DNA of 64,000 bases from Mobula hypostoma (GCF_963921235.1 NC_086097.1:107262001-107326000); one strand, 5' to 3'; shown: positions 1 through 64,000, numbered from the stretch's first letter. Made by a program: numbers and translations. Notes: generated by a model not told the origin, from the sequence alone.

Positions 1-274
1 GTTCCAGCTGCTACCATCCGGGAAACGATACCACAGCAGAAAAGCCAGGACCAACAGGCTTCGGGACAGCTTCTTCCACCAGGCCATCAGACCACTTAAC
101 TCATGCTGACATAACTGTATTTCTATGTTATATTGACTATCCTGTTGTACATACTATTTATTATAAATTACTATAAATTGCACATTGCATATTTAGATGA
201 CGGCGTAACGTAAAGATTTTTACTACTCGTGTATATGAAGGATGTAAGTAATAAAGTCAATTCAATTCAATTCA
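1..274 (+). mobile_element. Rex1/Babar non-LTR retrotransposon, 3' end
   Basis: Translates FQLLPSGKRYHSRKARTNRLRDSFFHQAIR, a Rex1-type C-terminus. Ends in AATAAAGT followed by a (CAATT)n tail. Confidence 0.8.
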
Positions 275-1653
275 GCAATGGTCAGGATTATGGAGGAAAA
301 CACCCTGGGTGAATATAAGTGGACAGCATTTGACTGTTAGGTGTTCAAGGTCAGGGAAACATGAGTTAGACAAAACTGCCACACTGGAGAACCACTGAGA
401 GTTTATCATGAAACACGCATCTCCACCTTTTCAGAATGCCTTTTCTGAATCAGCATTTTGGTGCATTCGATAAATCAAGAAGCCTTGGGGTCTGACTACA
501 GTATCTGGCATGCCGTGAGAAAGCCATGTCTCACTCAGACATAGAACAGAGCTATCTCTCACCTCCCAGTCTTGTCCTCAGGCCCTCAGTTTTGATCTCC
601 AGTGATTATACATTTGCTGACAAGATGCTGGGTAGAGGAGACCTCATCCGTCTACTTTTCCGCCTGGCTTGGAGTCTTCCCAACCCCCACCCCCCCAACC
701 CGCCTCACTTCTGGCCATGGCAATGAACCTTCACCTGTTTAAAGGTTCCGTACCTGCCTGAACATCATGCAATCCATAGATCATTAAGTTGATTTAAAAG
801 TACATTGCTTAAAGGGAAATTACATGCTGCAGATTGCAGTGAGAGTAATTCAGAAGAGGGATATGTTTACATAGCCTGCAGAACGACACAGTGGTTCACT
901 GGCGCTATCTTGTTTAAAACTGTGCTAGTTGAGAATCTAGAAGCCTGGGATATGCCTATAGAGCTGGCAATTATGAGATTTTCCTTCCAGTAGAATCAGA
1001 GAGTATACAGCACTGACACAGACCCTTAATCCCACCCTCCCATCAGACACCCAGCATTTCCATTTACAAACATTTAGCAATTTAAGTGGTCATTCAAATA
1101 TTTCTTTATTGTTGAAGTACCTGCTTTCTCCACTGCTTTTTCCACTCACTCAAGTACTGTCATCCAGATTCTAGCCACCTTCTGGCTGAAAATTCCTCCC
1201 TCAGCTTCTTGATATATTTTTTTAGAAATATTATTAATATCCAGACACTTCCTAACTTTGTACCCCATCACGAAATCTCACTTCTATCTCCTCTATTCCA
1301 AAGGGGTGAGCCCTATCTTATTCAGCTTTTCCTCATACACACAATTTTCCAGTCGCGTCAACAATAGCTTTAGTGATAGGTAGAGAAGGGAGTGATGGGT
1401 GTCTGTATAATTTTCACCGGAAGTCTGTAACAAGTGATGTACCACAGGGATCGATACTAATACCTTTGATATTTGTGTAATCCTCTCACTGTAGCTCGTA
1501 ACAAACTTGGGTCATTAGCTAACTCTGCTAACAGCCACATGACTCGGTGTTGCATGGGTAATGGTGAGAAGGTCACCCTTAATAAGCAACACATGTCCGA
1601 TTTGGGTGCAACCTAACAGGAAAGTGGTAATGTTCCGATGAAAGAATGAAAAT

Positions 1654-2519
1654 TGTGATAAGTACTGTGTAAATACTGCTCCATACAAAATGATCATTCA
1701 CCAGGAAATAACAGATTATACACCAGAATAAAATTACATGGAAGTATATTTACCAAAATTTCAATTTTAACAAACAATTAACAGAGAAAAGGACAAAGAA
1801 AAAAAGGCCCGTTACAGTTAAACCTGTCTAAATGTGCACAGAAACATTGGAGCACGTTTCTGTAGTTTTTGGCTGAATCGTTTTACTCATGGTGCTGAGC
1901 TCCCATCACCAGCCACAGGTTGAACTTTCCTTAAAGAACATCACAAACAAACTGGCTAACTCAGAAATTTTGGCACTTTCTTCTTGAAACCGTTCGTCCA
2001 CACAAAGCACTCCCTGCAATAGGTTCTCCCCTTCGGGAGGGATCCCCCAAGCATCTTCTCTTGTGCTCTTTTCTGCACCTTCCAACAAAAGGCCCCAAAC
2101 CAGACTACTGTCCTTCAGAAATCTGATCCCACCCAGTTCTCTCAACTCTTCCATTGCATCCCACTGGGCAGAATGCCACAACATATTACCAAACAAATCC
2201 GATTGGCTGACACAACATTCCTAAGGTGGGCAAATAGAAACATAGAAACATAGAAAATAGGTGCAGGAGTAGGCCATTCAGCCCTTTGAGCCTGCACCGC
2301 CATTTATTATGATCATGGCTGATCATCCAACTCAGAACCCCGCCCCAGCCTTCCCTCCATACCCCCTGATCCCCGTAGCCACAAGGGCCTTACCTCCAAT
2401 GAAACCAAAACACTAGTCTCTGAAGCTTGCTAACAGTATCCACTGTGTTTGTAGAAAACACTGAAATAAAATGCCCAACAGCATAACAGTAGAAATACAA
2501 TGGTAACCAGGGCATTGCA
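1654..2519 (-). repeat. Gypsy 3' LTR (contains a CR1 tail insertion)
   Basis: Colinear with 8537-9220. Starts TGTGAT, ends CATTGCA. Confidence 0.8.
2236..2389 (-). mobile_element. Young CR1 3' end, about 150 bp, inserted in the LTR
   Basis: (TTCTATGT)n tail, nearly identical to the end of the 41934-43425 copy. Absent from the other LTR. Confidence 0.9.
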
Positions 2520-2530
2520 TTCTCCCCCCA
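2520..2530 (-). other. Polypurine tract
   Basis: Minus strand reads TGGGGGGAGAA directly before the TG of the 3' LTR. Confidence 0.8.
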
Positions 2531-2997
2531 CCAAAAAAAGTCATGTGCTCATGATTTTGTAAGCCTTTCAAACTTATCAAACCATTATTAATAGCACAGT
2601 AGTCAAATGAATTTCATGATTTCAGGACCCCCAATCTATTTTTAAATTGAAGTAACATATCTCATTGGGAGTGATGCAACACTCTTTTTCCAGGTGAATC
2701 ATATTCCAGCCTATCGGGCGTTTCCTGACTCTCTGTAACCTCCTTATCTCATCTTTAGCTTCTTCTGCCTCAGCCACTCCTTGTGACCATTCCTGCCTAC
2801 ATGGGGATGCCTCCCCCTGTCTATCACGCATACCTTCCAGTGACTCAGTTCCCCCTGCTCCCTAACTGAACTCAACTTCATCTTTAATTATATTGGAGCC
2901 CAGTTTTCCCTCCCTGTCTACCATCATGTCTGACTGTCCACTGGTATTTTTCCCCGCTACAGCTAAGCTGGGGCTGGGCGATTCAGTATTCTCTTCA

Positions 2998-4120
2998 TCA
3001 ATTCTTGGGGAGTTTGCATAAAGAAAATCCCTTTTCCTCATCCTCTGAGTCACAGTACTCAGTGGTTGGTCCCTCTTCAGGTCTTCTCACTGAAAGCACA
3101 CTATTGTCAGCTTGTTGCCTTTCTGTTCTCCTTCTTCTGTGCAGAGTTCTACGACTAGGTATAGGTTCCATGTCGTCCTCAGGGTCAGCATGTATTTCCT
3201 GCCCTAGAGGTAAAAGATGACTTTGATGGAGAATTTTGACAGGACCATTCCCATCCTCAGGCTTCACCCTGAAAATTGGCAGATTTGGTATCTGGTTCTC
3301 TACTACATAAGGCATAGAAACCCAACGGTTGCCAAACTTAAGCTTCCCTAGTAACCCCAAATTTATTATTAAAACTCTGTCTCCAGGCATCTTTTGATCT
3401 TTTAATCACATCTCCTCTTTTTTCCTTGGTTTTACATGGTGAGAAAAACTGCTGCTGGCTCATTAATTTTTTACAGTTCTTTCATCATGTCAGACACATA
3501 CCTGAGATACGTTTTTTGCTGCGAGTCTTCACTGCCGGCTACAAGACAGAGATGTACAGGTATCTCGCTTCGTGTCAAAACATCATAGTATCCAGTGGCT
3601 TCATTCTGTGTTCAGTTGTAGCAGTGTACCAAATGTCCAATATACTGGGTCCACTTATTCTTTTTGTTAGCATACAGAGTTCCAAGCATGTCTAGCAATA
3701 TCTGGTTGAACCTTTCAAACTGAGGATCATCCTGAGGGTTATAGAAACATAGAAACATAGAAAATAGGTGCAGGAGTAGGCCATTTGGCCCTTGGAGCCT
3801 GCACTGCCATTTATTATGATTATATGGCACGGTTCATGACTTCTCACCTCCCAGCATGCTCAGTAGCTCATGTATGAGCTGACTTTCAAAATCTTTTCCC
3901 CGATCACTGGGTATCCTTCTCGGAAGACCATAAAGAATGAAATACTTCTCCCATAACACTTTGACAACCACAGATGCTCTCTGATCCTTTGTGGGGAAGG
4001 CTTGAACATATCTGGTGTAGTGACCTGTGATGACCAAAACAATCACATTACTGGAATCAGGCTCCATGGAAAGGAAATCCATACACACTAAATCAAGTGG
4101 TCTTGCACTCTGAATATGAG
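2998..4120 (-). pseudogene. Gypsy integrase remnant
   Basis: RPLDLVCMDF, RRIPSDRGKDFES, PQFERFNQILL and GDRVLI...KLKFGNRW...PYVV motifs, broken by stops and frameshifts. Confidence 0.85.
3744..3819 (-). mobile_element. Young CR1 3' tail, about 76 bp, inserted in the integrase
   Basis: (TTCTATGT)n tail. TTATA is duplicated at 3739-3743 and 3820-3824. Confidence 0.85.
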
Positions 4121-4124
4121 ATAA

Positions 4125-7100
4125 TATAACCATGTAACCATATAACAATATATGGCCATCTCGTCCCGTCTAGTCCGTGCCGAACTCTTACTCTCACCTA
4201 GTCCCACTGACCTGCACTCAGCCCATAAACCTCCATTCTTTTCCTGTCCCTGTATCTATCCAATTTAACTTTAAACGGCAACATCGAACCTGCCTCAACC
4301 ACTTCTGCTGGAAGCTCGTTCCACACAGCTACCACTCTCTGAGTAAAAAAGTTCCCCTTCATGTTACCCCTAAACTTTTGCCCTTTAACTCTCAACTCAT
4401 GTCCTCTTGTTTGAATCTCCCCCATTCTCAATGGAAAAAGCCTATCCACGTCAACTCTATCAATCCCCCTCATAATTTTAAATACCTCTATCAAGTCCCC
4501 CCTCAACCTTCTACGCTCCAAAGAATAAAGACCTAACTTGTTTAACCTTTCTCTGTAACTTAGGAGATGAAACCCAGGCAACATTTTAGTAAATCTCCTC
4601 TGTACTCTCTCAATTTTATTGACATCTTTCCTATAATTTGGTGACCAGAACTGTACACAATACTCCAAATTTGGCCTCACCAATGCCTTATACAATTTCA
4701 ACATTACATCCCAACTCCTATACTCAATGCTCTGATTAATAAAGGCCAGCATACCAAAAGCTTTCTTCACCACCTTATCACATGAGATTCCACCTTCAGG
4801 GAACTATACACCATTATTCCTAGATCCCTCTGTTCTACAGCATTTTTCAGTGCCCTACCATTTACCATGTATGTCCTATTTTGATTAGTCCTACCAAAAT
4901 GTAGCACCTCACATTTTTCAGCATTAAACTTCATCTGCCATCTTTCAGCCCACTCTTCTAACTGGCCTAAATCTCTCTGCAAGCTTTGAAAACCTACTTC
5001 ATTATCCACAACTCCACCTATCTTAGTATCATCTGCATACTTACTAATCCAATTTACCACCCCATCATCCAGATCATTAATAGAAAATGACAAACAACAT
5101 TGGACCCAGTACAGTTCCCTGAGGCACACCGCTACATACACTTCTCCAATCTGACACACAGTTATCTGCCACTACTTTCTGGCATCTCCCATCTAGCCAC
5201 TGCTGAATACACTTTACTACTTCGATACTAATGCCTAACAATTGAACCTTCCTAACTAACCTTCCATGTGGAACTTTGTCAAAGGCCTTACTAAAGTCCA
5301 TATAGACAACATCCACTATTTACCCTCGTCAACTTTCTTAGTAACCTCTTCAAAAATTCAATAAGATTTGGCAAACATGACCTTCCATGCACTATGTTGA
5401 CTATTCCTAATCAGTCCCTGTCTATCCAGATAATTATAGATACCATCTCTAAGAATACTTTCCATCAATTTACCTACCACTGACGTCAAACTCACAGGCC
5501 GATAATTGCTGGTTTGCTCTTAGAACCCTTTTTAAATAATGGAACCACATGAGCAATACGCCAATCCTCCGTTTCTAATGACATTTGAAATATTTCTGTC
5601 AGAGCCCCTACTATTTCCACACTAACTTCCCTCACGGTCCCAGGGAATATCTTGTCCGGACCTGGAGACTTATCCACTTATATTCCTTAAAAGTGCCAGT
5701 ACTTCCTCTTCTTTAATCATCATACTTTCCATAACTAACCTTCTTGTTTACTTTACCTTACACAATTCAATATCCTTCTCCTTAGTGAATACCGAAGAAA
5801 AGAAATTGTTCAAAATCTCCCCCATCTCTTTTGGTTCCGCACATAGCAGTCCACTCTGATTCTCTTTGGGACCAATTTTATCCCTCACTATCCTTTTGCT
5901 ATTAACATAACTGTAGAAACCCTTGGGATTTATTTTCACATTACTTGCCAAAGCAGCATTGTATGTTCTTTTAGCTTTTCTAATTTCTTTCTTAAGATTC
6001 TTTTTACATTCTTTATGTTCCTTGAGCACCTCATTAACTCCAAGCTGTCTATATTTATTGAAGATCCCTCTCTTTTTCTGAACAAAGCTTCCAATATCTC
6101 TTGAAATCCATGGCTCTCTCAAACTTTTAATCTTTCCTTTCAACTTAACAGGAACATAAAGATTCTGCACCCTCAAAATTTCACCTTTAAATGACCTCCA
6201 TTTCTCTATTACATCCTTCCCATAAAACAAATTGTCCCAATCCACTCCTTCTAAATCCTTTCGCATCTCCTCAGAGTTAGCCTTTCTCCAATCAAAAATC
6301 TCAATCCTAGGGCGAGTCCGATCCTTCTCCATAATTATATTGACACTAATGATATTGTGATCACTGGACTCGAAGTGCTCCCCTACACATACCTCCATCA
6401 CCTGCCCTATTTCATTCCCTAACAGGAGATCCAACATTACCCCTTCTCTAGTTGGTACCTCTATGTATTGCTCCAAAAAACTGTCTTGCACACATTTGAC
6501 AAACTCCAAACCATCCAGCCCTTTTACAGAATGGGCTTCCCAGTCTATATTTTTTGAAAATTAAAATCTCCAACAATCTCAACCTCGTGCTTACTACAAA
6601 TATCTGCTATCTCCTTACAAATTTGCTCCTCCAGTTCTCGGTCCCCATTAGGTGGTCTATAATACACCCCTATAAGCGTCACAACACCTTTCCCATTCCT
6701 CAATTCCATTCAAATAGCCTCCCTAGACGAGTCCACTAATCTATCCTGCCAGAGCACCGCTGTTATATTTTCTCTGACAAGCTGTTGCCCCTCTGACAAG
6801 CTCTCCCCCTCTTGCCCCTCCTATTCTATCACACCTGAAGCAATGAAATCCTGGAATATTTAGTTGCCAATCACACCCCTCCTGCAACCACTTTTCACTA
6901 ATAGCTACAACATCATATTTCGAGGTATCAATCCATGCTCTAAGCTCATCCACCTTTTTTACAATGCTCCTCGCATTAAAATAGATGCATTTAAGAAACT
7001 TTCCACCTCTTACTCTCTGTTTATCCTTAATGGAGTTAACAACTTTGTTATCTTTTTCTTCCCTGTCCCCTACATCTCTGGTCTGAGTGCTCCTGATGTC

Positions 7101-7192
7101 TGTCCCCTGCCTATCCTCCCTCACACACTGTCTACCTGCTTTCTCTATTTGTGAACTAACCTCCTCTCTGCTAGTCTCTTTAATTTGATTCC
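4125..7192 (-). mobile_element. CR1 LINE, ATATGGTT-tail subfamily, full-length disrupted ORF2, 5' truncated
   Basis: Endonuclease (YFNARS, SDHN) and RT (DFSKAFDKVPH, QGTVLGP, YADD) motifs. Interrupts the Gypsy peptide RAAP/SHIQSARP. Confidence 0.92.
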
Positions 7193-7216
7193 ATTAATTA
7201 ATTAACTAATTAATTA

Positions 7217-8535
7217 AATGGAGCAGCTCTCTTAGGCAGTCTTTCTCTGAATACATTGGATACAGTACTCTTCAACCTCAGGCTTCATTCAGGGCCAATA
7301 GATCTCAGACCAATCCGTAGGTCTTGTCTAGTCCCAGATGAGGTGAGTCATCATGCAATGACTTTCATACAATCTTATGGTACTTCTCAGCCAAAAGAAA
7401 CTAGGAACACCAAGATCTGTCTGGATGAGACGTAACCCTGTGTAAAACTTTGTTCCTCAACTCCATTTTGTCCCATTCCCTCATCAGTGGTGGTATGGTA
7501 AGGTGTTTTGTCTTCTCAACTTGGGCAATACCTCCTTCTGCAACAGTTGACTAAATGGTACCTGTAAAAGGATCGTCTCACTGGGCTACTGCCAATTCCA
7601 CAGGACTCAAGGTAGGCAACTGCTTCGGTATTCAGCATGGTCAAGTTGCAATATGCTGGTGGAACATCACAACTGTATCAGGCCATAGCCTTGGCTGTAA
7701 TTTCCCCACTGTGGAAAACTGGCACATTGCTTTAGCAACAGAGGCAGGAATGTCCTCTTTACCTCCGTCCATTGCTGGCATCTCATGCAGACGCCATTGC
7801 AAAGCATCTGCATCAAAGTTCTGACTTCCTGGAGGCTGAAATCATAAGCAGCCAACGCTGCCAACCAGGGATGACCCTGTGGCATTTAGTTTCACCCAGC
7901 TCAGAATATAGGTCAGTAAATTGTTAGTCCTCACCTCCAGCTTGGCATCATATAGATAGTCACTTAACTTATTCAACATGCTCATTTCAAATGCCAGAAA
8001 CTCCAAAATGTGTGCAGAGTAGTTCCACTCAGATGGTGACCGTCTTCAGCTAACAAAAGCAAAAGGTCTCAACCCTTTACCTTGGTCTTGATATAGAACA
8101 CCGTCTAATCCCTCATGGATGGTGTCTGTATGCAGTACATATAGCAACTGGGGGTTTGCCAAGGCAGGCACAGGTGCTTTAGTCAGTAACTCTTTCAGCA
8201 GCTGAAATGTCTCTTTACACTTTAAATCCTATCTTTCCCTGAAAGGTTCCAAAGGGCTAAGATAAACTTTGCCTTCTTCTCCTTTCATTCTCCTCTCTTT
8301 CTTCCCTAAGGGAGGGTAACCACACAGAAGTTGATTCAAACGATGGCTTACTCTGGAGAAGTCCTTCACAAATCTCCAGTAATATCCTCAGAATCCAAGG
8401 AATGAATGTAGGGCGTTCACATTCTTGGACCTTGGCCATGTGGTTATCACCCCTATCTTGGACGTATCTGCAGCCACTCCAATCTGAGAGACTATGTGTC
8501 TAACGTAGTTGACTCACATCTTACAGAACTGGCAA
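7217..8535 (-). pseudogene. Gypsy pol remnant (RT C-terminus, RNase H, integrase N-terminus)
   Basis: Minus-strand fragments CQFC...VNYVRHIVS..GVAAD..KI and WLAALAAYDFS. Confidence 0.75.
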
Positions 8536-8536
8536 T

Positions 8537-9220
8537 TGTGATGAATACTACCCCATTCTCCAGGAAATAAAAGTTATCATTCGCTAGGAAATAACAGATC
8601 ATACACCAGATGAAAATTACATGAGAAGTATATTTACCAATATTTCAATTACAACAAACAGTTAAAAGAAAAGAAAAAGAAAAAGAAAAAGAAAAAATGG
8701 CCCATTACAGTTAAACCAGTCTAAATGTGCACGTAAATGTTGGAGCTCAATTCTGTAGTAGTTGGGTGTATCGTTTTAGTCACGGTGCTGAATTCCCATC
8801 ACCAGCCTCAGGATGAACTTTCCTTGAAGAACATCACAAATAAACTGGCGAACTCGGAAGTTTTGGTACTTTCTCTTGAAACCATTCATCCACACAAAGC
8901 ACTCCCTGCAATAGGGTCTCCCTTGTGCTCTTTTCTGCACTTTCCTACAAAAGGCTCCAAACCAGACTACTGTCCTTCAGAAATCTGATCTCGCCTAGTT
9001 CTCTGGAATCTTCCATTGCATCCCACTGGGCAGAGTGTCACAACAGATTACAAAGTCAAACCTGATTGGCTGACACAACATTCCTAAGATGGGTAAATGG
9101 CTCCTTATTTCCATTGAAACCAAAACACAACTCTATGAAGCTTCTTAACAGAACATACTGCTTTTGTGGAAATGCCCAACAGCATAGCAGTAGAAATACA
9201 ATGTTCACCAGGGTATTACA
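8537..9220 (-). repeat. Gypsy 5' LTR
   Basis: Homologous to 1654-2519. Bounded by TGTGAT...TATTACA. Confidence 0.8.
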
Positions 9221-9299
9221 TTTGTTCTGTATATAAATGGCTTGGGTGAGTATGTCATTGGTTTGAATGAATAAATTCTACCATGGAAACTGGTGCAAT

Positions 9300-9680
9300 C
9301 ATTGCTAGTGAAGAAGGCTGTCTGATGGATACCATTGATATCATTAGTCAGACTTTGTTGCAGGAAGGGCAGAACTGGCAGCTCAGTATTTTGGGGTCCC
9401 ACTGTTTTAGATATGGTAGAGTGGGAGGGATTAAAGGGGGAAGGATGGCATTACTAGTCAGGGAAAATGTTATGGTTGTGCTTAGACAGGACAGATTGGA
9501 TCACTAAGGTTACTGAGTTTACATGGGTGGAACTGAGGAATAAGAAATGGATGACAAATTAATGGAATTATATTACAGACAACCCAAAAATCAGTGGGAT
9601 TTAGAGTAACAAATTTGGAGACTGATTGCAAATTGTTGCAAGAAAAAAATAAGGTTGTGATAGTAGGTGATTTTAACTTA
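9300..9680 (+). mobile_element. Old CR1 endonuclease fragment
   Basis: LQEGQNWQLSILGSHCFR...GGRMALLVRE and IVGDFN. Confidence 0.7.
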
Positions 9681-9686
9681 TTTTTC

Positions 9687-9947
9687 TATTTAGTGATACA
9701 GCACAGAGTACGCCTTTCCTGCCCTTCAAGCCACACTGCCCTAGAAACCCCTTAACTCCTATTAACCCTAACCTAATCACTGAACAATTTACAATGACCA
9801 ATTAACCTACCCGGTACACCTTTGGACTGTGGGATGAAACTGGAGCACCTGGGGAAAACCGGCACATTCTACAGGGAGGACGTACAGAGACTCCTTACAG
9901 TCAGTGCTGGAATTGAACTCTGAATGCTGGAACACCTCGAGCTGTAA
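9687..9947 (-). mobile_element. V-SINE (tRNA head, V-domain, CR1-like tail)
   Basis: Minus strand has B-box GAGTTCAATTCC, the core CTCCAGTTTCATCCCACAGTCCAAAG...GGTTAATTGG, and a tail resembling the CR1 3' stem-loop. Confidence 0.75.
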
Positions 9948-9964
9948 AAATGTCACACAAACCT

Positions 9965-12462
9965 CGCTGTGGAAGACACGAGCAACGTGCTAGAATTTCG
10001 ACAGTGTCGAGAGCAGAAGAGTGTGAAGTTGCCATTACTAGGGAGAAGGTGCTTGGGAAACTGAAAGATCTCGAGGTAGATAAATCACATGGACTATACT
10101 GTCTACACCTCAGAGTTCTGAAGGAGGTGGCTGAAGAGATTGCTGAGGCATTAGTAGTGATCTTTCAAGTGTGACGAGAATACACATAAAATTAAGATGT
10201 TTGCTGGCCTGGGTTAGCATCAGTGACATCAGCAAGTGGTCTGCCACCTGCCCTCAGGGGAAGGAGAGATAAGGAACAATGGAGCAGCGTCTGGAGATGT
10301 GTAATGAAGGGACGGGGGAGAGAGAGCTGTCTGGAGCGGCTCCCCCTTTGAACCCTGAACTGTTTGAAGTGATGGACAGGCGATACCCCAGCAGGGGGAT
10401 AAAAAGGGACCGGTTCGCTAAGGCAGACACACGCCACCCGAGGTAACGAGACCCTGGAAGCGGTGCGCCTCTCACGAGTGGGTGAGAAGTACCAGACAAC
10501 GGCCAGGGTGGAAAGGTACGATCAGCGGGAACCCGGTGTGTGTCCGCCCTTGCCTGGGTGCCGGGTTCACTGCAGAGGATCGACCGCATCTGGAGGAGGG
10601 GTCACAGTTGGTGACCTCAGGTGACATCACCAAGGACCCGCCCAAAATCGCCGGTCTGTGAGTGAAGCCGTTCTGAATGATCAGTTGTTCCTGTTCTATC
10701 TCTCTCTTCCCCCACTTTGTCCATCGCCATGGCAACGATTACTGCGAACTGAACTTTGAGTCACTTTGAAATTTGGTCATTTACCCCTAGACAACGATAG
10801 AGCTTGATTGATGCTGTTATCTTAATTCTGTGCACATGTGTGGTTATCATTGCTGAACTGTTGCATTTATTATCCTTTCGATTACTGTGTTGCTTGTTTC
10901 TTTAATAAAACTTTCTTAGTTCTAGTAATCCAGACTCCAACTGAGTGATCCATTTCTGCTGGTTTGGCAACCCAGTTACGGGGTACGTAACACAAGAATC
11001 AATGGATTCTGGCATGGTTCTAGAGAACTGGAAAATTGCAAAAGTCACTTCACTCTTTAAGAGGGGAGAGAGTTAGAAGAAAGGAAATTATAGGCCAGTT
11101 AGTCTGATCTCAGTGGTTGGGAAGATGTTGGAGTCAATTGTTAAGGATTGGTGTCTGGCTGTTTGGAGGCATGTGATAAAATAGGCTGTAGTTAGTAAGG
11201 TTTCCTCAAGGGAAAATCTTGCCTGACAAATTTGTTGGAATTCTTTGAAGAAATAACAAACAAGAAAGACAAAAGACAACTTGGATTTTCAGAAAGTGTT
11301 TGACAAGGTGCCACACGAGTTAACAACTTGTTTAACAAGTTAAGAGCCCATGGTATTACAGGAAAAATACTAGCATGGATAGCGTATTGGCTGATCAGCA
11401 GGAGGCAAAGAGTAGGAATAGAGCGCTTTTTTCTGGTTGGCTGCTGGTGACTAGTGATGTTCCACAGAGGTCTCTGTTGGGACTGATTCTTTTTATGTTA
11501 TATATCAATGATTGGATGAAGGGACTGATGGCTTTGTGGGCAGGTTTGTGGATGATACAAAGATAAGTGGAGGGGTAGATAGTGTTGAGGAAGCAGAGAG
11601 TCTGCAGAAGAACTTAAACAGATCGGGTGAATGGGCAGAGAAGTGGCAGATGAAATACAGTGTCAGGAAGTGTATGGCTATGCACTTTGGTAGAAGAAAG
11701 AGAAGTATAGACTATTTCTAAATGGAAAAGAAGTTCAAAAATCTTATGTGCAAAGAGACTTGGGAATATTTGTGCAAGTTTCCGTAAAGGTTAATTTGCA
11801 CGTTAAGTCGGTGTGAGGAAGGCAAATACAATGTTGGCATTTATTTCAAGAGGATTAGAATATAAAAGCAAGAATGCAATGTTCAGGCTTTATAAGGCAC
11901 TAGTGGTGCCTCATGGATAATTGTGGGCGGTTTTGGGGCCCTTATCTAAGAAAGCATCTGCTGACATTGGGGAGGTTTCAAAGGATGTTCAAGAAAATTA
12001 TTTTGGGATTGAAAGGCTTATATATGAGGAGCATTTGATGGCTCTGTGCCTGTATTTACTAGAAGTTAGAATAATGAAGGGGAATCTCATTGAAGCCTAT
12101 TGAATTCTAAAAGGCCACGATAAAGTAGATGTGGAGAGGATGTTTCCTATGGTGGAGGAGTCTTAGACCAGAGGACAAAGCCTCAGAATAGAGGGACATC
12201 CATTTAGAATGGAGATGAAAAGGAATTTCTTTAGTCAGGATGGTGAATCTGTAGAATTCGTTGCCACAGATAGCTGTGGAGGCCAAGTCATTGTGTATAT
12301 TTAAAGCAGAGGTTGACAGTTTCTTGTTGGGGCGTGAAGGGGTATGGAGAGAAGGTAGGAGATTGGGGGTAGAGAGGGAAATGGAATAGGCTTGATGAAA
12401 TGCCGAAGCAGACTCCATAGGCAAAATTGCCTAATTCTTCTACTATATCTTATGGTGTTATG
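9965..12462 (+). mobile_element. Decayed CR1 ORF2 and 3' end, interrupted by a solo LTR
   Basis: VDKSHG...LHLRVLKEVAEEI and FVDDTKI motifs. The tail lies near 12450. Confidence 0.85.
10170..10992 (+). mobile_element. Solo LTR, 823 bp, probably Gypsy
   Basis: TGTGACG...CGTAACA termini and a perfect 4-bp TSD CAAG (10166-10169, 10993-10996). GATAAAA near 10398 and AATAAA near 10904 suggest the + orientation. Confidence 0.9.
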
Positions 12463-12947
12463 GTAATGCATTTTGGGAAGTTATATATGGGTAAGGCATG
12501 TAGAGTAAATGACAGGACTATAGATTGCACTTCAGGGACTTTGAGTGCAAGTCCAATGGTCACTGAATGTGCTGTCACAGATGGATGGGGTAGTGAAGAG
12601 GCACTTGGTATAATTGCCTTCTTGTGCGAAGTCACTGAGTACAGGTGTTGGGACATCATATTGCAGATGCACAACACATTGTTCAAGGATTTTTGATTTC
12701 CACAGTACAAGAAGGATGTAGCACCAATAGAATCATGAATTAATATAACTATACAGCATGGAAACAGGCGCTTTAACCCATCTCATCAATGCCTGTGAAG
12801 CTGTCTTCCTAAGCTAGTCCCTTTTGCTTGTATTTGGCCCCATATCCCTTTAAACTTTTACTGTCCAAATCCATTCAAATGTCTCTTAATTATAGTAATT
12901 CACCTGCCTCTACCATTTTTCAGACAGCTTGTTCTATATACCCTCTG

Positions 12948-13665
12948 CCTCCCTTGGAGGAGCTGCAGGTGCAAGTTGTTCCCCTTGGAGAGCCTGCTGG
13001 TTTGAGTTGTTTCCCTCGGAGAGCCTGCTGATTTCAGTTGTTTGCCACGGAGAGCCTGCTGGTTCAAGTTGCTGATCTAGGAGAGCCTGCTGGTTCAAGT
13101 TGCTGATCTTGGAGAGCCTGCTGGTTCAAGTTGCTGATCTCGGAGAGCCTGCTGGTTCGAGTTGTTTCCCTCAGAGAGTCTGCTGGTTTGAGTTGCTGCT
13201 CTCGGAGAGCCTGCTGGTTCGAGTTGTTCCCCTCAGAGAGTCTGCTGGTTTGAGTTGCCGCTCTCGGAGAGCCTGCTGGTTCGAGTTGTTTCCCTCAGAT
13301 GGGCCATTGGGTCCTGGTACTCTCAGAGATGTTATCCAAATTCTAAGATTTGTGGACTAGACTGTAGTTTATGTTGACCTCTTTCAGTTCTATGCTTTTT
13401 TTATGTTATCACCCTTTTATTTCTTGTTGCCGAATGTCGGGTTGCGGATTTTCATGATATTAGTTTCTGTGTGAAGGATGAGGTTGGGGGTATTTGAGAT
13501 TTGCGAGTTCTTGCTTAATTTTCTTTTCATGTGAGAAGGAGGTACTGTATTGATGTCTTTCTTTCAACTGCTTCTATGATTTTCTGTATTTTGTGGCTGT
13601 CTGTCGAAGACAAGTCTCAGAGTTATATTCTGCATACATACTTTGATAATAAAATAAACTTTTGA
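12948..13665 (+). mobile_element. Unclassified non-autonomous retroposon carrying a minisatellite
   Basis: Splits an old CR1 3' fragment. Flanked by ACCCTCTG and ACCATCTG (7/8 match). Ends GATAATAAAATAAACTTTTGA. Confidence 0.55.
12956..13296. repeat. 31-bp minisatellite, 11 units
   Basis: Unit GGAGAGCCTGCTGGTTYRAGTTG... recurs every 31 bp (12956, 12987, 13018 ... 13266). Confidence 0.95.
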
Positions 13666-13762
13666 ACCATCTGTGTGAAAATCCTGCTTCTCAAATCCCC
13701 TTTAAATTGCTTCCCTCTCACCTTTACTTCTAGTTTTGACTCCCATATATGGTACTTCCAGA

Positions 13763-15215
13763 ATCATAGAAAGAAACAGAAAAACCTACAACACAATACA
13801 GGCCCTCCGAGCATGTACTTAATTTAGAAATTACCTAGGGTTACCCATAGCCCTCTATTTTTCCATGTACCTGTCCAGGAATTTCTTAAAAGACCCTATT
13901 GCATCCGCCTGCACCATGGTCGCCGGCAGCCCATTCCACGCACTCACCACTCTCTGCGTAAAAAACTTACCGCTGACATCTCCTCTATACCTACTCCCCA
14001 GCACCTTAAAACTGTGCCCTCTTGTGGCAGCCATTTCAGCCCTGCGAAAAAGCCTCTGGCTATCCTCATGATCAATCCCTCTCATCATCTTATACACCTC
14101 TATCAGGTCACCTCTCATCCTCCATCACTCCAGGGAAAAAAGGCCAAGTTCACCCAACCTGTTCTCATAAGGCATGCTTGCCAATCTAGGCAACATCCTT
14201 ATAAATCTACTCTAAACCCTTTCTATAGTTTCCATATCCTTCCTGTAGTGAGGTGATCAGAACTTCGCACAGCACGCCAAGTGGGGTCTGAACAGGGTCC
14301 TATATAGCTGTAATATTACCTCTCTGCTCTTGCCCACGGTTGAGGAAGGCCATAACACCGTATGCCTTCTTAACCATACAGTCAACCTGTGCAGCAGCTT
14401 TGAGTGTCCAATGCACTCAGACCCCAAGATCCTTCTGATCCTCCATACTGCCAAGAATCTTGTCATTAATACTATACTCTGCCATCATATTTGACCTACG
14501 AAAATGAACCACCTCACACTTATCTGGGCTGAACTCCATCTACCACTTCTCAGCCCAGTTTGTAAGTATCAATGTCCTGCTGTAACCTCTGACAGCCCTC
14601 CACACTATCCATAACACCCCCATCCTTTGTGTCATCAGCAAATTTACTAACCCATCCCTCCACTTCCTCATTCAGGCCATTTATAAAAATCATGAAGAGT
14701 AAGGGTCCCAGAACAGATCCCTGAGGCACACCACTGGTCACTGACCTCCATGCAGAATATGACCCGTCTATAACCACTCTTTGCCTTCTGTGGGAAAGCC
14801 AGTTCTGGATCCACAAAGCAATGCCCCCTTGGATCCCATGCCTCCTTACTTTCTCAATAACCCTTGCATGAAGTACCTTGTCAAATGCCTTGCTGAAATC
14901 TATATACGCTAAACCTACTGCTCCACCTTCATCAATGTGTTTAGTCACATCCTCAAAAAATTCAATCAGGCTCGTAAGGCACGACCTGCCTTTTTCAAAG
15001 CCATGCTGACAGTTCCTGATCATATTATGCCTCTCCAAATGTTCATAAATCCTGCCTCTCAGGATCTTCTCCATCAACTTACCAACCACTGAAGTAAGAC
15101 TCACTGGTCTATAATTTCCTGGGCTATCTCTACTCTATTTCTTGAATGAGGGAACAACATCTGCAACCCTCCAATCCTCCGGAACCTCTCCCGTCCCCAT
15201 TGATCATTGCCAGAT
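13763..15215 (-). mobile_element. CR1 LINE, 5' truncated
   Basis: RT ORF 14550-15104 (DFSKAFDKV, QGSVLGP, FADD) and C-terminal ORF 13855-14118. Confidence 0.9.
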
Positions 15216-15249
15216 GCTCACTAATCTTCTGTTCCATGTGACTTTGTAA

Positions 15250-16320
15250 CCTTTCTCAAGGTCACACTTTGGCCTCCTTCACTCCAGAGAAAACAGTTTC
15301 AGTCTCTCCTTATAACTCTGGGCCTGTAGACCAGACAATATCCAACTGAATTGTTTCTGCACTTTCTCTAATTTATTCACATTTCCTATATAATGATGAC
15401 CAGAAAAGCATACAGTATTGCAGTGCAGTCTGACCAGTGTCTTGAACAGCTGTAACATGATGTAATATCTCTTGTACTCAGGGCCCTACCTATGAAGGCA
15501 ATTGTGCCATATACCTTTTTCACCAGTTTATCTACCTGTGTTGCTACGTTCATAGTATTATTTGTACCCGTAGGCCTTCAATTCTACAACACTCTTCTGG
15601 TCCCTTTTATTTATAGTGAGTGTGCAGCCCTGGTTTAACTTCCCAAAATGCAGCATCACTTCATATGTCTAAGTTAATACCATTCCATAGCCAATATTCC
15701 CAGCTGATCAATATCCAGTCATAACGCTTCACTGTCCGTCACACCATCAACTTTGGTGCCACCCACAAAATGACTAATCATGCCATTGAAGCTTCTTTTT
15801 CCCCCAAACCATTAATATATATTCATACAGTGAACTTAATACAGTTCCTTGCGAGACACCATTGATTACAGATCTCCAGTCTGAAAAACACACAATGCTC
15901 TCATTGAAAACCACTTTGTCTCTCATTTCACCAAACCAATTTTGTATCCAATTTGCTGGCTCACCCATGACCCTATTTAATTTAACCTTCAGGATGAGAG
16001 TACCATATGAGACCTTGTCAAAAGCCTTGCTAAATTCCATGTAGACAATATCTACAACATTATCCTTGTCAATCCTGTTGATCACCTTTTTAAAAAAAAA
16101 CTCAAATTCATGAGTCACAATTTCCTATGCATACAGCCATGCTGACTATTCGTAATCACCTCTAGCCTTTATGAATGTTTGTTAGAAATCCTGCCAGTAG
16201 CTTTCCCACCACTTATGTTCAGCCTCCCACACTTAGGTCACCTGGCTTGTCCTTGCAGCCCTGCTTGAATAAGGAACAACATGCGACCACCCTCGACTCT
16301 TTTGGTACCTCACCAATGGC
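15250..16320 (-). mobile_element. Old CR1 RT fragment
   Basis: VDIVYMEFSKAFDKV and QGTVL. Confidence 0.75.
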
Positions 16321-16700
16321 TAGATAGGAGATATTCTAGCATATTGCCTGGAATGGAGGGTTGTAGTTATAAGAAGAAGTTGAATAAGCTGGGGTTATTC
16401 TCATAGGAAGCTGAGGAGAGACTTTATAGAAGTTGATAAAATTATGAAGAGATATTATAGACAGTAAGTGAGTCTAGAACCAAAGAGCACAGGTTTAAGA
16501 TGAAAAGAGAGAAACAAAATTTTCTAGTTGAACTTCTCTGTCCATTGCTAATAACAGAAGGCATCACACATGCCTTTTAACAACTTTATCAGCTTAAGGT
16601 ACTAAACTTAAGGATTTGTATACATAAGTTCGGCACGGACTAGAAGGGCCGAGATGGCCTGTTTCCGTGCTGTAATTGTTGTACGGTTATATGGTTATAA

Positions 16701-17258
16701 ACTCAGTGGCCACATTATTAAGTACACCTGTAAACCTACTCGTTAATGCAAATATCTGATCAGCCAATCATGTGGCAGCAACTCAGTGCATAAAAGCATG
16801 CAGATGTGGTCAAGAAGTTCAGTTGTTGTTCAGACCAATCATCAGAATAGGAAAGAAATACTGTATGATCTCAGTGACTTTGACTATGGAATTGCTGTTG
16901 GTGCCGGATGAGGTGGCTTTGAATATCTCAGAAACTGCTGTTGATCTCCTGGGATTTTCACACACAGCAGTCTCTAAAGTTCACAGAGATTCACAGAGAA
17001 ACAAGAAAACATCTAGTGAGCAGCAGTTCTGTGGGTGAAAAAGCTTGTTAATAAGTGAGGTCAGAGGAGAATGGCCAGACTGATTCAAGCTGTTGGGAAG
17101 GTAACAGCAACTTAAATAACCATGTATTATAACAGTGGCGCAAGAAGAGCATCTCTAAATGAACAAAATGTTGAACATTGAAGTGAATGAGCTACAGCTG
17201 CAGAAGACCACAAATATATGCTCTGTGGCCACTTTATTAGGCACATGAAGTAACTAAT
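16701..17258 (+). mobile_element. Tc1/mariner-derived non-autonomous element with transposase HTH remnant
   Basis: Begins ACTCAGTGGCCACATTATT, a motif repeated near 17221. Decayed ISETA.DLLGFSHTAVSKV...KTSSEQQFCG. Confidence 0.75.
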
Positions 17259-18774
17259 ATATCTTCATTTCATGCTGAATCATTGGCTAGTTTAACCACT
17301 TCTACTTAACTTTTTAAAGTTGTTGCTCCACTGTTTAATTGAGAGTAATGGCCGTATGTCTTTTGGTCTTATGTACCACAAACTCTCTGGCTAAAGACAT
17401 TTACTTTACTGTGGTCTTTTATTAAATTGTTTCATCAATATCTTATGATCTCAAGAAGTATAAAGGATTAGTTACTCTGCTTTTGTCTTCTGTTGATAAT
17501 GACATTCAGACAATATAATGAAGATTAAGCAATCACTCAAAGAAATCATGGTCATGACACATAGTCACCTAATCATGTACTGACTGTATCATTTCATGGC
17601 CTCACATTGCATAAATAATTGTAGAAGCAACACAAACATTTATTGCACAATTCGTTTCAGAGAAGCTAATAGTCACTTTCAGTAGATCATGTAAAGGGAG
17701 CAAATCCTTTCTCTATTGATAGTAACAACGTCTTTAATTTCATGGTTACTTTTTTTTAACTAGCCACCCAGTTTGCTGTTTCTAAAGATTGTGCTAAACC
17801 ATTTGCAAGGAAGAAAATCTAAAGTTGTTTCTTTGCAATTTCTTTTTATACCTGACAAAGGCTAAAAACTTAATAAATCCTTTACAATTGAACTTCATAA
17901 ATTCTTTACAATTGGTTCTGAAGGAGGTCACTGCAAAAAAAAATCTCACTTATTCGTGAAGATTGCTATTTGAGCTTCAGTGACCATTTAGTAATCACTC
18001 GTTGGGCAAGTCTAGAGCTCACACATTTTGGCAGAGGGCTCTAAAACAGGAATTCTGCAATAAGGATATTTATTCTATACGGCTGCCAAGGAATAATACA
18101 AAATGACCCAGTCTCATACTGTATCAGATATTGTATGTCTCAAGATATTTAAAATTACTTTTATTTGAACCTGTTTTACACATGTATAGATTTACTAGTT
18201 GATGCCCAATGTGCACAAATTGAATATTTGAATATAGTGATTATTGCTTCAGACTGGTATATAATGAGGCAAATCATGGGAAATGCTAGCACTGTCTTAC
18301 TCAATTACCAATGGAAATGCTTTAAAAGTTCCATCTGGTGAAATGCTACTTAAAGATCACTATTATTGTCCAGCATAGATGTTTAGACCATGACTGAATA
18401 TTTCCTTAAAATTAGTTCTCTAGCCAAGAATAAAACCCTTTCACTAAGTCCCTCAAACTTTTTACTCCATTTAGAAACATTGAACTGTGACAAAGTAATT
18501 TAAATGAAGGCTGGTTAACCTTCCAAAGTTAGTGTCAGTGCTTCACAATGACTTCTATCTGTCATATTGCAGATCTGTGTGTCTCTTTTATTGGTTTCTC
18601 TTAGTCTAATTATACATCATTTTTACCAAATTTAATATACATGCCCCATTGGAAAAGTAGAATCATCAATGTAAATTATTGCTGTGATTCAACATATTCT
18701 GCCATATCAAAAATACTGGATTATACAGTCATTTATAAAACTTCACTGGTAAATCTTACATCTTCAGTAATCCC

Positions 18775-18796
18775 TATATATATATATATATATATA
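18775..18796. repeat. (TA)n microsatellite
   Basis: Direct reading. Confidence 0.9.
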
Positions 18797-18956
18797 AAAG
18801 AAATTCCTCCCTGCGTTACATGTGTGTTGAGAAAGGTCTAGGCATAGTCATTCATCTGCCTTCTTGATGAAGGGAAAGTGGTGTTTTAGAGAAGAATAAG
18901 AAAGCAGATTTATGATCCCATAATAGAGGGCTTCCACAGATGATTTCATAGTTAAA

Positions 18957-19686
18957 CAAAGGGATTTACAGAGGGATCTAGGAATAATGGTGCATAGTTC
19001 CCTGAAGGTGGAATCTCATGTGGATAGGGTGGTGAAGAAAGCTTTTGGTATGCTGGCCTTTATTAATCAGAGCATTGAGTATAGGAGTTGGGATGTAATG
19101 TTGAAATTGTGAGGACATTGGTGAGGACAAATTTGGAGTATTGTGTACAGTTCTGGTCACCGAATTATAGGAAAGATGTCAACAGGATAGAGAGAGTACA
19201 GAGAAAATTTACTAGAATGTTGCCTGGGTTTCATCACATAAGTTACAGAGAAAGGTTGAACAAGTTAGGTTTTTATTCTTTGGAACGTAGAAGATTGAGG
19301 GGGGACTTGATAGAGGTATTTAAAAATTTGAGGGGGATAGATAGAGTTGACGTGGATAGGCTTTTTCCATTGAGAGTGGGGGAAACTCAAAGAAGAGGAC
19401 GTGAGTTGAGAGTTAAAGGGCAAAAATTTAGGGGTGACATGAGGGGGAACTTCTTTACTCAGAGGGTGGTAGCTGTGTGGAATGAGCTTCCAGCAGAAGT
19501 GGTTGAGGCAGGTTCGATGTTGCTGTTAAATTGGATAGATATATGGGCAGGAAAGGAATGGAAGGTTATGGGCTGAGTGCAGGTCGGTGGAACTAGGTGA
19601 GAGTAAGAGTTTGGCACCGACTGGAAGGGCCGAGATGGCCTGTTTCCGTGCTTTAATTGTTATATGGTTATATAGTTATATAGTTA
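18957..19686 (+). mobile_element. CR1 3' fragment, ATATGGTT-tail subfamily
   Basis: ORF 19088-19576 is highly similar to 4198-4773. Tail ATATGGTTATATAGTT. Confidence 0.92.
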
Positions 19687-19989
19687 GTTGTGGAGACTCA
19701 TGATACAGGAAAATCTAATATTCAGACAAAATAATAAGATCAAAGCATTCTCCATCAGATGCCTGAGTAAGAGAAGAAGTAACTAGCTAGAAGTCCATTC
19801 CTGAACACACCTGTGGATGTATGAACACCACCTGAGGTTAGCATGAGACTTAGTCACCCATAACCAATTAACCTGCATACACTAACCATTCGTAGCTTAA
19901 ATTAGGTCCAAGTAGTATGAGTAACACACTCACTTGAGTCGAGTAATTGAATTGAATTGACTTTATTGACAGTAGTAAGATGTCCTACT

Positions 19990-20412
19990 GAGGGGTTGTC
20001 TATTGGTGAGTCTTTAGGTGGCTATAGAGACTGATCCAGGATCCACAAAATCTGGGATGTTAGAGTGGATTTCCTTAATAGAGAAGTCTGTGTGTAGCTT
20101 CGTTTAATGTGGCCAGTCAACACACAGAGCTTAACAAGTCGAGGTCAGGGTCCAGTGGCGTGGAGTGCAAGACATCTGAGGACTCTTCGCTGCTACAGCC
20201 TTCCTCCACATTGTGATGTGTCATCACCTTCAGCCATCTCCACTGTTGAGGTCTTGGTTGCATCTCTCTTTGTCTGGAACTTCCCCCTTGACCCTGGGAG
20301 GACCCTGCCAGGAGCTAAGTCCCAGATGGGTAAACTCCAGATGGCATGGCTCTCAGAATCTTCAGAACTGACAAACCTCTCCACAATGACAAGGTGACAA
20401 TCCTTGGAGAAG
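19990..20412 (-). mobile_element. RTE-clade 5' UTR-like remnant
   Basis: Minus strand begins GTCACCTTGTCATTGTGGAGAGG...GAGAGCCATGCC, resembling RTE (BovB/Expander-type) 5' ends from recall. Confidence 0.5.
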
Positions 20413-20659
20413 GGTTGAAAAGACAAAGTATGTGCAAGGAAAAGGTATAGAAATAGCCCAGCAGTTCAACACATTGTTTATATAATTCAAACGTTCACTG
20501 TGAAAGTTTGGAATAGTAATAAGGTAATGAAGAAAATAAGAAGTATAGGTGCAGCTACATTTGTAAAATGTATAAGATATTTTTAAAATCAGTCTTTAGT
20601 ATATGATCATTAGAATGGGCATTACTAGATTTTTTTCAGGGAATAAACATGGGCAAGTG

Positions 20660-21255
20660 GAAAAGGCGGGAAATGACAAATTGGCATATTGGAGTGAGAT
20701 TGAAAGTCTGATTGAGTGGTGCCACAATGACAACCTTTCACTCAATATCAGGTAAAAGGAGATGATTATTGATTATAGAAAGAAAACTCCAGGGCTCCGT
20801 GAGCTAGTCCTCAGAGGTGGAGAGGGTCAGTAACTTTAAATTCTTTGGCATTATCGTATCAGAATGTCTGTCCTAGGACCAGCACGTAAGCACCTTCACA
20901 AAAAAGGCACAAGAGAGCTTCTACTTTCTTAGAAGATTGTGCAGGTTCAACATACCATCTAAAACTTTGATAAACTTCTATTGACACAGAGTGGAGAGTA
21001 TTCTGACTGGATACATTACGACCTGGTATGGAAGCACCAATGGCCAAGAGCAGAAGGGCCTCCAAAAATCAATCAATATAGCCAGTCCTCAGGAAAAGCC
21101 TTCCAACTAAAAAGAACACATCTACAAGGAGTGCTGCCACAAGAAAGCAACATCCATCATCAAAGACCCTGCCATCCAGGCCATGCTCTCTTCTCAGTGC
21201 TAGTATCAGAAGGAAGTGGAAGGAGATTCCACACCACCAGGTTCAGGAACAGAAA
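20660..21255 (+). mobile_element. Old Rex1/Babar fragment
   Basis: Decayed KKAQ..FYFLRRL, ESILTG.IT.WYGS and HPGHALFS motifs. Confidence 0.75.
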
Positions 21256-21450
21256 ATTCCGCAACTATGTGAAAGAAAGGGGGATGAAAAAATATCGAGG
21301 GGACTCTTTTAGAGACCAACAAAGCAATTTGAGTGTGGAGACAGACAGTATATAAAATTATGAAAGAATACTTTGAGCCTTTCCAATTTTCTTTTGCTAT
21401 TTGCATGGAGCCAGGGAATTAGAAATTTGCTGATGTGACACTGTTACAGA

Positions 21451-24400
21451 AGAACATAAGAAATAGGAGCAGGATAAGGCCATCTGGCCCTTTGAGTCTG
21501 CTTCGCCACTTAATAAGATCATGGTTGATCTATCCATGGACTCATCTCCACCTACCTGCCTTTTTCCCATAACCCTTAATCTATCCAACCTTGTTTTAAA
21601 TATATTTACTGAGGTAGCCTCCACTGCTTCATTGGGCAGAGAATTCCAGGACGTCACCATTCTCTGGGAAAAGCCTCCTCATCTCTGTCCTAGATCTACT
21701 CCCCCAAATCTTGAGGCTATGTCCCTAGATCTCACCTACCAGTGGAAACAACTTTCCTGCCTTTATTTTATCTATTCCTTTCATAACGTTATATGTTTCT
21801 ATAAGATCTCCTCTCATTCTTCTGAATTCCAGTGAGTACACTCCCAGGTGACTCAATTTCTCCTCATAGTCTAACCCCCTCAAATCTGGGATCAAACTGC
21901 TGAACCTCCTCTGCACTGCCTCCAAAGCCAGTATATCCTTCCTCAATTAAGGAGACCAGAACTGCCTGTAATATTCCAGATGTGGTCTCACCAGTACCCT
22001 GTACAGTTGCAGCATAACCTCCTAGCTCTTAAATTCTATCACTCTAGCAATGAAGGCCAACATTCCATTTGCCTTAATGATAGCCTGCTGCACCTGCAAA
22101 CAAACCTTTTGTGATTCATGCACAAGCACTTCCTAGTCCCTTTGCACAGCAGCTTGCTGCAGTTTATTACCATTTAAATAATAATCTGATCTTCCATTTT
22201 TCCTTCCAAAGTGGATGACCTAGCATTTACCAACATTGTACTCCTTCTGCCAGACCCTTGCCCACTCACTTAACCTTTCTATATTTCTCTGCAGACTCTT
22301 TGTATCTTCTGCTCAATTTGCTTTTCCAATCAATTTAGTATCATCAGCAAACTTAGGTACACTACATGTGGTCCACTCTTCCAGATCATTAATGTATGTC
22401 GTAAACAGTTATAGCATCGGCTCCTGCGGCACACGGTCACCACTGATTGCCAGCCCATGTATCCCAACTCTCTGATTTCTATCAGTTAACCAATCCTCTA
22501 TCCATGCTAATACATCACCTCCAACTCTGTGAATCCTTATCTCATGGATAAGTCATTTACGTGGCACCCTATCGAACGCTTTCTGGAAATCCAAGTAAAT
22601 AACATCCATCTGTTTCCCTCTATCCACTGTTCTCATTATATCCTCAAAGAACTCCAGTAAGTTTGTTAAACAGGACCTGCCTTTGCTGAATCCATGCTGC
22701 TTCTGCCTGAAGGATCCATTTCTTTCCAGATGTCTCCATTATTCTTCTTTAATGATAGCTTCAAGCATTTTTCCCAACTACAGACATTAACCTAACTAGT
22801 CTATAGTTACTTGCCTTTTGCCTACGTCTTTTTTTGAACAGTAGCGTGACAGATAGCTACTACATTGAGGTCCTCATCTCCCACTGCATCCATACATCTC
22901 TTTGGCATGTGAGATGTGTCCCCAACTGTGAAGACCAATACAAAATAGTCATTCAAAGCCTCTGCCATTTCCTCATTACCCAATATCAATTTCCCCTTCT
23001 CGTCCTTGAAAGGACCTGCGTTTACTCTAGCCACCCTTTTCCGCTTTATGTAATTTTTAAAAACTTTTACTATCCGTCTTTTTATTTTGTGCTGGTTTAT
23101 TTTCATAATCTAGAATCCCTTTCTTTATTGCTCACTTCGTGGTTCTTTGTTGCTTTTGAAAGTTTTCCCAATCTTCTAGTTTTCCACTACTCTTGGCAAC
23201 TTTGTATGCACAAGCTTTTAGTTTGACACCTTTTATTTCATTAGTTATCCAAGGCTGGCTCTACCCACCCTTACTGTCCTTGCTTTTAACTGCAATATAC
23301 TTTTGTTGAGCACTGTGAAAAATCTCTTTGAAAGTCTTTCACTGTTTCTCAACTGTCCCATCATATAGCCTGTGTTCCCATTCGACATTAGCCAAATCCT
23401 CCCTCATTCCATTGTAGTCTCCATTGTTTAGGCATAAAACACTGGTTTTAGATTGAACTATTGCACCCTCCATTTGTATAATAAATTCAATCATACTGTG
23501 ATCACTCTTTCCAAGAGGATCCCTAACCACAAGATCACTAATTTTACCTGCCACATTCCAGAGGATCAGATCTAGAGTAGCATGTTCCCTTGTAGGTTCA
23601 GTAACATGCTGTTTAAGAAAGCCATCATGGGTGCATCTATGAAGTCCTCCTCAAGATTGCCTTAACCAACTTAATTCACCCAATCTTTGTGCAAGTTAAA
23701 GTGCCCCAGGATAACTGCTGTTCCATTTTTACATGCCTCAGATATCCCTCTGTTTATTGCCTGTGCCACTGTAATGTTATTATTTGGTGGCCGATAGACA
23801 ACTCCCACCAGTGATTTTTTTTCTCTTTACTATTCCTAATCTCTACTCAGATGGATTCAACATTCTGCTCTCTAGATCTTATATATGTCTCCCCCATCAC
23901 CCTGATCTCATCTTTAATTAAGAGCACAACCCCACCTTCCTTACCTTACTGTCTATCCTTCTGTATTACCTAATATCCATGGATATTTAATTCCCAATCC
24001 TCTCTAACCTGTAACCATGTCTCTGTAATGGCCACTAAATCATACTCCCTTGTATTGATTTGTGCCACAAGTTCACTGACCTTGTTTTGAATACTATGGG
24101 CATTCAAATAAAGTGCTTTTAAAATCTTGTAATCTTTTACTCTTTTGCACTTTTTTCACTCCACTTTTACTTTTCTCTTCTTTATATTTTGCTTTTACTT
24201 TATCTTTATCCACACTTTTCTTTTTTACTTTGTCCATACTTCTCCAATATATTGAACCCACCCCCTACTATTTAGTTTAAAGCCCTATCCACGGCCCTAG
24301 TTACGCGATTCACTAGGATCCAGTTCTCATCACTGTTCAGATGGAGCCCATCCCAATGGTACAACTCCCTCCTTCCTCAATACTGGTGCCAGTTCCCCAT

Positions 24401-25450
24401 GAATTCAAACCCACTTCTCCCACACCAATCCTTGAGCCGCACATTTAACTCTCTAATCTTCTTGACCCTGTGCCAATTTGCACTTGGCTCAACTAATAAT
24501 CTAGAGAGTACCACCTTTTTGGTTTTGCTTTTTAATTTAGTCCTTAACTACTCAAATTCCCTCAGCAGAACCTGTTTCCTCATTTTACCTAGGTCGTTGG
24601 TACCCACATGGACCACAACAACTGGATCTTTTCCCTCTCACTGCAAATTCCTCTGCAGGTCAGATAAGATGTCCCGAACCTGGGCACCAGGCAGGCAACA
24701 CAGCCTTCGGACATTCTATCCTCGTGACAGAGAACTCTGTCTATTCCCCTGACTGTACTATCCCCAATTACAATTACACTTCTCTTCTCTCCCCCCTCTT
24801 GAATAGCTTCCTGAACTACAATTAAGTTGCTCATTCTTCCTAGGCCCCCACTGTCATCCACACAGGGAGCAAGAATCTCAGACCTGTTGGACAAGCTTAG
24901 GGACTGAGGCTCCCCCAACACTGTTTCTTGGATCCCACTACCTGCCTCACTCGCAGTCACACCCTCTTGTCCCTAAATAAATTTGAGGCAGCTAATCTAA
25001 TGGGTGTGACTAACTCCTGAAACAGAGAAGCCAGGTAACTCTCCCCTCTCTGATGTGCCACAGTGTTTGAAGCTCAGATTCCGGTTCATCAACTTTGAGC
25101 CTGTGTTCCTCGAGCAGCCAACACTTGCTGCAGATGTGGTCACCAGGAACCACAAAAAGGTCCACCAGCTCCCACGTCATGCGGCTACAGCACATCACCT
25201 GATCCTGCATCATCCCTTCTTTCTCTAATTAGCTGTAATTTAGTGACTTTTTATTTAACCACTACAAAAGCCTTACCTGCTATTTACCTGTGCCTCCTCG
25301 CTGAAGCTTCGTTCCTTCTCCTACACTGCTTCACTCACACAATGGCCCTTCTTTACTTTTATTTGCTTCTGCTAATGCATTGTGAATTAATTGGTTCACC
25401 GCTAATATGCCGAGCCCTGCAAAACGCTCCCTTCTTAAACTCTTCTCCAT
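21451..25450 (-). mobile_element. Near full-length decayed CR1 with ORF1 (zinc finger, zipper, esterase) and ORF2
   Basis: ORF1 pieces HICSKC..LEEHRLKV and VIGDSTVRG, junction at 24272-24281, ORF2 pieces LGKSDHSMIEF, tail at 21451. Confidence 0.88.
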
Positions 25451-25787
25451 GACCTTTGCAAAGTGCTCTCTCTCTCTCTCCCTCTCCCCCCCCCCGAATT
25501 GATTGGTCCACTGCTAATGTCAATTACATGATGAGAGACAAAAAGAAAATCACAGGCCAACCAATATGATATCAGCAATGGGGAAAATATTTGGAAAATT
25601 TCTTGAGGGAAGGAATCAATCATTATTTGGGGAGGAGCAGATTCATCAAGAACAGGAAGCATGGATTTGTTAAGGGAAGGTGATGCAGACAGAAATGTGG
25701 ATCACAAGTTTTTTTCTGGAAATCTGCCATCCAGTGTAAGATTTTCCAGTTAGAGGAAACAACAACTCAGCCATTTATCCAGCCTCA

Positions 25788-28700
25788 CTAAGGCTATCTG
25801 CCCCGAACATCTATCACAGAAAGGATTAATATGCGAGTAAAAACGCGCTAACTTATCTTTGGACATATGTGCTCTATGAACCACTTTAAATTGAATTAGG
25901 GAATGTTTAGCACAAATAGAGGAAGTATTAACTAATTGTAAAATCTGCCCCCAATCATCCACAGAAATGGTAAGCCCCAATTCCTGTTCCCAATCTACCC
26001 TAATCTTATCAAATGGAGCTTTCCTAAGTTTCATAATAATATTATAAATCATAGCCGATGCACCTTTCTGACATGGATTAAGATTAATTATCGAATCTAA
26101 AATATATGTAGGAGGAAGCATTGGAAAGGAAGAAAGTATAGTACTTAGGAAATTTCTAACTTGTAAATATCTAAAAAAATGTATTCTTGATAAGTTATAT
26201 TTATTAGATAATTGTTCAAAAGACATAAGGGAACCATCTAAAAATAAATCCAAAAACCGTAAAATACCCTTAGTCTTCCAAGTTTGAAAAGTGCGATCCG
26301 TAAAAGAGGGAGGAAAAAATATGTTACCTAAAATAGGAATCGCTAACCCGAATTGATTAAGATCAAAAAATTTTCTGAATTGAAACCAAATGCGCAAAGC
26401 ATATTTAACTATCGGGTTAGAGACCTGCTTAAGACGTTTCGAATCAAAAGGGAGAGAGGAGCCTAAAATAGAACCAAGTGTATAACCCTGAACAGATTGT
26501 AATTCCAATGCTACCCATTTAGGAATAGATAGTATATCCTGGTCAAGTAACCAAAATTTCATATGTCGAATATTAATAGCCCAATAATAGAATCTAAAGT
26601 TAGGTAATGCTAAACCTCCATCTCTCTTAGCTTTCTGTAAATGTATTTTACCCAGTCTCGGATTCTTATTCTGCCAAATAAATGAAGAAATTTTAGAGTC
26701 AACTTTATCAAAAAAAGATTTTGGAACGAAAATTGGTAATGCCTGAAACACATATAAAAATTTTTGGCAAAAAAAACATCTTAACTGCATTAATACGACC
26801 AATCAAAGTTAAATATAAGGGAAACCATTTAGATGAAAGTTGAGTAATATGGTCTATTAATGGTAAAAAGTTAGTCTTAAATAAATCTTTGTATTTACAA
26901 GTAATTTTAATCCCAAGATATGAAAAGTAATTATTAATCAATTTAAATGGAAATTTATAATATAAGGGAAGATGTTTATTAATCGGAAAAAGTTCACTCT
27001 TACTAAGATTTAATTTATAACCTGAGAAAAGACCAAATTGTGCTAATAACTCTAAAACAGCAGGAATGGATTTCTCAGGATTAGAAATATATAAAAGTAA
27101 ATCATCAGCATAGAGTGATAATTTATGGGACTTTAATCCCTGAGTTATCCCAGTAATATTTGAAGATTCTCGAATAGCAATTGCAAGAGGTTCTAATGCA
27201 ATATCAAATAATAGGGGACTAAGAGGACAGCCTTGTCGAGTACCACGAAAGAGAGGAAAAAAAGGTGAGTTTAAAGAGTTAGTACGAACCGAGGCTACAG
27301 GGGAATGATATAACAGTTTAATCCAGGATATAAATTTCAAGCTAAAATTAAACATTTCAAGCACCTTAAATAAATAAGGCCATTCTACTCTATCAAAAGC
27401 TTTCTCGGCATCTAAAGAAATAACACACTCAGGAACATTTTGTGAGGGAGTATAAACGATATTTAACAATGTACGAATATTATAAAAAGAGTAACGACCT
27501 TTAATAAAACCCGTTTGGTCTTCCGAAATAATAGAAGGAAGTACTTTTTCTAGTCTATTTGCTAATAACTTAGAAAAAACTTTAGAATCAACATTTAATA
27601 AAGATATTGGTCTATAAGATGCACATTGAGCAGGGTCTTTATCCTTCTTTAGTATTAGAGAAATTGATGCTCTATTAAAAGATTCAGGAAGTTTACCAAG
27701 TTTCAAAGAAGCCTCAAAAACCCTACAGAGCCAAGGAATCAATAAAGAAGCAAAACATTTATAAAATTCAACGGTAAACCCATCAGGGCCAGGAGCTTTC
27801 CCCAGATTCATAGAAAAAATAACATTCTTAATCTCATCCATTGTAATGGAAGTATCTAATAAAGAAGACATATCCTGTGAAATCTGAGGGAAGTCTAACT
27901 TATCTAAAAAATCATTCATATATTTAGAATCTCGAGGAGACTCTGATTGATATAAAGAAGAATAAAAATCACAAAAGGTTTGATTAATCCCCACATGATC
28001 CAGTATCCATCGATCATTTTGGTTATAAATCTGATTGATTTGAGATTTAACATAATTAGATTTCAATTGATTAGCCAGTAGCTTGCCAATTTTGTCACTG
28101 TGAACATAAAAGTCACTTCTTGTTTTCTTTAATTGGTTTACAATCGAGGACGAGAGTAGTAAACTGTGTTCCATTTGAAGTTCAGTTCTTTGTTTGTATA
28201 ACTCCTCAGAAGGAGCCATAACATATTTCTTATCAATTTCTTTAATCTTGTCCACAATCGCCATCTCCTCCTGCTTCTGTTTCTTCCTCAAAGCAACAGA
28301 ATACGAAATAATCTGACCCCGAATATAGGCTTTAAAAGTGTCCCAAAGAGTGTTAACCGAAATATCTTTTGTATGGTTAATTGTAAAAAAAAGCCCAATC
28401 TGTTCATTCATAAAATTAACAAAGTCCGAGTCCTGAAGCAACAGCGAATTAAAACGCCATTGTCTATTATTTGGTATATTGGCCATAATTTTAATAGAAA
28501 GCTTAAGTGGAGCATGATCCGAAATGGTTATAGAATCATAATCACATTTAATCACTGAAGGAATAAGACGAGAATCAATGAAAAAATAATCAATTCTTGA
28601 ATAGGAATGATGAACATGTGAAAAGAAGGAAAAATCTTTTTCCTGAGGATGCAGAAAACGCCAAATGTCCGTCGACCCAGAATCAGAAAGGAAGAAATTA

Positions 28701-29203
28701 ATCAGATTTGCAGATTTATTAGGTAAAGTCCGTAAAGGAGCCGAACGGTCCAAAGCTGGAGACAAACAGGTATTAAGATCTCCGCCCCAGATCAATGAAA
28801 ACTCATTCAAATTCGGAAACTGATCAAACAATGATTTATAAAATTCCGGACAATCCATATTAGGAGCATAAACATTAACCAAAACTACTTTTTTATTAAA
28901 TAGTAAACCACTAACCAATAAAAATCTACCATTCGGATCAGAGATAATATCCTGTTGTATAAAAGTAACTGAGGAATCTATAAAAATAGAAACGCCTCGA
29001 ATCTTAGCATTGGAGTTCGAATGAAATTGTTTTCCCTTCCAGAATTTGAAAAAACGTAGTCTGTCCCCCCTCCGTACATGGGTCTCTTGTAAAAATAAAA
29101 TTTGTGCTTTAAGTCTCCGGAACACTTTAAAATCTTTTTTCCTTTTAATAGGATGATTAAGACCGTTAGTATTCCAGGAGACAAAATTAATAATAGACTC
29201 CAT
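25788..29203 (-). pseudogene. L1 ORF2p (APE endonuclease and RT) with one frameshift and a truncated cysteine motif
   Basis: MESIINFVSWNTNGL, LQETH, SDHAP, LDAEKAFDRV, QGCPLSP, YADD. One extra base in the run at 26761-26765. Stops matching after CDRCSGQIA. Confidence 0.93.
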
Positions 29204-29924
29204 AAATCCTAAAGTCAACCCACAACAAGGAGGATTGGCGATAGGCGCGACCCACAAACCCGGAGAGGAAACAGAACATACAAAAGATACCGGGAAAAAG
29301 GACGCAACCAGTACTTCAATAATGTATATAGCCCAAAGAGAAACAAACTAAAACGTGAAGCCCCTCCCACCACCCGCCGCCCCAAGACCCGAAGGCAAAA
29401 TCTAAAGCAGACCCGCCAGAAAGAAGCAAGCGCTAAAACTACCCCCATGACTTCCGGTATACGCTCCCTAAAAAAAAGGTATAAATATGAAAAGGTTCAG
29501 CTAATTGTAAAACAGTAAAAAAGTAAAAAAAAAAGGTAGCTCAATTAAAATACACACAGAACAGAACAAAAGCCGGAAAATATATATTAAAAAAAAAACC
29601 ACAATAAACCTCAAACCCATGAATAGACACAGCAACAAGAAAAAATAAGATTATTGACATAAAGTGGTTATAAAAAGCAAAACAGAATAAAATTTAAAAA
29701 AAACTACAAAATTTAAGGCCACACAGGAAATACGTAAGATGACAAAAAGGAAGTAACCACCCAGAATCCCCTGGGAAAAGAAAGAAATGACGCAGTTAAA
29801 AAGAAAGTTTAGCAACCATATTAAGAAATCAAAAATAAACTTTTCTGCCCAAATAGGGCACAAAAAAGTTAAAACCAACCAATTCACAGCCTCCGATCAA
29901 CGGAGATAATTAAAAAAAAAGCAA

Positions 29925-30824
29925 TTAAGATGTTGAAGATGAAATTTGATCCAGATAACTCTGGGCATCCGATGGAGAATCAAAAAAACGAAGGGCTCCA
30001 TCTGACATGCGAATCCTTAGACGTGCAGGGTACAGCAGCGCTGGTCTTAAATCCATCTTATAGAATTCCGACATCACGGATCTGTAACGAACCCGTTGGT
30101 CCCAGATTGGTTTACTGAAATCTTCCACGAATCGGAACTTAAGATCTGAAAAATCAATGAAACCTTTAGATCGAGCGAATCGAAACAGTCTCTCCTTGTC
30201 TTGAAAGTAATGAAAACGTAAGATAACATGCCTAGGTCTATCTGACCTAGACGAGTATGATGGGATTCTGTGAACACGATCCAGAAGCGGTGGTTGGTCA
30301 GGAAATACAGTAGGGAATGCATCTTTTAAAAGTTGAGAAAAATATTTCATGGGGTTGTTAGATTCCACAGCTTCCCTTACCCCGATCATTCGTAAATTCT
30401 GCCGTCGCATTCTAGATTCCAAGTCAGAGTTTTTAAAAGTCAAAAAGTCAAGTTTCTTCTTCATTACATTAATTGTTTCTTCGATTTTCCCCATCTTAAG
30501 CTCACTTTGTTGGGCAAATTTTTGAAGATCAGATATAGCCGACTGATGTTCCGCAATAAATGTTTGCATCTTATCAATTGAATCGGTAATTTTCTGGAGA
30601 TTAGTTGAGATTTCCGTATGAATCAGGTCTTTAACAGGGCCTGCAATTTCCGTACGAATCATCTCCCTAACAGAGGTTGAAATTTCCCTCTGAATTAACT
30701 CCGATATCGCTTTCAAAGTCACTGGTGATTCAGTCGGGGGGAGATCCGTAGCTTTCGGTTTAACCGGAGGTTTACCATCCTTGCCGTCTTTCCCGTTCTT
30801 AGACATAGCAGATCTAAGTATCAT
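29925..30824 (-). CDS. L1 ORF1p, RNA-binding protein, intact 299 aa
   Basis: Coiled coil, then DLESRMRRQNLRMIGV, LDRVHR, PRHVILRF and LLYPARL. Confidence 0.92.
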   Translation of the reverse strand: MILRSAMSKNGKDGKDGKPPVKPKATDLPPTESPVTLKAISELIQREISTSVREMIRTEIAGPVKDLIHTEISTNLQKITDSIDKMQTFIAEHQSAISDLQKFAQQSELKMGKIEETINVMKKKLDFLTFKNSDLESRMRRQNLRMIGVREAVESNNPMKYFSQLLKDAFPTVFPDQPPLLDRVHRIPSYSSRSDRPRHVILRFHYFQDKERLFRFARSKGFIDFSDLKFRFVEDFSKPIWDQRVRYRSVMSEFYKMDLRPALLYPARLRIRMSDGALRFFDSPSDAQSYLDQISSSTS

Positions 30825-30981
30825 CCAATTGTCGGAGAATTCAGTTTAATTCAAAGTATTGTAAGAATTGATGCCTTAATGGTTAATAAAAGTATAGCTG
30901 ACCATAGAGAAAAAAAACTCAGAGGTAATGGAGCGAGTCAAGAACGCGACTTCACTCCATGAGCGCTACCGGAAGTCCATC

Positions 30982-31607
30982 GTGTTGGCCTTCATCAGCT
31001 GCGGGATTGAGTTCAAGAGCCATGAGGTAATGTTACAGCTATATAGACCTTGGTCAGACCCCACTTGGAGAACTGTGTTCAGTTCTGGTCACCTCACTAC
31101 AGTAAGGACGTGGATGCTGTAGAGAGAGTGCAGAGGAGAATTACAAGGATGTTGCCTGGATTGGAGAACATGCCTTCTGAGAATAGGTTGAGTAAACTTG
31201 GCCTTTTCTCCTTGGAGCAACGGAGGATGAGAGGTGACCAGATTGAGGAGTATAAGATGATGAGAGGCATTGATCGTGTGGATAGTCAGAGGTTTTTTTC
31301 CAGGGCTGAAATAGCTAACATGACAGGCCATAGTTTTAAGGTGCTTGGAAGTCAGTACAGAGGGGATGTCAGGGGTAAGTTTTTCACACAGAGTGGTGGG
31401 TGCCTGGAATGCACTGCCAGCGACGGTGGTAGATGCGGGTACAATAGGGTTTTCTGAAGAGACTCTTAGATAGGTACATGGAGCTTAGAAAAATAGAGGC
31501 TATGTGGTAGGGTAATTCTAGACAGTTCTAGAGTAGGTTATATGGTCGGCACAATGTTGTGGGCCGAAGGGCCTGTAACGTGCTGTAGATTTCTATGTTC
31601 TATGTTC
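30982..31607 (+). mobile_element. CR1 3' fragment
   Basis: VRPHLENCVQFWSP and a (TTCTATG)n tail. Confidence 0.9.
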
Positions 31608-31927
31608 CTGAGGCAGTGTTACACAGTTTGTGACCAGTGGGCAACTAGGGAGAGCACTGAATTTATGGAATGAGGTGAGACCTCCCAAATGCTGTACACA
31701 AGCATTTAACAAATATGTTTTTGTTTAGTAGTTAGCATGTCTCACTTATAATAAAATATTTATTTATTTATTTATGGAGATACAGCTTGGAATAGGCCCC
31801 TCTGGCCTTTCCAGCCCTTCAAGCTGTGAAGCCCAGCAATCCCTGCATTTAATCCTAATGATGGGACAATTTACCTACCAACCAGTATGTCTTTGGACTC
31901 TGGGAAAAACTGAAGCATCTGGAGAAA

Positions 31928-33767
31928 CACACATCAAAGTTGCTGGTGAACGCAGCAGGCCAAGCAGCATCTCTAGGAAGAGGTGCAGTCGACGTTTCAG
32001 GCCGAGACCCTTCGTCAGGACTAACTGAAGGAAGAGTGAGTAAGGGATTTGAAAGTGGGAGGGGGAGGGGGAGATCCAAAATGATAGGAGAAGACAGGAG
32101 GGGGAGGGATGGAGCCAAGAGCTGGACAGGTGATTGGCAAAAGGGATACGAGAGGATCATGGGACAGGACGTCCGGGAAGAAAGACAAGGGGGGGGACCC
32201 AGAGGATGGGCAAGAGGTATATTCAGAGGGACAGAGGGAGAAAAAGGAGAGTGAGAGAAAGAATGTGTGCATAAAAATAAGTAACAGATGGGGTACGAGG
32301 GGGAGGTGGGGCCTTACCGGAAGTTAGAGAAGTCGATGTTCATGCCATCAGGTTGGAGGCTACCCAGACGGAATATAAGGTGTTGTTCCTCCAACCTGAG
32401 TGTGGCTTCATCTTTACAGTAGAGGAGGCCGTGGATAGACATGTCAGAATGGGAATGGGATGTGGAATTAAAATGTGTGGCCACCGGGAGATCCTGCTTT
32501 CTCTGGCGGACAGAGCGTAGATGTTCAGCAAAGCGGTCTCCCAGTCTGCGTCGGGTCTCGCCAATATATAAAAGGCCACATCGGGAGCACCGGACATAGT
32601 ATATCACCCCAGTCGACTCACAGGTGAAGTGTTGCCTCACCTGGAAGGACTGTTTGGGGCCCTGAATGGTGGTAAGGGAGGAAGTGTAAGGGCATGTGTA
32701 GCACTTGTTCCGCTTACATGGATAAGTGCCAGGAGGGAGATCAGTGGGGAGGGATGGGGGGGACGAATGGACAAGGGAGTTGCATAGGGAGCGATCCCTG
32801 CGGAATGCAGAGAGAGGGGGGGAGGGAAAGATGTGCTTAGTGGTGGGATCCCGTTGGAGGTGGCGGAAGTTACGGAGAATAATATGTTGGACCCGGAGGC
32901 TGGTGGGGTGGTAGGTGAGGACCGGGGAACTCTATTCCTAGTGGGGTGGTGGGAGGATGGAGTGAGAGCAGATGTACGTGAAATGGGGGAGATGCGTTTA
33001 AGAGCAGAGTTGATAGTGGAGGAAGGGAAGCCCTTTTCTTTAAAAAAGGAAGACATCTCCCTCGTCCTAGAATGAAAAGCCTCATCCTGAGAGCAGATGC
33101 GGCGGAGACGGAGGAATTGCGAGAAGGGGATGGCGTTTTTGCAAGAGACAGGATGAGAAGAGGAATAGTCCAGATAGCTGTGAGAGTCAGCAGACTTATA
33201 GTAGACATCAGTGGATAAGCTGTCTCCAGAGACAGAGACAGAAAGATCTAGAAAGGGGAGGGAGGTGTCGGAAATGGACCAGGTAAACTTGAGGGCAGGG
33301 TGAAAGTTGGAGGCAAAGTTAATAAAGTCAATGAGTTCTGCATGCGTGCAGGAAGCAGCACCAATGCAGTCGTCGATGTAGCGAAGGAAAAGTGGGGGAC
33401 AGATACCAGAATAGGCACGGAACATAGATTGTTCCACAAACCCAACAAAAAGGCAGGCATAGCTAGGACCCATACGGGTGCCCATAGCTACACCTTTAGT
33501 TTGGAGGAAGTGGGAGGAGCCAAAGGAGAAATTATTAAGAGTAAGGACTAATTCCGCTAGACGGAGCAGAGTGGTGGTAGAGGGGAACTGATTAGGTCTG
33601 GAATCCAAAAAGAAGCGAAGAGCTTTGAGACCTTCCTGATGGAGGATGGAAGTATATAAGGACTGGACATCCATGGTGAAAATAAAGCGGTGTGGGCCAG
33701 GGAACTTAAAATTATCGGAAAGTTTAAGAGCGTGAGAAGTGTCACGAACATAGGTTGGAAGGGATTG
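31928..33767 (-). mobile_element. Penelope-like element, left arm (RT, GIY-YIG endonuclease, 3' region with ribozyme)
   Basis: MDVQSLYT, GVAMGTRMGP, RYIDD and VIYYVRCSRCGLLYIGET. Cys-rich linker CKRNKCYTC, Neptune-like by recall. One-base frameshift near 32925. Confidence 0.93.
31987..32022 (-). ncRNA. Minimal type I hammerhead ribozyme
   Basis: AGUC-CUGACGA-A-GGGU(CUCG)GCCU-GAAA-CG-UC/GACU. Confidence 0.85.
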
Positions 33768-33813
33768 GCGTGAGAAGTGTCACGAACATAGGTATTCCTC
33801 TTCTCACCCTGTC

Positions 33814-35111
33814 CATAGCTATCTGGACTATTCCTCTTCTCACCCTGTCTCATGCAAAAACGCCATCCCCTTCTCGCAATTCCTCCGTCTCCGCCGCATC
33901 TGCTCTCAGGATGAGGCTTTTCATTCTAGGACAAGGGAGATGTCTTCCTTTTTTAAAGAAAGGGGCTTCCCTTCCTCCACTATCAACTCTGCTCTTAAAC
34001 GCATCTCCCCCATTTCACGTACATCTGCTCTCACTCCATCCTCCCACCACCCCACTAGGAATAGAGTTCCCCTGGTCCTCACCTACCACCCCACCAGCCT
34101 CCGGGTCCAACATATTATTCTCCGTAACTTCCGCCACCTCCAACGGGATCCCACCACTAAGCACATCTTTCCCTCCCCCCCTCTCTCTGCATTCCGCAGA
34201 GGTCACTCCCTACACAACTCCCTTGTCCATTCGTCCCCCCCATCCCTCCCCACTGATCTCCCTCCTGGCACTTATCCGTGTAAGCGGAACAAGTGCTACA
34301 CATGCCCTTACACTTCCTCCCTTACCACCATTCAGGGCCCCAAACAGTCCTTCCAGGTGAGGCAACACTTCACCTGTGAGTCGACTGGGGTGATATACTA
34401 TGTCCGGTGCTCCCGATGTGGCCTTTTATATATTGGCGAGACCCGACGCAGACTGGGAGACCGCTTTGCTGAACATCTACGCTCTGTCCGCCAGAGAAAG
34501 CAGGATCTCCCGGTGGCCACACATTTTAATTCCACATCCCATTCCCATTCTGACATGTCTATCCACGGCCTCCTCTACTGTAAAGATGAAGCCACACTCA
34601 GGTTGGAGGAACAACACCTTATATTCCGTCTGGGTAGCCTCCAACCTGATGGCATGAACATCGACTTCTCTAACTTCCGGTAAGGCCCCACCTCCCCCTC
34701 GTACCCCATCTGTTACTTATTTTTATGCACACATTCTTTCTCTCACTCTCCTTTTTCTCCCTCTGTCCCTCTGAATATACCTCTTGCCCATCCTCTGGGT
34801 TCCCCCCCCCCTTGTCTTTCTTCCCGGACCTCCTGTCCCATGATCCTCTCGTATCCCCTTTTGCCTATCACCTGTCCAGCTCTTGGCTCCATCCCTCCCC
34901 CTCCTGTCTTCTCCTATCATTTTGGATCTCCCCCTCCCCCTCCAGCTTTCTAATCCCTTACTCACTCTTCCTTCAGTTAGTCCTGACGAAGGGTCTCGGC
35001 CTGAAACGTCGACTGCACCTCTTCCTAGAGATGCTGCTTGGTCTGCTGCGTTCACCAGCAACTTTGGTGTGTGTTGCTTGAATTTCCAGCATCTGCAGAA
35101 TTGCTGTTGTT
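33814..35111 (+). mobile_element. Penelope-like element, right arm (RT C-terminus, GIY-YIG, 3' region)
   Basis: Inverted copy of the left arm with an open frame to the stop at 34683. 14-bp TSD AGCATCTGGAGAAA at 31914-31927 and 35112-35125. Confidence 0.93.
34979..35014 (+). ncRNA. Minimal type I hammerhead ribozyme
   Basis: CTGACGA at 34983-34989, GAAA at 35003-35006, stem I AGTC/GACT, predicted cut after C35010. Confidence 0.85.
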
Positions 35112-35499
35112 AGCATCTGGAGAAAACCCACATGATCACAGTGAGAACGTACAAACGGCAGCAACCGGAATTGAACCCTGGTCACTGGTACTGTAAAGCA
35201 TTATGTTTACCACTACAGTATTGTGCTACCCAAATATGTTTTCTTAAGCTATAATTATAACAAAATTTTACAATTGGATTATGCCATATTTTGTCAAAGG
35301 CAAGTCTAATGTTTAAGGAATACTAATAAATTGAAGATATACTGATCAATAGAATCAAACATGTGAAGGCACGAATAACTGGCAGACGATATTCACACAC
35401 ATGGTCAGCATTTGTAGATAAATTATTCCCTCTTTTTTCATGGTTGTAATGTTTCCTAAGTATAGTAGACTTCATACTGAGGGGATGCCAGTCAAGCCA

Positions 35500-37215
35500 G
35501 TGGTATGGTGAAATCACCTGATGATGACAGACTACATGGGTCTTGATTGCTACATAGCCGTCTGGCAGACAGATCTCTACCTTGCATAGACCAGATGTTA
35601 GCGCTTGAACAAATCCTTGTACCCACTCCTGCACCTGGACACCACCAACAGTCATCAGACCACTACCTTCAGAACCATCACAGAGCTCATCACTTCTGGA
35701 GATCTCCCCTCCACAACCTCCAACCCAATTGTTCCCTGATCCCATACTGCGTGTTTCTATCTTCTAACAAAGATTCAAAAACAAGACTGGTTCAAAAGGC
35801 CCATTGTTTCTACCATCTACTGCCCAGTGAACTCATTTCCTCATATCTCAAGACCATTGTGTTACTCCAGCCCAGTCTCTTCCCAACGTGCTACATCCAG
35901 AAAACCTTGAATGTTCTCCACCACCTCAACAGCATTCAATTCCCTTTCCCCTCCATCTCATTTCCACCATGGAATCCTGTCCCAGTACACTTCTATCACC
36001 TCAGGATTCTCCATGCCTTTCTAGAACACAGACCAAGGCAATTCCCCTTTACCGACACCCCTCTCTGCCTGGCAAAACTTGTACTTTCCCTCTGCATCTT
36101 CTGTTTTGACTCACCCCACTTTCTCGGAACCAATGGTACTCATATGGGCCCGAGTTACACCTGTCTTTTTGGTGGCCACATAGAGCAATGCATGTTCCAA
36201 GTCAACCCAGACACCATTCCCAACTCTTCCTCTGCTACATTGATAACTGCATTGGTGCTGCTTCCTGCACCCATGCTGAGCTCATCAAATTCATCAGCTT
36301 TGCTATCAACTTCCACCTGGCCCTCAGATTCACTTGGACCAACTCTGACACCTCCCTCTCCTTTCTTGGTCTCTCTGTCTCATTGATATTTACTACAAAC
36401 CCACTGACACCCACACCAACCTAAACAAAACCTCCTCCCACCCTGCCACTTGCAAGGATATCATTCTTTATTTTTTCAGTTTCTCCATCTCCACCTCACC
36501 TGTTACTGAGATGAGGCCTTCCACTCCAGGATATTGGAGACTTACTCCTTCTTCAGAAAATTGAGTTCTCCCACTGTTATTGATGGAATCCTCATCTGCA
36601 TCTCATCTACATATTTCCTGCACCTCTGCTCTTACCCCAACCTCCACATATTGAATAGTGATACAGTTCCCCTTGTCTTCAGCTATTACTTCACCAGCCT
36701 CTGGATCCACACTTTGGAGCTTCCCCCAACTACAGTATGATTCCACTATCAGCCACACCTTCCCTTCCTCACCCCTTTCTGCTTTCCACAGAGATCATTC
36801 TATCCATGACTTTGTGGTCCACTTATCCCTCACCCTCCCTTGTCACTCTCTCCTGTTACTGAAATAGGTGTAACACCTACCCACATATCTCTTCTTCCAG
36901 CACCATCCAGGGCCCTCAACAGCCCTTTCAGTTGAGGCAGGCCTCCACACGTAAATCCTCCAGCCTTAGTTATTGTATCTGGTGCTCCCAATGTAGCTTC
37001 CTCAACATTGAGTCACTTTGTGTAACACCTACATTATATCTACCATGAAGTTTTTGGGTGCGAGCTGTTTTAATTCTTGCCATTCCTACACCAGCATGTT
37101 TGAACTTGGCTTCCTTTACTGCCAGGGTGAGCTAAGTGCAACCTCAAGGAATGGTACCTCATATTACACATGGGTAGTTTTTAACCCAACAGCATGAATA
37201 TTGAGTTTCAGGTAA
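35500..37215 (+). mobile_element. Old decayed Penelope-like element
   Basis: GTHMGPSYTCLF and LCYIDNCIGAASCTHAEL, colinear with the young arms through the GIY-YIG end. Confidence 0.82.
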
Positions 37216-37340
37216 ATTGCTCTCCCTTTGTCCCTTTTCTTTCTCCTCCTGATCTACCCAGTTCAACCTACAACCAGCAGCAATGTTGGAGAAAAGGCAG
37301 GAATAAGTTATGTTTGACCCAGAAGTAGAAAACATCATGA

Positions 37341-37990
37341 TACTACTACTACGTCGACTCAGGCCTCGGGGGTGGGCATCGGGCACGATGACGGACTCTC
37401 CACTTCTCCCTCTCCCTCATCAGTGTGTTCAGTTCATCTACATTAGCCACGCCGCTGTCTTCTAGGAGTGTGTTGACCATAGTCTTGGGAGGGCGCCCAG
37501 GGTTCATCCTCCCGTGCTTGGGCTCCCATATGATGACTAGGCTGGCAGGTAGTTTGGGGTGGCATAGACAGTGCCCCGCTAGTTGCAGTCTTCTCACCTG
37601 AATTTTAGTGGAGAGCATCGGTAGGTTGTTATAGAGTTCAACGTTTGTCATGTGCTGTTGCCAATTCACATCAAGAGCTATCCGGAGCATTCATGTATAG
37701 CAACTAGCTAGAGACTTTCGCATTGTCTTGGTGAGTGTCCACATCTCGCATCTATACGTGAGCATGGTCTCTATGACTGCTATGAAAATCCTCTTTTTAA
37801 GCCCTCTGGTCAGATTCGACTTCCAGATTTCCTTCATGTTGTTCGTAGCCCTCCACGCCAGCGCCTTCCACATCTTTATGTCCTTCTCCGAACTCATCAT
37901 TCTTGACCCGAGGTACTTGTAGTCAAAGACTTTCTTAATGGTATCATTCTCTACTGTCTTGAGAGTACCTTTGTCGCAGTTAAACACCAT
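37341..37990 (-). mobile_element. RTE-clade LINE, 3' fragment
   Basis: YKYLGS, MLRIALDVNWQQHMTN, RRLQLAGH and GRP motifs, with a (TAG)n tail. Confidence 0.82.
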
Positions 37991-38840
37991 AATACAGAGA
38001 ATTTTAGACTGAGGTCCGGGTCATATAGGGACCAACAAAATGACCCCATGCATTTATGCCATCATATTAACCACCTGACAAAGGCAAAAGTACAATTTGT
38101 GAATTCAGGTCAATAATGGGACAATTTTCTGGAAAATTCTTCTCTGAGATAAGATCACAGAAATACTGATGTTTTTCAGGGCTGATGTGAGTTTCTGGAT
38201 TCCATGTCAACAGGAAACAGGTCATGCTGTCACTTTGCAGCTACTGTCTGTAAAAATCTGCCGCACACCTAATGTCCAGCAGATGTGACCATTGAATATA
38301 TCATGCAATTCATTTGCCTGTAACCAGAAGACTTTCATTCTGTGCCACACTGCTGGGTCAACTGCATTGCATTTAAGGAATAACAGCAAATCACCAAGAT
38401 GGCTTTGAAGGCATCAAGAGCTCTCTGCTGCCTAATGAGTTCAGTTTGCAAACCTCATGAAGAGTATTTAGTATCCAACAGGATTGCATATAATGTCTTA
38501 TGGAGCAGAACACTGGTGTGATGAAAAGAAATATATCTGCTGCCCAGGCTGTGTTGGGGGAATCCTCCAGTACTCAGAACAGCATGTATCATGATTGTTG
38601 TTCATCATGGAAACATTACAGCACAGAGGGTGGCCGTTAGCTGTTGAGTTCATACTCCCTCATAAAACAATCCACTCAGTTCCATTCCCCGATTGCACCC
38701 CCATTGTCTTGCAAGTTTATTTCCCTTGTGTGCCTATCCAACATCCTTTTAAAATCATTGATTAACTCTGCTTTCACTTATTAAGGGCAGCTGGTTCCAG
38801 ATAGTTGTGTTTGTTTGTTGTTCCAGATTCAATTATCTGT

Positions 38841-39383
38841 GCAACACACACAAAATGCTGGTGGAACGCAGCAAGCGAGGCAGCATCTATAGGAAGAGGT
38901 ACAGTCGACGTTTCGAGCTGAGACCCTTCATCAGGACTAACTGAAAGATGAGATAGTAAGAGATTTGAAAGTGGGAGGGGAAGGGGGAGATCCCAAATGA
39001 TAGGAGAAGACAGGAGGGGGAAGGGATGGAGCTAAGGGCTGGAAAGTTGATTGGCAAAAGGGATACAGAGCTGGAGAAGGGGGAGGATCATGGGATGGGA
39101 GGCCTAGGGAGAAAGAAAAGGGGAGGGGAGCACCAGAGGAAGATAGAGAGCAGGCAAGGAGTTATTGTGAGAGGGACAGAGAGAGAGGGGGGGGAGAGAG
39201 AGAGAGAAAAAAGGGAAAAATAAATAAATAGATACCGGATGGGGTAAGAAGGGGAGGAGGGGAATTAACGGAAGTTAGAGAAGTCAGTGTTCAATACAAC
39301 AGGTTGGAGGCTCCCAGACGGAATATAAGGTGTTTTTCCTCCAACCTAAGTGTGGCTTCATCTTGACAGCAGAGGAGGCCACA
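38841..39383 (-). mobile_element. Penelope-like 3' fragment
   Basis: Homologous to about 31928-32430. Confidence 0.88.
38903..38938 (-). ncRNA. Minimal hammerhead ribozyme, variant
   Basis: AGUC-CUGAUGA-A-GGGU(CUCA)GCUC-GAAA-CG-UC/GACU. Confidence 0.8.
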
Positions 39384-40555
39384 CTCAATTTTCAATTATC
39401 TGTAGTCTCTTCTGTCTCCAGAATATTAAAACCTGCTTTGTTAAAAAAATCTCTCCCTCACATCCAATTCGTATGTCATGCCCAAAAGCATAAATACTAT
39501 CGTAAATACCATTAGCTAATGAGAACAGCTTTTTATTATTGCTTTTCTCAACCTTGTACATTGCTGTCACATTTCCCTTCAATGTTGCAGGAAGAACAGG
39601 TCCAGTGTCTTCTACCTAACCTTGGAGTCAGTCATCTCTGAAGCAACTCAACGGTTTTTCTCTGCAGCCTCCAAAGACTTTTACACATTTCCTTCATCAC
39701 TTCCACCATGCCTATGACCCATACTATACATTGAATTGATTCCATTATACCTTCTGACTTGCTTGAATTGAGGGGGAGCTTTGAAGGTGATACTGTCTCA
39801 CAGTGACAGTGTCTCACAACATTTCTGTCCTAATTTTCAGTTGTTGGTGTTGCAGAGCCAAATAAAAACCTTATTCAACTCCTGCTGGTTAAGGATACCA
39901 GCCAGAGTTCTGTTATCAACTACAGAGTGTTGAGTTCCCAAATTCTCCTTCAGCTGTATCCTCCCAGATTCAGCAGTAGCCTCCCAGATCCTATGGTACA
40001 TAACCTTGGGAAATTTTGTTTAAAGGCAAAGAAGCTGAAGGGACCATATATAAAGAAATAGTCAAGAACTTAAGTACCTTGCTGTGTATTTCCAGCTTCT
40101 GCTGATTATTTTCTGTATTTTCTTATGATACTATGAATGTCACCATCAAGATTGGTGCAAAAGCATAACTGAAGCTGATGAAAACTATTTTGAGATCAAG
40201 CTGTCAAGTGGAAATGAATTATTAAGTTTATAACTTGACACATCTGACTATTACAGAGATGAACTATTACTGAATAAAATAAAGAGATACAAAGAGGGGG
40301 TAGAAGGACCACATTTTTTGCACCAGTTTGGCTCAGTTTGTGATATTGTTATGTCCAAGGCAACGCTACAATATGGATACATCATGTAATATCAAGAGAA
40401 GCCCACATGGTTGAAACATTTTAATGTCAATTTGACATTAAAGGTATAGGACTACTCAATGAATTGCAAGTTCGCCCTGCAATATTTATTTAAGTTGACG
40501 TTTCAGGTACTTACCTGCCAGCAGTTTATTGCTTTTCATAGGAAATGTAAGGTTG

Positions 40556-40753
40556 ATAAGGTTGGAAGCCAAGTCATTGGGTATATTTAAGGCAGAGTTT
40601 GATAGATTCTTGATTAGTCAGGGCATGAACGGATACGGGGAGAAGGCAGGAGATTGGGGCTGCAAGGGAAAGTGGCTCAGCCATGATGAAATGGTGGAGC
40701 AGACTCGATGGGCCAAATGGCCTAATTCTGCTCCTGTATCTTATGATCTTATG
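40556..40753 (+). mobile_element. CR1 3' end
   Basis: EAKSLGIFKAEFDRFL and a TCTTATGATCTTATG tail. Confidence 0.85.
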
Positions 40754-41305
40754 GATGTAAAATTGTCCCAAAATAGTTTTCTGCTTTTCCTGCATAAAAA
40801 CAAATGATGCTGGAAATAGTCAACAGGTCAAGCAGTATCTGTGGGGGCAGAAACAAATTTAACATTCCAGGTCAGTGAGCTTTCATCAAAAATGGGACTA
40901 TTCCTTCTCCTGAAATCTGAACAGAAAAAGGGATAGGAAAATGCAACTAAGTTATCTTGGCAATCATCTGATGGTCTTAGCCCATGGTCTGTAAAAACTG
41001 AATCTTGAACTTGCCTATAGTAGAGCAATATTCATTTGGTAGTAACATGCTTTGAAAGACTTTGCAAATGCAAGGGTTTCAGAAAGACAAAGCTGATCTC
41101 TCCCCTCAGAGACAATACGTTTTTTATTATGGTCTTAAATTTGATCATTAAGATCTTAAAGGTAGGACCTTTAGATGTTTCAGTCAAGATCTGCAGATAA
41201 TTACTTGAAGAGCAGCAAAAAGGATTAGCTTCTGTCAGCTGTCAACAGTAATTTATACCCAATTTCCTAATCACTGGTCCTAGCCATTGAGTACATTTGC
41301 AAACA

Positions 41306-43966
41306 TACTTTATACTTTATTGTCGCCAAACAATTGGTACTAGATCGTACAATCATCACAGCAATATTTGATTCTGTGCTTCACACTCCCTGGATTACAA
41401 ATGTTAAATATTAAGAAAAAATTAAAAATATTTAAAATTAGTAAATATTAAAAACTTAAATTATAACTCATAAATAGAAAATAGAAAAATGGGAAGTAAT
41501 GTAGTTCAAAAAAACTGAGAGGCAGGTCCGGATATTTGGAGGGTATGGCCCAGATCCGGGTCAGGATCCGTTCAGCAGTCTTATCACAGTTGGAAAGAAG
41601 CTGTTCCCAAATCTGGCCGTATGAGTCTTCAAGCTCCTGAACCTTTTCCCGGAGGGAAGAGGGACGAAAAGTGTGTTGGCTGGGTGGGTTGTGTCCTTGA
41701 TTATCCTGGCAGCACTGGTCCGACAACATGCGGTGTAAGGTGAGTCCACGGACAGAAGATTGGTTTGTGTGATGTGCTGCGCCGTGTTCACGATCTTCTG
41801 CAGCTTCTTTCGGTCTTGGACAGGACAACTTCCATACCAGGCTGTGATGCACCCTAGAAGAATGCTTTCTACCGTGCATCTATAAAAATTAGTGAGGGTT
41901 TTAGGGGACAGGCCAAATTTCTTTAGTTTTCTCGTTAGATTCTGGACTAGTTCCTGAGGATTGGAGGGTGGCTAATGTAACCCCACTTTTTTAAAAAGGA
42001 GGGAGAGAGAAACCGGGGAATTATAGGCCGGTTAGCCTAACGTCGGTGGTGGGGAAACTGCTGGAGTCAGTTATCAAGGATGTGATAACAGCACATTTGG
42101 AAAGCGGTGAAATGATCGGACAAAGTCAGCATGGATTTGTGAAAGGAAAATCATGTCTGACGAATCTCATAGAATTTTTTGAGGATGTAACTAGTAGAGT
42201 AGATAGGGGAGAACCAGTGGATGTGGTATATTTGGATTTTCAAAAGGCTTTTGACAAGGTCCCACATAGGAGATTAGTGTGCAAACTTAAAGCACACGGT
42301 ATTGGGGGTAAGGTATTGGTGTGGGTGGAGAGTTGGTTAGCAGACAGGAAGCAAAGAGTGGGAATAAACGGGACCTTTTCAGAATGGCAGGCGGTGACTA
42401 GTGGGGTACCGCAAGGCTCAGTGCTGGGACCCCAGTTGTTTACAATATATATTAATGACTTGGATGAGGGAATTAAATGCAGCATCTCCAAGTTTGCGGA
42501 TGACACAAAGCTGGGTGGCAGTGTTAGCAGTGAGGAGGATGCTAAGAGGATGCAGGGTGACTTGGATAGGTTGGGTGAGTGGGCAAACTCATGGCAGATG
42601 CAATTTAATGTGGATAAATGTGAAGTTATCCACTTTGGTGGCAAAAATAGGAAAACAGATTATTATCTGAATGGTGGCCGATTAGGAAAAGGGGAGGTGC
42701 AACGAGACCTGGGTGTCATTATACACCAGTCATTGAAAGTGGGCATGCAGGTACAGCAGGCCGTAAAAAAGGCGAACGGTATGCTGGCATTTATAGCGAG
42801 AGGATTCGAGTACAGGAGCAGGGAGGTACTACTGCAGTTGTACAAGGCCTTGGTGAGACCACACCTGGAGTATTGTGTGCAGTTTTGGTCCCCTAATCTG
42901 AGGAAAGACATCTTTGCCATAGAGGGAGTACAAAGAAGGTTCACCAGATTGATTCCTGGGATGGCAGGTCTTTCATATGAAGAAAGACTGGATGAACTGG
43001 GCTTGTACTCGTTGGAATTTAGAAGATTGAGGGGGGATCTGATTGAAACGTATAAGATCCTAAAGGGATTGGACAGGCTAGATGCGGGAAGATTGTTCCC
43101 GATGTTGGGGAGGTCTAGAACGAGGGGTAACAGTTTGAGGATAGAGGGGAAGCCTTTTAGGACCGAGGTTAGGAAAAACTTCTTCACACAGAGAGTGGTG
43201 AATCTGTGGAATTCTCTGCCACAGCAAACTGTTGAGGCCAGTTCATTAGCTATGTTTAAAAGGAAGTTAGATATGGCCCTTGTGGCTACAGGGGTCAGGG
43301 GGTATGGAGGGAAGGCTGGGTTCTGAGTTGGATGATCAGCCATGATCATAATAAATGGCGGTGCAGGCTCGAAGGGCCGAATGGCCTACTCCTGCACCTA
43401 TTTTCTATGTTTCTATGTTTCTATGTTTCTCAGGAAGTAAAGGCACTGGTGGGCCTTCTTGGCAGTGAACTCTGCTTGGTTGGACCAAGTCAGGTCATTT
43501 GTGATATTGACCCCGAGGAACTTAAAGCTTTTGACCTATTCCACTTGCGCACCACCGATGTAAATTGGGTCGTGCGGTCCGCAACTCCTTCTGAAGTCAA
43601 CAACTAACTCCTTCATCTTGCTGACATTGAGAGATAGGTTATTATCTTCTCACCATGCCACCAGGTTCTTAATTTCCTCTCTGTACTCAAACTCTTCATT
43701 ACCTGAGATACGGCCTCCAATTGTTGTGTCATCAGCAAACTTATATATTGAGTTTGATGGAAACTTGGCTACACAATCATGGGTGTACAGTGAGTACAGC
43801 AGGGGGCTGAGTGCACAGCCTTGTGGGGCACTGGTGCTCAGAGTGATTGTAGAGGGGAGCCTGTTTCTTACAGCCTGGGTCCTGTCTGTGAGGAAGTTGA
43901 AGATCCAACTGCAGATGAAAGTGCTAAGGCCCAGGTTCCGGAGCTTAGGAATCAGTTTATTTGGAA
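41306..43966 (-). mobile_element. Rex1/Babar element interrupted by a CR1
   Basis: PQGCALSPLLYSLYTHDC, KFADDTT and PLPSGKRFRS...NSFFP. Tail AATAAAGTATAAAGTAT. Confidence 0.9.
41934..43425 (+). mobile_element. Young CR1, TTCTATGT-tail subfamily, 5' truncated with an open RT frame
   Basis: 426-aa open ORF 42046-43326. TTTCTC is duplicated at 41928-41933 and 43426-43431. Confidence 0.95.
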
Positions 43967-44496
43967 ACATCTTAGAAAAGAATGTAAAAGGAAGTGTTGG
44001 AAATGTTCCATGAATGTTCTTTAACTGGAAATTTATTTTACCCAGTGTGATGAAATGACTGATGTTTCATTAATGAGCAGATATGTATTTTTAAATGGTA
44101 ATTTGGAGACTACAATGAAACAACTGGAAGCACAACTGTGAAGCTAAATTCAGCAAATTTGACTTCTCATCGCCAAACAAAAATCAGCCCTTAGTATTGA
44201 GAAGATATAGGCTTCACTTACAGCAACTTTTAAAAATATATCTTCAGAACTGATTTTGTCTGGTGCTGGTGGGAGCCTGACATCACTATTTCACTGACAT
44301 TACATTTCTCTTGGTTTAGTTTGATGAAAAACTATAACTTTTAAAGCTATAATTTCCCTATGAATTGATTTTTTAGTAAAAAATTTGACAGTACTGTAGA
44401 ACATCATAAATCAAAACCACACAAGGGAGATGCTTTGGTTCAGATTTAATGGACTTCACATTCTCTGTCCCCTTCAACTTTCTTTTAAGAAATATA

Positions 44497-44694
44497 CACT
44501 CAGTGGTCTTCGGCTGCTGTAGCCCATCCTCTTTTAGGTTCCATGTGTTGTGCGTTCAGAGATGCTACTCCACACACAACTGTTGTAACCCATGGTTATT
44601 TGAGTTACTGTTGCCTTCCTCTCAGCTTGGACCAGTATGGCCATTCTCCTTTGACCGCTCTCATTAACAAGATTAATAAAGTGACCACTGAGTG
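44497..44694 (-). mobile_element. Tc1-derived MITE, about 200 bp
   Basis: Perfect inverted ends TATA-CACTCAGTGGTC and GACCACTGAGTG-TATA. Interior is the reverse complement of about 17045-17210. Confidence 0.85.
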
Positions 44695-44822
44695 TATAGA
44701 GACAGTTTCTTGAGAATCAGAATCTGGTTTAATATCACTGGGATATGTCATCAAATATGTCGTTTTGTGCAGCAGTACATTATAATACATAATAAAAGCT
44801 ATAGATTAACAATAATAAAGGG

Positions 44823-44842
44823 GTGTGTGTGTGTGTGTGTGT
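44823..44842. repeat. (GT)n microsatellite
   Basis: Direct reading. Confidence 0.9.
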
Positions 44843-45240
44843 ATTTAAATAAGGAGTTAAAATTCTTTTAGGAATTTCAATTTATTTAAAAATAATAGTT
44901 GACCTATTTGCAAACATCAATATGCTCATTTATTACACCTCATCCCCCAAAAAGGACTTAATATAATGTGTTCTTTGTGCCTTATGTACAGTAAATGTTG
45001 TGTTTAGTTTTGTGTCAATAAGATCCTATTTTGATTTGCATTTACTGTATTTTACTGGCCATTTTCGTACCAAAGATAAATTTTAATTTTATTTATTTAA
45101 TTAGTCATTGGAGGGAAATTTTCTTCTGGTCATATTATAACAGTGATGTATACAATAGTGCTGAAAATTTTTTTCTTGAATAAAAGTAAAGATAGGGAAA
45201 GTTGTAAAGCAAGCCACAGTTACCCATTTTACAAAATCCT

Positions 45241-45366
45241 CAGGGAGGTGTATGGAGGGATATGGTCTGTGTGCAGGTCAGTGGGACTAGGCAGAAAATG
45301 GTTCGGCACAGCCAAGAAGGGCCAAAAGGCCTGTTTCTGTGCTGTAGTTTCTATGGTTTCTATGGA
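45241..45366 (+). mobile_element. CR1 3' tail
   Basis: GGGCC...GGCCT stem and (TTCTATGGT)n. Confidence 0.8.
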
Positions 45367-45695
45367 CATTTCCACTCTGGTTTTAATATTATCAGCACAG
45401 TGATCTGACAATTACTTCGTGGGTTAATTGCATTTGCCTAGAATTCCTTTACTTACTACTTTAGCTGATGATTTAACTGATTTTATTTTTCAAGATTAGC
45501 ACCTCCATTAAAATAGTGCATGTTTTTTATACAACCTTGTTAATTATTTGTGCAAGAGCATTTTGCATTGTAATTGAAAGATATTTTCTTCAATAAAGAA
45601 ATTACTGTAAACAATATCTAAAGGTGCTGACTAAACGTTTAAAAGTTTTGAAGGAAGTTTCCTCAAAAAATCCCCTTTGCTAATTATTATAAGCA

Positions 45696-45910
45696 GGCCA
45701 GTGGTGTAGTGGCATCCATACTGGACTTTGAGGTGAGTGATCTAGGGTTCGAATTCGACTGGTTTCAAATCCAGCTGGCTGGTTCCTTGCACACTTTCCA
45801 TATGTGCCAGGCTGAGCACCGAGCTAGCATCTTGGCCTCATAAAAATCAGACAAAAATACTAAAGAAACACAAGGTTGTCACCCGATGTGTCACAAGGAG
45901 TGGAGGAGAA
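45696..45910 (+). mobile_element. tRNA-derived SINE of a second family
   Basis: A-box TGGTGTAGTGG and B-box GGTTCGAATTC, with no V-domain. AT-rich flanks. Confidence 0.6.
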
Positions 45911-46179
45911 GAATTATTAATTAATTATTATTATAAATTGCTGTGGTTATTTGTTTATGGCACATTTTGCTGCAAACCATAAATTTGCATGTTCTGTAGC
46001 TTATCATAACTGTAAAAAATCAATGCACCAGTTTAAAAACAAAGTTGATAATATTACTATTTTAGATATGAATAATATGATATAGATTTGTTATTAATTC
46101 AGAAGAAACGTTTATTTATTTTTTGTTTAGAGATGCGGCAGGGTAATGGCCCAATGAGCCGGAATGGTCACTATCCAGA

Positions 46180-46555
46180 ACAACTGCAAGAGGTGATGCC
46201 TCAAAATGGCGACGTCCATCATTAAAGACCTCCATCACCCATTCATGCCTTGGTCTCAATGCTACCATCAGGAAAGAGATATGGAAGTCTGAAGGCAAAT
46301 ACTCAAAGATTCAAGAATAGTCTTCCCCTTTTCCAACCAATTACTGAATGGGCATTGAATCCATCAACATTACCTCACTAGTTTTTATTTCTATTTTTGC
46401 ATTACTTACAGTATTTAATTTAACTATTTAATATATACACACAGACTTACTATAATTCATGTTTTTTCTCTATTATTATGTATTGCATTGTACCGCTACT
46501 GCAAAGGCAACAAATTTCATGCCATATGCCGGTGATATTAAACCTGATTCTGATT
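46180..46555 (+). mobile_element. Old Rex1/Babar 3' end
   Basis: SIIKDLHHP...LPSGKRYGSL remnant and a CTGATTCTGAT tail. Confidence 0.7.
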
Positions 46556-46745
46556 ACACCCACGTGACCAATTAACCTACTAACTGGTACATCTTTGGAC
46601 TGTGGGAGGAAACCGGAGCACCTGGAGAAAACCCACATGGTCACGGGGAAAACGTCCAAACTTCTCACAGACAGTGGCAGAAATTGAACCTGGTTTGTTG
46701 GCACTATAATAGTGTAATGCTAAGCACTACATGATCAAGCCACCC
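46556..46745 (-). mobile_element. V-SINE, 5' part
   Basis: Minus strand CTCCGGTTTCCTCCCACAGTCCAAAG core and a B-box. Confidence 0.78.
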
Positions 46746-47840
46746 CTCTTAATGAATCAGACCAATCATGAATGTAAGTTTAAAGACAGAGTAGATTGGA
46801 TTGTCAAAGTAACTGTCTTAAAAAAGCTCAAAACAGTAGGCTTGGTCACATCTGTGGAAAGAGAGACAATTACATTTTCAGATCGAAGAAACTACACCCT
46901 GTTCTGCTTTATCACGACATACTATAAAGCAAGGAATGTAACTACTGTATGATGTCCCATGCACATAGCCATGATAATATCCCTAATTGGACCTTGCCTT
47001 TCCAAATGCAGATAGATCCACTCTCAGAATCTCCTCTAGTAGCTGTTATGTTCGTTGGCCTGTGGTTCCTTGGCTAGTCCTTGCAGTCCTTTCAAAAGGA
47101 AAGCACATTGGTCATACTCCAATCTTCCAGCAGCTCAGCGCTGATTATTGATAAGACCATAAGACTACAAGATATAGGAGCAGAATTAGGTCACTCAGCC
47201 CATCAAGTCTGCTCTGCTATTCCATCATGGCTGATCCTAGATCCCACTCAATCCCATTCACTTGCCTTCTTGCCATATCATTTGATGCCCTGACCAATCA
47301 GGAAACTATCAACTTTTGCTTTACATATACCCATGGTCTTTTCCTCCACAGCTGTCTGTAGTAGAGCATTCCACAGGTTCGCTGCTCTATGGCTAAAATG
47401 ATTCCTGCTTACCTCTGTTCTAAAAGGTCACCCCTCAATTTTGAGGCTGTGCTCTCTAATTCTGGACACCCCCACCGCAGGAAACATCCTCTCCATGTCC
47501 ACTCTATCTAGTCCTTTCAACATTCTGTAGGTTTCAATGAGATCCCCATGCATTCTTCTAAATTCCAGTGAGTACAGGCCCAAAGTTACCAAACGCACCT
47601 CATATGTTAACCCCTTCATTCCTAGAATATCTTCATGAACCTCCCCTGGACTCTCTCCATCCTTTCTGAGATATGGGGTCCAAAACTGTTGACAATGCTC
47701 CGTGCGGTCTGACTAAAGTCTCAACATTACCTCCCTGTTTTTATATTCTCTTCCCCTTGAAATAAATGGCAACATTGCATTTGCCTTCTTTATCCCAGAC
47801 TCAACTTGTGAATTAATCTTCTAGGAGTCTTGCATATGAG

Positions 47841-48529
47841 TGAGAAGATGGCGGCGCGACGGCAGCGTGCGCGGCCTCTCCGGTGATGAATATCTGTTAT
47901 CTGTCAAGTAGGGGACTGTGCACAATTCTGATTTGATGGAGACAGACGTGAGTGCACAGCGGAACATCAGGAAAACTTCTGAAATGTCTGCTTTGCTACC
48001 ACTGTTACTGTGTGGTAACCGGAATCTCCGGAGCTGTAGGCCTCAAAATCCTCGGCTTTGCATGTTTCAGCAGCCGGGGAGGGGTCGAAGGCACTCGGCA
48101 GAGGATGGCGCTTGGGAGGCTGTATCGGAGAGGCTGCTTGGAAGCTCGGAGTTTTCAAACGGATGGACTCAGGGTCGGCTGGGGTCGGCTGCTTCCAAGG
48201 TATCGGCAAGTTGACGGTGCCTGGAGGTTTATGGCAGGGAGTTTCTCCCTTTTGCCGCCGCTGTCGGGGCTTGGGAGTCGATCGACTCCGGGACTTTGAG
48301 ACTATTTTTTTTACTGTGCCTATGGACTGTTCTTCATCAAATTATGGTATTGCTTGCACTGCTGTAACTATATGTTATAAATATGTGGTGTTGTCAGTGT
48401 TAGTCTTTGGTCTGTCTTGTTTTCTGTGATATCATGCTGGAGAAACATTGTATCATTTCTTAATGCATGTATGCATTTCTAAGTGACAATAAAAGAGGAC
48501 TGAGTGTTCTCATAATCTATATGTTGCTT
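47841..48529 (+). mobile_element. CpG-rich non-coding insertion, putative non-autonomous retroposon
   Basis: Interrupts the CR1. TGAG occurs on both sides. Starts GAAGATGGCGGCG and has GACAATAAA near the end. Confidence 0.6.
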
Positions 48530-49976
48530 TGAGAACTCCTAAGTCCCCTTGCCTCTCTGACATTTGTATTTTCTCCCTGTTTAGATAATAGTCTCTGCAC
48601 TTCTGTTCCTTTTACCAAAATGCATTCTCATACATTTCCCAACACTGTATTCCATATACCACTTTTTTGCCCATCTTCCGATTTATCTAAGTCCTTCTGC
48701 AATCACATTGCCTCCTCAGCACTACCTACTCCTCCACCTATCTTCGTATCATTTGCAAACTTTGCCACAATGCCATTAATTCCATTACCTTAATCATTGA
48801 CAAACACTGTGAAAAGTAGCAGTCCCAATACTGATTCCTGAGGAACACCATTAGTCACTGACGACCAAGCAGAAAAGGCCCCCTTTATTCCCACTTGCTG
48901 ACTCCTGTTTTTCAGCCATTCCTCTATCTTTCCTGTAATATCACGGAATTTTATCTTGTTAGAAAGCCTCATCTGTGGCACCTTATCAAATGCCTTCTGA
49001 AAAATCCAAGGAAATGACATCCACTGCCTCTCCTTTGTCCACCCTGCTTGTTACTTCCTTGACAAACTCTAACAGATTTGACAGGCAAGCTTTCCCTTTA
49101 CAGAAACCCTGCTGAATTTGACTTACTTTATCAATACCCTCCAAATACTCTGAAACCTCATCATTAATAATGGACTCCAACACCTTCCCAGCCACTGAGG
49201 TTAGGCTAAATGGCCTATAATTTCCTTTCTTTCTCCTCCTCCCTTCTTAAAGAATGGAGTGACATTTGCAATTTTCCAGTCCTCCAGAACCATGCTGAGT
49301 CAAGTGATTCTTGAAAGATCATAACCAATGCATCTGTTATCACTTCAGCAACCTCCTGCAGAACTCTGGAATGTAGTTCATCTGGTCCGGTGACTTAGCC
49401 ACCTTAAGACCTTTCAGTTTGCCTAGCACTTTATCCTTGTAATAGCAATGGCACTCACTCCTGCTCCCTGACAACACTCATGAGCCTCTGGCACACTGCT
49501 AGTGTCTTCCACAGTGAAGGGTGATGCAAAGTACTTATTTAGTTCAATTATCATTTCTTCGTACCCCATTCCTACCTCACCAGCATCATTTTCCTGTAGT
49601 CTAATATCAACTCTCAACTCCCCTTTACTTTTTATATAACTGAAAAAACTTTTAGTATCCAGCTTTATATTATTGGCTAGTTTACCCTCTTGTTGCATCT
49701 TCTCCCTTCTTATGGTTTTTTAGTTTCCTTTTGTTGGATTTAAAAAACTTCCTAATTATCCAACTTCCACTCACTTTTGCTACCTTATCCCTCTGTAATT
49801 CCCTTTATTCTATTGTGATAGTGATACATTTGGCTTATGCTTGTCCCTCTCAAATTGCAGTATGAATTCAATCATATTATAGAAACATAGAAACATAGAA
49901 AATAGGTGCAGGAGTAGGCCATTCGGCCCTTCGAGCCTGCACAGCCATTTATTATGATCATGGCTGATCCTCCAAC

Positions 49977-52900
49977 TCAGAACCCTGCACCAGCCTTCCC
50001 TCCATACCTCTTGATCCCCGTAGCCACAAGGGCCATATCTAACTCCCTCTTAAATATAGCCAATGAACTGGCCTCAACTGTTTCCTGTGGCAGAGAATTC
50101 CACAGATTCACCACTCTCTGTGTGAAGAAGTTTTTCCTAATCTCGGTCCTAAAAGGCTTCCCCTTTATCCTCAAACTGTGACCCCTTGTTCTGGACTTCC
50201 CCAACATCGGGAACAATCTTCCTGCATCTAGCCTGTCCAATCCCTTTAGGATTTTATACGCTTCAATCAGATCCCCCCTCAATCTTCTAAATTCCAACGA
50301 GTACAAGCCCAGTTCATCCAGTCTTTCTTCATATGAAAGTCCTGCCATCCCAGGAATCAATCTGGTGAACCTTCTTTGTACTCCCTCTATGGCAAGGATG
50401 TCTTTCCTCAGATTAGGGGACCAAAACTGCACACAATACTCCAGGTGTGGTCTCACCAAGGCCTTGTACAACTGCAGTAGTACCTCCCCGCTCCTGTACT
50501 CGAATCCTCTAGCTATAAATGCCAGCATACCATTTGCCTTTTTCATCGCCTGCTGTACCTGCATGCCCACTTTCAATGACTGGTGTATAATGACACCCAG
50601 GTCTCGTTGCACCTCCCCTTTTCCTAATTGGCCACCATTCAGATAATAATCTGTTTTCCTATTTTTGCCACCAAAGTGGATAACTTCACATTTATCCACA
50701 CTAAATTGCATCTGCCATGAATTTGCCCACTCACCCAACCTATCCAAGTCACTCTGCATCCTCTTAGCAAGCTCCTCACAGCTAACACTGCCACCCAGCT
50801 TTGTGTCATCCGCAAACTTGGAGATGCTGCATTTAATTCCCTCATCCAAGTCATTAATGTATATTGTAAACAACTGGGGTCCCAGCACTGAGCCTTGCGG
50901 TACCCCACTAGTCACTGCCTGCCATTCTGAAAAGGTCCTGTTTATTCCCACTCTTTGCTTCCTGTCTGCAAACCAGTTCTCCATCCACATCAATACCATG
51001 TGCTTTAAGTTTGCACACTAATCTCCTGTGTGGGACCTTGTCAAAAGCCTTTTGGAAATCCAAATATACCACATCCACTGGTTCTCCCCTATCCACTCTA
51101 CTAGTTACATCCTCAAAAAATTCTATGAGATTCGTCAGACATGATTTTCCTTTCACAAATCCATGCTGACTTTGTCCGATGATTTCACCGCTTTCCAAAT
51201 GTGCTGTTATCACATCTTTGATAACCGACTCCAGCAGTTTCACCATCACCGACGTTAGGCTAACCGGTCTATAATTCCCCGGTTTCTCTCTCCCTCCTTT
51301 TTTAAAAAGAGGGGTTACATTAGCCACCCTCCAATCCTCAGGAACTAGTCCAGAATCTAACGAGTTTTGAAAAATTATCACTAATGCATCCACTATTTCT
51401 TGGGCTACTTCCTTAAGCACTCTGGGATGCAGACCATCTGGCTCTGGGGATTTATCTGCATTTAATCCCTTCAATTTACCTAACACCACTTCCCTACTAA
51501 CATGTATTTCGCTCAGTTCCTCCATCTCACTGGACCCTCTGTCCCCTACTATTTCTGGAAGATTAGTTATGTCCTCCTTAGTGAAGACAGAACCAAAGTA
51601 ATTATTCAATTGGTCTGCCATGTCCTTGCTCCCCATAATCAATTCACCTGTTTCTGTCTGTAGGGGACCTACATTTGTCTTTACCAGTCTTTTCCTTTTT
51701 ACATATCTATAAAAGCTTTTACAGTCAGTTTTTATGTTCCCTGCCAGTTTTCTCTCATAATCTCTTTTCCCCTTCCTAATTAAGCCCTTTGTCCTCCTCT
51801 GCTGAACTCTGAATTTCTCCCAGTCCTCAGGTGAGCCACTTTCTCTGGCTAATTTGTATGCTTCTTCTTTGGAATTGATACTATCCCTAATTTCTCTTGT
51901 CAGCCACGGGTGCACTACCTTCCTTGATTTATTCTTTTGCCAAACTGGGATGAACAATTGTTGTAGTTCATCCATGCAACCTTTAAATGCTTGCCATTGC
52001 ATATCCACCGTCAATCCTTTAAGTGTCATTTGCCAGTCTATCTTAGCTAATTCACATCTCATACCTTCAAAGTTACCCCTCTTTAAGTTCAGAACCTTTG
52101 TTTCTGAATTAACTATGTCACTCTCCATCTTAATGAAGAATTCCACCATATTATGGTCACTCTTACCCAAGGGGCCTCTCACGACAAGATTGCTAATTAA
52201 CCCTCCCTCATTGCTCAAAACCCAGTCCAGAATAGCCTGCTCGTTGGTTCCTCGACATGTTGGTTCCTCGACATGTTGGTTCAAAAAACCATCCCGCATA
52301 CATTCCAAGAAATCCTCTTCCTCAGCACCTTTACCAATTTGGTTCACCCAGTCTACATGTAGATTGAAGTCACCCATTATAACTGCTGTTCCTTTATTGC
52401 ACACATTTCTAATTTCCTGTTTAATACCATCTCCGACCTCACTACTACTGTTAGGTGGCCTGTACACAACTCCCACCAGCGTCTTCTGCCCCTTAGTGTT
52501 ACGCAGCTCTACCCATATCGATTCCACATCTTCCCGGCTTATGTCCTTCCTTTCTATTGCGTTAATCTCTTCTTTAACCAGCAACACCACCCCACCTCCC
52601 CTTCCTTCATGTCTATCCCTCCTGAATATTGAATATCCCTGAACGTTGAGCTCCCATCCTTGGTCACCCTGGAACCATGTCTCTGTGATCCCAACTATAT
52701 CATAATCATTAATAACAATCTGCACTTTCAATTCATCCACCTTATTACGAATGCTCCTTGCATTGACACACAAAACCTTCAGGCACTCTTTTACAACTCT
52801 CTTAGCCCTTATACAATCATGTTGAAAAGTGGCCCTTTTTAATGCTTGCCCTGGATTTGTCGGCCTGCCACTTTTACTTTTCTCCTTAGTACTTTTTGCT

Positions 52901-53022
52901 TCTACCCTCACTTTACACCCCTCTGTCTCTCTGCACTGGTTCCCATCCCCCTGTTGTGAACTAACCTCCTCACGCCTAGCCTCTTTAATTTGATTCCCAC
53001 CCCCCAACCATTCTAGTTTAAA
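49977..53022 (-). pseudogene. CR1 ORF2 (APE endonuclease and RT), broken by a 14-bp deletion
   Basis: VNARS, ITETW, GDFN, SDHN, DFQKAFDKVPH, QGSVLGP and FADD. Confidence 0.93.
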
Positions 53023-53600
53023 GTCACCTCAGTAGCCCTCGCTAATCTCCCTGCCAGGATATTGGTCCCCCTAGGATTCAAGTGTAACCCGTCCTTTTTG
53101 TACAGGTCACGCCTGCGCCAAAAGAGGTCCCAATGATCCAAAAACTTGAATCCCTGCCCCCTGCTCCAATCCCTCAGCCACGCATTTATCCTCCACCTCA
53201 TCGCATTCCTACTCTCACTGTCGCGTGGCACAGGCAGTAATCCCGAGATTACGACCTTTGCGGTCCTTTTTCTCAACTCCCTTCCTAACTCCCTATATTC
53301 TCCTTTCAGGACCTCATCCCTTTTCCTACCTATGTCATTGGTACCTATATGTACCACGACCTCTGGCTCCTCACCCTCCCACTTCAGGATATCTTGGACA
53401 CGATCAGAAATATCCCGGACCCTGGCACCAGGGAGGCAAACTACCATCCGGGTCTCTGGACTGCGTCCACAGAATCGCCTATCTGACCCCCTTACTATCG
53501 AGTCCCCTATCACAACTGCCCTCCTCTTCCTTGCCTTACCCTTCTGAGCTACAGGGCCAGACTCTGTGCCGGAGGCACGGCCACTGTCGCTTTCCCTGGG
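53013..53600 (-). CDS. CR1 ORF1 SGNH/GDSL esterase domain, 5' truncated
   Basis: GDS, PGA, GTND and KDGLH blocks are intact. Confidence 0.88.
   Translation of the reverse strand, partial: PRESDSGRASGTESGPVAQKGKARKRRAVVIGDSIVRGSDRRFCGRSPETRMVVCLPGARVRDISDRVQDILKWEGEEPEVVVHIGTNDIGRKRDEVLKGEYRELGRELRKRTAKVVISGLLPVPRDSESRNAMRWRINAWLRDWSRGQGFKFLDHWDLFWRRRDLYKKDGLHLNPRGTNILAGRLARATEVTLN
53016..53022 (-). promoter_or_regulatory. Candidate -1 ribosomal frameshift heptamer U UUA AAC
   Basis: In ORF1 phase directly before the TAG. The -1 frame is ORF2. Also present at 24275-24281, 54393-54399 and 55015-55021. Confidence 0.7.
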
Positions 53601-54544
53601 TAAGATATGATCACTGCCTCCTAAGGGTTCCTTTACCTTAAGCTCCCAAATAAAATCTGGATTTTTCACAATACTCAATGTAAGATAGCCTTTCCCTGAG
53701 TAGGCTTAAGCATAAGCTGCTCTAAAAAGCCATATCATAGGCATTAAATAAATTCCCTCTCTTGCGATCGGACACCAACCTGATTTTCCCAATCCCGTTG
53801 CATGTTGAAGTCCTCCATTACAATTGTGGCATTACCCTTATAATATAAACTTTCCAGCTTGCATTGCATTCTCAACCCCACATCTTGGCTATTACTTGAA
53901 GGTCTATATATGATTCCCATAATTTTCTTTTACCCTTACAGTTTCTTAACTCCACCCACAAAGATTTGACATTCTCTGACCCTATGACACCTCTTTGTAA
54001 ACATGTAATTCCATCTCTTACCAAAAGAACCACTTATGCCTTCTTGTCTGTCCATTTGATAAAAAGTACATCCTTTGACGTTCAGCTCCCAACTGTGATC
54101 TTCTTTCAGCCACGACTCAGTGATGCCCATAACGTCATACCGACCAATCTCTAATTGAGCCATGAGTTCATCCACGTTATCCCGAATACTCCGAATACAC
54201 CACCTTCAGTCCTGCATTCTCTGCATTCTTTGCCTTTTTGAATTTTGCCTCTGTGGTACAATTTAACTCCTTACACTGTCTGCATTTGTACCCAATCACT
54301 GGCTTGTCCTTCTTTACATTCATGTTACACCCATTGTTTGCTGCCTCATCCTCAGCTCTATCATCTCAGGTTCCCATCCTCCTACCATGTTAGTTTAAAG
54401 CACTCCAAACAGCTCTAACAAACCTGCCCAAAGGATACTGACAGTACAAACATCTCTGCCATGGCTCCAGCAATTTCTTCCATGGCTTCCCACAGTGTCC
54501 GAAAGTACACTTGGTCAGCCTCCAGGGATTTATAACTCCCTACC

Positions 54545-57500
54545 TCCATAGTGAGAGGTACAGAAAGGGGTTTCTGCGGCAACAGGCAAGATTTAAGGAT
54601 GGTGTGTTGCCTCCCTGGTGCCAGGATCCAGGATGTCACAGACCACTTGCAGGGAATCCTCAAGAGTGAAGGTGAACATCCGGAAGTGGTGGTGTATGTT
54701 GGCACAAATGACGTGGGGAAGAAGAGGAAAGACGTTCTACAGCGCGACTTCAGAGAACTCGGAAGAAGGCTAAAAAGCAGGATTTCGGGGGTGGTTATCT
54801 CCGGTTTGCTTCCAGTTCCCCGTGCTGGAGTGGTCAAGAACAGGGAGATAATGGATCTGAATGTGTGACTGAGGAACTGGTGCAGCAAGCAAGGATTTAC
54901 ATTCTTAGACCACTGGGGTATGTTTTGGGGTAAGGATGAATTGTACAAAAGGGACCTTAATAGGCGGGGCACCAGCATTCTGGCAGGCAGGTTTGCCTCT
55001 GCAACATGGGTGTGTTTAAACTAAGTTGTGGGGGGAGCGGACGAACTGGAAATATAAGGATGGAGATAAAGGGAAAATGAGAATAAGAAAAGTTAAGGAA
55101 GACAGCAGAATCAACAGAGCAGAAAGCTCAAGAAGGGATCGTACAGTATGGCCAAGTGAAATAGGAATTGGTATGGGAGGTGAGGGGAGTAATGAATTAA
55201 AAGTATTGTATATGAATGCACGGAGTATAAGAAATAAAGTGGATGAGTTTGAGGCACTGTTGGAAATTGGTAAGTGTGATGTTGTGGGAATAACAGAGAC
55301 ATGGCTTCAAGTGGACAGGGTCTGGGAAATGAATATTCAAGGGTACACGTCCTATCGAAAGGACAGACTGATGGACAAGAGGGGGTGGGGTGGCTCTGTT
55401 GGTGAGGAATGATATTCAGTCCTTTGCGAGGGGGGACATAGAATCAGGAGATGTAGAGTCAGTATGGATAGAACTGAGAAATTCTAAGGGTAGAAAGATC
55501 CTAATGGGAGTTATCTACAGGCCCCCAAACAGTAGTCTGGATGTAGGGTGTAAGTTGAATCAAGAGTTAAAATTGGCATGTCACAAAGGTAATACTACAG
55601 TGTTATGGGGGACTTCAACATGCAGGTAGACTGGAAGAATCAGATTGGTGCTGGGCCCCAAGAAAGGGAGTTTGTGGAGGCCCTCCAAGATGGATTCTTA
55701 GAACAGCTTGTACTGGAGCCTACCAGAGAGAACGCAATTCTAGATTTAGTGTTGTGGAGTGAACCGGATTTGATCAGGGACCTCGAGGTAAAGGAGCCAT
55801 TAGGAAGTAGTGACCATAATATGATAAATTTTAATCTACAGTTTGACAGGGAGAAGGGAAACTCGGAAGTGTCAGTATTACAGTTGAACAAAGGGAACTA
55901 TGCTGCTATGAGGGAGGAGCTGGCCAAAGTTCAATGGACCCTAGCAGGGATGACAGATGTTTCTGGAAATAATGCGGAAGGTGCAGGATCAGTTCATTCC
56001 AAAGAGGAAGAAAGATCCTAAGGGGAGTAAGGGGAGGCCGTGGCTGACAAGGGAAGTAATGGACAGTATAAAAATAAAAGAGAACAAGTATAACATAGCA
56101 AAGACGAGTGGGAAGCCGGAGGATTAGGAAACTTTTAAAGAGCAACAGAAGGTAACTAAAAAGGCAATACGCAGAGAAAAAATGAGGTATGAAGGTAAAC
56201 TAGCCAAGAATGTAAAGGGGGATAGTAAAAGCTTCTTTAGGTATGTGAAAAGGAAAAAAATAGTTAACACCAAAATTGGGCCCTTGAAGACAGAAACGGG
56301 TGAATTTATTATGGGGAACAAGGAAATGGCAGACGAGTTGAACAAGTACTTTGGTTCTGTCTTCACTAGGGAAGACACAAACAATTTCCCAGATGTAATA
56401 GTGGCCAAAGGACCTAGGGTAATGGATGAACTGAAGGAAATTTATATTAGGCAGGAAATGGTGTTGGATAGGCTGTTGGGTCTGAGGGCTGATAAGTCCC
56501 CGGGACCTGATGGTCTGCATCCCAGGGTACTTAAGGAGGTGGCTTTAGAAATCGTGGACGCATTGGTTATCATTTTCCAATGTTCTATAGATTCAGGATC
56601 AGTTCCTGTGGATTGGAGGGTGGCTAATATTGTCCCTCTCTTCAAGAAGGGAGGAAGAGAGAAAACAGGGAATTATAGACCGGTTAGCCTGACGTCGGTG
56701 GTGGGAAAGATGCTGGAGTCAATTATAAAAGATGAAATTACGACACATCTGGATAGCAGTAACAAGATCGGTCTGAGTCAGCATGGATTTACGAAGGGGA
56801 AATCGTGCTTGGCTAATCTTCTGGAATTTTTTGATGATGTAACTATGAAAATGGACAAGGGAGAGCCAGTGGATGTAGTGTACCTGGTCTTTCAGAAAGC
56901 CTTTGATAAAGTTCCACATAGGAGATTAGTGGGCAAAATTAGGGCACATGGTATTGGGGGCAGAGTACTGACATGGATTGAAAATTGGCTGGCCGACAGA
57001 AAACAAAGAGTAGCGATTAACAGGTCCCTTTTGGAATGGCAGGCGGTGACCAGTGGGGTACCACAGGGTTCAGTGCTGGGACCGCAGCTGTTTATAATAT
57101 ATATTAATGATTTAGATGAGGGAATTAAAAGTAACATTAGCAAATCTGCCGATGACACAAAGCTGGGTGGCAGTGTGAAATATGAGGAGGATGTTATGAG
57201 AATGCAGGGTGACTTGGACAGGCTGGGTGAGTGGGCAGATGCATGACAGATGCATGACAGATGCAGTTTAATGTGGATAAATGTGAGGTTATCCACTTTG
57301 GTGGTAAGAACAGGAAGGCAGATTATATCTAAATGGAGTCAAGTTAGGAAAAGGGGAAGCACAACGAGATCTAGGTGTTCTTGTACATCAGTCACTGAAA
57401 GTAAGCATGCAAGTACAGCAGGCAGTGAAGAAAGCTAATGGCATGCTGGACTTCATAACAAGGGGAATTGATTACAAGAGCAAAGAGGTCCTTCTGCAGC

Positions 57501-58095
57501 TGTACAGGGCCCTGGTGAGACCACACCTGGAGTACTGTGTGCAGTTTTGGCCTCCAAATTTGAGGAAGGACATTCTTGCTGTTGAGGGAGTGCAGCATAG
57601 GTTCACAAGGTTAATTCCCGGGATGGCAGGACTGTCATATGTCGAAAGATTGGAGTGACTGGGCTTGTATACTCTGGAATTTAGAAGGCTGAGAAAAGAT
57701 ATTATTGAAACATATAAGATTATTAAGGGATTGGACACGCTGGAGGCAGGAAGCATGTTCCTGCTGATGGGTGAGTCCAGAACCAGAGGCCACAGTTTAA
57801 GAATAAGGGGTAGGCCATTTAGAACGGAGTTGAGGAAAAACTTTTTCACCCAGAGAGTGGTGGATATATGGAATGCTCTGTCCCAGAAGGCTGTGGAGGC
57901 CAAGTCTCTGGATGCTTTCAAGAAAGAGATGGATAGAGCTCTTAAAGATAGCGGAATCAAAGGTTATGGGGATAAGGCAGGAACTGGATACTGATTGTGG
58001 ATGATCAGCCATGATCACAGTGAATGGCGGTGCTGGCTCGAAGGGCTGAATGGCTTACTCCTGCACCTATTGTCTATTGTCTATATTGTCTATTG
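54545..58095 (+). mobile_element. CR1, CTATTGT-tail subfamily, with ORF1 esterase part and disrupted ORF2
   Basis: CLPGA and VGTND, junction at 55015-55024, RT ORF 56182-57246, tail at 58067-58095. Confidence 0.93.
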
Positions 58096-58335
58096 AATTC
58101 CCACCCAGGATGTTTTTCATGATACTCACAAATGAGAAATATTAATTTAAGATCTCACCCGTCTCCATTGACTCCATACATTAAACATAGAACCTAGAAC
58201 AGTACAGGTACAGGCTCATTGCTGTGCCAAACTTTGATCTTACTCTAAGATCAATCTAACCCTTTGCTCCCACCTAGTCCTCCATTTTTCTTTCATGTAT
58301 GTGCCTATTGAAGAGTCTCTCAAATCTCCCTAATG

Positions 58336-59718
58336 CAGCCTTTTTCAACTTTTTACACAGGAGGAAGCCTTGAAAAGACTTTCAGGTCTCAGGAAACCCC
58401 TGTGTAAAAATGATTACATCTATAGCTCATGGAACATTAACGTGATCAGTAAGTTGTAGATATAATAATCCAAAAATAATTGTCAATACTCTTTTGAGTA
58501 GAGAATGTATTTTAGCCAACTTTTCTTGAAAAAAACAAGTAGTTAAGCTTAGCTTACCTTTCTTGAAATTAATCTCTTTCTTTCCCTTTCATAAATTTTA
58601 AAAACTCATAAGGAAAACATAATAAATGTTGTTAAATAACTGGCTTAAACCAAATGGGATTTAATTCTTCCAAAGGTAGGCTTGGTGGGTTTAATTTAAA
58701 TAAGGGTTGTAAACTGATTTTAATTAATGCTATTTACAACATGAAAATTTATTGGCAATGTTGAATAGTAAAGTTACTAAAAAACTTAAGCCAAAGCAAT
58801 ATGAGTAAAAATATAGCCTAAGACACAATTTTATACAAGACTTTGAAAAACCATTTTTTTACTAAGTGATATGATCAGGCTCAAATATAGGCCTAACATG
58901 TGAAACCTGTGCTTGATTTTTGCTGCACAAATACTCAAGTCTGGATCAAACGAGATAAGCACACATGGATGTCAGCTTCAACTGAAATATGACAATTTCC
59001 ATCCTTGCTCTTGATTCCTGTTAAACAAGAAAAAGCTTGCTCACACATGTAAGAAGTTGAAAACTGCAGCAAAATGTTTATTGCTTTACTATGAATGACA
59101 GGATACTCTTCTTTCACAGAAATCCAGAACTTGTCCAGGGGGCAGGTCAATAAATTTCACCCTGAGTACACAACCAGACGGCAGCTCACAAAGTTCTTCT
59201 TCTTCTCTCAAAGTCAAGTTCTCAGGCTGAGCAGAAGATTCAGAGAAAGGGCCCCTCATCCAGTCATACACATGCTAAAAGGGAGGAAAAATAATGTAAC
59301 CAAACAACAGGAATTCTGCAGATGCTGGAAATTCAAGCAACACACATCAAAGTTGCTGGTGAACGCAGCAGGCCAGGCAGCATCTCTAGGAAGAGGTACA
59401 GTCGACGTTTCAGGCCGAGACCCTTCGTCAGGAGTCCTACAGTCTATAGTCTTCCCCTCTGTGCAAAACTGTGCTCATCAATTATCAACAGCCTCCCCTA
59501 TCTCATGTCAAAAACTGAGAATGGACTCAACCAAATAAATATAGTCCAATTGTGCACTACCATAGCGGGTTGAGAGACCTTCAGTGAGGTTGCTAACAGG
59601 CTGCTTGGTCAGTGCCCACCAGTGGAAGCACTAGCATCGTGCATTGAGCAAAGTTCAAAAAAACAATGTTTATTTTTAAAATCGCGATCTCTCGTGGAAC
59701 CCCAGTTGAGAAACCCTG
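58336..59718 (-). mobile_element. Buster/Charlie-type hAT transposon, internally deleted
   Basis: TIRs CAGCCTTTTTCAACT and CAGGGTTTCTCAACT (12/15). 8-bp TSD CCCTAATG/GCCTAATG with central TA. FW...EYP...FSTSYMCEQAFS dimerisation motif. Confidence 0.88.
59302..59433 (-). mobile_element. Penelope-like 3' terminus with ribozyme core, inside the hAT
   Basis: Nearly identical to the reverse complement of 34981-35111. Core CUGACGA...GAAA-CG-UC at 59400-59433. Confidence 0.9.
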
Positions 59719-62254
59719 GCCTAATGTATCTGCCTCTACACCACCCCGGCAGCATGTTCCACACAGCCACCACCCTCAGTGAAACAACTTACTTCTGACA
59801 TCCCCCTATATTTTCCTTCAATCATTTTAAAATTATGTCCAACATATTGGCCATTTCTGCCCTGGGAAAAAGTCACTGGCTGTCCACTCCATCTATGCCA
59901 CTTATCATCATGTACACCTCTATCAATACACTTTTCATCCTCCTTTGCTCCAAAGAGAAAAACCACATTCATTCAGACTTTCCTTGGATATGCTCTCTAA
60001 ACCAGTCAGCATTCTAGCTGACCTGCACCCTCTCGAAAGCTTTTACATCCTTCCTATAATGAGGCAACAATAACTGAACACAACGCTTTAAGTGTGGCTA
60101 CAGAGCTGAAACATATCCCATGGTTCTTACACTGAGTCCTCTGATTAGTGAAGCCAAGCACACCATATGCCTTCTTAACTACCTTATCAATTACCCTTGG
60201 GGGGCAATTTTGAGGGTTCTATGGATGTGGATTCCTCCATGCTACTAAAAGTTCTACCATTAATCCTCTACTCAGTCTTCAGATTCAACCTTCAAGTGAA
60301 TCACTTCACACTTTTTCAGATTGAACTCTATATGCCACTTCTCAGCCCAGCTCTGCATCCTATTAATGTCTGATTGTAACTTATGGGAATCTCCTACACT
60401 ACTCACAACATCACCAACATTTGTGTCATCTATAAACTTTCCACCTTTCCACCTCTTCATCCAGGTCATTTATAAAAATGACAAAGAGCTGGGCTCCCAG
60501 AACAAAATAGATCCCTGGGATCACCAGGCAGAATATGCTCCCTCTACTACCACCCTCCTCCTTCTGAGGGGAAGCCAATTCTGAATCCATAGAGACATGT
60601 TTCCTTTGATCCCATGCCTCCTGACTTTCTCAATGACCCTACAATGGGGAATGCCTTTCTAAAATCCAAATAAACCACTTCCACTACTATACTTGTCTCA
60701 ATTCGTTTTGTCACTTCTTCAAATAATTCAGTCAGGCTGGTAAGGCATGTCCTGACAAAGCCCTGCTGACTATCCCTAATCAGACTATGGTTCTTCAAAC
60801 TTTTGTAAATCCCGTCTCTAAGAGTCCTCTCCAATAGTTTGCCCATCACTGACATAAGACTCTCCTGGCTATAATTCCCAGGATTATTTGTATTGTCTTT
60901 CTTGAACAAATGAATAACAATTCTCACCATCTGATCTTCTGGTATTACTCCTTTTGTGGCCAGTGACGACACAAAAATAATTGCCAAAGGCACAGCAATC
61001 TCCTCCCTCACTTTCCATTGTAAGCTACAATATGTCCCATCTGGCTCTGGGGACCGATGTTTCTCATGTTTTTCAAAATTTCCAGCACATCCTCTTTCTT
61101 AACGAAGAACATTTCCAGAATATCAACCAGTTTATGCTGTCTCTGCATTTGTCACTGGTGAATACTGAAGCTAAGTATTTATTAAGGACTCACGTACTCC
61201 TCCAACTCCAGGTAGATATTTCCTCTTTTATCCCTGATCGGTGCTCACCCACTTCATTCATCCTCCTGTTCTTCACATATGTGTGGTACTCCTTGGGGTT
61301 TCCCTTAAAATTACAAGCTTTGACCTTCTTGTGTTCTTTTCTAGCTTTAAAAAATCCCTTCTTAAGCACTTCTTGGCTAACTTATAACTCTCAAGAACCA
61401 CGTTTGATCCTTGCTTCCTGAAGTATACTTCTTTCTTTTCTTGACTAGATTTTCCACATCCCTTGTCAACTATGGCTCCTTAACCCTACCATCCTTTCCC
61501 TGCCTCATCAGGGCATACCTACCTAAAACCCCATGCAAGTGCTCCCTAAACAACCTCCACATTTCTGTTGTGCATTTTCTTGAGAATATCTGCAATTGGC
61601 TTTCCTACCAAATAGTATCATAATTCACCTTCAGTGATTTAAATACTTTCCCAGACCATCTGCTCCCATCCCTGTTCAAGGCTATATTTTTGTGTACCTT
61701 CAGACTTTTGGACAAAATCAGCTGATAGATGCCCACAAAACCAGAACCCACTCATTACCCTGAGATGGCCTGACTATTTCAGTAATCTCATCTCCTAATC
61801 AACATACAACCATGAACTATGCACAGACCTAGAGCAAGAAGACTTGGTCTGGTGTAGAAATAGCTATTGATAGCTGTAGGTATCAGATAAAAGCAAAAAT
61901 ATTCTTTGAAATTTCTTTTACAACCCTTATCAGTTCTGGAGACCTGTTGTTATCTCCAGGACAGGTAAGTGTTGTAAAATACCTTTAAAGAAAGTTATGC
62001 TGTCAAATACATAAAATATGTCATAATTGCATGCATTTTAAATATGGAAATCATTTTGACTTGTTGTTCAAAAGAAATCTGGATAGAGAGAAGGCTATTA
62101 ATAGACTAATATTCCTATCTTCATATACCTGACTAAAAATATCAGTCTGGTTAATTAAGTGTAGATAATTCAAAACATGTTTCACACAAGTGGTTCTCTG
62201 GAATGCTTTGAATTGTCAGATTAGCCCATGCCACAATAACAGTGGGCACAGCTG

Positions 62255-62298
62255 TATTACATGGTAGTCTTCAAGATATTACATGGTAGTCTTCAAGA
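62255..62298. repeat. Perfect 22-bp tandem duplication
   Basis: TATTACATGGTAGTCTTCAAGA twice. Confidence 0.95.
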
Positions 62299-62756
62299 CT
62301 TAGCTGAGGCAAGACCAACAAACATGCCTGTCAAGAAATGGCAATGGTCAGTGGAGTATGGGCCCATATAAAGCATCTGCATATTCTTTAATTGGATGGG
62401 ATGTATTCATTCTGACACAATGCTCTTATTACCAGATGACTTGATTAGTAACAGTCTGTCATATCTGGGATCACACCCTGGGACAGCTCTGTCTATGGTG
62501 CAGCTCAGCAACACGAAAAGATAGATTAGATATCATCCTACCCCTGGAAATCTACTGTACCCAAACAATGGATTTACTGATGCTAAACACAGAAAGGTAG
62601 GTCTCAGCAATTCATAATTGAGCCTTTAAAGTTTCATTTATCACTGCTGTGTGCATAGCCAAGGCAGCATCCACAACCACTTCTGAAGCTATAAAAGGGT
62701 GCTGTGACAGTCCATCCCCTTTGCATTTCATTCAGACAGAAAATGGTCCAGATTTA

Positions 62757-63010
62757 TTCATTTATTGAGATACAGCACAGAATAGGCCCTTTAGGCCTTT
62801 GGAGAAGTGCCAATCAACAATCCCCTAATTTACCCCTGGGACAACTTACAATGACCAATTAACCTACCAACTGGGAGGAAACCAGAGCATCTGGAGGAAA
62901 GCCACTTGGGCATGGAGAGAATGTAAAAGCTCCTTACAGGCAGCAGTGGGACTTGGACCCAGGTCGCTGGTACTGTGAAGTGTTGTGCTAATCACTATGC
63001 CACCGTACTG
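62757..63010 (-). mobile_element. V-SINE
   Basis: Homologous to 9687-9947 and 31765-31927. Confidence 0.75.
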
Positions 63011-64000
63011 ACATTCAGTTTTGTATTGCTAACACTTGCACACAGCCTCCCCCATGCTGATGGACAACACCAGCTGATGTTCCTCAAACTCTGAACATTA
63101 CTGATCATAGTTCATCTTCATTGAAGCTCTAATGAGGATTGTTACCTTCAAAAGCAAAATCGCGTTCTTTCTTTAGAGATGCTGTCTTACCTGCAGAGTA
63201 TCTCCAGCAATTTATGTTTTTTTACTCCCACCTTTGGTCCATGACTGCATAATCTATGTGAATCTTACCAGTTAATTTTTATTGACTGTCTAGGTCCTAA
63301 TGAGCTTCTTCAAAGGAGAACTAATATATTTTCTTCAAAAAGGGCCAAGCAAATGAATCATTGCTAGTAACTCCACTGAAAGCATAACACAAAGTCTTCT
63401 TGCAATTTGAAAACAACTTCTATCTGCTCACATTATCCCTTCCGTGCTCCACTATGGATGCAGACAAGCAGGTGAAAGGCTATTTCCATTTAATAGTTGG
63501 GACAGTAGCTGACTGCAATGGAGTCGCGTTGTAAGCAGCATTGGACCTTCAAATGTCTCACTGGCAGCTCTTCTATGAGCTACTGAGCAGTTGCCTGGGT
63601 TAACTGGCTGTGGAGGAAGGAACAATGCAGACATCCGAAGGAGGACAGCATTTTCTAGCAGAGGAACATCACTTTTATTATCCTGGCACTTATTTAAAGC
63701 AGATGGTATAACTTGTATCACTGTCTGCAGAACCACAGCTGTAGAAAATTTATGCTCCAAAGGTAGTAATTTCAAAGGTTAAAGTACAAAAGTCAAAGAT
63801 TTAGCCCATCAAAAAAATCCAAGAATTATTCAGTCTCCTTCCACCATCCCTGCAAAGTCTATACTCTGCAGGTCACGCTTCCAAATACAAGTTAAGCTAG
63901 AGCTGTAGGGGGTTGGGAACCAGCTTGCCAGAACATTTAAAGGAGAGGATGTGCAAGCAGTTATTGGTAAGACAGCAGACAAAATTAGGAATTGAAAGGT

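What the first reader, a model, noticed from the sequence alone, without database searches (positions are those of the whole stretch)
52990..53035. CR1 ORF2 appears to be expressed by programmed -1 ribosomal frameshifting at U UUA AAC
Seen: ORF1 ends ACT TTA AAC TAG. A one-base slip back gives TTT AAA CTA GAA TGG TTG GGG, which is exactly the 699-codon ORF2 frame. That frame opens only two codons before the heptamer (TGA GGT GAC TTT AAA). Its first in-frame AUG is codon 211 (VIMGDFN), inside the endonuclease. The track's start codon is a TTG, and the AUG just after the stop is out of frame and closes after 8 codons. Established: X XXY YYZ heptamers drive -1 frameshifting, and U UUA AAC is the coronavirus ORF1a/1b site. 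Mammalian L1 ORF2 instead uses termination-reinitiation. Inference: this LINE makes a Gag-Pol-like ORF1-ORF2 fusion (esterase-endonuclease-RT). I cannot check whether this has been reported for CR1.
Basis: partly seen in the sequence, partly recalled or inferred. Interest (0 to 1): 0.88.

Follow-up and report, generated by a model that had tools for sequence, protein, structure and literature searches.

The report
Conserved ribosome-slip signal in CR1 LINEs
A jumping gene (a CR1-type LINE) in a ray genome ends its first gene with the seven-letter "slippery" sequence that coronaviruses use, placed so that a ribosome slipping back one base reads on into the second gene, and very distant relatives keep the same layout, which suggests how these elements make their copying enzyme.

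Summary
On the minus strand ORF1 (GDSL esterase) ends ACT TTA AAC TAG. ORF2 (endonuclease-RT) is in the -1 frame, which opens two codons before the heptamer. ORF2 has no ATG before codon 218 (211 counted from the TTG).

The window copy is dead: ORF1 is 5'-truncated and the RT is frame-broken. Its junction is nevertheless that of a young, very abundant family. TTTAAAC is present in 28 of 30 sampled copies.

The same cassette ends ORF1 in five diverged CR1 lineages of this genome and in 12 of 13 far more distant CR1 junctions on metagenome contigs. It consists of NNT TTA AAC, an abutting stop, and a G-run about 10 nt further on, with ORF2 in the -1 frame. Among ORF1 protein homologues from sharks to birds, 83 of 120 end in -LN.

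The residue before Leu varies, but its third base stays T. TTA makes up only 12% of Leu codons elsewhere in ORF1. The constraint is therefore on the RNA.

I found no convincing downstream hairpin, and a few lineages carry an AUG beside the stop.

Best reading (0.7): programmed -1 frameshifting that yields an ORF1-ORF2 fusion. Eight literature searches found no report of this for CR1. The scan noted a similar LINE junction before on other DNA (e1-7350016).

The parts
53016..53022 (-). Slippery heptamer T TTA AAC, phased X XXY YYZ in the ORF1 frame
   Evidence: Read. Present in 28 of 30 family-A copies. At 14-15 of 15 lineage representatives for every position.
53013..53015 (-). ORF1 stop codon TAG, directly abutting the heptamer
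   Evidence: TAG in 29 of 30 family-A copies. A stop abuts the heptamer in 31 of 35 junctions with a heptamer listed.
53029..53031 (-). TGA that closes the -1 (ORF2) frame two codons upstream of the heptamer. It limits any productive shift to the heptamer.
   Evidence: In 9 of 15 lineages the -1 frame opens 3 codons or fewer before the heptamer.
52996..53009 (-). G-box 1: GGTTGGGGGGTGGG. The G-run starts 10 nt after the heptamer.
   Evidence: G at +17..+21 in 14-15 of 15 lineages. A two-layer G-quadruplex is predicted here by ViennaRNA.
52942..52951 (-). G-box 2: GGGGGATGGG. It is identical to the single G-box of lineages D and E and lies 54 nt after G-box 1.
   Evidence: Family A has 18 extra codons between FKL and QGDGN compared with lineage E.
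53016..53600 (-). ORF1 of this copy (esterase part only, 5'-truncated, no start codon). Its 5' end lies near 53600.
   Evidence: Full-length ORF1 is 311 aa in intact copies. PDB 4c1b (ZfL2-1 ORF1p esterase) matches at 2e-29.
50908..53028 (-). ORF2 in the -1 frame: about 85 linker codons, then the AP endonuclease and the first half of the RT. A frame break near 51000 ends it.
49977..51017 (-). Rest of the RT and the ORF2 C-terminus, in another frame (this copy is broken)
   Evidence: RVT_1 positions 101-197.
49878..49976 (-). 3' UTR ending in (TTTCTATG)n, the CR1-type octamer tail
   Evidence: Compare ATTCTRTG in a passage of PMC2612034.
55015..55024 (+). Junction of a second CR1 copy (lineage B): T TTA AAC TAA. 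In this copy the following G-run has 6 G, so ORF2 is out of the -1 frame.
24272..24281 (-). Junction of a third CR1 copy (lineage C): GCT TTA AAC TAA, then GGGGGTGGG
54390..54399 (-). Junction of a fourth, D-like CR1 copy: GCT TTA AAC TAA. The family-A copy is inserted into the endonuclease of this copy.

Best explanation
The element is a CR1-clade LINE with an esterase ORF1 and an APE-RT ORF2. Its two genes are joined by a programmed -1 ribosomal frameshift cassette with three parts:
- the heptamer U_UUA_AAC, phased in ORF1;
- the ORF1 stop directly after it;
- a G-run box that starts 7-10 nt further on.

Most ribosomes terminate and make ORF1p. A minority slip back one base on UUA-AAC to UUU-AAA and read on (...EVTLN|LEWLGGGN...) through a linker of about 85 codons into the endonuclease and RT. 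This would give an ORF1p-ORF2p fusion in a low, set ratio, as Gag-Pol is made.

What is shown: the sequence layout and its conservation.
What is inferred: the slip itself, the fusion product and any role of the stop and the G-box.

The copy in the window is a dead member of a young, abundant family.
For: 1. **Layout.** A phased heptamer, ORF2 in the -1 frame, the -1 frame opening 2 codons before the heptamer, and no ATG for 217 codons.

2. **It is the family's state, not an accident of this copy.**
- TTTAAAC in 28 of 30 copies and TAG in 29 of 30 copies of family A.
- No Met in the first 90 ORF2 codons in 25 of 28 copies. The frame is open there in 20 of 28.

3. **Five diverged lineages in this genome end ORF1 the same way**, always with ORF2 in the -1 frame:

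| Lineage | ORF1 end |
|---|---|
| A | ACT TTA AAC TAG |
| B | TGT TTA AAC TAA |
| C | GCT TTA AAC TAA |
| D | GGT TTA AAC TAA |
| E | GAT TTA AAC TAA |

4. **Distant relatives.**
- On metagenome contigs (ORF1p 24-38% identical), 12 of 13 junctions have TTTAAAC and 11 of 13 have an abutting stop.
- The -1 frame stays open for more than 430 codons from the heptamer in L081, L085, L089 and L090.

5. **The constraint is on nucleotides.**
- In 15 lineage representatives the nine bases TTTAAAC TA are each identical in 14-15. Positions 4-30 nt upstream agree in only 4-12.
- Background codon use in ORF1: TTA is 16 of 137 Leu codons, AAC is 11 of 35 Asn codons, and NNT is 25% of third positions.

6. 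**ORF1p homologues.**
- 83 of 120 ORF1p homologues end in LN. They come from rays, sharks, coelacanth, frogs, turtles, squamates and birds.
- The residue before LN can take a U-ending codon in 81 of 83.

7. **The G-box.** G at +17..+21 in 14-15 of 15 lineages, including third codon positions. GGG is 55 of 138 Gly codons elsewhere.

8. **Known shiftiness.** U_UUA_AAC is among the most shift-prone heptamers on mammalian ribosomes (passage of PMC5009743).
Against: - **No significant fold downstream.** The z-scores are 0.93 and -0.03. In 14 of 16 lineage sequences z lies between -0.95 and +1.07. The only shared hairpin of the bird/reptile-type group starts 28 nt after the site and has one compensatory pair.
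- **The G-quadruplex is not general.** A two-layer G-quadruplex is predicted in only 5 of 16 sequences.
- **The linker looks neutral at the protein level.** Between copies of lineages A and E its dN/dS is 0.88 over 64 codons. The endonuclease part gives 0.24.
- **An AUG sits beside the stop in some lineages.** 5 of 15 lineages have an in-frame AUG at codon 3-4 after the heptamer. Two of these are UAAUG overlaps, as in SART1.
- **One junction departs from the heptamer.** L085 has G TTA AAC.
- **Family B is only weakly informative on frame.** The spacing that gives the -1 frame is only the plurality, 11 of 27.
- **The cassette is not universal.** Two esterase-ORF1 homologues (P0107, P0116) end ...EFFR.
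- **No direct data.** There are no protein, ribosome-profiling or RNA data.
Confidence: 0.7

Rival explanations
1. Termination-coupled reinitiation. The ribosome ends ORF1 at UAG or UAA and restarts within a few codons in the -1 frame, at an AUG where there is one and at a non-AUG codon otherwise. This is what has been shown for SART1 (UAAUG) and argued for human L1. ORF2p would then be a separate protein. The U/A-rich heptamer and the G-box would serve restart, not slipping.
For: - ORF2 translation that depends on ORF1 translation is the documented mode in SART1 and L1 (passages of PMC2881922, and PMC3894237).
- Lineages E and L099 carry UAAUG. L081, L083 and L089 carry UAGNNAUG in the ORF2 frame. 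Together that is 5 of 15 lineages.
- The stop always abuts the motif.
- No frameshift-type hairpin was found.
Against: - 10 of 15 lineages have no AUG within four codons of the stop. Family A has none for 217 codons.
- No restart codon is conserved. The codon after CTA is GAA, AGT, AAT or ATT in lineages A to D.
- Restart does not need ORF2 always to be in the -1 frame, a phased X XXY YYZ, or a U at the wobble base of the preceding codon. All three are kept.
Confidence: 0.2
2. Independent initiation of ORF2 further downstream, by leaky scanning, an IRES or a separate RNA. TTTAAAC would then be kept for another reason, such as the C-terminal Leu-Asn of ORF1p or an RNA or DNA binding site.
For: - Lineage C has an in-frame ATG just before the endonuclease (TMSVRALYLNARS). 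Lineage D has one 34 codons before it.
- The linker evolves nearly neutrally.
- L310 and N311 are the best-kept residues of the ORF1p tail.
Against: - The -1 frame is open from the heptamer to the endonuclease in intact copies of every lineage with enough sequence. The other two frames are full of stops.
- The position of the first ATG is not conserved.
- A protein-level need for Leu-Asn does not explain the exclusive use of TTA and AAC or the U before them.
- In the one laying of public contigs, no joint was carried by more than a single contig of depth 8.43 or less. The kind of these runs is unknown.
Confidence: 0.07
3. Chance, or a relic with no function: a heptamer that happens to sit at the end of ORF1 in a dead copy.
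For: The window copy is defective. ORF1 is 5'-truncated and the RT is frame-broken.
Against: - The cassette recurs in the family, in five lineages of this genome and in distant contigs.
- There are 4 matches in the window against 0.43 expected.
Confidence: 0.02

Closest known systems
Gag-Pol type -1 programmed frameshifting of retroviruses, LTR retrotransposons and coronaviruses (U_UUA_AAC plus pseudoknot in coronaviruses)
   Same: A phased X XXY YYZ heptamer at the end of the upstream gene. The polymerase gene lies in the -1 frame without a start of its own. The expected product is a fusion made in a low, set ratio. U_UUA_AAC is listed among the most shift-prone heptamers (passage of PMC5009743).
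   Different: The host element is a non-LTR retrotransposon. The upstream gene encodes an esterase-type ORF1p, not Gag. No hairpin or pseudoknot was found. Instead there is a conserved G-run box about 10 nt downstream, and the stop codon abuts the heptamer.
Dictyostelium TRE5-A and TRE3-A (APE-type LINEs)
   Same: They are LINEs with two ORFs. [quoted passage not shown]
   Different: They belong to a different LINE clade and kingdom. I saw no sequence of their sites, so the heptamer and stimulator cannot be compared.
SART1 (UAAUG stop-start coupling) and human L1 (unconventional termination-reinitiation)
   Same: A bicistronic LINE RNA in which ORF2 synthesis depends on ribosomes that translated ORF1 (passages of PMC2881922, and PMC3894237). 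Two CR1 lineages here do carry UAAUG.
   Different: Most CR1 lineages have no AUG at the stop, keep a phased slippery heptamer, and always have ORF2 in the -1 frame.
Luteovirus and dianthovirus shift sites (barley yellow dwarf virus), and arterivirus and cardiovirus sites stimulated by proteins bound to linear or distant RNA
   Same: That the BYDV shifty site is followed at once by the ORF1 stop is recalled and comes from no call. The review describes stimulators that begin 12-15 nt after the site and act as 'linear' mRNA with trans-acting factors, and a distal element in BYDV (passages of PMC5009743).
   Different: Here the candidate element is G-rich and starts 7-10 nt after the site. No partner, whether protein, rRNA or distal RNA, has been identified.
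Esterase-type ORF1p LINEs (zebrafish ZfL2-1, PDB 4c1b)
   Same: The ORF1p esterase domain is homologous, 2e-29.
   Different: ZfL2-1 is an L2 element. I could not see its ORF1-ORF2 junction. Some esterase-ORF1 homologues do not end in LN (P0107, P0116).

Membership tests
CR1-clade LINE | ORF1 with an SGNH/GDSL esterase domain | tested here: met
   Pfam Lipase_GDSL_2 at 2e-17. PDB 4c1b ORF1p esterase at 2e-29. In vertebrates, esterase ORF1 is the only recognised ORF1 type of CR1 and L2 (passage of PMC13343379).
CR1-clade LINE | ORF2 with an AP endonuclease followed by a reverse transcriptase | tested here: met
   Exo_endo_phos at 5.5e-12 and RVT_1 at 2e-14, continued in the next frame at 6.7e-13.
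CR1-clade LINE | 3' end with short octamer repeats (ATTCTRTG type) and no poly(A) | tested here: met
   Two copies end in (TTTCTATG)2-3. The chicken octamer is given as ATTCTRTG in a passage of PMC2612034.
CR1-clade LINE | RT groups with CR1 rather than L2 in a phylogeny | not tested
   No RT tree was built.
Canonical eukaryotic -1 PRF signal | X XXY YYZ heptamer phased in the upstream frame | tested here: met
   ACT TTA AAC. Kept in 14-15 of 15 lineages.
Canonical eukaryotic -1 PRF signal | Downstream ORF in the -1 frame, open across the site and lacking its own start | tested here: met
   The start codon is absent in family A. An AUG is present near the stop in 5 of 15 lineages.
Canonical eukaryotic -1 PRF signal | Stable hairpin or pseudoknot 5-9 nt after the heptamer | tested here: not met
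   The z-scores are 0.93 and -0.03. There is no shared hairpin at that distance. No Rfam match. Pseudoknots were not searched explicitly.
Canonical eukaryotic -1 PRF signal | A conserved downstream element of some kind at stimulator distance | tested here: met
   A G-run starts 7-10 nt after the heptamer in all junctions with sequence. G at +17..+21 in 14-15 of 15.
Canonical eukaryotic -1 PRF signal | A transframe protein is actually made | not testable with these tools
   There are no proteomic or ribosome-profiling data. No run on record as RNA was listed.
SART1-type stop-start coupling | Overlapping UAAUG, or an AUG at the stop, in the ORF2 frame | tested here: not met
   Window copy: UAGAAUGG, with the AUG in the +1 frame. 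Met only in lineages E and L099, which is 2 of 15.
Calicivirus-type TURBS reinitiation | A UGGGA-type motif upstream of the stop-restart site | tested here: not met
   UGGGA occurs only downstream of the stop, inside the G-box. The motif and its required position are recalled and come from no call.

The most novel reading that the evidence does not exclude
CR1 LINEs, from cartilaginous fish to birds, express their endonuclease-RT through an ancient three-part recoding cassette: U_UUA_AAC, an abutting stop, and a G-run box. The stimulator in this cassette is not a hairpin. It would be a G-rich element that acts as a small G-quadruplex, or as a linear site for a protein or for rRNA at the mouth of the mRNA channel. 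That would be the first natural G-rich stimulator of -1 frameshifting. It would also make an esterase-EN-RT fusion the active form of ORF2p in the dominant LINE clade of non-mammalian vertebrates.
Probability: 0.3. Interest if true: 0.9.

Novelty: new variant of a known kind. Interest (0 to 1): 0.74.

Why it matters
How LINEs translate their second gene is settled for very few elements. Reviews call it an open question (passage of PMC3894237).

CR1-group elements are the main retrotransposons of most non-mammalian vertebrates. They make up 22-34% of shark and ray genomes (passage of PMC13343379).

A conserved, phased coronavirus-type slippery site at the ORF1 end gives a concrete and cheap hypothesis to test. 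It predicts an ORF1p-ORF2p fusion analogous to Gag-Pol. That would bear on cis-preference, on the ratio of the two proteins, and on how gene models and repeat libraries annotate the start of ORF2.

The conserved G-run box is a candidate for a class of stimulator that the main review of the field calls 'not currently known but anticipated' in nature.

Tried and rejected
- **DNA search of the own genome with the junction.** No match, because very common words are skipped. I replaced it with protein searches.
- **RNA evidence.** No RNA holder was listed.
  - Four runs of unknown kind were laid as contigs. They cannot show expression, strand or rare variants.
  - In the rows shown, no variant of 10% or more lies between 52990 and 53025. 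Positions on both sides vary (52972, 52986, 52989; 53026, 53029, 53038-53043). 23 further rows were not shown.
  - The only insertion or deletion listed in the 451 bases laid is at 53095.
  - The three skip joints are single contigs at depth 8.43 or less.
  - I give this little weight.
- **Rfam scan of 52700-53200.** No match up to E = 1.
- **Hairpin or pseudoknot as stimulator.** Not supported.
- **G-quadruplex as the general stimulator.** Predicted in only 5 of 16 sequences.
- **Protein-level selection on the linker.** dN/dS is 0.88, so it gives no support.
- **Scan of bacterial and archaeal genome contigs for contaminating CR1 copies.** None found.
- **Predicted fusion protein P0037** (esterase joined to the endonuclease start, reading ...REGFKLN...). 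It is one gene model of one genomic copy, so it is not evidence.
- **Kapitonov and Jurka 2003 (PMC7528939).** Not held.
- **Literature.** Eight searches and passages of 11 papers gave no report of frameshifting in CR1.

Full report
**What is in the window.**

On the minus strand the sequence reads ...GCT ACT GAG GTG ACT TTA AAC TAG AAT GGT TGG GGG GTG GGA ATC....
- The upstream frame (53705-53013) is open for 230 codons and matches the GDSL/SGNH esterase family (Lipase_GDSL_2, 2e-17).
- The -1 frame reads TGA GGT GAC TTT AAA CTA GAA TGG TTG. It stays open for 706 codons (53028-50908) and carries an AP endonuclease and the first half of a reverse transcriptase.
- The rest of the RT follows in another frame (51017-49977), so ORF2 of this copy is broken.
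- ORF1 of this copy has no start. Its first 35 or so codons belong to the endonuclease of an older CR1 copy into which this one inserted.
- The element ends in (TTTCTATG)n, the CR1 type of tail (octamer ATTCTRTG in a passage of PMC2612034).

**The junction is the family's, not an accident.**

A search of the window's own 3.48-Gb genome with the last 82 residues of ORF1 gave 77,015 first-look candidates. All 150 scored places were 98-100% identical.
- Of the 30 loci fetched, 28 carry TTTAAAC and 29 carry the abutting TAG. The two variants (TTTGAAC, TCTAAAC) are synonymous in ORF1.
- Because the query covered the Leu-Asn codons, only synonymous variants could appear in this sample.
- In 28 oriented copies the ORF2 frame has no Met in its first 90 codons in 25, and no stop there in 20. 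The first ATG is the VIMGDFN codon in 17.
- Intact copies have a 311-residue ORF1 with a Cys-rich N-terminus, a coiled-coil-like stretch and the esterase.
- The closest named protein, at 96%, is from a devil ray.

**Other lineages of the same genome.**

| Lineage | Sample | ORF1 end | Notes |
|---|---|---|---|
| B (window 54544-58071, about 65% identical) | 28 located copies | TGT TTA AAC TAA | The query stopped 21 nt short of the motif. TTTAAAC in 25 of 28. The spacing to a downstream anchor is 19 nt in 11 of 27 measured copies, 18 nt in 7 and scattered in 9. The 19-nt spacing gives the -1 frame. The difference lies in a G-run of variable length. |
| C (old) | 12 loci | GCT TTA AAC TAA | 11 of 12 with TTTAAAC, one with TTTAAAT |
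| D (young) | 6 loci | GGT TTA AAC TAA | One copy reads GAG in place of the stop |
| E | 2 loci | GAT TTA AAC TAA | |

In all of these lineages ORF2 lies in the -1 frame. The window itself holds four such junctions against 0.43 expected.

**Distant relatives.**

An alignment of 21 ORF1 proteins found 35 loci on metagenome contigs. These are presumably host DNA, with ORF1p 24-38% identical to the query.
- I looked at 18 of them, and 13 reach the ORF1 end.
- 12 of the 13 have TTTAAAC. L085 has GTTAAAC.
- 11 of the 13 have an abutting stop (TAG 9, TAA 1, TGA 1).
- A G-run follows in every junction with enough sequence.
- The -1 frame runs into the endonuclease. It is open for more than 430 codons from the heptamer in L081, L085, L089 and L090.

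At the protein level, 83 of 120 ORF1p homologues end in Leu-Asn. They come from rays, sharks, coelacanth, frogs, turtles, squamates and birds. Most of the others are truncated or chimeric models. Two homologues (P0107, P0116) end differently, so the cassette is not universal among esterase-ORF1 elements.

**RNA-level, not protein-level, constraint.**

Across 15 lineage representatives the nine bases TTTAAAC TA are each identical in 14-15. The 27 positions from 4 to 30 nt upstream agree in only 4-12.
- The residue before Leu is Thr, Cys, Ala, Gly, Asp or Ser, but its third base is T in 14 of 15.
- Among the 83 proteins that end in LN, 81 have a residue at that place that can be coded NNU. Lys, Gln, Arg, Met and Trp never occur there.
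- Elsewhere in ORF1, TTA is 16 of 137 Leu codons, AAC is 11 of 35 Asn codons, and T is 25% of third positions.
- In 9 of 15 lineages a stop closes the -1 frame within three codons upstream. The heptamer is then the only place where a shift could be productive.

**The downstream element.**

No fold stands out.
- The z-scores are 0.93 and -0.03 for the window copy.
- In 14 of 16 lineage sequences z lies between -0.95 and +1.07.
- There is no Rfam match.
- The only shared hairpin of the bird/reptile-type group starts 28 nt after the site and has one compensatory pair.

What is conserved is a G-run. G occupies +17..+21 in 14-15 of 15 lineages and +24..+26 in 11-13. This includes third codon positions, although GGG is only 55 of 138 Gly codons elsewhere. 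The run starts 7-10 nt after the heptamer, and 10 nt is the commonest distance. ViennaRNA predicts a two-layer G-quadruplex beginning 6 nt after the heptamer in 5 of 16 sequences, including the window copy. That cannot be the general answer.

Family A has two G-boxes 54 nt apart. The second is identical to the single box of lineages D and E. This looks like the scar of an ORF1-module exchange that brought its own heptamer, stop and G-box. It suggests that the three parts travel as a unit.

**Evidence that cuts the other way.**
- The first in-frame ATG is not conserved, but in 5 of 15 lineages it lies at codon 3-4 after the heptamer. E and L099 have a UAAUG overlap as in SART1. L081, L083 and L089 have UAGNNAUG.
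- Lineages C and D have ATGs shortly before the endonuclease.
- The linker between the site and the endonuclease shows dN/dS of 0.88 between a copy of A and a copy of E. The endonuclease part gives 0.24. Only its openness, not its sequence, argues that it is translated.
- No RNA, ribosome or protein data could be had.

**Literature.**

Eight full-text searches found no report of frameshifting in CR1 or L2. I also read passages of CR1, ORF1 and LINE-translation papers.
- The large 2016 review of frameshifting mentions non-LTR elements only for the Drosophila telomeric elements HeT-A and TART (passages). Only its first 300,000 characters are held.
- A review legend states that Dictyostelium TRE5-A and TRE3-A need a -1 frameshift for ORF2.
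- The early descriptions of full-length chicken and turtle CR1, and Kapitonov and Jurka 2003, are not held. I cannot exclude that they noted the overlap. From recall only, the 1997 chicken paper speaks of 'two closely spaced' ORFs.
- Earlier notes of this scan describe a similar heptamer-plus-stop junction in a LINE of another genome (e1-7350016) and a frameshift relic in a Penelope-like element of this genome (e1-7813976). I did not test either.

**Verdict.**

The most economical account of the following is programmed -1 frameshifting that makes an ORF1p-ORF2p fusion (0.7):
- a phased U_UUA_AAC;
- a wobble U before it;
- a stop after it;
- a constant -1 offset;
- an open frame from exactly that point;
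- a conserved element at stimulator distance.

All of these are kept over lineages whose ORF1 proteins are down to about 25% identical. Even unstimulated slipping on this heptamer could supply the small amount of ORF2p a LINE needs. This last point is inference.

Termination-reinitiation near the stop remains possible (0.2). It may coexist with frameshifting in lineages that have an AUG there.

The mechanism is a known kind. Its conserved use in CR1 LINEs, with a G-run instead of a hairpin, appears to be new as far as the held literature shows.

Noticed in passing
window 52942-53009 (-): Family A carries two G-boxes 54 nt apart. Compared with lineage E, which shares its ORF2 5' region but has a different ORF1, it has 18 extra codons between them. 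This looks like the scar of an ORF1-module exchange.
   Followed up: partly
window 53600-54400 (-): Nested insertion. The family-A copy is 5'-truncated near 53600. It sits inside the endonuclease of an older D-like CR1 whose own ORF1 end is at 54390-54399 and whose endonuclease piece is at 53936-54205.
   Followed up: partly
proteins P0026, P0062, P0065, P0022: Public gene models named '40S ribosomal protein S24 isoform X2' and 'transmembrane protein 204 isoform' (rays) contain CR1 ORF1 sequence. So does an 'SGNH/GDSL hydrolase' filed under Pseudomonas aeruginosa. These are probably chimeric models and a contaminant contig.
   Followed up: no
L031-L060, and window 55025-55040 (+): The G-run after the heptamer varies in length between copies of family B, giving 17 to 27 nt to the next anchor. 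This homopolymer instability repeatedly throws ORF2 out of the -1 frame in individual copies.
   Followed up: partly
L083, L090, L094, and window 52975-52985 (-): A CUAG tetramer recurs 30-40 nt after the CUAG formed by the heptamer's last base and the UAG stop. It is too short to count as structure and is absent where the stop is UAA.
   Followed up: no
window 41931-43403 (+): A second family-A fragment (95% identical, RT and 3' end only) has one more octamer unit in its tail.
   Followed up: no
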